Source of the DNA: Raphidiopsis brookii D9
GTDB lineage: Bacteria; Cyanobacteriota; Cyanobacteriia; Cyanobacteriales; Nostocaceae
NCBI GenBank assembly: GCA_000175855.1
Contig: ACYB01000038.1
Span: 90,001 to 122,000, forward strand
DNA: 32,000 nt
Direction of reading: 5' to 3'
Shown here: piece by piece, positions 1-32,000 of the stretch
Position numbering within the stretch: the first letter of the stretch is position 1
Layout of the letters: every line of letters starts with the position of its first letter
Notes under the pieces: model-generated
What the model was told of the DNA's origin: nothing
What the model saw: only the letters and a program-made list of their open reading frames with translations
The model's database searches: none
Program-made: the position numbers and the translations under genes

Positions 1-1
1 G

Positions 2-259
2 GACTTAGTTGTATTGACTGATATTTACAGTGCTGGTGAACCCAGTTGTGAGCAAATTACAGGTGAAAAATTGGCAGCAGAAATTGCCAAGCAACACCCA
101 CAAGTGATTTATCAACCAAGTTTAGCCCTGATTCCTCGGGTTTTATTATCCACCCTACGTCCAGGGGATTTAGCAGTGTTTCTTGGAGCTGGTAATTTAA
201 ATCAGACAATTCCAGAAATTATTAGTGCACTGAGTGAACCGGTCACAGTCACAGTTTAG
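2..259 (+). CDS. murC: UDP-N-acetylmuramate--L-alanine ligase, C-terminal fragment (5' part lies left of the window)
   Basis: The frame is open from base 2 (DLVVLTDIYSAGEP...DLAVFLGAGNL), which is a typical Mur-ligase C-terminal end. TAG at 257-259. murB follows directly. The TTG at 14 in the ORF track is only the first start-like codon inside the window. Confidence 0.85.
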   Translation, partial: DLVVLTDIYSAGEPSCEQITGEKLAAEIAKQHPQVIYQPSLALIPRVLLSTLRPGDLAVFLGAGNLNQTIPEIISALSEPVTVTV

Positions 260-335
260 GGATGGCTAGATTATACGTATTTTAGCCTAAATATTGCGTT
301 TGAGATGTTAATAAAGCTACCCATTTACATTAACA

Positions 336-1343
336 ATGATAATTTCTGAGTCTTCTGCTAGTCCCCGCACAGTCCCTACTTTGACGGAAAATAAACAAAC
401 AACAGTTAATTCAGATGAAAATCAAATTATTTACTTACCTGGAACTAATTGTGTAATTAAGTCCAACATTTCCCTGTCTGGGTTTACCTCCTACAAAGTG
501 GGAGGAGAAGCCCAGTGGTATAGCGCCCCCCGGGATTTAATGGCTATAAGAGCAACTGTGAAGTATGCCCAGGATCTGGATTTACCCATCACAATATTGG
601 GAGCAGGTTCCAACCTATTAGTGAGTGATGAAGGTATACCAGGAATGGTAATTGCTACCCGTCACTTCCGTCACAAACATTTTGATAACCAAACAGGTCG
701 GTTAACAGTAGCTGCAGGGGAACCCATTCCCAGTTTAGCATGGGAAGCAGCAAGTTTAGGATGGGAAGGACTAGAGTGGTCAGTTGGCATTCCAGGTACT
801 GTAGGTGGTGCTGTTGTGATGAATGCAGGAGCACATAATAAATGTATGGGGGAAATGTTAGTCAGTGCAGAGTTACTATCTCCTGATGGTACTCTAGAAA
901 CTGTGAATAGGTCACAGTTGGGTTACACCTATCGCAGCTCCTTGTTACAAAGAAGTAAGCGTATAGTTACTCAAGCTACTTTTCAACTTCAACCAGGTGC
1001 AGATCCAGCTAAAGTCACTGCTAGAACTAAAGAACACAAGCAGCACCGTCTTTCCACTCAACCTTACAATTTTCCCAGTTGTGGGAGTGTGTTTCGCAAC
1101 CCCCTACCCCAGACTGCGGGATGGTTAATTGAGCAATCTGGATTAAAAGGCTATCAAATTGGTAGGGCCCAAGTCGCCCAACTTCATGCTAACTTTATTG
1201 TTAATCGTGGAGGTGCTAGGGCCAATGATATTTTCCGTCTCATTCGCCATATTCAACATCAAATTCAGGATCAATGGTCAATCTTATTGGAACCAGAGGT
1301 AAAAATGATTGGTCAGTTTCCTGTTTTGGATGGTTATTCTTGA
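336..1343 (+). CDS. murB: UDP-N-acetylenolpyruvoylglucosamine reductase
   Basis: 335-aa ORF with FAD-binding-type motifs (YKVGGEAQWY, ILGAGSNLLVSD, GIPGTVGGAVVMNAGA) and MurB C-terminal motifs (GYTYRSS, PSCGSVFRNP, AGWLIEQSGLKG). The true start could be slightly internal. Confidence 0.9.
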   Translation: MIISESSASPRTVPTLTENKQTTVNSDENQIIYLPGTNCVIKSNISLSGFTSYKVGGEAQWYSAPRDLMAIRATVKYAQDLDLPITILGAGSNLLVSDEGIPGMVIATRHFRHKHFDNQTGRLTVAAGEPIPSLAWEAASLGWEGLEWSVGIPGTVGGAVVMNAGAHNKCMGEMLVSAELLSPDGTLETVNRSQLGYTYRSSLLQRSKRIVTQATFQLQPGADPAKVTARTKEHKQHRLSTQPYNFPSCGSVFRNPLPQTAGWLIEQSGLKGYQIGRAQVAQLHANFIVNRGGARANDIFRLIRHIQHQIQDQWSILLEPEVKMIGQFPVLDGYS

Positions 1344-1418
1344 GTTGGTTGAGACTAGGTCAGTGACAACTATAATTAGACTTGATTTTTTATTCGCAGC
1401 ACAACTGGAAAATTTACT

Positions 1419-1748
1419 ATGACAGGATTTGGTTTTGGAAAAGTAAAAGAATTAGCAGACGCTTTTAAGAAAGCTCAGGAGGTGCAACAAGGTGCCAAAC
1501 GTCTCCAAGAGGAATTAGAGCAGATGGAAATTGTGGGCGAGTCTGGTGGTGGACTAATTAAGGTGATTATTAGTGGTAACCAGGAACCTAAAAGGGTAGA
1601 AATATCCCCAAATGCACTTAATGAGGGACCAGACGTGCTTTCTGATCTAGTAACAGCAGCAATGAAGGATGCTTATCTTAAATCTACTCAGACCATGCGG
1701 GAACGCATGGAAGAGCTAACTGGTGGTTTGGAACTACCAGGATTTTAG
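1419..1748 (+). CDS. ybaB: YbaB/EbfC family nucleoid-associated DNA-binding protein
   Basis: 109 aa. Family-typical layout: helical N-terminus ([19 protein letters not shown]), then [25 protein letters not shown], then [13 protein letters not shown]. Confidence 0.85.
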
Positions 1749-1762
1749 TCAATGACAAGAAA

Positions 1763-1799
1763 CCCTACTTTTATAAAAAGTAGGGGCCATTTGTTTTTT
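1763..1799. terminator. Intrinsic terminator hairpin between convergent ybaB and trnL
   Basis: CCCTACTTTT (1763-1772) / AAAAGTAGGG (1776-1785) form a 10-bp stem with a 3-nt loop, followed by the T-rich GCCATTTGTTTTTT. An A-run on the other side would allow bidirectional use. Confidence 0.55.
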
Positions 1800-1800
1800 A

Positions 1801-2126
1801 TGGGGGTGGGGGGACTTGAACCCCCACGACTTTCTACAGTCAACGGATTTTCATTCTCTTGCAGCTTTCGCTACTACCTTTGGGGTTTTAAGAATTGGAC
1901 TCTCCCTTTACCCTCGTCTTCACGTTAGGGTAGCTCCCGTCGAGTCTCTGCACCTTCCCAGAAACATTACGTGAGTTTACTGGGCTTGGCTCAGGATTGC
2001 CTTGTCTGTTTGATGAAATCTCATCAGATTTAGGTTTCCCTGAGTTTGAGAGCTTACACTTGAAGGATTTCTCTATCAAGGCTCACTTTTCTAAGTCCGC
2101 AGCGTCTACCATTCCGCCACACCCCC
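1801..2126 (-). tRNA. trnL: tRNA-Leu(UAA) interrupted by a group I intron (exons 2126-2093 and 1851-1801)
   Basis: On the minus strand, the 5' exon is GGGGGTGTGGCGGAATGGTAGACGCTGCGGACTT (34 nt, ends at U34). The 3' exon is AAAATCCGTTGACTGTAGAAAGTCGTGGGGGTTCAAGTCCCCCCACCCCCA (51 nt). Acceptor stem GGGGGTG/CACCCCC, T-arm GGGGGTTCAAGTCCCCC. Joining the exons restores the anticodon loop CTTAAAA (UAA). No encoded CCA. Confidence 0.9.
1852..2092 (-). ncRNA. Group I self-splicing intron (cyanobacterial/plastid tRNA-Leu type), 241 nt
   Basis: Inserted between U34 and A35. It ends in ...GAGAATG (terminal G). The core segments CTCAAACTCAGGGAAACCTAAATCT, GACAAGGCAATCCTGAGCCAAGCC, GGAAGGTGCAGAGACTCGACGGGAGCTACCCTAACG, GACGAGGGTAAAG, GAGTCCAATTCT and GTAGCGAAAGCTGC match what I remember of the Anabaena pre-tRNA-Leu intron. 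Confidence 0.85.
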
Positions 2127-2249
2127 GCAGGGTTTTTTATGATGTCAAAACATCATCATAACATCATGCTGCTTTTCCTAGACTTTGTCAAGAGGTTGGG
2201 GAAAATTTTTTCGGACTAGGTGAGGTAGTATGGGGCCATAAGCTATATA

Positions 2250-2498
2250 ATGGTGTATGCACTAAATAGATTCTCTCATCCCCAAATTATGCTTTTAGCA
2301 ATACTGTATTTAGCCTTGGCTGGAGCCTACCTGTTAGCCATACCACTGATGGTCATGTTTTATCTCAACTGGCGCTGGTATTCAGCAACTTCTGTGGAAC
2401 GTGGATTTATGTACTTCTTGGTCTTTTTCTTCTTCCCAGGTTTGTTGTTGCTTTCCCCCATTGCCAATTTTCGACCCAGACCCAGACAAATTGTTTAA
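2250..2498 (+). CDS. ndhL: NAD(P)H-quinone oxidoreductase (NDH-1) subunit L
   Basis: The two-TM small protein [29 protein letters not shown]...[27 protein letters not shown] matches the NdhL family pattern. The true start may be the ATG at 2289 (MLLAILY...), because a TATAAT box overlaps the ATG at 2250. Confidence 0.8.
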
Positions 2499-2523
2499 CG
2501 TAAATTGGTAGGTCACAACTCTC

Positions 2524-2829
2524 ATGCGACGTATTGATGCAATTACTATTACCTTAGGGATCTTCTTCATAGGCGGACTGGCTTATGGGGTGCTACAGTT
2601 GATTGGTTTGAATAGTCAAGATGCGGGAATTTGGAGTCAAGTTCTACTGGTGCTAGGTTTAATGGGTTGGTTGGGAACTTATCTATTCCGTGCAGGGAGT
2701 AAAACAATGACCTACCACCAACAGCGGGAAGAGTATGAAAAGGCTTTTCTCCAAAAGCGTCTGGATGAACTCTCCCCGGAAGAGTTAGCCAGAATACAAG
2801 CTAAGATTGATTCCAATGATCAACCCTAA
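2524..2829 (+). CDS. DUF3007 family membrane protein
   Basis: 101 aa, two TM helices (ITLGIFFIGGLAYGVLQLIG; WSQVLLVLGLMGWLGTYLF) followed by MTYHQQREEYEKAFLQKR. It sits in the ndhL-DUF3007-trpA arrangement I remember from cyanobacteria. The family assignment is from memory. Confidence 0.65.
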   Translation: MRRIDAITITLGIFFIGGLAYGVLQLIGLNSQDAGIWSQVLLVLGLMGWLGTYLFRAGSKTMTYHQQREEYEKAFLQKRLDELSPEELARIQAKIDSNDQP

Positions 2830-2843
2830 CCGATGACTAACTG

Positions 2844-3641
2844 ATGACCTCAATTTCTCGTTGTTTTGAAAATTTAAGACGGAATCAAGAGTGCGCCCTG
2901 ATTCCGTTTATTACTGCTGGTGACCCTGATTTACATACTACAGCTCAGGCTTTAGAAGTGCTAGATTGTGCTGGTGCGGATATTATTGAATTAGGTGTTC
3001 CCTACTCCGATCCCCTGGCAGATGGTCCAGTAATTCAAGCCGCTGCTACCCGTGCAATACAAAAAGGTACCACTTTAGAACAGGTGTTGACAATGCTCAA
3101 GGCTACTACACCTAAATTGAAAGCACCTGTAATATTATTTACATATTATAATCCCATTTTACATCGAGGAATTCCAAAATTTTTAGATGATATTAAATCC
3201 GCTGGTGTGTCAGGTTTGGTAGTTCCAGATTTACCTTTGGAAGAGTCTGCAACCCTTTTAAAACCAGCAAGTGACCAAGAAATTGACCTGACCCTTCTCA
3301 TAGCTCCCACAAGTTCCATGGACAGAATAGAAGCGATCGCCCATGCTTCTCAAGGTTTTATTTATTTGGTAAGTGTTACTGGTGTCACTGGTATGCGATC
3401 GCAAATGGAAAATCGAGTTTCTGAATTACTAGACAAAATCCGCACTGTTACAGATAAACCCATAGGTGTGGGATTTGGTATTTCTGACATAGAACAAGCA
3501 CGTCAAGTAAGAGACTGGGGAGCTGATGCAGCAATTGTAGGTAGTGCGATAGTCAAGCGATTGGCAGAGGGTACACCCGATCAGGGACTAGAAGCGATCG
3601 CCCAATTTTGTCGAAATTTAAAGGAGGCGGTCAAAAATTAA
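2844..3641 (+). CDS. trpA: Tryptophan synthase alpha chain
   Basis: 265 aa with TrpA hallmarks: [62 protein letters not shown]. Confidence 0.95.
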
Positions 3642-3809
3642 TCTGATTAATCTTTGCCCACAATTGCTGGTAATTTACTGGTAATTTAAATTAATCTGAT
3701 TTAAAATTAGACGATAAATTTATCTACTGTGAGTGTATCCCAAAAATATGTCATTTACAATACAACTATGGTCTTGGTACTACTTAGTTTTAGTTAAGGG
3801 GTGTGGTGT

Positions 3810-4451
3810 ATGAGTGAGAGTATGGCATTTGTTGGTGGGGTAGCTGTTGCTGGTTTAGCAGCTTTGCTATTACTGAAAGGAAATAGCACTCCCATACAAC
3901 AACCCAACTTTGGTATTTCACAATTACCCAATAACATTGGGCCTTCCCAGGGAATGCCACAGTACCCATCTGGACAGGGAGGATATAGTAACCTCCAACC
4001 AGTAGCACCCTTAGACCAGCGATTAGATTTAGAAAAGTTAAAAATTCAAGTAGACAGTTTAAGAGGCGACAACGAGCAGTTACGCTTACAAAACCAACAG
4101 CTACAGGGTCAAATTAATGCCTTCAGCTTGAGCCAAAACCAAATGAATTCACTACAACAGCAGCCAACCAGAATGATGGCCCCACTGCCTTCTGAAGCGG
4201 AAAAATGGTGGAATTCACCCATAATTTGGGCCGTAGGTGGGGCGACTTTAACAGTGGGAGGTGGCATTGTAGTAGCTGGTGTGTTGTCCTTGTTTTCGCC
4301 TAGACAACGTCCCTCTCGCACTGTGCAGGTAATTCACCCTTATCATGGAGTAACAACACCCCTGGGAACCATGCGACGGGCGGAGTTTTTACCACCCTCT
4401 CACGCTGAAAGCAGAAGGGTAGAAACAGCGGAATACGACGAATTACATTAG
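3810..4451 (+). CDS. Hypothetical bitopic membrane protein, Gln-rich coiled-coil middle region
   Basis: ATG at 3810 with AAGGGG 9 nt upstream (the GTG at 3801 is an alternative). N-terminal TM (FVGGVAVAGLAALLLL), Q-rich heptad region (LRGDNEQLRLQNQQLQGQINAF), second TM (IIWAVGGATLTVGGGIVVAGVL). I recognise no family. Confidence 0.5.
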   Translation: MSESMAFVGGVAVAGLAALLLLKGNSTPIQQPNFGISQLPNNIGPSQGMPQYPSGQGGYSNLQPVAPLDQRLDLEKLKIQVDSLRGDNEQLRLQNQQLQGQINAFSLSQNQMNSLQQQPTRMMAPLPSEAEKWWNSPIIWAVGGATLTVGGGIVVAGVLSLFSPRQRPSRTVQVIHPYHGVTTPLGTMRRAEFLPPSHAESRRVETAEYDELH

Positions 4452-4466
4452 AAGTGTAACACAGGG

Positions 4467-6305
4467 TTATCTACTACTGATCGGTTTTGGAGTTGGTATG
4501 GGGTTGTGGGTTTGACCCGGTAAAACCTGTTGGGCAACCTTTTGAGCTGCTTGTTTAAACAATGGTTCTAGTTTATCTTGCCAGTATTTAATATTAGGCA
4601 ACTTTTCTGGTTCGTTGCGATAGGCCAAGACCTTTTCCCATTGTCCGCTGTCAACAGCACGATTAATTTCATTAGCCAAAGTCTCAGCTTTGGCCCAGTC
4701 TTGTTGCCATTGGTCAATTATCTTCAATTGCTGACCATTAGAAGTGGTTTTTTGGGGAGCGGATTTCAGTTGAGCTATTGCTCCCTTCACATCCCCTGAC
4801 TGGAATTTTTGTCGAGCTTGTAGAACGATTGGATCTTGAGACTCTGTATCAGCAGATTGAGACAAGAATGGGGATGGAGGGGTAGTAGGAGATAACTGAG
4901 GTTTAGGCACTATTCGAGATGTAATTAAAGGTAAATCATCAACGATTTGAAGAGAAACACCCTGGTCTCGCAGACAAGAGACCCATTGGTCATTGTTAGT
5001 AATCACATCGGAATGAGCCCAGGCCAAACGACCAGATTTAAGTTTAACTTCTATCCAACCACGCTTAGTTCTTTTTCCGGTAACAATAAACTCACTAGGA
5101 TCACCAATACTCTTTAAAATATTATCAGAACTAATGGCGCTAGGTTGGGAGCGCACATTAGAATTTGGTGCTACCATGGCCAAACAATTTTCTGGAGATG
5201 TGCCATTCTTATCCTTCCAATTAGCAGTCAAGGTTTGAATGTTGGGATATAAATTGCCTACTAAAGCTGCTGCACCACCGACCAAAAATAAACCAATTAC
5301 CAGTGGTAAGAGATCTGGTTTTTGTTCCTGTTTAGGAGCAGATACTAGGGGAGGAGTGTGAACAGGTGCCAAAGCTAAGGTAGGTTGTGGAAACAATGAA
5401 ACAGATTGATTATGGGCTTTTATGGGTAATTTTTTTCCACTGGGTGTGGGAGATAGGGAGTAACCGAAGGATTTAGCATATTCTTTTATAAACTCTCGAC
5501 AAACTTCTAATACTTCTGTTGCCGTTTGATAACGTTCCTTGAAGTGATAACGCACCATTTTGCTGAGAATTTCCCCCAGACGGGAATTGACAGGTCGAAA
5601 ATGTTGCCAGAGAATTTCACCGGTATCCGGATCCTCTGGAAACTGATTAGCAGCTATTCCTGTTAAAGCTTGAATAGCAATGATACCCAAAGCATAAATA
5701 TCACTACTTGGGCGAGGTTTACCCTGTCCTTGCTCAGTAGGCATATAACCAGGAGTGCCAACAATTATAGTGGGATTTAATTGATGTTCTGAAAGAACAG
5801 AAGGACAACGTACTTGTTTGACAGCTCCAAAATCCACAAGCACCAGTTTGTAATCATCCACACGACGAATCAGATTGTCAGGTTTTATATCCCGGTGAAT
5901 CACCCCCTGCTGATGGACAAATTCCAAAACTTCTAAGATTTCCAAGAGGAATTGTATGACTTGGTTTTCACCCCATGGTTGTCCGGGTATAAGTTCCATT
6001 GTCAGGGTATGACCATCAATGTATTCCTGAACCAGGAAAAATTCCTGATTTTCATCAAAATAAGCCAGTAACCGAGGTATTTGATCATGATTACCCAATT
6101 TTTCCAAGGTTTCAGCTTCATTATTAAACAGACGTTTAGCAGTTGTAAAAATATGCTTGTCATTACTAACCAGTTTTAGATGTTTAACAACACAAATAGG
6201 ATTACCAGGTCGCCGAGTATCTTGAGCGATGTAGGTTTGACTAAATCCCCCAGTTGCTAAAACACGCACAACTTTATATCTATGGTCTAGTAGTTTGCCT
6301 ATCAT
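4467..6305 (-). CDS. Serine/threonine protein kinase (Hanks type) with TM segment and extracytoplasmic SH3b-like region
   Basis: Kinase motifs: GGFSQTY (G-loop), VVKHLK, HRDIKPDNL, DFG, GTPGYMPTEQ. TM at LLPLVIGLFLVGGAAALVG. The following segment NVRSQPS...GWIEVKLKSGRLAWAHSDVI looks like a bacterial SH3 domain. The C-terminus is helical. Confidence 0.9.
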   Translation of the reverse strand: MIGKLLDHRYKVVRVLATGGFSQTYIAQDTRRPGNPICVVKHLKLVSNDKHIFTTAKRLFNNEAETLEKLGNHDQIPRLLAYFDENQEFFLVQEYIDGHTLTMELIPGQPWGENQVIQFLLEILEVLEFVHQQGVIHRDIKPDNLIRRVDDYKLVLVDFGAVKQVRCPSVLSEHQLNPTIIVGTPGYMPTEQGQGKPRPSSDIYALGIIAIQALTGIAANQFPEDPDTGEILWQHFRPVNSRLGEILSKMVRYHFKERYQTATEVLEVCREFIKEYAKSFGYSLSPTPSGKKLPIKAHNQSVSLFPQPTLALAPVHTPPLVSAPKQEQKPDLLPLVIGLFLVGGAAALVGNLYPNIQTLTANWKDKNGTSPENCLAMVAPNSNVRSQPSAISSDNILKSIGDPSEFIVTGKRTKRGWIEVKLKSGRLAWAHSDVITNNDQWVSCLRDQGVSLQIVDDLPLITSRIVPKPQLSPTTPPSPFLSQSADTESQDPIVLQARQKFQSGDVKGAIAQLKSAPQKTTSNGQQLKIIDQWQQDWAKAETLANEINRAVDSGQWEKVLAYRNEPEKLPNIKYWQDKLEPLFKQAAQKVAQQVLPGQTHNPIPTPKPISSR

Positions 6306-6483
6306 GATTTATTCCCCGGTTCCATACTTAATCTTGTAATTTTGCCTAGTCAATATCTCCAAATTTTCTGTCCTAATATCCGCTATGTTGAGAAAAGATT
6401 TAGACTAAAGTGGCAGTTTTTTCGATTAAACTCAAAAATTGTCAATGCGTAGGTCCTAGTTTTTTGAATTATTTTTAAAAAAA

Positions 6484-6972
6484 ATGCCACCTAATATCCC
6501 CAATTCTACTATATGGCAACAAGCGGAAATTCTCATGCAACCAGCTTTTATCCGCATTGTTGATAATATTCGTAAACATCTAGATATATCCAAGTGGAAA
6601 GGAAGTTACCACGATGTACTGATTTGGCCAGCAGGTACAACGGATGGAACTAAATCTATTGTGATCCAGTTATTGGAGGATTCGAAAAACGCCACAGCGG
6701 AAGATTTACTAGCTATTAAGCAAAAACTGGCTCTTTTACCCATCCCCCATCCGGGATATCATTTGCGTTTGCAATATCAAGAACAGGTGGTGAATATGGA
6801 TTTGTGGGATTTATGTTATCAGGTTTGTTTTGTGGATTATAGTCCTGAAAATGTCCTAGTTGACATTGATACTAATTTATTAGATGAATTTGGGGAGGTA
6901 GATTGGCAATATTTAGAGAGTAAGACCAAGGGGTTAGTGCAAAGAATTTTTGATAACCTAATAGAAAGTTGA
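6484..6972 (+). CDS. Conserved cyanobacterial hypothetical protein
   Basis: 162-aa ORF. The N-terminus WQQAEILMQPAFIRIVDNIRK and the segment PGYHLRL...WDLCYQVCF resemble a conserved cyanobacterial protein of unknown function that I remember. No domain name is asserted. Confidence 0.55.
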   Translation: MPPNIPNSTIWQQAEILMQPAFIRIVDNIRKHLDISKWKGSYHDVLIWPAGTTDGTKSIVIQLLEDSKNATAEDLLAIKQKLALLPIPHPGYHLRLQYQEQVVNMDLWDLCYQVCFVDYSPENVLVDIDTNLLDEFGEVDWQYLESKTKGLVQRIFDNLIES

Positions 6973-7218
6973 CTCTCCCCCACGCACAGTGTCCAGGTAG
7001 TGCATTGACTGTTATAGCTTTTTTAGTATCCCTACAGCATAGTCCCAAATACTAATGTAGGGGATATACACATACACAATAGTTCACCGGTTCTCAGCGA
7101 TTTTTTCCATGCTCCGGTTTGGGTAATTAATGACTGGTTCACAATTTGTTTGGTTCAGCTTGCATGAAAATCCCCGTTGTGCATAAAATTACAATGAACC
7201 TAATTGGGAATTTCACAA

Positions 7219-8460
7219 ATGTGGCAAGTAATAAAAGACATAATTGAAAAATTGCAAAGTTGGTGGGGTGGATTGAGAGATCATATTTTCGGGAAAGAAC
7301 CAGATATTATAGATGATGGTGGTGATGGGGACGGAGAGGAATCCGAAACAGGAGGTTCTGGAGAAAAAATTCCAATAATCGACGACTTCGATTATGGCCC
7401 TATTATTGATCGTCTTCCTCCAACAAAGATCTTCCCGAAAGAAATTTTATTTGAGCATCCCAGTGATAAAATTGATTCGCTCCAGAAAAAAGTTTTAGAA
7501 ATTTTATTTTCTCGATTCAACTTATCAGCAAAAGAGGGTGATAATTATGTTGCCTATTTTCCGTCTCGGTTGCTTTCTTATATTAAACAAAAAGATGCCT
7601 TTTTTGCCTTTAGGCAATTTCTTAATGACATCGGCACAACACCCGATGAAGTTTTTAAAAACCGAGAAATAGCAAATTTTGTCAAAGAGGCAATTTTGGG
7701 GCTTTATGAAGCTGATGTCAACCGTTGGGATACTCCCCTTTCTACTGAACCTCTGTATCAAAAACTAAAACAATCCATTAATTGCCATAACTTAGATGAC
7801 TTTATTAACCTGCTAAATAAACTGGAAAAATTTGCCATTCTTGCCCACCAAATAGAAAGATTGATCGGTAAAATTCCCTTTCACGAGTTTGACCAATTTT
7901 CCCAGGAAGTAAAATCTCAATTAAAAGAATGGCATACTATACCGGAAAAAACTGTTAATCAGTGGAAGAATTCACTGAACAAATATGAAAGCCAATCTAC
8001 AAATTACCAAAATCTTTGTAAGCAAATTTCTCAAGATTTTCTGCGAGTAGAATCATTGTCCCTAACATCGGAACAAACTATCGTTATTGAATATTTATTA
8101 AAGGAAGTAGAGCAACTTAAAAAACTACTGCAAGTTGGACCAGTTGAACTCGATGATGGGATAGAACAACTGGAAATTTTAGCCGATGAAATCAAGGGAT
8201 TTGTTGATGAAGTTTCATATCGTCATAGAGAGGCCGAAAGTTCGAGAACAGAAGATGTTCCACCCAAAAATAATAAATTATCCCTGGATGAGGCATTAAT
8301 ACTACTCAGTCTAACCCTAGAAACACTCACACTCCAATCACTCAAAACATCACGCAATAGATATGCCAGAATTCATCACCCTGATATAGGTGGAGATGAA
8401 AAAATGATGAAAAAAATTAATCAGGCCTACGAAATCTTGAAGGAGTACTTAGAAATCTGA
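7219..8460 (+). CDS. J-domain (DnaJ-like) protein with a long helical N-terminal region (cassette gene 1)
   Basis: C-terminal J domain with an intact HPD loop: LDEALILLSL...LKTSRNRYARIHHPDIGGDEKMMKKINQAYEILKEYL. Acidic DDGGDGDGEESETGGSGE stretch near the N-terminus. No TM segment. ATG at 7219 is preferred over the TTG at 7204. Confidence 0.75.
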   Translation: MWQVIKDIIEKLQSWWGGLRDHIFGKEPDIIDDGGDGDGEESETGGSGEKIPIIDDFDYGPIIDRLPPTKIFPKEILFEHPSDKIDSLQKKVLEILFSRFNLSAKEGDNYVAYFPSRLLSYIKQKDAFFAFRQFLNDIGTTPDEVFKNREIANFVKEAILGLYEADVNRWDTPLSTEPLYQKLKQSINCHNLDDFINLLNKLEKFAILAHQIERLIGKIPFHEFDQFSQEVKSQLKEWHTIPEKTVNQWKNSLNKYESQSTNYQNLCKQISQDFLRVESLSLTSEQTIVIEYLLKEVEQLKKLLQVGPVELDDGIEQLEILADEIKGFVDEVSYRHREAESSRTEDVPPKNNKLSLDEALILLSLTLETLTLQSLKTSRNRYARIHHPDIGGDEKMMKKINQAYEILKEYLEI

Positions 8461-8594
8461 AGTAAAAATAACTAACCGGATAGATCTTCATTTACGGATC
8501 TTCTTTACAAATCTTAATATACTTTGCTACTAGCAAGTTTTAGGATTGATTAGAATAAAAAAAATACGTATTATTCCCTACTACTTACACCCCA

Positions 8595-9344
8595 ATGCGC
8601 CAGGAACCGATTAAAAATCCTCCGGATCATCTCAAGACTCAGGATCACCAGTCACTGAAACCACAACGCGAACTGAGAAATTATGATGATCTAATCAAAC
8701 AATATGCTAAGCCAACCCGAATTATAGGTCTGGTAGATGCAACGGGTTCAATGAAACCATTGTGGGACAAAACAGTACAGAGTATTCAAGAACTGATCCG
8801 TCGAATCCTGGAAACGGGAAAAATTGAGCTTTCTTGGGTTGCTTACCGAGATTATTGCGATCATCACAGAATTATTGAACAAAGTAATTGGAGCGACTCG
8901 GTTGAATATCTCAAAACCTTTATGGCAAAAATCGTCTGTAATGGTGGTGGAGACTTTCCTGAAGCTGTGGAAAAAGCCTTAGAGGTTGCAATTAATGAGT
9001 CTGAGGTTTCTAGGGTTATCCTCATTGGTGATGCACCTCCTCATGCGGATAAAGATTACCGAAGTAAGGCAATTCAACTAGGGAAACTTAACAGGCCTGT
9101 TTTTAGCTTTGTTGTTGGCAATCACACCGACACGAAAAGAACCTTCGGAGAAATTTCAGATCTTTCGCGTGGAGTTTCTTTTAACCTAGAAAATGAGGAT
9201 GATATTTTGGATTTAATTGCAGTTACTGTTATAGATCAAATTGGGGGTCAAAAGTCTTTAGGTAAATATTTAGATGCTTATGGCTCTAAGTTATCTCCCA
9301 GCGTCAAAAACTTTATTCAACAACTTCCTCCAAGCAAAAAGTAG
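8595..9344 (+). CDS. von Willebrand factor type A (vWA) domain protein (cassette gene 2)
   Basis: MIDAS-type pattern IIGLVDATGSM ... WVAYRDY ... NGGGDFPEAVEKAL ... RVILIGDAPPH. 249 aa, no signal peptide or TM segment. Confidence 0.8.
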   Translation: MRQEPIKNPPDHLKTQDHQSLKPQRELRNYDDLIKQYAKPTRIIGLVDATGSMKPLWDKTVQSIQELIRRILETGKIELSWVAYRDYCDHHRIIEQSNWSDSVEYLKTFMAKIVCNGGGDFPEAVEKALEVAINESEVSRVILIGDAPPHADKDYRSKAIQLGKLNRPVFSFVVGNHTDTKRTFGEISDLSRGVSFNLENEDDILDLIAVTVIDQIGGQKSLGKYLDAYGSKLSPSVKNFIQQLPPSKK

Positions 9345-9354
9345 AAAGCAGATT

Positions 9355-10308
9355 ATGAGCTTGATCAAAATCTTTAAAATAGTCTATTTAGTTGGCATAG
9401 TTTTGTCGGGAGTGTTGACATTTGTTTCCTCTGACAAGAACAATACCGAAATTAGTAAATTAGTCTGGTTAGTTGGTGTGAGTCATGTTTTCGTACTAGC
9501 CATGATAGGTTTTAGGATGGAAAGATCTAAAGATAAAGCTGCTGCTGGACTGAGAGTACAGACATCAGGTTATCTGCATACGTTGATAGGATTCAGTGGT
9601 GCTTTATTTCAACTAGATCCCCAAAATTTATTGGCAACCATTGTGGTTCCTTTAAGTTACGCCCTATTCACCAGTATTATCGGTTGGTTTTTTGGTGGAG
9701 AATTAGTAAATGAATTCGATGGGGGAGGAGCGGTAGATATTGGCAATGAAGGAGAGCGAATTGCCCAAGAGTTTCACATTTTTGCGGAGAACCTTGGCCG
9801 AGAATTTCAGAGTTTTGCAGATAGCTTGAGTGCAATTCACGAGCAATACAGTCGCAAAATAGAAGATGCTTCAAACTCTTTTGAAAGTCAGCTACAAAAA
9901 GTAGGAGCAGCTTATAAAGGAATGGTGGATACACAGGAAGTTCAATTTGATAGATTGAGCAAAAAACAGCTTGATTTATTGGCTCAATTAGAAGATTATC
10001 AAAAAAGGTTCATAGATAGTCAGAATAGCTGTTACGGTAAAATGGATAATGCTATTCAGGAGTCTATTAATTCATCGGATAAATTAAACGCCAGTGTTGA
10101 TGCTTTGACTAGTGCTTTATCCACAAAGGAACTATTCTCCATAACTAGCAATTTTGTATACCTAAGTGAACAGACAAAAGTAGCATCAGATAATATGGAA
10201 CAAGTGGCAACTACATCTAAAAATGTCGCTAAATACTTGGAGGAGAGTAAAATTTTAATCGACCAACTGGAAAAGTTATTAAGTTCAATTAACTCTTATC
10301 GGAGGTAA
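9355..10308 (+). CDS. Four-TM membrane protein, MotA/TolQ/ExbB/ZorA-like by eye, with a C-terminal coiled-coil tail of about 170 aa (cassette gene 3)
   Basis: ATG at 9355 lies 10 nt after the vWA stop. The ORF-track start at 9274 would overlap gene 2. TM helices: IVYLVGIVLSGVLTFV, LVWLVGVSHVFVLAMIGF, GYLHTLIGFSGALFQL, IVVPLSYALFTSIIGWFFGG. The last hairpin resembles the GxLGTxxG / ALxxTxxG channel signature. The remainder is heptad-like helical sequence. The membrane-plus-tail layout is seen directly; the MotA-family call is inferred. Confidence 0.55.
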   Translation: MSLIKIFKIVYLVGIVLSGVLTFVSSDKNNTEISKLVWLVGVSHVFVLAMIGFRMERSKDKAAAGLRVQTSGYLHTLIGFSGALFQLDPQNLLATIVVPLSYALFTSIIGWFFGGELVNEFDGGGAVDIGNEGERIAQEFHIFAENLGREFQSFADSLSAIHEQYSRKIEDASNSFESQLQKVGAAYKGMVDTQEVQFDRLSKKQLDLLAQLEDYQKRFIDSQNSCYGKMDNAIQESINSSDKLNASVDALTSALSTKELFSITSNFVYLSEQTKVASDNMEQVATTSKNVAKYLEESKILIDQLEKLLSSINSYRR

Positions 10309-10314
10309 AGACTA

Positions 10315-10935
10315 ATGCAAATTAGAAGCAATATGGAACAAGCAGAGATTTTTGTTTTTATCGCTTCCTTCTTTCTGATTGCTCTTGGTTTTAAGGAACC
10401 AGATGGGCCAGTCAAAAAGCCGTCTGAACATCCACCAATCATTCTATTTCCTGAATCTTCCAGGTATAACTTTCGTTCAGGTCGTGCTGAATTAAGTTCG
10501 GAATTTAGGGATCATATTCGCACTAAACTGAAACCAAAAATTTTGGAAGTTGTCAAACAATACAAGGATATTGACGCTATTGAGGTGATTGGTCATACTG
10601 ATGGCAGGCCAATTAATAGTGTTGAACAATCCATCTCAAGTCACAATAGCAATTTGGATAATAATTTAGAGAGGGTTAATCTAGGCAAATTATCTGTATC
10701 CAGATTGCAACCTGGCTCTAATACCGATTTAGGTATTATGAGAGCTTTGGCTGTTGTCCAGGAACTGAAACAATCCGGAGGGGGAATTTCAAAACTCAAT
10801 CTCCGTGCCTATTCTGCAGGACAGTTATTATTGGAAGATGGTCAACCAGCACCAATAGATACAACAGATAACCCTGAAAGAAGACGAATAGAAATTCGTT
10901 TCACAAAATTGGGTCGTACTCAGGTTTTTAAATAG
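10315..10935 (+). CDS. OmpA/MotB-family peptidoglycan-binding protein with N-terminal TM anchor (cassette gene 4)
   Basis: N-terminal TM IFVFIASFFLIALGF. OmpA-like domain: FRSGRAEL..., IEVIGHTDG, NTDLGIMRALAVVQEL, RAYSAGQ, NPERRRIEIRF. ATG at 10315 lies 6 nt after the gene 3 stop, with GGAGG at 10301-10305. Confidence 0.8.
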   Translation: MQIRSNMEQAEIFVFIASFFLIALGFKEPDGPVKKPSEHPPIILFPESSRYNFRSGRAELSSEFRDHIRTKLKPKILEVVKQYKDIDAIEVIGHTDGRPINSVEQSISSHNSNLDNNLERVNLGKLSVSRLQPGSNTDLGIMRALAVVQELKQSGGGISKLNLRAYSAGQLLLEDGQPAPIDTTDNPERRRIEIRFTKLGRTQVFK

Positions 10936-10981
10936 GGGTTCCTATTGGAAAATTTCGTTTTAAGAATTTCGTTTTACTTTG

Positions 10982-11026
10982 GCGATCGCATGATTTGCGC
11001 CATACAAAAAACCAACTGGCGATCGC
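10982..11026. repeat. Pair of HIP1 palindromes (GGCGATCGC) 37 nt apart in the spacer after the cassette
   Basis: GCGATCGC at 10982-10989 and 11019-11026. These are the first HIP1 copies after a HIP1-free stretch that begins after 3601. Confidence 0.9.
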
Positions 11027-11447
11027 TCTTTTAATTTCAAATAACTTCACATAGCAAAATGGAAAATTATGAGTTTTAGACCACCATATAAATATGTCTA
11101 ATACGGGAATTAGCTCTTAAGTTACCTAATTTTTTTAGTCTTGTCAAGCAGGATATTCTTGTGTTCTTGCAAGTTCTCGTTAATAAGTAGCAAAATCTAC
11201 TAAATATATTATGACATGATTATAGTTACTAAAATAGTTGCTTAAATGGGACAAAGGCAAAAAAGATGATCTTACCTGTCAACATTATGAGTTAGGATAG
11301 AAAATTAGCATTTCTTTGATGAAATATCCCTATTAAATTGTTGATTGTTGGGATTTTATGGACAAAAGTCCACCAGATGGCAGTAGTATCCTCTCCTAAG
11401 TTGGGGACATTGTCTCCCGCTGTAGGGGAGACATAAGGAGGTGAATC

Positions 11448-12797
11448 GTGCTAACACAAGATGTTCGCAACGCTTTGGATGTTGCTGACTTAAACAAACT
11501 CAAATATGATTTAAATAGTCTCCAACCGGTAGACGTAGGAGAGTATATTTCAGAATTGCCAGAACAACAAAGGGCGATCGCATTTAGGTTGTTAAACAAA
11601 AATCAGGCCATTGATGTTTTTGAGTACTTACCTACAGATGTGCAGGAGGAACTGATTAATTCCTTGCATGATGTTCAGGTGGTACATTTAGTAGAAGAAA
11701 TGAGTCCTGATGAAAGAGCGTATTTATTTGATGAATTACCTGCAGGGGTAGTTAAAAGACTATTACAACAACTTAGTCCGGAACAAAGACAAGCAACCGC
11801 GACAATTTTGGGATATCCCGAAGGTACCGCAGGTAGAGTCATGACTACAGAGTATGTCCGGTTGCGTCAAGGATTAACAGTGGGGGAAGCATTAAGTAAA
11901 ATTCGTCTTCAAGATGAAGATAAAGAAACTATTTACTATGCTTATGTAACCGATGATAACCGTAAGTTAGTGAGTGTAGTCTCTTTGCGTCAGTTGTTAT
12001 TCACCTTTCCAGAAGTTTTCATCAGGGATATTGCTAGTTCCCAGGTAGTGAAAGTGACTACAGAAACTCCCCAAGAAGAAGTGGCGCGGATCATGCAGCG
12101 TTATGATTTAATTGCCATACCCGTAGTGGATCGGGAGGATAGATTAGTAGGAATTATCACTATTGATGATGTGGTTGATATTTTACAAGAGGAGGCCACA
12201 GAGGATATTCAAAAATTGGCAGCGGTAAGTGGTGATGAAGAGGCCTTATCCCCACCCCATTTGACCATTCGCAAACGCTTACCCTGGTTATTGGGGATTA
12301 TGGCATTGTATATTGGTGCAGCTAGTGCGATCGCTCCTTTTCAAAAAGTAATTGCTGCGGTTCCGGTTTTAGCGGTGATTATGCCCATATTTTCTAATAC
12401 TGGAGGAACCGTGGGTATTCAGGCCTTAACCGTGACAATTCGGGGTTTAGGTGTGGGAGAGGTGACCACAAAGGATGCTGGGAAAATTTTGCGGAAGGAA
12501 CTCATAGCAGGTCTAGGAACTTCCTTGGCTTTGGGTTCAACCATGGTTCTACTTTCTTTGATTTGGGCAAAACCTGATGAAAAGTGGGTAGCTTTAATTG
12601 CTGGAATAGTAATGGCCACTAACACCATGGTTGCTGTGAGTTTGGGGACTTTATTACCCATGGGATTACAAAGGCTAAAATTAGATCCAGCTTTAATGAG
12701 TGGTCCACTGGTGACAACTATGTTGGATACTATTGGTTTTTTAACCTTCTTGAGCATGATTTCCCTTGCTTTGAAAGTATTTAATTTAAGCTATTAG
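11448..12797 (+). CDS. mgtE: Magnesium transporter MgtE
   Basis: 449 aa: MgtE N-domain, tandem CBS pair (VMTTEYVRL..., [25 protein letters not shown]), then the 5-TM channel domain ([37 protein letters not shown]). GTG start with AAGGAGG at 11435-11441. Confidence 0.95.
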
Positions 12798-12828
12798 AGC
12801 TATTAAGCAGTATTATTTTCAGTTTAAC

Positions 12829-13830
12829 ATGTCAACGCCCGCAAATAATTGGAATCGTCATCATATTCTTTCTCTAGCTGATTTTACTGTAAATGAATAT
12901 AATGCTGTTTTACAAACAGCAGCTTCATTTAAAGAAGTGTTATCACGACGAACTAAAAAAGTCCCCACTTTACAAGGACAAGTGGTAGCCAATCTCTTTT
13001 TTGAACCTTCCACCCGCACCAGAAGTAGTTTTGAAATAGCTGCTAAAAGGCTAAGTGCAGATACTCTAAATTTCTCTAGTGCTAGTTCCTCTATGACCAA
13101 GGGAGAAACAATTTTAGATACAGCTAAAACCTATTTAGCCATGGGTACAGATATTATGGTGATTCGCCATAAAGAAGCAGGAGTACCACAGGCGATCGCC
13201 CGGGAAATGGATCGTTTAGGTGTAAAAGTTAGTGTATTAAATGCTGGTGATGGCCAACATGAACATCCCTCCCAAGGACTATTAGATTTATTCACAATTT
13301 GTAGTTTAATTGATCCAGAACAACCCAAAATTGAATCATTAGCAGGTAAAAAGATTGCCATTATAGGTGACATTTTACACTCACGGGTTGCCAGGTCTAA
13401 TATTTGGAGTTTGACCACCAGTGGTGCCCAAGTACATCTAGCAGCACCACCAACCTTACTACCCAAATACTTTAGTGAGTATGTAGGATCACAGGGAAAT
13501 TCCCGGAGTTTATTCATCCATTGGCAATTGGATCCAGCTTTGGAGGATGCTGACTTTGTCATGACTTTAAGGTTGCAAAAAGAAAGGATGACTGGTAACC
13601 TGTTACCCAGTTTAAGAGAATATCATCAATTATTTGGCATTACCAGGCAGAGATTAAAAGCTTGTAAACCTCAAGTAAAAGTACTACATCCAGGTCCAGT
13701 AAATAGGGGTGTGGAAATCAGTTCAGATTTAATGGACGATCCAGAATTCAGCCTAATTCAAGATCAGGTGACTAGTGGTGTAGCTGTGCGCATGGCACTA
13801 TTGTATTTTATTGGTGGTGGGAAAGGTTAG
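12829..13830 (+). CDS. pyrB: Aspartate carbamoyltransferase catalytic subunit
   Basis: Motifs [44 protein letters not shown]. Confidence 0.95.
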
Positions 13831-13886
13831 ACCAAATAACAAAAATGGTAAGATGAAAGTGAAAGCCAAATCCAAACACAACGACA

Positions 13887-16325
13887 ATGCGTATCTCTTT
13901 CAATTGGTTACGGGAACTCGTAGAAATTAAACTAACTCCGGAAGAACTAGCTCATACCCTAACAATGGCGGGGTTTGAGGTGGAGAGTATAGAGGATCGT
14001 CGCACTTGGGCGGATGGCGTTGTCATAGGGAAAGTTATAAAACGGGAGCAGCATCCAAACGCGGACAAGTTAAGTGTTTGCACAGTAGATATAGGCAGTG
14101 AGGAAACACTAAATATTGTTTGTGGCGCATCAAATGTGTGTGCTGATATTTACGTGCCAGTTGCGACCAAGGGGACTTATTTGCCCAATATTGATTTAAA
14201 AATCAAACCGACGAAGCTCAGAGGTGTACCTTCCAACGGGATGATTTGTTCATTAAAAGAATTGGGTTTACCCACAGACATAGACGGGATTCATATTTTC
14301 AGACAAGAGGGTTTAACCCTAGGTAGGGAAGTAGGTCCCATCCTAGGTTTGGACGATGTGATTTTAGATGTCACAGCTACCGCTAATCGTGCAGATGCTT
14401 TATCCATGGTAGGGATTGCCAGGGAAATTGCAGCATTAACGGGTGGAAAGCTATCCCTTCCTCAACTAACAGGAGTAGAAATTACCCCCAGCACTGGGCA
14501 AAAAATCCGGGTGAAAATTTCTGAACAGCACGCTTGTCCTCTATATATTGGTACCCTAATAGAAAACGTGAAAATTGCTGCTTCTCCTGAATGGTTGCAA
14601 AGACGTTTAATTGCTGCGGGTGTACGTCCAATTAACAACATAGTAGATATTACAAATTATGTGTTATTAGAAAGAGGACAACCTCTACACGCTTTTGATA
14701 AATCCAGATTAGAGCAGGTAGGTGGGGGAACAGATGTAACTATTGGTGTGAGATTTGCTCAAGCTGGAGAAACTCTCAAAACCCTAGATGGACAAACCCG
14801 GAACTTATCTACTCAGAACTTATTAATTACCGCTAACAATCAACCGGTAGCTCTAGCAGGGGTTATGGGTGGGGAAGAAACAGAGATTCATCCAGGTACA
14901 ACTAGTTTATTTTTAGAAGCTGCACTATTCAATTCAGTCGCTATTCGTCGTTCCTCTCGTAGTGTGGGTTTAAGAAGTGAAGCATCAGGAAGATACGAAA
15001 GAGGAGTCAATTGGGCAGAATTAGCAATAGCTTCTGACCGAGCTTTATCTCTCATGCAGGAGTTAGCAGATGCTAAAGTTGTTCATCAAGAAACTTCTGA
15101 TTACCGTCCCGATAATGCTCTAAAGAATCATCCCATTATTTTGCGATTAGAGAGAATTAATCAAGTGTTAGGTCCCATTGATTTGGGCGCAGAAACGGGA
15201 GAGTTAAAAGCAGCAGATGTGGAAAGGATTCTCACAGCTTTAGGATGCGAACTAACTGATAATCAGGATGGTAGTTGGCAAGTGAAAGTACCATCTTATC
15301 GCTATTCCGATTTGGAAAGGGAAATTGATTTAATTGAAGAAATTGCCCGACTTTACGGTTATGATAACTTTGTTGATACTCTACCAGAAAAAACGGAACC
15401 GGGTTATTTACCCTTAGACCAGGAACTACTGCGAAAATTACGTGGTTATTTAAGAGCAGAGGGTTTAACAGAGTTAATGCACTACTCCTTAGTCAAACCC
15501 GGTGAAGACAGGCAAATTCTTTTAAATAATCCTTTATTTACCGAATATTCAGCCCTGAGAACCGACTTGATTTCTGGTTTAATTGATGCTTTTGAATATA
15601 ATCTACAGCAAGGAAATGGGGCGTTAAATGGTTTTGAAATTGGCACCATTTTCTCTAGAGAAGAAGAAGGACTAGAAGAATCACAAGTCATTGCAGGAAT
15701 TATGGGAGGTGATACTACCGTCGGTAGATGGTTCAATGGTGGAAAAGAAAATCCCATGACCTGGTTCGCAGCAAAAGGTATTTTAGAAAATGTCTTTCAA
15801 CAACTGGGAATGCAGGTAGAATTTCAACCAGAAAATCGAGATAGAAGGTTACATCCCGGAAGGACAGCTTCCTTATGGTTAGGAGGAGCTAGACTGGGAA
15901 CTTTTGGACAAGTTCATCCCCAACTCAGACGAGAAAAGAGTTTACCAGATGCAGTTTATGTCTTCCAATTAGATTTGGATACCTTACTCAGTACCCTGGA
16001 TAATGATGAATTATTGATTCCTAAATTTAAACCCTATTCTACCTATCCCGCAAGCGATCGCGATTTGGCGTTTTTCGCGTCTGTAAAAGTTACGGTTGGG
16101 GAGATTGAAAAGGTAATTACTAAAGCTGGTAAGGGGTTGCTAGAGTCTGTAGAAGTCTTTGATGAATACAGAGGTGAAAATGTCCCCATAGGACAAAGAA
16201 GTTTAGGTTTTCGGTTAGTTTATCGTGCGGTTGACCACACTTTGACTGATAATGAGGTTGAACCAATACACCATAAAATTCGAGAATCCCTAGTAGAAAA
16301 ATTCGGTGTTACTTTGAGAAGTTAA
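13887..16325 (+). CDS. pheT: Phenylalanine--tRNA ligase beta subunit
   Basis: 812 aa. N-terminal tRNA-binding domain ([23 protein letters not shown]), B3/4 and B5 regions, and a C-terminal FDX-ACB-like end (DRDLAFF...[12 protein letters not shown]). Confidence 0.95.
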
Positions 16326-16382
16326 CTCCCTAGGGAGCAGCAGATTAAGCTTAACAACTACAAATATCAGAGGAAGAAGATC

Positions 16383-16653
16383 ATGGCAAAATATATTATG
16401 TGGGGTAGTTATTGCGAAGAGGTTTTAACCAAACGGGAACCTTATCGTCAAGCGCATCTAGAGGGACTGGCAAAACAAAAAGGATGCGGGAATACTAATT
16501 ACCATAGGTCCCACTAAGGATATTACTAAGGTCTTTGGTATTTATGAAGCTGAGAGCGAAAGCGCCGTGAGTCAACTCATAGAAGCTGACCCCTATTGGA
16601 AAAATGGTATTTGGACAGAGTATATAGTTAAAGAGTGGATTCAAGCTTTTTAA
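16383..16653 (+). pseudogene. YciI-like family gene broken by a 1-nt insertion
   Basis: ATG 16383 to TAA 16651-16653 spans 271 nt (3n+1). Frame 1 gives MAKYIMWGSYCEEVLTKREPYRQAHLEGLAKQK and then stops at 16515-16517. The next frame continues DAGILITIGPTKDITKVFGIYEAESESAVSQLIEADPYWKNGIWTEYIVKEWIQAF. Removing one A from the A5 run at 16477-16481 restores an 89-aa YciI-like protein. Confidence 0.75.
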
Positions 16654-16671
16654 ACCAAATGTTTAAAAACT

Positions 16672-16884
16672 TCATCGTTTCAGTGCTCTTTTAAAATTGC
16701 GTCTAAAGGAGGTGTTGATCAGGTAGAAAACTGGCCACAGAATACTAAATTTTAAGCGATTCAAAAATCTTTGACTGAAATGTGTTCTTTCAAAACCAAA
16801 CCAGAACCGCCAAGCGAAAGCCAGATAAATAAAGGCAAGTCCAATAATTATTAGTTGCACCTTCTTACACTCCTGTAAAGACAT
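16672..16884 (-). CDS. Possible small membrane protein (hypothetical)
   Basis: 70-aa ORF with one clear hydrophobic helix (LIIIGLAFIYLAFAWRFWF) and a basic C-terminus. No recognisable SD, no family recognised. Confidence 0.3.
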   Translation of the reverse strand: MSLQECKKVQLIIIGLAFIYLAFAWRFWFGFERTHFSQRFLNRLKFSILWPVFYLINTSFRRNFKRALKR

Positions 16885-16889
16885 GCCCA

Positions 16890-16918
16890 GTAATATGGAT
16901 TCATAGAATCCATATTAC
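16890..16918. repeat. Perfect 13-bp inverted repeat with 3-nt spacer
   Basis: GTAATATGGATTC (16890-16902), ATA, GAATCCATATTAC (16906-16918). It sits 5 nt upstream of the ATG of the minus-strand ORF 16672-16884. Confidence 0.85.
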
Positions 16919-17033
16919 CAACTGTTTTAACCATTGTCAAGAGTAAAGGGACAAAAATTTTAAGAAATTTGCTGCGAGAACACGTAAAATTACGCATAAT
17001 AATTTAATTGATTCATTATGAGGAATCGCTTAT

Positions 17034-17041
17034 TGTATAAT
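17034..17041 (+). promoter_or_regulatory. Candidate extended -10 promoter element (TGTATAAT)
   Basis: Exact TGnTATAAT match at 17034-17041 in the 390-nt spacer upstream of the 17274 gene. Motif match only, with no convincing -35. Confidence 0.25.
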
Positions 17042-17273
17042 AATCTGGTGTATAGCCAGAGACGAGCCATGATGCTCACCTAACCTAGTAGAGACTTGCT
17101 GAGAAAGAAGTCAATCATACAATCTTGAGGATCAGATAAGTAAATTTGCTAGACTTTTATAAGATGTCTCTTGTGGAAGTTCCTCAAAAGTCAAAATTAA
17201 TAGGAGACTAAAAAAGAAGAGCCATATTTTATAACGAATCTATATGCAATTCAGCTCGTCCACAGGAGGATTT

Positions 17274-19799
17274 ATGCGTGCAGTGCTAATGGCAGGTGGT
17301 TCAGGTACAAGACTACGTCCTTTAACCTGTGATCTACCCAAACCAATGGTTCCCATCTTAAACAGACCAATTGCTGAACATATTATTCATCTTCTTCGAG
17401 AAAATGAAATTACGGAAATAATTGCCACATTACACTACTTACCAGATGTAATTCGGGAATATTTTCAAGATGGTAGTGATTTTGGGGTGCAAATCACCTA
17501 TGCAATTGAAGAAGAACAAGGTCTAGGCACAGCGGGTTGTGTTAAGAATGTAGCTGAACTATTAGACGAGACATTTTTAGTAATAAGTGGTGATAGCATT
17601 ACAGATTTTGATTTAAAAGCAGCCATTGAGTTTCATAGGCAAAAAAACTCCAAGGCCACTTTAATATTAACCCGTGTTCCCAACCCAATTGAGTTTGGAG
17701 TGGTAATTACAGATGAGGAAGGACACATCAGAAGATTTTTAGAAAAACCTTCCACAGGGGAAGTTTTTTCCGACACGGTTAATACGGGCATTTATGTTTT
17801 AGAACCAGAAGTTTTAGAATACCTACCAGAAAATACGGAATCTGATTTTTCAAAAGACCTATTCCCCTTGCTATTAGAGAAAAATGAACCCATTTATGGT
17901 TATATTGCCCGAGGCTACTGGTGTGATGTAGGTCACCTAGATGCCTACAGAGAAGCACAATATGATGCTTTAAGGAGGAAAGTGAAATTAGAGATTGCCT
18001 ATAGGGAAGTTTCTCCCTCCCAATGGATAGGGCAAAATACTTATATTGACCCCACAGCAAAAATTGAGAGTCCCACTATTATTGGTAATAATTGCCGAAT
18101 TGGGGCCAGGGTAAAAATTGAGGATGGCACAGTAATTGGTGATAATGTAACCATTGGTGCAGATGCGAATTTAAAACGTCCCATAGTCTGGAATGGAGCG
18201 ATTATTGGGGAAGAAGCAGAACTATCTGCTTGTGTTATTTCCCGTGGTACTAGGGTAAACCGTCGTGCCCATGTAATGGAAGCTGCTATTGTGGGTTCCT
18301 TGTCTACGGTAGGAGAAGAGGCACAAATTAATCCAGGGATTCGGGTTTGGCCGAGTAAAAAGATTGAATCTGGTGCTGTTTTAAACATCAATTTGATATG
18401 GGGAAACACCGCTCAAAGAAACTTATTTGGTCAGCGAGGGGTACAAGGTTTGGCAAACATTGATATTAGTCCAGAATTTGCTGTGAAACTAGGTGTAGCT
18501 TATGGTTCCACCTTAAAACCAGGTTCCATAGTCAGCGTTTCCCGTGATCAGCGCACCGTCTCACGCATGGTCACCCGTTCTCTGATTGCTGGGTTAATGT
18601 CCGTAGGGGTAGATATTCAAAATCTTGACTCCACTGCAATTCCCATTACTAGAACCGTAATTCCCAAAATGGCTTTAGTTGGTGGAATTCATGTGCGGGT
18701 GCACCCGGACCGTCCTGATTATATCCTGATTGAGTTTATGGATGGTAAAGGAATTAATATTACTAAAGCTCAGGAAAAGAAAATTGAAGGCGCTTATTTT
18801 AAAGAGGACATGCGAAGGGCACAAAGTCATGAAATTGGAGACGTGTCCTATCCTGGTCAAGTCATAGATTATTATTGTACAGCTTTTGAAAATCTTTTAA
18901 ATGTAGAAACCTTACGTAATAGTCGAGCTAAGATTGTTATCGACTATGTTTATGCTGTTTCTGGTGCTGTCCTACCCCAGCTGTTGGATAAATTTGGTGC
19001 GGATGCAGTAGTTTTAAATGCTAGTGTAAATAGAACATCAATGACTATAACAACCAAAGAGGGTCTATTAACTCAATTAGGTCATGTAGTGGAAGCGTTG
19101 AAAGCGAACTTTGGTGTGCAGGTGTCCGCAAATGGGGAACAACTAATTTTAGTGGATGAGTCTGGTTATCCCGTGCGGGGAGAAATGCTGACAGCATTAA
19201 TGGTAGAAATGATGTTAACAGCTAATCCTCGAAGTTCTGTAGTTGTACCAGTTCATGCTTCGAGTGCAGTGGAACAGGTAGCACGTCGTCATGATGGTAG
19301 AGTAATTCGCACCAAAGCCAACCCTACAGCTTTAATGGAAGCTTGTCAGAAAAATCCCCATGTAGTATTAGGTGGTAGTGGAGAAACTGGTTTTATTTTC
19401 CCCCAATTACATCCTGGATTTGATTCCATGTTTTGCATTGCTAAATTAATTGAAATGTTAACAATTCAGGAGCGTTCCTTGACTGCTGTCCGGGGAGAGT
19501 TACCGCGAGTGATTCATAAAAACTCTACCATTCGTTGTCCTTGGATTACCAAAGGAGCTTTAATGCGTTATCTAGTGGAAACTCATCCCGCACACAACCT
19601 AGAATTGATTGACGGAGTAAAAATTTGCCAATCTTATGATGACAGTTGGGTATTAGTATTACCAGATGCAAGTGAACCCTTAGTGCATTTATTTGTTAAC
19701 AGTAGTGATAAGGAGTGGGCGGACGAAAATATGAGGATTTACCGTTATCGTGTACAAACTTTTGTGGAACGCCAACAGGAACATTACGCAGAAGTTTAA
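17274..19799 (+). CDS. Sugar-phosphate nucleotidyltransferase (mannose-1-phosphate guanylyltransferase-like) fused to a phosphohexomutase-like domain
   Basis: Start at MRAVLMAGGSGTRLRPLT (GxGTRxxPLT nucleotidyltransferase motif). The ATG at 17244 is a less likely extension. The middle is a left-handed beta-helix hexapeptide region (IGNNCRIGARVKIEDGTVIGDNVTIGA). The C-terminal half resembles PGM/PMM-type domains. Confidence 0.85.
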   Translation: MRAVLMAGGSGTRLRPLTCDLPKPMVPILNRPIAEHIIHLLRENEITEIIATLHYLPDVIREYFQDGSDFGVQITYAIEEEQGLGTAGCVKNVAELLDETFLVISGDSITDFDLKAAIEFHRQKNSKATLILTRVPNPIEFGVVITDEEGHIRRFLEKPSTGEVFSDTVNTGIYVLEPEVLEYLPENTESDFSKDLFPLLLEKNEPIYGYIARGYWCDVGHLDAYREAQYDALRRKVKLEIAYREVSPSQWIGQNTYIDPTAKIESPTIIGNNCRIGARVKIEDGTVIGDNVTIGADANLKRPIVWNGAIIGEEAELSACVISRGTRVNRRAHVMEAAIVGSLSTVGEEAQINPGIRVWPSKKIESGAVLNINLIWGNTAQRNLFGQRGVQGLANIDISPEFAVKLGVAYGSTLKPGSIVSVSRDQRTVSRMVTRSLIAGLMSVGVDIQNLDSTAIPITRTVIPKMALVGGIHVRVHPDRPDYILIEFMDGKGINITKAQEKKIEGAYFKEDMRRAQSHEIGDVSYPGQVIDYYCTAFENLLNVETLRNSRAKIVIDYVYAVSGAVLPQLLDKFGADAVVLNASVNRTSMTITTKEGLLTQLGHVVEALKANFGVQVSANGEQLILVDESGYPVRGEMLTALMVEMMLTANPRSSVVVPVHASSAVEQVARRHDGRVIRTKANPTALMEACQKNPHVVLGGSGETGFIFPQLHPGFDSMFCIAKLIEMLTIQERSLTAVRGELPRVIHKNSTIRCPWITKGALMRYLVETHPAHNLELIDGVKICQSYDDSWVLVLPDASEPLVHLFVNSSDKEWADENMRIYRYRVQTFVERQQEHYAEV

Positions 19800-19804
19800 A
19801 CTGG

Positions 19805-19837
19805 GAATTGTAGCAGGTAAGATGCCTGCCACAATTC
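19805..19837. terminator. Hairpin between the convergent nucleotidyltransferase gene and thiC
   Basis: GAATTGTAGCAGG (19805-19817) / CCTGCCACAATTC (19825-19837): a 13-bp stem with one A/C mismatch and a 7-nt loop. The flanking T-tract is weak. Confidence 0.45.
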
Positions 19838-19858
19838 ATTACTTCGGATTTAGAAGAT

Positions 19859-21330
<1,472 letters not shown>

Positions 21331-21359
21331 ATGTGTACAATTTTAGCACGTGGAATTGA

Positions 21360-22262
21360 TCAACGATCTGGGCGCCATCTGGTTTGAAACCTTTCCCAGG
21401 ATAATTTTAATTCTTCTGGCGGTGGATTTTTACCATCATAAACCAAAATTACATTGGTCAGTTTTCTTGCTGGTGGGACCAAAATCACATTATCTGATGC
21501 TAAGGCTCTAGATGGTCCACCGTCTAAATTCATTGCTTCATAGCACCCTATAGCTTTCATTGCTTCAGCTTCTTCTTCTAAATATAACTTCTCATCGAAA
21601 TTGGCTAAAAAAAGTCTTTTGCCGTCTTCAGAGAAACCAATTGCGGTTCTGAGACTAGTACCTAAAACAGCAGGGTCTTTAAAACCCTCAAGACGGGGAT
21701 TGACCGAAACTTCACCATTGCGCAATAATCGTGGTCCAGAGGTAATAGAAAACCAGTGTTTATTCCATTCTGGTCTACCTTCAACCCTTGCTGTTATCAT
21801 TTCTGGTTTATTACCAACACCCAATCCCAAAGTGGTGCCAAAGTTTTCCCATGGGCTATATTTTAAGGATCTTCCACCTGCGACCAGATTACCCATAACC
21901 GTTTTTTGGGGATTTGTGTAAGCAAAAGTACCATTCACCACCACCGCAGCTCCAGAGCGAGCAACCAATTGGTCAAAATTCTCATCACCATTGGTTCTAC
22001 TAATTGTATTGGCAAAATTGGCACTGTTGGGTAAACCAATGGTCAGAAGAATATTAGGATCTTCCAAATCAATGATTGTTTGATAAAATGGGATACCGTT
22101 AATTTGACTTCTATATGCTCGTACAGTCGGTATGATAGTTGGTGTCAGACTCGGTTGGCTGGGTGTAGTCGGTCTAACGGGCAAATCCAATCTCCAAACC
22201 TGGGTTAAAAAGGCACCTCCAAAAAGTAAAAAGGAGCGCCGAGGAACTTTAAACTTGGTCAT
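21360..22262 (-). CDS. Phosphodiester glycosidase family (DUF2233-like) secreted protein
   Basis: N-terminal signal with RR (VPRRSFLLFGGAFL). Family-typical AAVVVNGTFA, MGNLVAGGR and EAMNLDGGPSRAL. Confidence 0.7.
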   Translation of the reverse strand: MTKFKVPRRSFLLFGGAFLTQVWRLDLPVRPTTPSQPSLTPTIIPTVRAYRSQINGIPFYQTIIDLEDPNILLTIGLPNSANFANTISRTNGDENFDQLVARSGAAVVVNGTFAYTNPQKTVMGNLVAGGRSLKYSPWENFGTTLGLGVGNKPEMITARVEGRPEWNKHWFSITSGPRLLRNGEVSVNPRLEGFKDPAVLGTSLRTAIGFSEDGKRLFLANFDEKLYLEEEAEAMKAIGCYEAMNLDGGPSRALASDNVILVPPARKLTNVILVYDGKNPPPEELKLSWERFQTRWRPDR

Positions 22263-22295
22263 AATAAAACCTTGTCAAGTGTTGAAAGCTAAGAA

Positions 22296-22874
22296 ATGAT
22301 GGCTCACAACTTCAAGTATATTATTTTTCATAAGCCCTATGGAGTCCTGAGCCAATTTACCCGGGAACTTCCTGAACATGTTACCCTCAAAGACTATATT
22401 GATGTCCCGGATGTATATCCTGTGGGACGTTTAGATTGGGATAGCGAGGGGTTACTGTTACTCACCAATGATGGCAAATTACAACATCATATTGCCAACC
22501 CCCGTTTTGGTCACCAACGTACCTATTGGGTTCAGGTGGAACGCATTCCTGACCCAGTAGCTATTGCTAAATTGGGCCAGGGAGTGGAAATTCAAAATTA
22601 TCGCACTCTTCCTGCTCAGGTTAAACTGTTATTGGAAGAGCCAACTGTTGGTGAGCGTCACCCTCCCATCAGGTATAGGAAAAACGTTCCCACCGCTTGG
22701 TTGGAAATGACCCTCAAGGAAGGAAAAAACCGTCAAGTTAGACGTATGACCGCTGCTGTGGGTTTTCCTACCTTAAGGTTAATTAGAATCCGTATAGCTC
22801 AACTACAATTAGATGATTTACCGGTGGGTACCTGGCGCTATCTTGGCCCTGTCGAGGTCAATTTAATTGTTTAA
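22296..22874 (+). CDS. rluE: 23S rRNA pseudouridine synthase, RluE-like (RsuA/RluE family)
   Basis: FHKPYGVLSQFT, the catalytic-Asp motif VGRLDWDSEGLLLLTNDG, and KNRQVRRMTAAVGFPTLRLIR are collinear with what I remember of E. coli RluE. Confidence 0.8.
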   Translation: MMAHNFKYIIFHKPYGVLSQFTRELPEHVTLKDYIDVPDVYPVGRLDWDSEGLLLLTNDGKLQHHIANPRFGHQRTYWVQVERIPDPVAIAKLGQGVEIQNYRTLPAQVKLLLEEPTVGERHPPIRYRKNVPTAWLEMTLKEGKNRQVRRMTAAVGFPTLRLIRIRIAQLQLDDLPVGTWRYLGPVEVNLIV

Positions 22875-22977
22875 TGGAGAAATCGCTGGTAAGCTATTGC
22901 TCAAGAGCATAAATAATTTTAAAAACTATTATGGTTGACCACAGTTTTTCCCTAACAAAAGAGCTTTTGCACTACTT

Positions 22978-23008
22978 AAAAAGCGATCGCCCCAGACGAT
23001 CGCTTTTT
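22978..23008. terminator. Bidirectional intrinsic terminator built on a HIP1 site, between convergent rluE and ctaB
   Basis: AAAAAGCGATCG (22978-22989) / CGATCGCTTTTT (22997-23008): a perfect 12-bp stem with a 7-nt loop CCCCAGA. The A5/T5 flanks give a U-tract on either strand. Confidence 0.65.
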
Positions 23009-23027
23009 GTTTGTCTGGAGAAAGTTC

Positions 23028-23982
23028 CTAACCAACCAAATGGAAACTGTGGAGAATTGTATTCACCAAATAATGGGTAAAGGGTAAACTATCAATTACC
23101 ATTCCTAAACACAATAGCATCATGTAAGAAATAGAGTACAAAAACAACTCTTTGGCAATAGTTTTATCTTCCGGATTTTGCAATAATCGCCAAGATTTGT
23201 GCAGAAAGATTCCACCCAAGGTCATGGCTATCACCACATAAACAATCCCACTAGCATGTAAGGGATAAAACAACAATACCGTAGAGGTCACGGTAATTAC
23301 CGTATAAAACCAAATCTGTCGGACCGTGGCTTGATTACCGGCAACCACAGGTAACATAGGAATCCCAACTTTTGCGTAGTCGTCCCGAATCATCATGGCT
23401 AAAGCCCAGAAGTGGGGGGTGTCCATAAAAATACAATGGCAAAAAGTAAACCAAGCTGCCCAACTCAAGGTATCTGTAACTGCTGCCCAACCAACTAAAG
23501 CGGGAATGGCACCAGCTGCACCCCCAATAACAATGTTTTGAGTGCTATGGCGTTTTAGCCAATGGGTATAGACTAAAACATAAAAAACAATACCAGAAAA
23601 TGCTAAAAGTGCAGCCAGTAGATTGGCAAAAACAGTTAATAGGGTAAAGGAAGCTATAGCTAGGGCGATCGCAAAAATTAAAAGCATCCCTAAATTGCAC
23701 CTTACCAGAGGGCATGGGACGGTGACGCGTCCTTTCCATTTCATAATCTATATCCCGGTCATAGATACAGTTAATGGTTTGGGCGCTAGCTGCTGCCAGG
23801 GTTCCACCCAAGAGAGTCACTAATAATAGCCAAGGGTCAACTTGTCCTTTAGCAGCGATCCACATACTACCAGAAGTAGTAATCAAAAGCAGCGGAATAA
23901 TCCGAGGCTTAGTTAACTGATAGTAACTTTGAATCACTTGCAAAAATGAATCATGGTGACGAGAGACATTAGTCTCAATCAT
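23028..23982 (-). pseudogene. ctaB: Protoheme IX farnesyltransferase (heme O synthase), reading frame broken by homopolymer indels
   Basis: The span is 955 nt (3n+1). The two overlapping ORFs (23545-23982 and 23028-23744) are the N- and C-terminal parts of one CtaB/CyoE protein. The frame switches at the A4 run 23680-23683 (coding strand GCTTTTAAT). Between 23450 and 23414, a further +1/-1 pair replaces the expected [15 protein letters not shown] with FTFCHCIFMDTPHFW. Confidence 0.85.
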
Positions 23983-24008
23983 GTTGGTTATACTTCCTTT
24001 ATCAATTA

Positions 24009-24936
24009 CTAATTATTTAGGTAACTAGGGTTACTAATGCTTCTGTCTCGTAAAGCCAGAACGGTAAAAACTACTAGAGTTCCTAACAGAGTAGCTCCGA
24101 CTGCTTGGTGAGTTATAGTGAGAGGTTCAACTTGTAAATGTAATCGGAAGGTGGCCAAACCCAACAGCAATTGTGAAATTAACAACCCACCTGCTAGATT
24201 AGCCAATTTTCGCAAAACGGGATGTAATGCTGGAGTACGCCAGGAAATAAAGACCATGGACAAAGTTGCTACCGTGGGGGGTAATAAACCAAAAATATGG
24301 CTATACATAACACCACACAACTCCTCTCCTGCTAAACATTGATGTAATGCCCAACGGGAACCTACCAAAGCACCTAAAAGACTTTGTAGATAGACCAAAA
24401 CTGCAGCTGTTAAACTCACCCAAGGAAGTTTGCCCACAGCACCTGTTCCTTTATAAGGAATAAGGAATGTACCAATGACTAATAGAGTAGTGAAAAATAA
24501 GAGTGCGGTTGCTAAATGAGCAGTTACAATATCAAACCGCAACAATTCAGTCACGGTCAGTCCGCCCAAAATTCCTTGAAATACGATTAATAACAGAGCG
24601 AAAGTAGCAGCTCCTGGTAACCATAGAGGTAAAACACGACGATGCCACCAACATAAACCTGTTAAGGCAATCGCACTTAAGCCAATTAAAAGCAGCATCT
24701 AATCTATGGAACCACTCCAAGAAGACTTGAAGATTCATTTGTTTAGTCGGCACCAATTCGCCATAACACAAGGGCCAGTCTGGACAAGCCAAACCAGCAT
24801 TCATTACGCGAGTAGCACTACCTATAGCCATCAAAATCAAAGTGGCTATACAAATTTTCCAAACCAGGCGCCGAATGAGTTCCTGGGGATGATTCTCTAC
24901 CGCCTCATTTTGTTGTTCTAGGACAAATTCACTCAT
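24009..24936 (-). pseudogene. ctaA: Heme A synthase (COX15/CtaA family), reading frame broken by one homopolymer insertion
   Basis: The span is 928 nt (3n+1). ORF 24547-25002 carries the N-terminus (MSEFV...ATRVMNAGLACPDWPLCYGELVP...EWFHRLDAA). ORF 24009-24698 carries the rest (LIGLSAIALTGLCWWHRR...). The two join if one base is removed from the A4 run at 24688-24691. Start taken at ATG 24936; 24954 is an alternative. Confidence 0.85.
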
Positions 24937-25339
24937 GAACGATACCCGATCCATTCTAGAGACTGAGAAAGACACACACCTACACCTTAACCTATCGGTC
25001 AAAATTGCCAGATGGGCTTTCCTTTATAATTTGAATCCTCCAGGGCTATCTTGACTGTAAGATTTAGGCATTTTTTAAGATACTAATAATTGGTTATTGA
25101 CAAATTTGCCAACTTTTGGCCTCATGAATAATGCAGATTAGAGACCAAGTGGGGATAAATTGCCTAATTTGCCGAAAAAATAACAGCTAATGTTGCCATA
25201 CATAATGAATGCTCCTAGAAGCAACATGAGAAAAACTTAACAAAAATTTTAGACATCACAACCCAATCTTCTCACAGCTGCACTACCTTGGTATATGGGT
25301 TACTAAATAAATTCAATCAAGTAAAACCTCAAATAAGCC

Positions 25340-26356
25340 GTGAAAATTCCAAATTCCATCTGGACATTACTCATTGGCATCGCTCTCACTCTAACTAGTC
25401 TTTGGTACGGTCAGAATCATGGGCTGTTACCCGCAGCAGCAGCAGATGAAGCTGTATTAATAGACGGTCTGTTTGATGCGATGTTAACGGTCTCTATAGG
25501 CATATTTCTCTTAGTCGAAGGTATTTTAATTTACTCAGTATTTAAATATCGTCGGCGTGCGGGTGATAACGAAGATGGTCCAGCTATTGAAGGCAACATT
25601 CCTCTGGAAATACTTTGGACAGCAATTCCAGCAGTGATAGTCCTGGGCATTTCTGTATACAGTTTTGATGTATACAATCAAATTGGGGGATTAGATCCTC
25701 ATGGAGGACATGATGCTCCCATCATGGAGGAAGCTAGGGTTATGCCAGGTACTGCTATTGCGGCTACTCTCAGTGACAAGCCAGTAAATAGATCAGTCCA
25801 TCACCAAGATTCCCCTGCCCCCATGGAAATTGCTCAGGCGGAAATCGCATCCAATGAAGCGAAACCACTAGTGGTTGAAGTCTCAGCTTTACAATACGCT
25901 TGGATATTCACCTATCCAGATGCGGGGATAACCACAGGGGAAATTCACGTTCCTGTGGGTCAACAAGTACAGATGAAGATGACAGCTAATGATGTGATTC
26001 ACGCCTTTTGGGTTCCAGAATTTCGTCTGAAACAAGATGTGATCCCAGGTAGGGAAACTCGAGTCCGCTTCACTCCCAAAAAAGAGGGAACCTATACTGT
26101 GGTTTGTGCAGAACTCTGTGGACCCTACCATGGTGCTATGCAAACTCAAGTCATAGTAGAGTCAAAACAAGCCTTTGATGCCTGGGTTCAGGAACAGTTA
26201 CTGGCGGAAAAAGAAACTATTAATCAGGCGATCGCCCTGAATCCCTCCGCTATGTCAGCTGATGAGTTTCTGGCCCCCTATATGCAAAAGATGCATATTC
26301 ACCCAGAAACCTTAGGAATAGGAAAGGTACTTTTAGAATCTTTCTCAAAGTCATAG
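25340..26356 (+). CDS. ctaC: Cytochrome c oxidase subunit II
   Basis: Two N-terminal TM helices, then the cupredoxin domain with CuA ligands (DVIHAFWVPEF ... CAELCGPYHGAM). GTG start. Confidence 0.9.
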   Translation: MKIPNSIWTLLIGIALTLTSLWYGQNHGLLPAAAADEAVLIDGLFDAMLTVSIGIFLLVEGILIYSVFKYRRRAGDNEDGPAIEGNIPLEILWTAIPAVIVLGISVYSFDVYNQIGGLDPHGGHDAPIMEEARVMPGTAIAATLSDKPVNRSVHHQDSPAPMEIAQAEIASNEAKPLVVEVSALQYAWIFTYPDAGITTGEIHVPVGQQVQMKMTANDVIHAFWVPEFRLKQDVIPGRETRVRFTPKKEGTYTVVCAELCGPYHGAMQTQVIVESKQAFDAWVQEQLLAEKETINQAIALNPSAMSADEFLAPYMQKMHIHPETLGIGKVLLESFSKS

Positions 26357-26430
26357 CTGGTAAAGATATGGCTTAAATATATCGGGAGAAAACACCTTTT
26401 GAACTTCCTAAATGGAAAGCCCCTATAACT

Positions 26431-28050
26431 ATGACACAAGCTCAATTACAAGACACCTCTCACCTGGCCATACCCCATGAACAATTGGGGGGAAGAAAGT
26501 GGTGGGAATTTTTTACTTTTAATACCGACCACAAGGTAATCGGGATTCAATATCTAGTGACATCGTTTATTTTTTACTGTATTGGCGGTGTCATGGCAGA
26601 TTTGGTACGGACAGAATTACGCACTCCAGAAGTAGATTTTGTCACGCCAGAAGTTTATAACAGTCTGTTTACTCTCCATGCCACGATCATGATTTTCCTC
26701 TGGATAGTTCCAGCGGGGGCGGGTTTTGCCAATTATCTGATTCCCTTGATGATTGGAGCTAGGGATATGGCTTTTCCCCGGTTGAATGCGGTGGCTTTTT
26801 GGATGATTCCTCCTTCAGGTATATTATTAGTTGCCAGCTTAGTGGTGGGCGATGCTCCAGATGCTGGTTGGACTTCCTATCCTCCCCTGAGTTTAATGAC
26901 CGGTGAGGTGGGTGAAGCCATTTGGATTATGAGTATTCTGTTACTAGGTACATCCTCAATTTTAGGAGCAATTAATTTTTTGGTCACCATGCTGAAAATG
27001 CGTGTTCCTAGCATGGGGATTCATAAAATGCCCCTGTTTTGCTGGGCTATGTTGGCAACTTCCGCCCTGGTTTTATTATCCACACCTGTTTTGGCAGGAG
27101 CATTGATTCTACTGGCTTTTGATTTGTTAGCAGGAACCACCTTTTTTAATCCCACTGGTGGTGGTGACCCGGTAGTTTACCAACACATGTTTTGGTTCTA
27201 CTCTCACCCAGCGGTGTATATTATGATTTTGCCTTTCTTTGGCGCAATTTCAGAAATTATACCAGTTCATGCTCGCAAACCCATTTTTGGTTATAAGGCG
27301 ATCGCCTATTCTTCTCTAGCGATTAGTTTTTTGGGTTTAATTGTTTGGGCCCACCACATGTTTACCAGTGGTATTCCGGGTTGGTTACGGATGTTCTTTA
27401 TGATTACGACCATGATCATCGCCGTGCCCACGGGGATCAAAATCTTTAGTTGGTTAGCAACCATCTGGGGAGGGAAAGTGGAATTAAATACTCCCATGTT
27501 ATTTGCTATTGGTTTTGTGGGTACTTTCGTCATTGGTGGTATCAGCGGTGTGATGTTAGCCTCTGTACCTTTTGACATTCATGTTCATGACACCTACTTT
27601 GTAGTTGCCCATTTGCACTATGTACTATTTGGTGGTAGTGTGCTGGGGATTTTTGCCGCTATTTATCATTGGTTTCCCAAAATGACAGGGAGAATGATGA
27701 ATGAGTTTTGGGGTAAGGTTCACTTTGCTCTAACTATTGTTGGGTTAAATATGTCCTTTTTGCCCATGCACAAATTAGGACTAATGGGTATGAACCGTCG
27801 TATTGCCCAATATGACCCAAAATTCACCACCTTAAATGAAATATGTACATACGGGGCTTATATTCTAGCTGTTTCCACTTTGCCCTTTATTATCAATGCT
27901 GTATGGAGTTGGTTATATGGGCCCAAAGCTAGTAATAATCCTTGGCGTGGTCTGACTTTAGAGTGGATGACCACCTCCCCACCAGAAATTGAAAACTTTG
28001 AAAAACTGCCCGTTTTGACCACAGGTCCCTATGACTACGGTGTGAAATAA
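26431..28050 (+). CDS. ctaD: Cytochrome c oxidase subunit I
   Basis: 539 aa heme-copper oxidase subunit I: WFYSHPAVYIMILP, VWAHHMFTSG (CuB His pair), HDTYFVVAHLHYVLFGG. Confidence 0.95.
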   Translation: MTQAQLQDTSHLAIPHEQLGGRKWWEFFTFNTDHKVIGIQYLVTSFIFYCIGGVMADLVRTELRTPEVDFVTPEVYNSLFTLHATIMIFLWIVPAGAGFANYLIPLMIGARDMAFPRLNAVAFWMIPPSGILLVASLVVGDAPDAGWTSYPPLSLMTGEVGEAIWIMSILLLGTSSILGAINFLVTMLKMRVPSMGIHKMPLFCWAMLATSALVLLSTPVLAGALILLAFDLLAGTTFFNPTGGGDPVVYQHMFWFYSHPAVYIMILPFFGAISEIIPVHARKPIFGYKAIAYSSLAISFLGLIVWAHHMFTSGIPGWLRMFFMITTMIIAVPTGIKIFSWLATIWGGKVELNTPMLFAIGFVGTFVIGGISGVMLASVPFDIHVHDTYFVVAHLHYVLFGGSVLGIFAAIYHWFPKMTGRMMNEFWGKVHFALTIVGLNMSFLPMHKLGLMGMNRRIAQYDPKFTTLNEICTYGAYILAVSTLPFIINAVWSWLYGPKASNNPWRGLTLEWMTTSPPEIENFEKLPVLTTGPYDYGVK

Positions 28051-28130
28051 AACGAAACCTAAATTTTGCAGCAATTGTAGGGGAAAGGGGGATTTAACTA
28101 GCAATTACTTATTTACTACTGTCAAAATTT

Positions 28131-28748
28131 ATGCAAAGTCAAATTGTGGACACTGCTCAACTCACAGCAAATCATCAGCTTCATCTAGATGGTCATCATG
28201 AAGCACACCCGGATTATCGTTTGTTTGGTCTGGTGGTGTTTCTCATTGCTGAGGGGATGATTTTTATGGGTATGTTTGGAGCTTATCTAGCTTTCCGCTC
28301 TACCTTATCTGTATGGCCACCAGAAGGTACACCTGAATTGGAACTATTATTACCGGGTGTGAATACTATAAATTTGATTGCTAGCAGTTTTGTTATGCAC
28401 AACGCTGATACAGCAATTAAAAAGAATGACGAAAAAGGAATGCGTATATGGTTAGCTATTACTGCTGCCATGGGAATAATTTTTCTGTTTGGTCAAGTTT
28501 ATGAATATACCCATTTGGAATTTGGTTTAACCACCAATCTTTTTGCCAGTGCATTCTACGTCTTGACTGGTTTCCACGGTTTGCATGTTACCTTGGGAGT
28601 TTTGCTAATTTTGTCCGTTTTGTGGCGCTCTCGTCATTCTGGACACTATAATAGTCAAAGTCATTTTGGTATAGAAGCTGCGGAATTGTATTGGCACTTT
28701 GTAGACGTGATCTGGATTGTTTTATTTGGATTACTTTATTTGCTGTAA
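28131..28748 (+). CDS. ctaE: Cytochrome c oxidase subunit III
   Basis: 205 aa. FYVLTGFHGLHVTLGVLLI and AAELYWHFVDVIWIVLF are typical of the subunit III family. Completes ctaCDE. Confidence 0.9.
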   Translation: MQSQIVDTAQLTANHQLHLDGHHEAHPDYRLFGLVVFLIAEGMIFMGMFGAYLAFRSTLSVWPPEGTPELELLLPGVNTINLIASSFVMHNADTAIKKNDEKGMRIWLAITAAMGIIFLFGQVYEYTHLEFGLTTNLFASAFYVLTGFHGLHVTLGVLLILSVLWRSRHSGHYNSQSHFGIEAAELYWHFVDVIWIVLFGLLYLL

Positions 28749-28828
28749 GTTGCATTTTATAGCTCTATTATAGCCATAGTCACCGCTTTGACTAAGGCTA
28801 TATGGCTATATTGTGTTCCCAGGATAAG

Positions 28829-29602
28829 TCAAGTTTCTCCAGTAAGACCTAATTTGACAATCACCGGAAAATGATCCGATGGCCATATACCCTCCCATCG
28901 CTGATCGTCAATAATCACGTGATTAATTTGCCAACGGTGATCGCAATATATTGTATCTCTGGCATCCCAAGCTTGACCTGTAAAGTCGTGGAAGGTTTTT
29001 TGTGATTCTAAAGGAAGATTACCCAGAACATCTCTAATTCTATAATTATCAGCGAGAATAATTCTTTCCAGACTCTTAGGACCAGCGTTAAAATCCCCCG
29101 TTAACAATAAATAGTCTTCCATGGGAAAATTCATTAAGCGCAAACTCACTAAACCCGCACCCAACTCCCTAGCTCTACTAACCTCATGATCTAAATGAGT
29201 ATTCATGATGGTCACAGAAAAACCTAAATCCTCCACCATAAAATTGGCCCAAGTGACCATTCTGGGTAAACGAGTCCCCCAGGTAATACTACCGGGAATT
29301 TCTGGGGTGTCACTCAGGTAAAAATCCTGGGTTTCCCTCAGCTGCAACTTTCCTCTCTTATAGAAGATCGCACAATGTTCACCTTTTCCTGTTCCAGTGC
29401 GATCGCCCCCCACAAATTCATAGTCTGGTAAAAGTACCTGTAAATCCCTAAGTTGATGAGGTTGACCCTCCTGGGTCCCCCATAACTCAGGTTGATAATT
29501 TTGGATCATACAGGCGATCGCTCCTACACGCTTTTGCCAACATCTCTCACCCGGATCTGGTTTGTCGCAGCGGAGGTTGAAAGTCATAACTGTGATTTGC
29601 AT
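28829..29602 (-). CDS. Endonuclease/exonuclease/phosphatase (EEP) family protein
   Basis: Start taken at MQITVMTFNLR (ATG 29602). The ORF-track extension to 29659 is probably non-coding. EEP motifs: TFNLR, WGTQE, NTHLDH, LLTGDFN, WPSDHFPV. Confidence 0.8.
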   Translation of the reverse strand: MQITVMTFNLRCDKPDPGERCWQKRVGAIACMIQNYQPELWGTQEGQPHQLRDLQVLLPDYEFVGGDRTGTGKGEHCAIFYKRGKLQLRETQDFYLSDTPEIPGSITWGTRLPRMVTWANFMVEDLGFSVTIMNTHLDHEVSRARELGAGLVSLRLMNFPMEDYLLLTGDFNAGPKSLERIILADNYRIRDVLGNLPLESQKTFHDFTGQAWDARDTIYCDHRWQINHVIIDDQRWEGIWPSDHFPVIVKLGLTGET

Positions 29603-29661
29603 TACACTACCTAAGTGAATCCCTAGGGAATAATATATAACAAATATATTATTCCTCAAAT

Positions 29662-30378
29662 TTAAACTCTATTATGTTCAGGAGATTCAAACTTGTAACC
29701 ATAACCACGTACTGTTTTAATAAACTCTGGAGTGCTAGAATCAACCTCCATTTTTTTACGCAGTTGACCAATATGAACATCAACAACCCTTCCATCACCC
29801 ACATAGTCACACCCCCAAATTTTTTGAATTAGCTGGGGACGACTCCACGCTTGTCCAGGGTGACAAGCCAAAAAATGTAAAATATTAAACTCTAAAGCAG
29901 TTAAGGCCAAAGGTTTATCATTGAGTGTGACTTCTCGACCTTCTGGGTTGATTGCTAACTGTTTAAAAATAAGACGTTGTGATTGGGTGGGTTGAATATA
30001 ACGTATGCGTCTCAGGAGAGCATTTACTCTCACTTCCACCTCCACTAGACTAAATGGTTTGGTCATAAAATCATCCGCACCACCAGTTAGGACTTTAATT
30101 TTGTCAGTTTCATCATTACGACTGGTGAGCATAAGAACTAAGACATTGGTTCGATTTTGCATATCCTGACAAAGTTTGTAACCATTTATATCTGGTAAGT
30201 TCCAGTCTAGTATTACCAAAGATGGATTAAACTGCTCAAACAATGTCATAGCACTTTTACCATCAGCAGCAGTTTCTGTTTTATATTTTCGACTTAAAAA
30301 GCGATGAACAAGATTTCTGACACTGAAATCGTCATCTACAACCATAATCTTGGGAATATTTGTAGCGATGTTATCCAT
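29662..30378 (-). CDS. OmpR/PhoB-family two-component response regulator
   Basis: Start taken at MDNIATNIPKIMVVDDD (ATG 30378). Receiver domain (VVDDD, LVILDWNLPDING, MLTS, TKPF). Winged-helix output domain (LTALEFNILHFL, VDVHIGQLRKK, IKTVRGYGYKF). Confidence 0.9.
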   Translation of the reverse strand: MDNIATNIPKIMVVDDDFSVRNLVHRFLSRKYKTETAADGKSAMTLFEQFNPSLVILDWNLPDINGYKLCQDMQNRTNVLVLMLTSRNDETDKIKVLTGGADDFMTKPFSLVEVEVRVNALLRRIRYIQPTQSQRLIFKQLAINPEGREVTLNDKPLALTALEFNILHFLACHPGQAWSRPQLIQKIWGCDYVGDGRVVDVHIGQLRKKMEVDSSTPEFIKTVRGYGYKFESPEHNRV

Positions 30379-30716
30379 AGTCTTGTGCAGATTATTAATT
30401 AACAAATGGTTTTTCTGTTTGTTTGTGATTTTTATACCCAAAAATATTAGTTTCCCTCTGATGCGGTAGGAACAATATTTTATTCTTGGTATAATTGTTT
30501 TGCTATACAATTAGCTTCTTCTGGCGTTTTCCCTGAACTTTAACCAACCAACATTTTAATCGCCAAAAACTGTATCGTGAATGTATGATTTTGGGTATTT
30601 TTTTGTATTTTTTTTTGTATAAAATATTATTAACTTATTATTGTTAACTATTATTATTAACTGGTTAACCCATTTCCAATTCCCCAATTCCAGTAACTTA
30701 TTACTAGTGTCTATGA

Positions 30717-31346
30717 CTAGTGTTCAAATAGGTCTTTGAACTGCAAAAGATCCAAAGAAACTAAAGTAGGTAAAAAACTAAAACACTCCTGTACCAATTG
30801 CCAACGCTCTTCTCTTTGTAACATTTGAGAAAGTTTTTGCTTCAAACTGAGTAAATAGCGTACATCATTAGCAGCATAGCTTAGTTGAGCATCAGATAAA
30901 CTCACCGGGTTCCCCCAGTCTGAACTCTGAGAACTTTTATCCAATTCTAGTTGCTCTAACTCCTGTACAAGCTCCTTTAATCCATGGCGATTTGTATAAG
31001 TACGAGCCAACTTACTGGCAATTTTCGTGCAAAAAACAGGTTGGACATAAATTTTCAGGTTGTGACGCAAAGTAGCCAGATCAAACCTAGCAAAGTGAAA
31101 AACCTTGACAACATGGGTTGATTCTAGAAGTTGTTGTAGGTTAGGAGCGTGGGTTTGTCCCTTAGCAATGCGGACAGCAGTCACCTTACCTTCAGGGTTA
31201 CACAGTTGAACCAGACAGAGACGATCTCGCTGTGGTACCAAACCCATAGTTTCCGTATCCACCGCTAAAGCATCTGACCTTAAATATTCTGACAGGGTAG
31301 GGTGGTCTAGATCCCCATCAAGTACCTGAAAATCATCTAGTGTCAT
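30717..31346 (-). CDS. RNase D-like 3'-5' exonuclease (DEDDy family)
   Basis: Exo motifs AVDTETMGL, VKVFHFARFDL and YAANDVRYL. Start taken at MTLDDF (31346); the ORF track gives 31358. Confidence 0.8.
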   Translation of the reverse strand: MTLDDFQVLDGDLDHPTLSEYLRSDALAVDTETMGLVPQRDRLCLVQLCNPEGKVTAVRIAKGQTHAPNLQQLLESTHVVKVFHFARFDLATLRHNLKIYVQPVFCTKIASKLARTYTNRHGLKELVQELEQLELDKSSQSSDWGNPVSLSDAQLSYAANDVRYLLSLKQKLSQMLQREERWQLVQECFSFLPTLVSLDLLQFKDLFEH

Positions 31347-31407
31347 GATTTTTACCAAAACATTTACAAAACAATTACCTTATGTAATGACCTTATCAGA
31401 AAATCGC

Positions 31408-32000
31408 TTAAAAAGCTGGGGATCTGGGGGAAATTTTTCGGGAGTATCTGAGGGTTGTATTGATAAATATTTGAGTCAGATAAACTTCACCTTTATCATT
31501 TTTAGCTACCCCCACCCCTGTCAGCTGAAACTTCCCTCGAATATTTCGCAAATGTCCCGGACTATTAAGCCAACCAATTATCGCTTGTTTTGCTGGTTCA
31601 TTATACCCTATGTTAAATGCCACATTTTCTGCAGCATTATTATATTTTAAATGGATGGATTTGACCCGTTGCTCAAAACCATGATGGCTAAATTTTACCG
31701 TACCATTAGCCATATTTTGACTATGAATTCTTGCCTGTTTAGTGATGTTTAAATTCAAGGTTAATTTTGATAATCCTTGGGCAACACGATACTGATTAAT
31801 TTGCTCAAAAACCAATTTTTCTAACCTGTTATTATCGTGCTTATTACCCTCATTATTCTGGTGGGAAGCAACAGCTCGGGTGGAACCATTAAATGAGGAA
31901 ATAGATGAGATTTTTTTAGTAACATTGCTAGTGGAAATAGCACCAGTTACCAATCCACTGGTAAGGACAAGTGTAGTTAAACCAATTCCGAAAGCAGTTT
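31408..32000 (-). CDS. Secreted CAP/SCP (YkwD-like) domain protein, 5' end beyond the right window edge
   Basis: The frame stays open to base 32000 (..TAFGIGLTTLVLTSGLVTGAIS is a signal-peptide-like segment). CAP-domain motifs: ARIHSQNMA, AAENVA, GWLNSPGHLRNI, TGVGVAKNDKGEVYLTQIF. Confidence 0.7.
   Translation of the reverse strand, partial: TAFGIGLTTLVLTSGLVTGAISTSNVTKKISSISSFNGSTRAVASHQNNEGNKHDNNRLEKLVFEQINQYRVAQGLSKLTLNLNITKQARIHSQNMANGTVKFSHHGFEQRVKSIHLKYNNAAENVAFNIGYNEPAKQAIIGWLNSPGHLRNIRGKFQLTGVGVAKNDKGEVYLTQIFINTTLRYSRKISPRSPAF

What the first reader, a model, noticed from the sequence alone, without database searches (positions are those of the whole stretch)
7204..10935. Four-gene cassette (J-domain protein, vWA protein, MotA/ZorA-like tailed channel protein, MotB/OmpA-like anchor): candidate undescribed stator-coupled system
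Four same-strand genes lie at 7219-8460, 8595-9344, 9355-10308 and 10315-10935. The last three are separated by only 10 and 6 nt, and GGAGG at 10301-10305 (inside the end of gene 3) serves gene 4. Genes 2-4 are therefore almost certainly one translationally coupled operon. Seen directly: (1) a soluble helical protein ending in a J domain with an intact HPD loop; (2) a cytoplasmic vWA domain with MIDAS-type residues (VDATGSM, GGGDFPEA, GDAPPH); (3) a four-TM protein whose last TM hairpin (GYLHTLIGFSGALF / LSYALFTSIIGWFFG) resembles the MotA/TolQ/ExbB signature, followed by about 170 aa of coiled-coil-like tail; (4) a single-TM protein with an OmpA/MotB peptidoglycan-binding domain. A MotA-like subunit with a cytoplasmic coiled-coil tail plus a MotB-like PG anchor is the architecture of the ZorA/ZorB core of Zorya anti-phage systems. 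The partner genes here are not ZorC/D/E/F/G-like, since no helicase, nuclease or HNH is present. I do not recognise this gene combination as any named defence, motility or transport system. There is no TonB, TolA, flagellar or gliding partner nearby. A motif-level internal promoter is possible in the 134-nt gap before gene 2 (TTTACG 8491-8496, 18-nt spacer, TAATAT 8515-8520).
Basis: partly seen in the sequence, partly recalled or inferred. Interest (0 to 1): 0.85.

Follow-up and report, generated by a model that had tools for sequence, protein, structure and literature searches.

The report
Zorya-like membrane motor with chaperone partners
This four-gene cassette pairs a miniature, previously unannotated relative of the Zorya anti-phage membrane motor (ZorA/ZorB) with a J-domain co-chaperone and a vWA protein instead of nucleases, so it looks like an undescribed variant of a known bacterial immune sensor, although its function has not been tested.

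Summary
In detail: four co-directional genes lie at 7219-8460, 8595-9344, 9355-10308 and 10315-10935, with 10- and 6-nt gaps and GGAGG before gene 4.

Gene 3 (A) fails Pfam MotA_ExbB, but it belongs to a family of about 140 clusters. The family's invariant TM hairpin aligns in register with genuine type II ZorA (hhalign P=3.5e-5; score 32.7 against 11.1±2.2 for shuffled controls). Gene 4 (B) aligns full-length with ZorB2 (P=3.7e-5) and with PomB/MotB. An invariant Glu replaces the universal stator Asp.

A and B are adjacent in 46 of 49 lineages. The constant third partner is the helical core of gene 1. Its J domain (HPD kept in 14 of 15) and the MIDAS-intact vWA protein are add-ons of one clade. 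A sister clade instead carries SPFH-vWA plus a TerY-PP2C-kinase module.

Distribution is patchy: 22 of 185,579 species genomes, in four phyla. Some copies sit beside Mza, Mrr or transposase genes.

No model in PADLOC v2 or NCBIfam 20 and no paper I could search describes it.

Best reading: a Zorya-like envelope sensor whose output is chaperone recruitment or ion leak, not a nuclease. Function and mechanism remain inferred. This is a new variant of a known kind.

The parts
7219..8460 (+). Gene 1: 413-aa soluble helical protein. It has an N-terminal amphipathic helix, a Pro-rich disordered linker, a conserved helical 'J core' and a C-terminal J domain.
   Evidence: ORF. Orthologues start at MWQ and NCBI names a close homologue 'J domain-containing protein'. 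Alignment A3. AF2 model with pLDDT 64 overall and 80-94 for residues 200-340 and the J domain.
7432..8253 (+). J core (residues ~72-345): the part of gene 1 that is the constant partner of the A-B pair across the family.
   Evidence: Invariant F78, Q89, Y113, L118, L135, D166, Y180, W238. It occurs alone, without a J domain, directly upstream of A in Halothece/Dactylococcopsis and many metagenome loci. No informative fold match.
8272..8457 (+). J domain (residues ~352-413), with the HPD loop at nt 8377-8385.
   Evidence: Pfam DnaJ E=0.0028, below the gathering score. Foldseek top hit Tim14 J domain 2guz_A: prob 1.00, TM 0.79, 33% identity. HPD kept in 14 of 15 orthologues.
8595..9344 (+). Gene 2: 249-aa cytoplasmic vWA protein (VWA_4 subfamily) with an intact MIDAS-type site. 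The D48-x-T50-x-S52 motif is at nt 8736-8750.
   Evidence: PF25106 at 36.4 bits, above the cutoff of 27. Invariant D48, A49, T50, M53, W57, AYRD83-86, G118, D120, E123 and GDAPPH145-150 in 29 homologues. No hydrophobic segment.
9355..10308 (+). Gene 3 (A subunit): 317-aa mini-ZorA-like protein with four TM helices and a cytoplasmic helical tail.
9538..9702 (+). A-subunit TM3-TM4 hairpin (residues 62-116) with invariant G72, Y73, L74, T76 ... T106, S107, G110, W111, G114. This is the MotA/ExbB/ZorA-type ion-path hairpin.
   Evidence: A2 invariants. hhalign against 7 genuine ZorA2 proteins: P=3.5e-5 to 6.9e-5 over 53-55 columns. Shuffle control 11.1 +/- 2.2, maximum 20.1, against a real score of 32.7. 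Top PDB sequence hit is 8vvi_F, a type II ZorA.
9739..10302 (+). A-subunit cytoplasmic tail (residues 129-316). Its length varies across the family. The conserved C-terminal tip, VAKYLxESxxLIxxLExLL (residues ~285-316), is at nt ~10207-10302.
   Evidence: AF2 helices 129-254 and 260-316. Period 3.60, 0 of 500 shuffles. Family tail length median 161 aa, maximum 369 aa. Tip invariants Y294, L295, L301, L308. Weak ZorA-tail HMM hits.
10301..10305 (+). GGAGG ribosome-binding site for gene 4, inside the end of gene 3.
   Evidence: Sequence read.
10315..10935 (+). Gene 4 (B subunit): 206-aa ZorB/MotB-like protein. It has an N-terminal TM helix with invariant Glu11 (codon 10345-10347), a PPII linker motif and an OmpA-type peptidoglycan-binding domain (nt ~10432-10914).
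   Evidence: Pfam OmpA E=4e-4. PADLOC ZorB2 E=1.4e-5. Family profile against PDB: PomB 5e-4, ZorB 8vvn_B 2e-3, MotB, TssL. hhalign against ZorB2: 165 columns, P=3.7e-5, with E11 on ZorB2 D24. Invariant GHTD, SN.DLG..R and RRI..R motifs.

Best explanation
The cassette encodes a Zorya-like, envelope-anchored ion-driven sensor that lacks nuclease partners.

The motor (inferred by homology with ZorAB, MotAB and PomAB). Gene 3 (A) and gene 4 (B) would form a 5:2-type inner-membrane complex. The B dimer sits in the A pentamer. B's TM helix carries the protonatable residue, here an invariant Glu. B's periplasmic OmpA domain binds peptidoglycan. A contributes the Thr/Ser-lined ion path (T76, T106/S107) and a roughly 190-aa amphipathic helical tail that projects into the cytoplasm and ends in a conserved tip.

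The trigger (inferred by analogy with Zorya). Envelope perturbation, for example phage entry, would let B engage the cell wall and start ion flow or rotation, and the tail would pass that signal to the cytoplasm.

The output. The receiver is the helical core of gene 1, which is the constant partner across the family. In the window's clade this protein also carries a functional-looking J domain (HPD) and is joined by a MIDAS-intact vWA adaptor. The output in this clade is therefore most likely local recruitment and ATPase activation of the host Hsp70 (DnaK) at the activated complex. DnaK would either remodel or reset the complex or a bound client, or gate an abortive, membrane-depolarising ion leak. 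Nothing here suggests cutting of DNA.

What is shown: homology of A and B to the stator/Zorya pair, conserved gene order, conserved catalytic-type residues, patchy distribution, and a genomic link between vWA, J domains and Hsp70 in another context.

What is inferred: stoichiometry, the trigger, which protein binds the tail tip, the involvement of DnaK, and the anti-phage role.
For: A is a ZorA relative. The family profile retrieves genuine type II ZorA proteins P0166 and P0171 co-linearly from TM2 into the tail; these score 1e-88 and 1e-81 on PADLOC ZorA2. Cassette member P0025 hits ZorA2 model PDLC00635 over residues 77-242, which includes the hairpin (E=1.4e-6). TM-only profile against a ZorA2 TM profile gives P=3.5e-5 to 6.9e-5, and 0 of 200 column shuffles reach the real score. 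The top PDB sequence hit is ZorA 8vvi_F. Foldseek gives a local match to 8vvi_C: prob 0.98, TM 0.71.

B is a ZorB/MotB relative. E11 aligns on ZorB2 D24 and PomB D24.

Gene order. B lies directly downstream of A in 46 of 49 lineages. A J core lies upstream in 18 of 36 lineages, plus divergent short forms. The full J-vWA-A-B order is kept at 27-31% identity in Thiotrichales, Pyrinomonadaceae and unassigned metagenome contigs.

Conflict-system context. L005 lies directly after MzaB/C/D (E=1e-62, 1e-104, 3e-13). L007 lies beside an Mrr-type nuclease and an IS481 transposase. L001 lies beside transposases and a TIR-HEAT protein. The sister clade is fused into SPFH-vWA / TerY-PP2C-kinase(GUN4) clusters with EAD1 and caspase neighbours. 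TerY-P modules are reported as stand-alone anti-phage systems (PMC11090510).

Accessory distribution. 22 of 185,579 species genomes. Two different chromosomal sites in Cylindrospermopsis. Truncated copies in some strains.

J-vWA-Hsp70 link. J-like-vWA fusion proteins P0211, P0229 and P0207 exist, and an Hsp70 gene lies directly upstream of P0211.

Zorya precedent for tail-mediated signalling: PMC11946911.
Against: There is no experimental evidence of any kind.

Gene 3 fails every curated threshold: no Pfam MotA_ExbB hit, and NCBIfam ZorA_3 scores 20.5 bits against a cutoff of 250. The link to ZorA rests on profile-profile statistics and transitive evidence.

The 'universally conserved' Asp of the B subunit is a Glu.

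A has no cytoplasmic domain between TM2 and TM3, and its tail is much shorter than a ZorA tail.

The cassette contains no recognisable enzymatic effector.

In the window itself the flanks are housekeeping genes (Ser/Thr kinase, mgtE, pyrB, pheT), not defence genes. One or other cassette variant is common within Cylindrospermopsis, which is also compatible with a lineage-specific cellular function.

The J domain is absent from many family members, HPD is lost in L013, and the J-like-vWA fusions lack the His. DnaK recruitment therefore cannot be the family's core mechanism.
Confidence: 0.55

Rival explanations
1. It is a lineage-restricted envelope-maintenance or stress system, not immunity. The stator-like A-B pair would energise or sense a peptidoglycan or outer-membrane process, as Tol-Pal does, with the J protein and vWA acting as cytoplasmic quality-control or regulatory partners.
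For: The window and its orthologous loci sit among housekeeping genes without mobile-element scars or flanking repeats. One or the other variant is present in many Cylindrospermopsis strains. There is no enzymatic effector. 5:2 motors have many non-defence roles (PMC12204202). The L067/L077 trio is inserted between gyrA and asd/hemE.
Against: The family is extremely patchy: 22 of 185,579 species genomes across four phyla. It occupies two unrelated insertion sites within one genus and shows truncated alleles. Some copies lie next to Mza, Mrr, transposases and TnpB. The sister clade is embedded in kinase/caspase/EAD conflict modules. The nearest relative by sequence is the defence protein ZorA2, not TolQ or ExbB.
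Confidence: 0.2
2. It is an abortive-infection ion channel without rotary signalling. A-B would be a gated proton leak that depolarises the membrane when released. The J core (with vWA and DnaK) would act as the gate, antitoxin or assembly chaperone rather than as a downstream receiver.
For: The minimal recurring module (short J core + A + B) has no enzyme. Stator units conduct ions once unplugged (established knowledge of MotAB). The PPII segment after the B TM helix sits where MotB carries its plug. J proteins commonly hold or remodel oligomers.
Against: The conserved tail tip and the variable tail length suggest a docking or signalling function, as shown for ZorA, where tail truncations abolish defence (PMC11946911). 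Nothing here tests conductance.
Confidence: 0.15
3. The resemblance to stators is superficial. Gene 3 would be an unrelated 4-TM coiled-coil membrane protein that simply sits next to an OmpA-family protein, and the four genes would not form one machine.
For: Gene 3 has no Pfam MotA_ExbB hit. The whole-model Foldseek search gave no match with E<=0.001. The ZorA HMM hits of the window protein itself cover only the low-complexity tail.
Against: The hairpin aligns with ZorA2 in register, and the real score is about 10 sd above shuffled controls. Polar residues are invariant at the positions of the ZorA ion filter. B aligns full-length with ZorB2, acidic residue on acidic residue. A and B are adjacent in 46 of 49 lineages, with overlapping or abutting reading frames.
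Confidence: 0.05
4. In this genome the cassette works with the divergently transcribed Ser/Thr kinase (4467-6305, minus strand) as a degenerate TerY-P-like phospho-switch, mirroring the sister clade's vWA-PP2C-kinase module.
For: The sister clade pairs A-B with vWA, PP2C and Ser/Thr kinases. A kinase lies 900 nt upstream of gene 1 in the window and in L034-L036.
Against: The kinase is on the opposite strand. No PP2C gene is present. The era-dxs copy of the cassette and all distant J-vWA-A-B cassettes lack an adjacent kinase. The window's vWA belongs to a different subfamily (VWA_4) from the TerY-like one.
Confidence: 0.05

Closest known systems
Zorya type II (ZorA2-ZorB2-ZorE), e.g. E. coli plasmid pQnrS1_005237 and Sulfuricurvum kujiense ZorAB (PDB 8vvi)
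   Same: The A gene lies immediately upstream of the B gene. A has a MotA/ExbB-type hairpin right after a short N-terminal TM region, with no large cytoplasmic domain, followed by a long helical tail. The hairpin motifs correspond (LGILGTFxG / AFITSIxG against GYLHTLIGF / ALFTSIIGW). B has an N-terminal TM helix with an acidic residue plus an OmpA-type domain. Distribution is accessory and patchy.
   Different: There is no ZorE (HNH) or any other nuclease. The partners are a J-core/J-domain protein and a vWA protein. A has four TM helices rather than three, and its tail is about 190 aa against about 400-480 aa. The family carries its own invariant residues (Y11, G14, H44, Y73, W111) and a conserved tail tip. 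B has Glu in place of Asp. None of the proteins passes the ZorA or ZorB model thresholds.
Zorya type I (ZorABCD; Hu et al., Nature 2024, PMC11946911)
   Same: The inferred logic is the same: a PG-anchored 5:2 motor whose cytoplasmic tail communicates with soluble partners. Thr/Ser ion-filter positions are conserved.
   Different: Type I ZorA has a membrane-proximal cytoplasmic domain with Ca2+ sites and a tail of about 500 aa (70 nm). Its partners are the DNA-binding ZorC and the nuclease/helicase ZorD. None of these is present here.
Flagellar stators MotAB/PomAB and the ExbBD/TolQR motors
   Same: The A-subunit hairpin and the B-subunit TM helix plus periplasmic domain are shared. The B profile's best solved-structure hits are PomB and MotB.
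   Different: There is no torque-generating cytoplasmic domain: the TM2-TM3 loop is about 12 residues. No flagellar, TonB or TolA partners are present. A C-terminal helical tail is present. The B periplasmic domain is OmpA-like, not ExbD/TolR-like.
TerY-P triad (vWA-PP2C-Ser/Thr kinase; Anantharaman et al. 2012; Gao et al. 2020, as cited in PMC11090510) and the Kaur et al. 2020 conflict systems (PMC7159879)
   Same: The sister clade of this A-B family is physically integrated with exactly such a triad, plus SPFH-vWA, EAD1-GUN4 and caspase-like proteins. In both clades a vWA protein is the recurrent cytoplasmic companion.
   Different: The window's cassette has no PP2C gene and no same-strand kinase. 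Its vWA belongs to the VWA_4 subfamily. None of the papers read mentions a stator-like membrane pair.
Membrane-tethered J proteins that position Hsp70 at a membrane machine (Tim14/Pam18 of the TIM23 import motor); host DnaJ used for phage sensing by bNACHT25 (PMC12169576)
   Same: The J domain has HPD, and its best structural match is Tim14. There is precedent for the Hsp70 system being wired into phage sensing.
   Different: The J protein here has no TM segment. It would be positioned through its J core and/or the vWA protein. No dedicated Hsp70 is encoded in the cassette, although one is encoded next to a J-like-vWA fusion in L038.

Membership tests
Zorya (ZorAB core) | The A subunit has the MotA/ExbB/TolQ-type TM hairpin with polar (Thr/Ser) ion-filter residues. 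| tested here: met
   hhalign of the TM profile A2 against a ZorA2 TM profile: P=3.5e-5 to 6.9e-5 over 53-55 columns. The real score is 32.7 against 11.1 +/- 2.2 for shuffled controls. T76 and T106/S107 are invariant, at the positions of ZorA T147/S184.
Zorya (ZorAB core) | The A subunit passes the curated ZorA family models. | tested here: not met
   NCBIfam antiphage_ZorA_3 scores 20.5 bits against a cutoff of 250. PADLOC ZorA1 E=8e-5 and ZorA2 E=7e-4, over the tail only. No Pfam MotA_ExbB hit.
Zorya (ZorAB core) | A long C-terminal cytoplasmic helical tail on the A subunit. | tested here: met
   The tail is about 190 aa of helix with period 3.60. It is shorter than in ZorA1/2. Its pentameric state is not testable here.
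Zorya (ZorAB core) | The B subunit's TM helix carries the universally conserved, essential Asp (ZorB D26). | tested here: not met
   An invariant Glu (E11) occupies the aligned position in all 16 B orthologues. It aligns on ZorB2 D24 and PomB D24. It is chemically similar, but it is not the defining residue.
Zorya (ZorAB core) | The B subunit has a periplasmic OmpA/MotB-type peptidoglycan-binding domain. | tested here: met
   Invariant GHTD, SN.DLG..R and RRRIE.R motifs. Profile hits to PomB, ZorB, MotB and TssL. Pfam OmpA alone is below the gathering score (21 against 27.2 bits).
Zorya (ZorAB core) | zorA lies immediately upstream of zorB on the same strand. | tested here: met
   46 of 49 lineages. 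The gap in the window is 6 nt.
Zorya types I-III | Type-defining soluble partners are present: ZorC+ZorD, ZorE, or ZorF+ZorG. | tested here: not met
   Genes 1 and 2 give no ZorC-G hit in PADLOC. The cassette contains no nuclease or helicase.
Zorya / 5:2 motors | A5B2 stoichiometry and ion-driven rotation. | not testable with these tools
   No multimer prediction or experiment was available.
Anti-phage defence system (generic) | Protection against phage, shown experimentally. | not testable with these tools
   Only contextual evidence is available: Mza, Mrr, transposase and TerY-P neighbours and patchy distribution.
Flagellar stator MotAB/PomAB | A large cytoplasmic torque-generating domain between TM2 and TM3 of A, and flagellar gene context. 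| tested here: not met
   The TM2-TM3 loop is about 12 residues. There are no flagellar genes in the window.
ExbBD-TonB / TolQRA | A TonB/TolA-type partner and an ExbD/TolR-type B subunit. | tested here: not met
   B carries an OmpA-type domain. There is no TonB or TolA gene in the cassette or its flanks.
J-domain protein (Hsp40 co-chaperone) | A J-domain fold with the HPD tripeptide between helices II and III. | tested here: met
   HPD at residues 387-389, kept in 14 of 15 orthologues. Foldseek Tim14 prob 1.00, TM 0.79. Pfam DnaJ E=0.0028 is below the gathering score. Stimulation of DnaK was not tested.
vWA domain with MIDAS | A vWA fold with a DxSxS...T...D metal-site motif. | tested here: met
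   PF25106 VWA_4 scores 36.4 bits, above the cutoff of 27. DxTxS (D48, T50, S52), D120 and D146 are invariant or nearly invariant in 29 homologues. The middle Thr position cannot be assigned without a structure.
TerY-P triad | vWA + PP2C phosphatase + Ser/Thr kinase in one operon. | tested here: not met
   In the window there is no PP2C gene, and the only kinase is on the opposite strand. The feature is met in the sister clade.

The most novel reading that the evidence does not exclude
A stator-type rotary ion motor may be coupled to the Hsp70 chaperone system instead of to a nuclease, a flagellum or a TonB/TolA rod. The tail tip of a minimal A5B2 complex, which runs on a Glu rather than the canonical Asp, would dock a vWA adaptor and a J protein. 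Envelope breach would then be converted into local DnaK activation. If so, this family, together with its kinase/phosphatase-coupled sister clade, shows that ZorAB-like motors are a general, modular 'envelope-to-cytoplasm' signalling chassis with interchangeable outputs.
Probability: 0.3. Interest if true: 0.9.

Novelty: new variant of a known kind. Interest (0 to 1): 0.72.

Why it matters
Zorya is one of the commonest anti-phage systems that is still incompletely understood. An open question is how a membrane rotary motor passes a signal to the cytoplasm.

This family offers a much smaller version: a 317-aa A subunit with no membrane-proximal cytoplasmic domain, a short tail with a sharply conserved tip, and a 206-aa B subunit. 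It comes with at least three alternative output modules: J core alone; J domain plus vWA; and SPFH-vWA plus TerY-PP2C-kinase. That modularity makes the question of what the tail talks to directly testable by comparison.

The family also carries an invariant Glu at the proton-carrying site, which is otherwise an Asp in every characterised 5:2 motor. This is a natural experiment on the ion-coupling mechanism.

It would extend Zorya-like immunity to cyanobacteria, including the bloom-forming toxin producer Cylindrospermopsis/Raphidiopsis, where strain-level phage resistance matters ecologically.

It would also be a second example, after bNACHT25-DnaJ, of the Hsp70 system being wired into phage sensing.

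Tried and rejected
Approaches that gave nothing useful:
- The whole-length profile of gene 3 against PDB sequences returned only coiled-coil noise such as chemoreceptors, apolipoproteins and designed bundles. I repeated the search with the TM domain only.
- The whole-model Foldseek search against the PDB gave no match with E<=0.001, because the long tail dominates. Only local matches to ZorAB 8vvi_C and MotA 8gqy_A appeared.
- Single-sequence hhalign against P0166 and P0171 was only marginal. I replaced it with a seven-sequence ZorA2 profile plus shuffle controls.
- I looked for insertion scars. There are no meaningful direct or inverted repeats flanking the cassette.
- The exact look-up of the flanking 162-aa ORF found nothing, so an empty site could not be shown.
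- No member of the A family occurs on 2.9 million viral contigs.

Readings I rejected:
- Internal promoter in the 134-nt gap: the hexamers are there, but promoter-like sites are at or below chance.
- A strong ZorD/DpdE-like SNF2 helicase near one cassette (L014): it lies 3 kb away across two opposite-strand genes and matches only the generic helicase core.
- The 'ZorA' hit in Kaur et al. 2020 is an author's surname.
- The membrane-tethered periplasmic vWA force transducers of PMC12204202 differ from the cytoplasmic vWA here.
- The fold search of the J protein identified only the J domain. The J core has no informative match, and its N-terminal 125 residues are low-confidence.

Full report
OBSERVATION. 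They are gene 1 at 7219-8460 (a TTG at 7204 is also open, but orthologues begin at MWQ, i.e. 7219), gene 2 at 8595-9344, gene 3 at 9355-10308 and gene 4 at 10315-10935. The 10-nt and 6-nt gaps, the GGAGG at 10301-10305 and the TTTACG/TAATAT hexamers were all read directly. Promoter-like sites in the region are not enriched (14 found against 17.4 +/- 3.9 expected), so the proposed internal promoter carries no weight. The region is 36-38% G+C against 41-43% in the flanks. The organism is Cylindrospermopsis/Raphidiopsis: homologues at 82-95% identity come from C. raciborskii strains, and the same locus (murC...trpA, Ser/Thr kinase, 162-aa ORF, cassette, mgtE, pyrB, pheT) occurs in three assemblies.

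WHAT THE FOUR PROTEINS ARE.

Gene 1. Pfam gives only a sub-threshold DnaJ hit (E=0.0028). The predicted structure's best PDB match is the Tim14 J domain (prob 1.00, TM 0.79, 33% identity), and HPD is kept in 14 of 15 orthologues. The rest of the protein is an N-terminal amphipathic helix, a Pro-rich disordered linker and a conserved helical 'J core' (F78, Y113, P115, R117, D166, Y180, W238) with no informative fold match.

Gene 2. This is a vWA domain of the VWA_4 subfamily, above Pfam's threshold. It has no hydrophobic segment, so it is cytoplasmic. DxTxS, GGGD and GDAPPH are invariant in 29 homologues.

Gene 4. Invariant GHTD, SN.DLG..R and RRRIE.R motifs follow an N-terminal TM helix. The family profile's best solved-structure hits are all stator B subunits: PomB 5e-4, ZorB 8vvn_B 2e-3, then MotB, TssL and ZorB 8vvi_A. 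It aligns over 165 columns with genuine ZorB2 (P=3.7e-5).

Gene 3. This is the critical case, because it has no Pfam MotA_ExbB hit. The window protein's weak ZorA hits (PADLOC 8e-5, NCBIfam 2e-4) cover only the coiled-coil tail.

IS GENE 3 A MotA/ExbB/ZorA RELATIVE? A word-indexed search found only 31 homologues. An exhaustive profile search found 136 clusters at E<=1e-10. Of the stored proteins, 141-143 carry the complete four-helix TM domain. The domain has invariant Y11, G14, H44, G72-Y-L-x-T76, T106-S107, G110-W111 and G114. Five independent lines link the TM3-TM4 hairpin to ZorA:
1. The family profile retrieves P0166 and P0171 co-linearly from TM2 into the tail. These are bona fide type II ZorA (PADLOC ZorA2 1e-88 and 1e-81) and pass Pfam MotA_ExbB.
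2. Cassette member P0025 hits a ZorA2 model across the hairpin plus the start of the tail (E=1.4e-6).
3. The TM-only profile's top hit among 177,635 PDB sequences is the type II ZorA 8vvi_F, in register, though at E=0.15.
4. Foldseek gives a local match to ZorAB chain 8vvi_C (prob 0.98, TM 0.71, rmsd 2.7 Å).
5. I collected seven genuine ZorA2 N-termini, including the annotated E. coli plasmid zorA2-zorB2-zorE locus. Profile-profile comparison aligns 53-55 hairpin columns at P=3.5e-5 to 6.9e-5. In 200 column-shuffled controls the score was 11.1 +/- 2.2 (maximum 20.1) against 32.7 for the real alignment, and the reversed alignment scored 13.0.

The invariant T76 and T106/S107 fall at the positions of the ZorA Thr147/Ser184 ion filter described in PMC11946911. 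I conclude that A is a remote, miniature ZorA-like protein (about 0.85-0.9), nearest to type II. It differs in four ways: it has four TM helices (the positive-inside rule puts both ends and the tail in the cytoplasm), it has only a ~12-residue TM2-TM3 loop, its tail is about 190 aa with amphipathic period 3.60 (0 of 500 shuffles), and it has a sharply conserved C-terminal tip, VAKYLxESxxLIxxLExLL. Tail length varies widely across the family (median 161 aa, up to 369 aa). One Cylindrospermopsis variant carries an internal tail duplication.

AN UNUSUAL PROTON SITE. Every characterised 5:2 motor has an essential Asp near the cytoplasmic end of the B-subunit TM helix (ZorB Asp26). All 16 B orthologues examined here have Glu (E11 in ...KQAE-IF.F.A.FFL...). 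It aligns on ZorB2 D24 and on PomB D24. The defining residue is therefore not met, although the chemistry is conserved. From my own knowledge, D32E is the only MotB Asp32 substitution reported to retain partial function (Zhou et al. 1998).

CO-OCCURRENCE AND DISTRIBUTION. I gathered 79 loci from look-ups, the species-representative genome collection and a metagenome scan. I scanned them with HMMs for each recurrent partner and de-duplicated them at 90% A-protein identity.

B lies directly downstream of A in 46 of 49 lineages. Among the 36 lineages with enough flanking sequence on both sides:
- 11 have a J core without a J domain upstream of A.
- 6 have J core + J domain + vWA, the window's form.
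- 1 has J core + J domain without vWA.
- 11 have A-B followed by a TerY-like vWA, PP2C and a Ser/Thr kinase (often fused to GUN4), 7 of them with a giant SPFH/Band7-vWA protein upstream.
- 7 have no recognised partner.

At least two of those last seven carry a divergent 168-169-aa J core (E=2e-6 to 2e-7). The Halothece/Dactylococcopsis 'short J' proteins end after the core and have no HPD. So the recurring minimal module is J core + A + B, and the J domain and the vWA gene are additions in one clade.

The full four-gene order is kept at 27-31% A identity in a Thiotrichales MAG, a Pyrinomonadaceae MAG and unassigned metagenome contigs. A Saprospiraceae MAG has J-A-B with HPD lost.

Only 22 of 185,579 species-representative genomes carry the family, and the Cylindrospermopsis representative is not among them. 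Within the genus there are two diverged variants (47-55% A identity) at two unrelated sites, era-dxs and kinase-mgtE. Several alleles are truncated. No copy occurs on viral contigs.

CONTEXT. The neighbours of distant cassettes include:
- a complete MzaB/C/D set immediately upstream (1e-62, 1e-104, 3e-13), plus RadC, a TnpB-like gene and a nucleotidyltransferase;
- an Mrr-type nuclease and an IS481 transposase;
- three transposases and a TIR-HEAT protein;
- a HepT/MNT pair.

The sister clade's kinases match the PD-T4-6 defence kinase (3e-43). Its neighbours include EAD1-GUN4 and caspase-like proteins. These are components of the conflict systems of Kaur et al. 2020 (PMC7159879) and of the TerY-P triad, which is reported as a stand-alone anti-phage module (PMC11090510).

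Against this, the window's own flanks and those of L067/L077 are plain housekeeping genes, and there are no flanking repeats.

A J-vWA-Hsp70 LINK. Among about 65 cassette-type vWA proteins, three (P0211, P0229, P0207) carry an N-terminal J-like domain with the His of HPD replaced (SPD, GPD, SSD). In L038 an Hsp70 gene (DLGGGTFD motif) sits directly upstream of such a fusion. This is independent genomic evidence that this vWA subfamily works with J-type domains and Hsp70. The cassette in the window encodes no Hsp70, so the host DnaK would be the partner.

MECHANISM (inferred). By homology, A and B would form a PG-anchored, ion-driven 5:2-type complex whose tail reaches roughly 20-28 nm into the cytoplasm. 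By analogy with Zorya, where tail truncations and the D26N mutation abolish effector recruitment, the conserved tail tip is the likely docking site for the J core and/or the vWA MIDAS face. The tip carries conserved acidic residues. In the window's clade the HPD J domain would then activate DnaK locally. No enzyme is present, so the end effect is either chaperone-driven remodelling or sequestration, or an ion leak through the activated complex (abortive infection). My confidence by layer:
- A-B is a ZorAB-like complex: 0.85.
- It has a conflict/defence role: about 0.6.
- The J domain recruits DnaK: about 0.6.
- Any specific effector step: 0.3 or less.

The main rival is a lineage-specific envelope function (0.2).

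NOVELTY. PADLOC-DB v2 and NCBIfam 20.0 have no model that recognises genes 1-3. All database names for gene 3 are 'hypothetical protein'. The Zorya structural papers recognise three subtypes. Eight full-text searches found no description of a J-domain-, vWA- or TerY-P-partnered ZorAB relative, nor of a 'Zorya IV'. The core belongs to a known kind (5:2 motors, Zorya), so I rate the cassette a new variant of a known kind. It has three unusual features: chaperone-type partners, modular outputs, and a Glu at the proton site.

Noticed in passing
window 4467-6305 (- strand): A 612-aa Ser/Thr protein kinase is transcribed divergently about 900 nt upstream of gene 1, and it is conserved at this locus in L034-L036. 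The sister clade of the A-B family is always paired with Ser/Thr kinases, so the adjacency may or may not be a coincidence.
   Followed up: partly
window 6484-6972 (+ strand): A 162-aa ORF sits between the kinase and the cassette. It has no Pfam, NCBIfam or PADLOC hit. It is present at the same place in three other Cylindrospermopsis assemblies but absent from the era-dxs copy of the cassette. An exact look-up found no record.
   Followed up: partly
window 6000-12000: G+C is 36-38% here against 41-43% on both sides. The dip extends beyond the cassette into the 162-aa ORF and the 5' part of mgtE.
   Followed up: no
L038 2-3262: An Hsp70 gene is followed by a J-like(SPD)-vWA fusion protein (P0211) and a 330-aa protein with a single TM segment. 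A vWA-FHA protein is encoded nearby on the other strand. This may be a separate Hsp70/J/vWA module with no stator pair.
   Followed up: partly
L004 8001-9104 (P0020 cluster): The era-dxs variant of the A subunit in many Cylindrospermopsis strains is 360-367 aa long because of an internal duplication in the tail (a repeated ...KHSELSEQLETSQQ[KR]FID.Q... segment). There is also an unusually long gap of about 725 nt between its J and vWA genes.
   Followed up: no
L031 7965-9976 and L072 (Crocosphaera watsonii WH 8501): Both the A gene and the B gene are split into two ORFs each. This looks like a decaying copy.
   Followed up: no
L015, L016, L020, L022, L023, L025, L027, L029 (B genes): Several B subunits carry a coiled-coil insert of 60-120 aa, rich in E, Q, L and A, between the TM helix and the PPII/OmpA domain. 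It looks like a variable periplasmic spacer.
   Followed up: no
L043 342-1775 (Psychrobacter plasmid pA17BP1, 7.4 kb): A 363-aa short-tailed ZorA2-like protein and an OmpA-family ZorB2-like protein are encoded on a tiny mobilizable plasmid and annotated only as hypothetical/OmpA. This shows that short-tailed ZorA2 relatives exist outside the family studied here.
   Followed up: no
L014 12019-15075: A 1018-aa SNF2 helicase matches ZorD/DpdE models at E=8e-143. It lies 3 kb downstream of a J-core-A pair that has no detectable B gene, and two opposite-strand genes separate them.
   Followed up: partly
window 9355-9720 (A subunit TM1-TM2): His44 in TM2 is invariant, His75 next to the filter Thr is nearly invariant, and Y11/G14 in TM1 are invariant. 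None of these has a counterpart in the ZorA2 alignment. They may be part of a family-specific proton path matched to the Glu in B.
   Followed up: no

What the first reader, a model, noticed from the sequence alone, without database searches (positions are those of the whole stretch)
9355..10935. Miniature ZorAB-like pair: short-tailed MotA-like subunit plus MotB-like anchor with Glu instead of the canonical TM Asp
Gene 3 (317 aa) is much shorter than the ZorA proteins I know of, which are roughly twice as long. It keeps the same logic of a TM channel part followed by a continuous helical tail, about 170 aa from roughly residue 145 to the end. The predicted topology is N-in, with the KR-rich loop RMERSKDKAAAGLR cytoplasmic, which puts the tail in the cytoplasm. 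In gene 4, no Asp lies in or next to the single TM helix. The only acidic residues near it are E8 and E11 (MEQAEIFVFIASFFLIALGF). In MotB/ExbD/TolR/ZorB the protonatable residue is an Asp at this position, so either E11 substitutes for it or the pair is not an ion-driven motor. The OmpA domain also carries an insertion of about 35 aa between GHTDG and the NxxLxxxRA helix.
Basis: partly seen in the sequence, partly recalled or inferred. Interest (0 to 1): 0.7.

Follow-up and report, generated by a model that had tools for sequence, protein, structure and literature searches.

The report
Glutamate-type ZorAB-like membrane motor pair
Two adjacent cyanobacterial genes encode a compact, previously undescribed relative of the ZorAB/MotAB ion-driven membrane motors in which the supposedly universal channel aspartate is always a glutamate, so they mark a rare branch of this motor family with its own partner genes.

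Summary
Gene 3 (9355-10308, 317 aa) has a four-helix membrane core and a roughly 185-residue amphipathic helical tail. Gene 4 (10315-10935, 206 aa) has one TM helix and an OmpA/MotB-type peptidoglycan-binding domain. Glu11 sits at the cytoplasmic end of that TM helix and no Asp is present.

The two genes are adjacent in 33 of 36 related loci; the other three are cut by contig ends. The B subunit carries Glu in 27 of 27 non-redundant gene-3-type pairs. Its cyanobacterial sister proteins, which pair with long true ZorA homologues, carry the canonical FTDLMS Asp in 42 of 42.

Gene 3 does not match Pfam MotA_ExbB. Four weak lines still agree that it belongs to the MotA/ExbB/ZorA superfamily:
- the only tight structural match in the PDB is the type II ZorA core (2.8 Å, 22% identity);
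- a motif-to-motif hhalign alignment gives P = 0.002;
- 15 of 145 family members give sub-threshold MotA_ExbB hits;
- the gene order and partner match.

Type II ZorA is already compact, so "miniature" is overstated.

The partners are not Zorya effectors. They are a conserved unknown domain (here fused to a J domain), vWA proteins, and Ser/Thr kinase/PP2C genes. I rate this a new variant of a known kind. Its function is untested.

The parts
9355..10308 (+). Gene 3, the A subunit (317 aa): a four-helix membrane core plus a long cytoplasmic helical tail. It belongs to a family without a Pfam model.
   Evidence: ORF and start. An exhaustive HMMER search found 160 representative clusters at 50% identity. 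No Pfam family matches.
9355..9723 (+). Membrane core of gene 3, residues 1-123, with helices 3-28, 31-53, 58-85 and 92-122.
   Evidence: AF2 model with pLDDT 93 and pTM 0.86. The best geometric PDB match is the type II ZorA core 8vvi_C.
9559..9594 (+). Signature motif Q69-T-S-G-Y-L-H75-T76-L-I-G-F80 in helix 3. It is the counterpart of the GxxGT ion-filter helix of MotA/ExbB/ZorA, with His or Tyr in place of the Gly before the Thr.
   Evidence: Invariant in the close family. Among 133 representatives: G72 132, Y73 120, H75 97 (Tyr in 23), T76 126. hhalign register.
9670..9702 (+). Helix 4 motif T106-S107-I-I-G-W-F-F-G-G-E116. It is the counterpart of the second polar Ser/Thr ring of ZorA/MotA.
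   Evidence: T106 and S107 occur in 120 of 133, G110 in 133 of 133. hhalign register. For comparison, ZorA Thr147 and Ser184 contact ZorB Asp26 (PMC11946911).
9748..10305 (+). Cytoplasmic tail of gene 3, residues 132-317: helices 132-254 and 260-316. The middle section varies in length between homologues.
   Evidence: AF2. Periodicity of 3.6 residues, reached by 0 of 2000 shuffles. Length variation. Tail-to-tail hits to ZorA models: PADLOC 8.3e-5, NCBIfam 1.8e-4.
9751..9783 (+). An 11-residue insertion (GERIAQEFHIF) at the start of the tail. It is absent from the 306-aa orthologues and looks like a local duplication of the following REFQSFADSL segment.
   Evidence: Alignment A1.
10225..10290 (+). 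Conserved tail-tip motif V291-AKYLEESKILIDQLEKLLSSI-312. It is conserved across the family even where the tail middle is not alignable.
   Evidence: Y294, L295, L301 and L308 are invariant. The motif is also present in stand-alone pairs.
10315..10935 (+). Gene 4, the B subunit (206 aa): a short N-terminus, one TM helix, a 13-residue linker and an OmpA/MotB-type peptidoglycan-binding domain.
10345..10347 (+). Codon for Glu11, the only conserved acidic residue at the cytoplasmic end of the TM helix. It is the proposed substitute for the canonical Asp.
   Evidence: 27 of 27 non-redundant gene-3-type B subunits have Glu here. 42 of 42 B subunits paired with long ZorA-like proteins have Asp.
10348..10392 (+). 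TM helix I12-F26 of gene 4.
   Evidence: Sequence and hydropathy scan. It is about 3-4 residues shorter than in the Asp-type relatives.
10432..10908 (+). Peptidoglycan-binding domain with GHTD96 and N136-x-x-L139-x-x-x-R143. Its C-terminal end reaches the invariant RRRIEIRF stretch.
   Evidence: Invariant columns in A3. The N-x-x-L-x-x-x-R spacing matches ZorB N152/L155/R159, which are required for peptidoglycan binding (PMC11946911).
10606..10716 (+). Insertion (residues 98-134) between GHTDG and the N-x-x-L-x-x-x-R helix. It contains the invariant N113-L114-D115 and E119.
   Evidence: compared with the PomB spacing. The Pfam OmpA hit stops at residue 109.
7204..8460 (+). Gene 1 (418 aa): an acidic, Gly-rich N-terminus, a conserved unknown domain (residues 93-246, 7480-7941), a helical middle and a C-terminal J domain with HPD at 392-394 (8377-8385).
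   Evidence: DnaJ scores 18.2 bits here, below the cutoff, and 36.5 bits in the L001 orthologue. The conserved domain is shared with 170-225 aa proteins upstream of gene-3 homologues: hhalign probability 95.4%, E = 1.8e-8.
8595..9344 (+). Gene 2 (249 aa): a cytoplasmic vWA protein with a D48-A-T-G-S52 MIDAS-like motif.
   Evidence: VWA_4, E = 5e-9. It is conserved in the four-gene block in L087 and L122-L124.
4467..6305 (-). Divergently transcribed Ser/Thr protein kinase (612 aa). It may be an accessory, but the link in this window rests on proximity only.
   Evidence: Pkinase, E = 4e-32. Kinases flank gene-3/gene-4 pairs in 10 loci.

Best explanation
Genes 3 and 4 encode the A and B subunits of a peptidoglycan-anchored inner-membrane complex of the MotAB/ExbBD/ZorAB type, presumably with A5B2 stoichiometry. 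Architecturally it is closest to the compact type II ZorAB.

Proposed mechanism:
1. The single TM helix of the B subunit sits inside a ring of A subunits.
2. Its invariant Glu11 takes the role of the canonical Asp as the residue that is protonated and deprotonated.
3. Glu11 faces the conserved Thr76 and Thr106/Ser107 ring and the family-specific His75.
4. The periplasmic domain binds peptidoglycan.
5. Ion flow turns or shifts the A ring and its helical cytoplasmic tail.
6. The conserved tail tip passes the signal to cytoplasmic partners. In this window these are the gene 1 protein (conserved domain plus J domain, implying Hsp70/DnaK recruitment) and a vWA protein. In other lineages they are a vWA/PP2C/kinase triad.

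Shown here: the gene architecture, its conservation, the Glu/Asp dichotomy, the fold and the variable partner sets.

Inferred: the stoichiometry, ion flow, rotation and the biological role. An envelope-triggered conflict or stress response seems most likely.
For: - Strict A-then-B adjacency in 33 of 36 loci, the other three cut by contig ends, often with overlapping stop and start codons.
- B subunit homology: solved ZorB at E = 6.6e-5, PomB/MotB domains, and PADLOC ZorB at 1.4e-5. It is 40-50% identical to Asp-type cyanobacterial ZorB-like proteins whose partner hits solved ZorA at 5.6e-5.
- Peptidoglycan-binding residues D96, N136, L139 and R143 are invariant.
- The A core model has pLDDT 93. 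Its only tight PDB match is the type II ZorA core: 2.8 Å over 91-95 columns at 21-22% identity.
- hhalign places the Thr and Thr/Ser motifs on the ZorA-like ion-filter motifs, P = 0.0023.
- 15 of 145 relatives hit Pfam MotA_ExbB through these helices. P0275 hits ZorA2 through the core at 6e-5.
- Invariant polar residues lie inside the TM helices: H44, Q69, T70, Y73, H75, T76, T106, S107.
- Glu occurs in 27 of 27 against Asp in 42 of 42.
- Asp-to-Glu MotB mutants keep reduced motor function whereas Asp-to-Asn mutants lose it (PMC6663468).
- The tail is a continuous amphipathic helix with a conserved tip. The ZorA tail tip is needed for effector recruitment (PMC11946911).
- The accessory sets are modular.
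Against: - Gene 3 gives no Pfam MotA_ExbB hit even at E <= 1. Its core profile finds no MotA, ExbB, TolQ or ZorA chain in the PDB by sequence.
- The hhalign probability is only 12.7% and the Foldseek E-values are 0.6-0.7.
- Most PADLOC and NCBIfam ZorA hits are tail-to-tail, so they could reflect coiled-coil composition alone.
- The canonical Asp is absent. The helix-packing Gly before the filter Thr is replaced by a bulky His or Tyr, which might be incompatible with rotation around the B helices.
- The linker between the B TM helix and the peptidoglycan-binding domain is only about 13 residues, with no plug.
- No multimer model, no experiment and no known effector gene is available.
- The genes lie among housekeeping genes, not in an evident defence island. 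They were not found on plasmids or phages.
Confidence: 0.6

Rival explanations
1. The pair is a static, peptidoglycan-tethered signalling receptor or scaffold, not a rotary ion motor. Gene 3 would be a membrane-anchored helical-bundle transducer resembling a chemoreceptor signalling domain. Gene 4 would fix it to the wall. Envelope deformation would pass along the tail to the J-domain, vWA and kinase partners without ion flow.
For: - The full-length family profile hits methyl-accepting chemotaxis protein signalling domains at E = 1.9e-5.
- The canonical Asp is missing.
- Kinase, PP2C and vWA neighbours suggest phospho-signalling.
- The periplasmic linker is very short.
Against: - A passive anchor would not need invariant polar residues within the TM helices (H44, Y73, H75, T76, T106, S107) or an invariant membrane-edge Glu in the partner.
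- The core matches the ZorA II fold.
- The ZorA tail also resembles chemoreceptor signalling units, yet ZorAB needs proton flow (PMC11946911).
Confidence: 0.17
2. The pair is a gated ion leak, that is, an abortive-infection-type effector. On a trigger the A/B channel opens and dissipates the membrane potential. The tail and partner proteins act only as regulators. This would explain the stand-alone pairs.
For: - The pair occurs alone, next to an IS fragment, in L090 and L094.
- No nuclease or other effector gene is associated with it.
- The polar TM residues are channel-like.
Against: - Half of the loci keep a conserved third gene.
- A long tail with a conserved tip is unnecessary for a simple leak.
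- In several lineages the genes sit stably in housekeeping contexts: gyrA-asd, era-dxs and STK-mgtE.
Confidence: 0.1
3. Gene 3 is unrelated to MotA/ExbB/ZorA. It would be a lineage-specific four-TM coiled-coil protein that happens to be encoded beside an OmpA-like protein, and the motif resemblance would be convergent or due to chance.
For: No test of the core on its own is statistically significant. Four-helix TM bundles are common.
Against: - Four independent weak signals point to the same superfamily and the same two helices.
- The B partner is homologous to ZorB-like proteins that do pair with ZorA homologues in the same gene order.
- 8vvi_C is the only tight match among 350,542 chains.
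Confidence: 0.1

Closest known systems
Zorya type II ZorA-ZorB (e.g. Sulfuricurvum kujiense, PDB 8VVI; E. coli ATCC 8739)
   Same: - A compact A-subunit core of about 100-120 aa, followed directly by a long helical cytoplasmic tail.
- A B subunit with one TM helix and a dimerisable peptidoglycan-binding domain with N-x-x-L-x-x-x-R.
- A-then-B gene order.
- The gene 3 core superposes on the ZorA II core at 2.8 Å and 21-22% identity (PMC11890865).
   Different: - Glu instead of Asp21/24 in the B subunit.
- GYL(H/Y)T instead of GxxGT in the A subunit.
- An additional N-terminal TM helix, which is inferred.
- A shorter tail, about 185 aa against 270-445.
- A much shorter periplasmic stalk in the B subunit.
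- No ZorE HNH effector.
- HMM scores far below the family thresholds.
Cyanobacterial FtsZl1 (Tubulin_2) - ZorA-like - ZorB-like three-gene module (FtsZl1 systems of Makarova & Koonin 2010, PMC2875224)
   Same: The B subunits are 40-50% identical to gene 4 and share the roughly 23-30 aa insertion in the peptidoglycan-binding domain. The A-then-B order is the same. vWA, kinase and OmpA associations were reported for FtsZl1 operons.
   Different: - Those A subunits are 480-820 aa, have three TM helices and a canonical GLLGTF motif, and hit solved ZorA.
- Their B subunits keep FTDLMS with Asp (42 of 42).
- A tubulin-like gene of about 1080 aa lies upstream. The window has none.
Flagellar stator MotAB/PomAB
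   Same: A four-TM A subunit with N-in topology, and a B subunit with a TM acid and an OmpA-like domain. PomB/MotB domains are hit by the gene 4 family profile. Asp-to-Glu MotB mutants are partly functional (PMC6663468).
   Different: There is no large cytoplasmic loop or torque-generating interface between TM2 and TM3, and no MotB plug (no PF13677 hit). The pair has a long tail instead. These cyanobacteria are not flagellated (my own knowledge).
GldLM / PorLM gliding and type IX secretion motors
   Same: They set a precedent for a 5:2 motor whose protonatable residue is a Glu (PMC8986121, listed; I did not read the paper, so the residue assignment comes from my own knowledge).
   Different: In GldLM the Glu lies on the pentameric GldL subunit, not on the central dimer. 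There is no OmpA-like domain and no sequence relation was detected here.
TerY-P triad (vWA + PP2C + Ser/Thr kinase)
   Same: Seven or eight gene-3/gene-4 loci are flanked by vWA, PP2C and kinase genes. TerY-P-like modules are stand-alone anti-phage systems and proposed phospho-signalling switches (PMC11090510).
   Different: The window has a vWA gene and a neighbouring kinase but no PP2C. Gene 2 hits no PADLOC model.

Membership tests
MotA/ExbB/TolQ superfamily (Pfam PF01618) | Sequence match to the PF01618 HMM at or above the gathering score | tested here: not met
   Gene 3 gives no hit even at E <= 1. 15 of 145 family representatives give sub-threshold hits, best E = 1.8e-4. For example, P0265 scores 15.8 bits against a cutoff of 22.9, through residues 84-137.
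MotA/ExbB/TolQ superfamily (Pfam PF01618) | Two consecutive C-terminal TM helices that carry a conserved Thr and a Ser/Thr facing the acid of the B subunit | tested here: met
   T76 occurs in 126 of 133 and T106/S107 in 120 of 133. hhalign aligns them to the GLLGT and TSL motifs of ZorA-like proteins. The geometry relative to the B subunit was not modelled.
MotA/ExbB/TolQ superfamily (Pfam PF01618) | The gene lies immediately upstream of a single-TM B-subunit gene | tested here: met
   True in 33 of 36 loci, the rest cut by contig ends. In the window the gap is 6 nt, with an SD sequence inside the end of gene 3.
MotA/ExbB/TolQ superfamily (Pfam PF01618) | A5B2 assembly | not testable with these tools
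   Only monomer prediction was available.
Zorya ZorAB | The ZorA core fold | tested here: inconclusive
Zorya ZorAB | A long helical cytoplasmic tail on ZorA | tested here: met
   Helices 132-254 and 260-316. Periodicity of 3.6 residues, reached by 0 of 2000 shuffles. Tail-to-tail hits to ZorA models.
Zorya ZorAB | A conserved, essential Asp in the ZorB TM helix (D26, D24 or D21) | tested here: not met
   Gene 4 has Glu11 and no Asp. Glu occurs in 27 of 27 pairs. The Asp requirement is taken from PMC11946911 and PMC11890865.
Zorya ZorAB | A ZorB peptidoglycan-binding domain with N-x-x-L-x-x-x-R | tested here: met
   N136, L139 and R143 are invariant. The family profile hits ZorB 8vvn_B at E = 6.6e-5.
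Zorya ZorAB | Linked soluble Zorya components (ZorC/D, ZorE or ZorF/G) | tested here: not met
   The neighbouring genes give no PADLOC Zorya hit. They encode a J-domain protein, a vWA protein and a kinase.
TerY-P triad | vWA, PP2C phosphatase and Ser/Thr kinase genes together | tested here: not met
   The window has a vWA gene (gene 2) and a kinase (4467-6305, minus strand), but no PP2C among the flanking genes. The triad is complete beside the pair in L027, L092, L093, L110, L114 and L120.
FtsZl1 (Tubulin_2) membrane system | An FtsZ-like/Tubulin_2 gene in the operon | tested here: not met
   The window has no such ORF. It is present upstream of the Asp-type sister pairs.

The most novel reading that the evidence does not exclude
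The gene-3/gene-4 family is a functional 5:2 rotary ion motor that has replaced the "universal" Asp with a Glu-His (or Glu-Tyr) proton relay. It would form the sensor core of a new modular Zorya-like envelope-surveillance or anti-phage system. Its outputs would not be nucleases. They would be Hsp70 recruitment through a J-domain partner in cyanobacteria, or a vWA/PP2C/kinase phospho-switch in other lineages.
Probability: 0.3. Interest if true: 0.8.

Novelty: new variant of a known kind. Interest (0 to 1): 0.62.

Why it matters
The TM aspartate of MotB, ExbD, TolR and ZorB is treated as universal and mechanistically essential in 5:2 motors (PMC11946911). This family is a natural clade in which that residue is always Glu. 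The change comes with a matching change in the A subunit: a bulky His or Tyr sits next to the filter Thr. The sister clade in the same phylum keeps Asp and Gly. That gives a ready-made comparative pair for asking what the acidic residue and its surroundings must provide for ion-coupled rotation.

The family also widens the repertoire of ZorAB-like sensor modules beyond nuclease-linked Zorya. Its partners are a J-domain protein, vWA proteins, kinases and phosphatases, and tubulin-like proteins in the sister clade. That suggests such motors are general envelope-to-cytoplasm transducers.

The family has no Pfam or PADLOC model and is annotated as hypothetical. Current genome annotation therefore does not recognise it.

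Tried and rejected
- PDB sequence search with the full-length gene 3 family profile returned only chemoreceptors, apolipoproteins and designed coiled coils. I took this as tail composition, not evidence about the core.
- PDB sequence search with the core-only profile returned nothing relevant.
- PADLOC and NCBIfam ZorA hits of gene 3 and most relatives are tail-to-tail. SMC-like JetC and LmuB models also hit, so I discounted these as proof of homology.
- The promoter and terminator scan gave no more sites than shuffled sequence, so it does not define the operon.
- tblastn of gene 3 against plasmids and of gene 4 against phages found nothing.
- I considered that the divergent Cylindrospermopsis homologues (47-55% identity) were hypervariable alleles at one locus. 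They are a second paralogous four-gene block at a different locus, between era and dxs.
- I considered that helix 1 of gene 3 might be a cleaved signal peptide. This is unlikely because Y11 and G14 are conserved and the model packs the helix with pLDDT above 90.
- The 162-aa ORF at 6484-6972 has no counterpart in any related locus, so I did not count it as part of the system.
- Literature searches found no description of this family or of a Glu-type B subunit.
Full report
**Source and layout.** The window is from the Raphidiopsis/Cylindrospermopsis group of cyanobacteria: gene 4 is 100% identical to a Raphidiopsis brookii D9 protein. Four genes lie head to tail on the + strand:
- gene 1: 7204-8460, 418 aa
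- gene 2: 8595-9344, 249 aa
- gene 3: 9355-10308, 317 aa
- gene 4: 10315-10935, 206 aa

A Ser/Thr kinase (4467-6305) is transcribed divergently. The wider flanks are housekeeping genes: murB, trpA, mgtE, then ORFs I read by eye as pyrB and pheT without scanning them.

**Checking the observation.**
- Start codons. The homologue alignment supports the gene 3 start at 9355. A GGAGG inside the last codons of gene 3 precedes the gene 4 start by 9 nt.
- Gene 3 core. AlphaFold2 gives four helices with pLDDT 93.
- Gene 3 tail. The full-length model has a disordered Gly-rich linker at 123-131, then helices 132-254 and 260-316. The tail has no proline. Its dominant hydrophobic period is 3.6 residues, which none of 2000 shuffles reached. 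It is therefore a continuous amphipathic helix of the helical-bundle type.
- Gene 4. A 15-residue TM helix (I12-F26) is preceded by E8 and E11, with no Asp nearby. The peptidoglycan-binding domain keeps GHTD96 and N136-x-x-L139-x-x-x-R143. These lie 39 residues apart, against about 9 in PomB, so the net insertion is about 30 aa.

The description is correct apart from where the tail starts.

**Gene 4 is a ZorB/MotB-type protein.**
- On its own it gives weak hits: OmpA at 4e-4, ZorB at 1.4e-5, and TssL and MotB domains.
- It has 701 relatives. Their profile hits solved type I ZorB (8vvn_B, E = 6.6e-5) through the TM helix, and then the PomB/MotB domains.
- Most relatives come from other cyanobacteria. 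There the upstream gene encodes a protein of 480-820 aa with a canonical LPNLLLxxGLLGTFxGI helix. The Halothece example hits solved E. coli ZorA at 5.6e-5. A Tubulin_2/FtsZl1 protein of about 1080 aa lies further upstream.
- These sister B subunits carry FTDLMSNAF, which aligns residue for residue with SFSDLMSGL (Asp24) of ZorB.
- In gene 4 and its close relatives that stretch is replaced by (K/M/E)-(Q/Y/F/K)-(A/S/G)-E-(I/V/L/M)-F.

**The Glu/Asp split is absolute.** Among non-redundant pairs, all 42 B subunits next to a long ZorA-like gene have Asp. All 27 next to a gene-3-type gene have Glu. E8 is not conserved, whereas E11 is. Asp-to-Glu mutants of MotB keep reduced function in three species, whereas Asp-to-Asn mutants are dead (PMC6663468). 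A Glu-based proton carrier is therefore chemically plausible.

**Gene 3 belongs to a rare family of its own.** A word-indexed search found 31 relatives. An exhaustive HMMER search with the core profile found 160 clusters (50% identity) among 1.84 billion representative proteins. They are 230-530 aa long and include one from Calditrichota. Key positions among 133 representatives:

| Position | Count |
|---|---|
| G72 | 132 |
| Y73 | 120 |
| H75 | 97 (Tyr in 23) |
| T76 | 126 |
| T106 and S107 | 120 |
| G110 | 133 |
| H44 | 113 |

The C-terminal roughly 25 residues (VAKYLxESxxLIxQLExLL) are conserved. The tail between them and the core varies in length through insertions and repeats.

**Is gene 3 a MotA/ZorA homologue?** Direct tests fail. 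Pfam MotA_ExbB gives no hit, and the core profile finds no MotA, ExbB or ZorA chain in the PDB by sequence. Indirect tests agree with one another:
1. hhalign of the 133-sequence core against the cyanobacterial ZorA-like core aligns GYLHTLIGF to GLLGTFLGI and PLxxALxTSIIGW to GMxIAFxTSLxGL. P = 0.0023, but the probability is only 12.7%.
2. 15 of 145 representatives hit MotA_ExbB at E <= 0.1 (best 1.8e-4), through these helices where I checked.
3. P0275 hits a ZorA2 model from the core into the tail at 6e-5.
4. In Foldseek against 350,542 PDB chains, the only hit with a tight superposition is 8vvi_C. It gives rmsd 2.8 Å over 91-95 columns, 21-22% identity and target-normalised TM-score 0.68-0.70, with both the core and the full-length model. 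That chain is the resolved core (residues about 1-100) of type II ZorA from S. kujiense (PMC11890865).

Adding the homology of the partner and the shared gene order, I consider superfamily membership probable but not proven. In ZorA, Thr147 and Ser184 contact ZorB Asp26 (PMC11946911). T76 and T106/S107 are the aligned counterparts.

**"Miniature" needs qualifying.** Type II ZorA has a core of about 100 aa. Its tail spans residues 100-378 in S. kujiense and 106-550 in E. coli. Gene 3 (123 aa core, about 185 aa tail) lies at the short end of a known range. It is not a new size class.

**Genomic context.** The A-B pair is the constant unit, present in 33 of 36 loci with the rest truncated. Around it there are four arrangements:
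- Gene 1-like J-domain protein, with or without a small vWA protein, then A and B. This is the cyanobacterial arrangement: the window, L001, L087 and L089. A second paralogous block lies between era and dxs in C. raciborskii (L122-L124).
- A protein of 170-225 aa, then A and B, in 14 metagenome loci. Four of these lie between gyrA and asd.
- Kinase and a large vWA protein upstream, with vWA, PP2C and kinase downstream, in 7-8 loci. This is a TerY-P-like triad. Such triads are known anti-phage or signalling modules (PMC11090510).
- The pair alone, in L090 and L094.

The 170-225 aa proteins share the conserved domain of gene 1 (window residues 93-246) with hhalign probability 95.4% and E = 1.8e-8. 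A third component is therefore conserved in half of the loci. The J domain (HPD at 392-394) scores below the Pfam cutoff here and above it in L001. It is a cyanobacterial addition. No Zorya effector, nuclease or PADLOC system is present.

**Most likely mechanism (inference).** I propose a peptidoglycan-anchored complex of A5B2 type. Glu11 of the B subunit shuttles protons past the Thr/Ser ring and the His75 of the A subunits. This moves the A ring and its helical tail. The conserved tail tip then engages the gene 1 protein, which would recruit DnaK through its J domain, together with the vWA protein. A neighbouring kinase may take part. The biological role is most plausibly envelope surveillance or conflict, by analogy with Zorya and TerY-P. 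That role is unsupported by any experiment, and the housekeeping contexts and absence from plasmids and phages argue for caution.

The main rivals are a non-rotary wall-tethered receptor, a gated ion leak, and chance resemblance. All three are given with the tests that would exclude them.

**Novelty.** I found no paper that describes this family or a Glu-type B subunit. Makarova and Koonin (2010) noted OmpA, vWA and kinase genes beside FtsZl1. I rate the pair as a new variant of a known kind.

Noticed in passing
L002, L005, L009-L086 (about 50 genome loci), e.g. L002:537-6675: A three-gene module is widespread in cyanobacteria (Nostocales, Pleurocapsales, Microcystis, Halothece, Thermosynechococcus and others). 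It consists of a Tubulin_2/FtsZl1 protein (about 1050-1160 aa), a true ZorA homologue (480-820 aa, which hits PDB ZorA at 5.6e-5) and an Asp-type ZorB-like protein. A tubulin-like GTPase may be the partner of a ZorAB-type motor. The 2010 FtsZl1 paper noted the OmpA link. A term search of that paper found no mention of MotA.
   Followed up: partly
L122:4276-8727, L123:4276-8556, L124:3149-7465: C. raciborskii has a second, paralogous four-gene block (J-domain protein, VWA_4, gene-3-like, gene-4-like) at a different chromosomal site, between era and dxs. The gene-3-like protein is 312 aa in some strains and 367 aa in others because of internal tail repeats.
   Followed up: partly
window 9751-9783: Gene 3 of this window carries an 11-residue insertion (GERIAQEFHIF) at the start of the tail that the 306-aa orthologues lack. 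It resembles the segment that follows it, which suggests a small tandem duplication.
   Followed up: no
window 7480-7941 (gene 1 residues 93-246); L095-L121 upstream ORFs: Gene 1 contains a conserved domain with no Pfam model. The same domain occurs as a stand-alone protein of 170-225 aa directly upstream of gene-3 homologues in 14 metagenome loci.
   Followed up: partly
L091 and L119 (same contig, CAJHXH010000180.1): Two separate gene-3/gene-4 pairs lie about 9 kb apart on one contig. Each has kinase and PP2C genes beside it, and L091 also has vWA genes.
   Followed up: no
L001:1472-4211: Three transposase genes (ISL3-like, IS66, Y1) lie directly upstream of the J-domain/A/B block in this metagenome contig. 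An IS1-like fragment lies next to the stand-alone pair in L094.
   Followed up: no
window 6484-6972: A 162-aa ORF lies between the kinase and gene 1. It has no Pfam, NCBIfam or PADLOC match and no counterpart in any related locus.
   Followed up: partly
window 4467-6305 (minus strand): The Ser/Thr kinase has a predicted TM segment, a weak SH3_3 match and a long Pro/Gln-rich C-terminal region, so it may be a membrane-spanning sensor kinase. Its link to the four-gene block rests on proximity and on kinases recurring beside the pair elsewhere.
   Followed up: partly
g3 family, alignment positions 106-107: A subgroup of 12 of the 133 family representatives has Pro-His in place of the Thr106-Ser107 pair. 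Position 75 is Tyr rather than His in 23 representatives. I did not examine whether these changes co-vary with changes in the B subunit.
   Followed up: no
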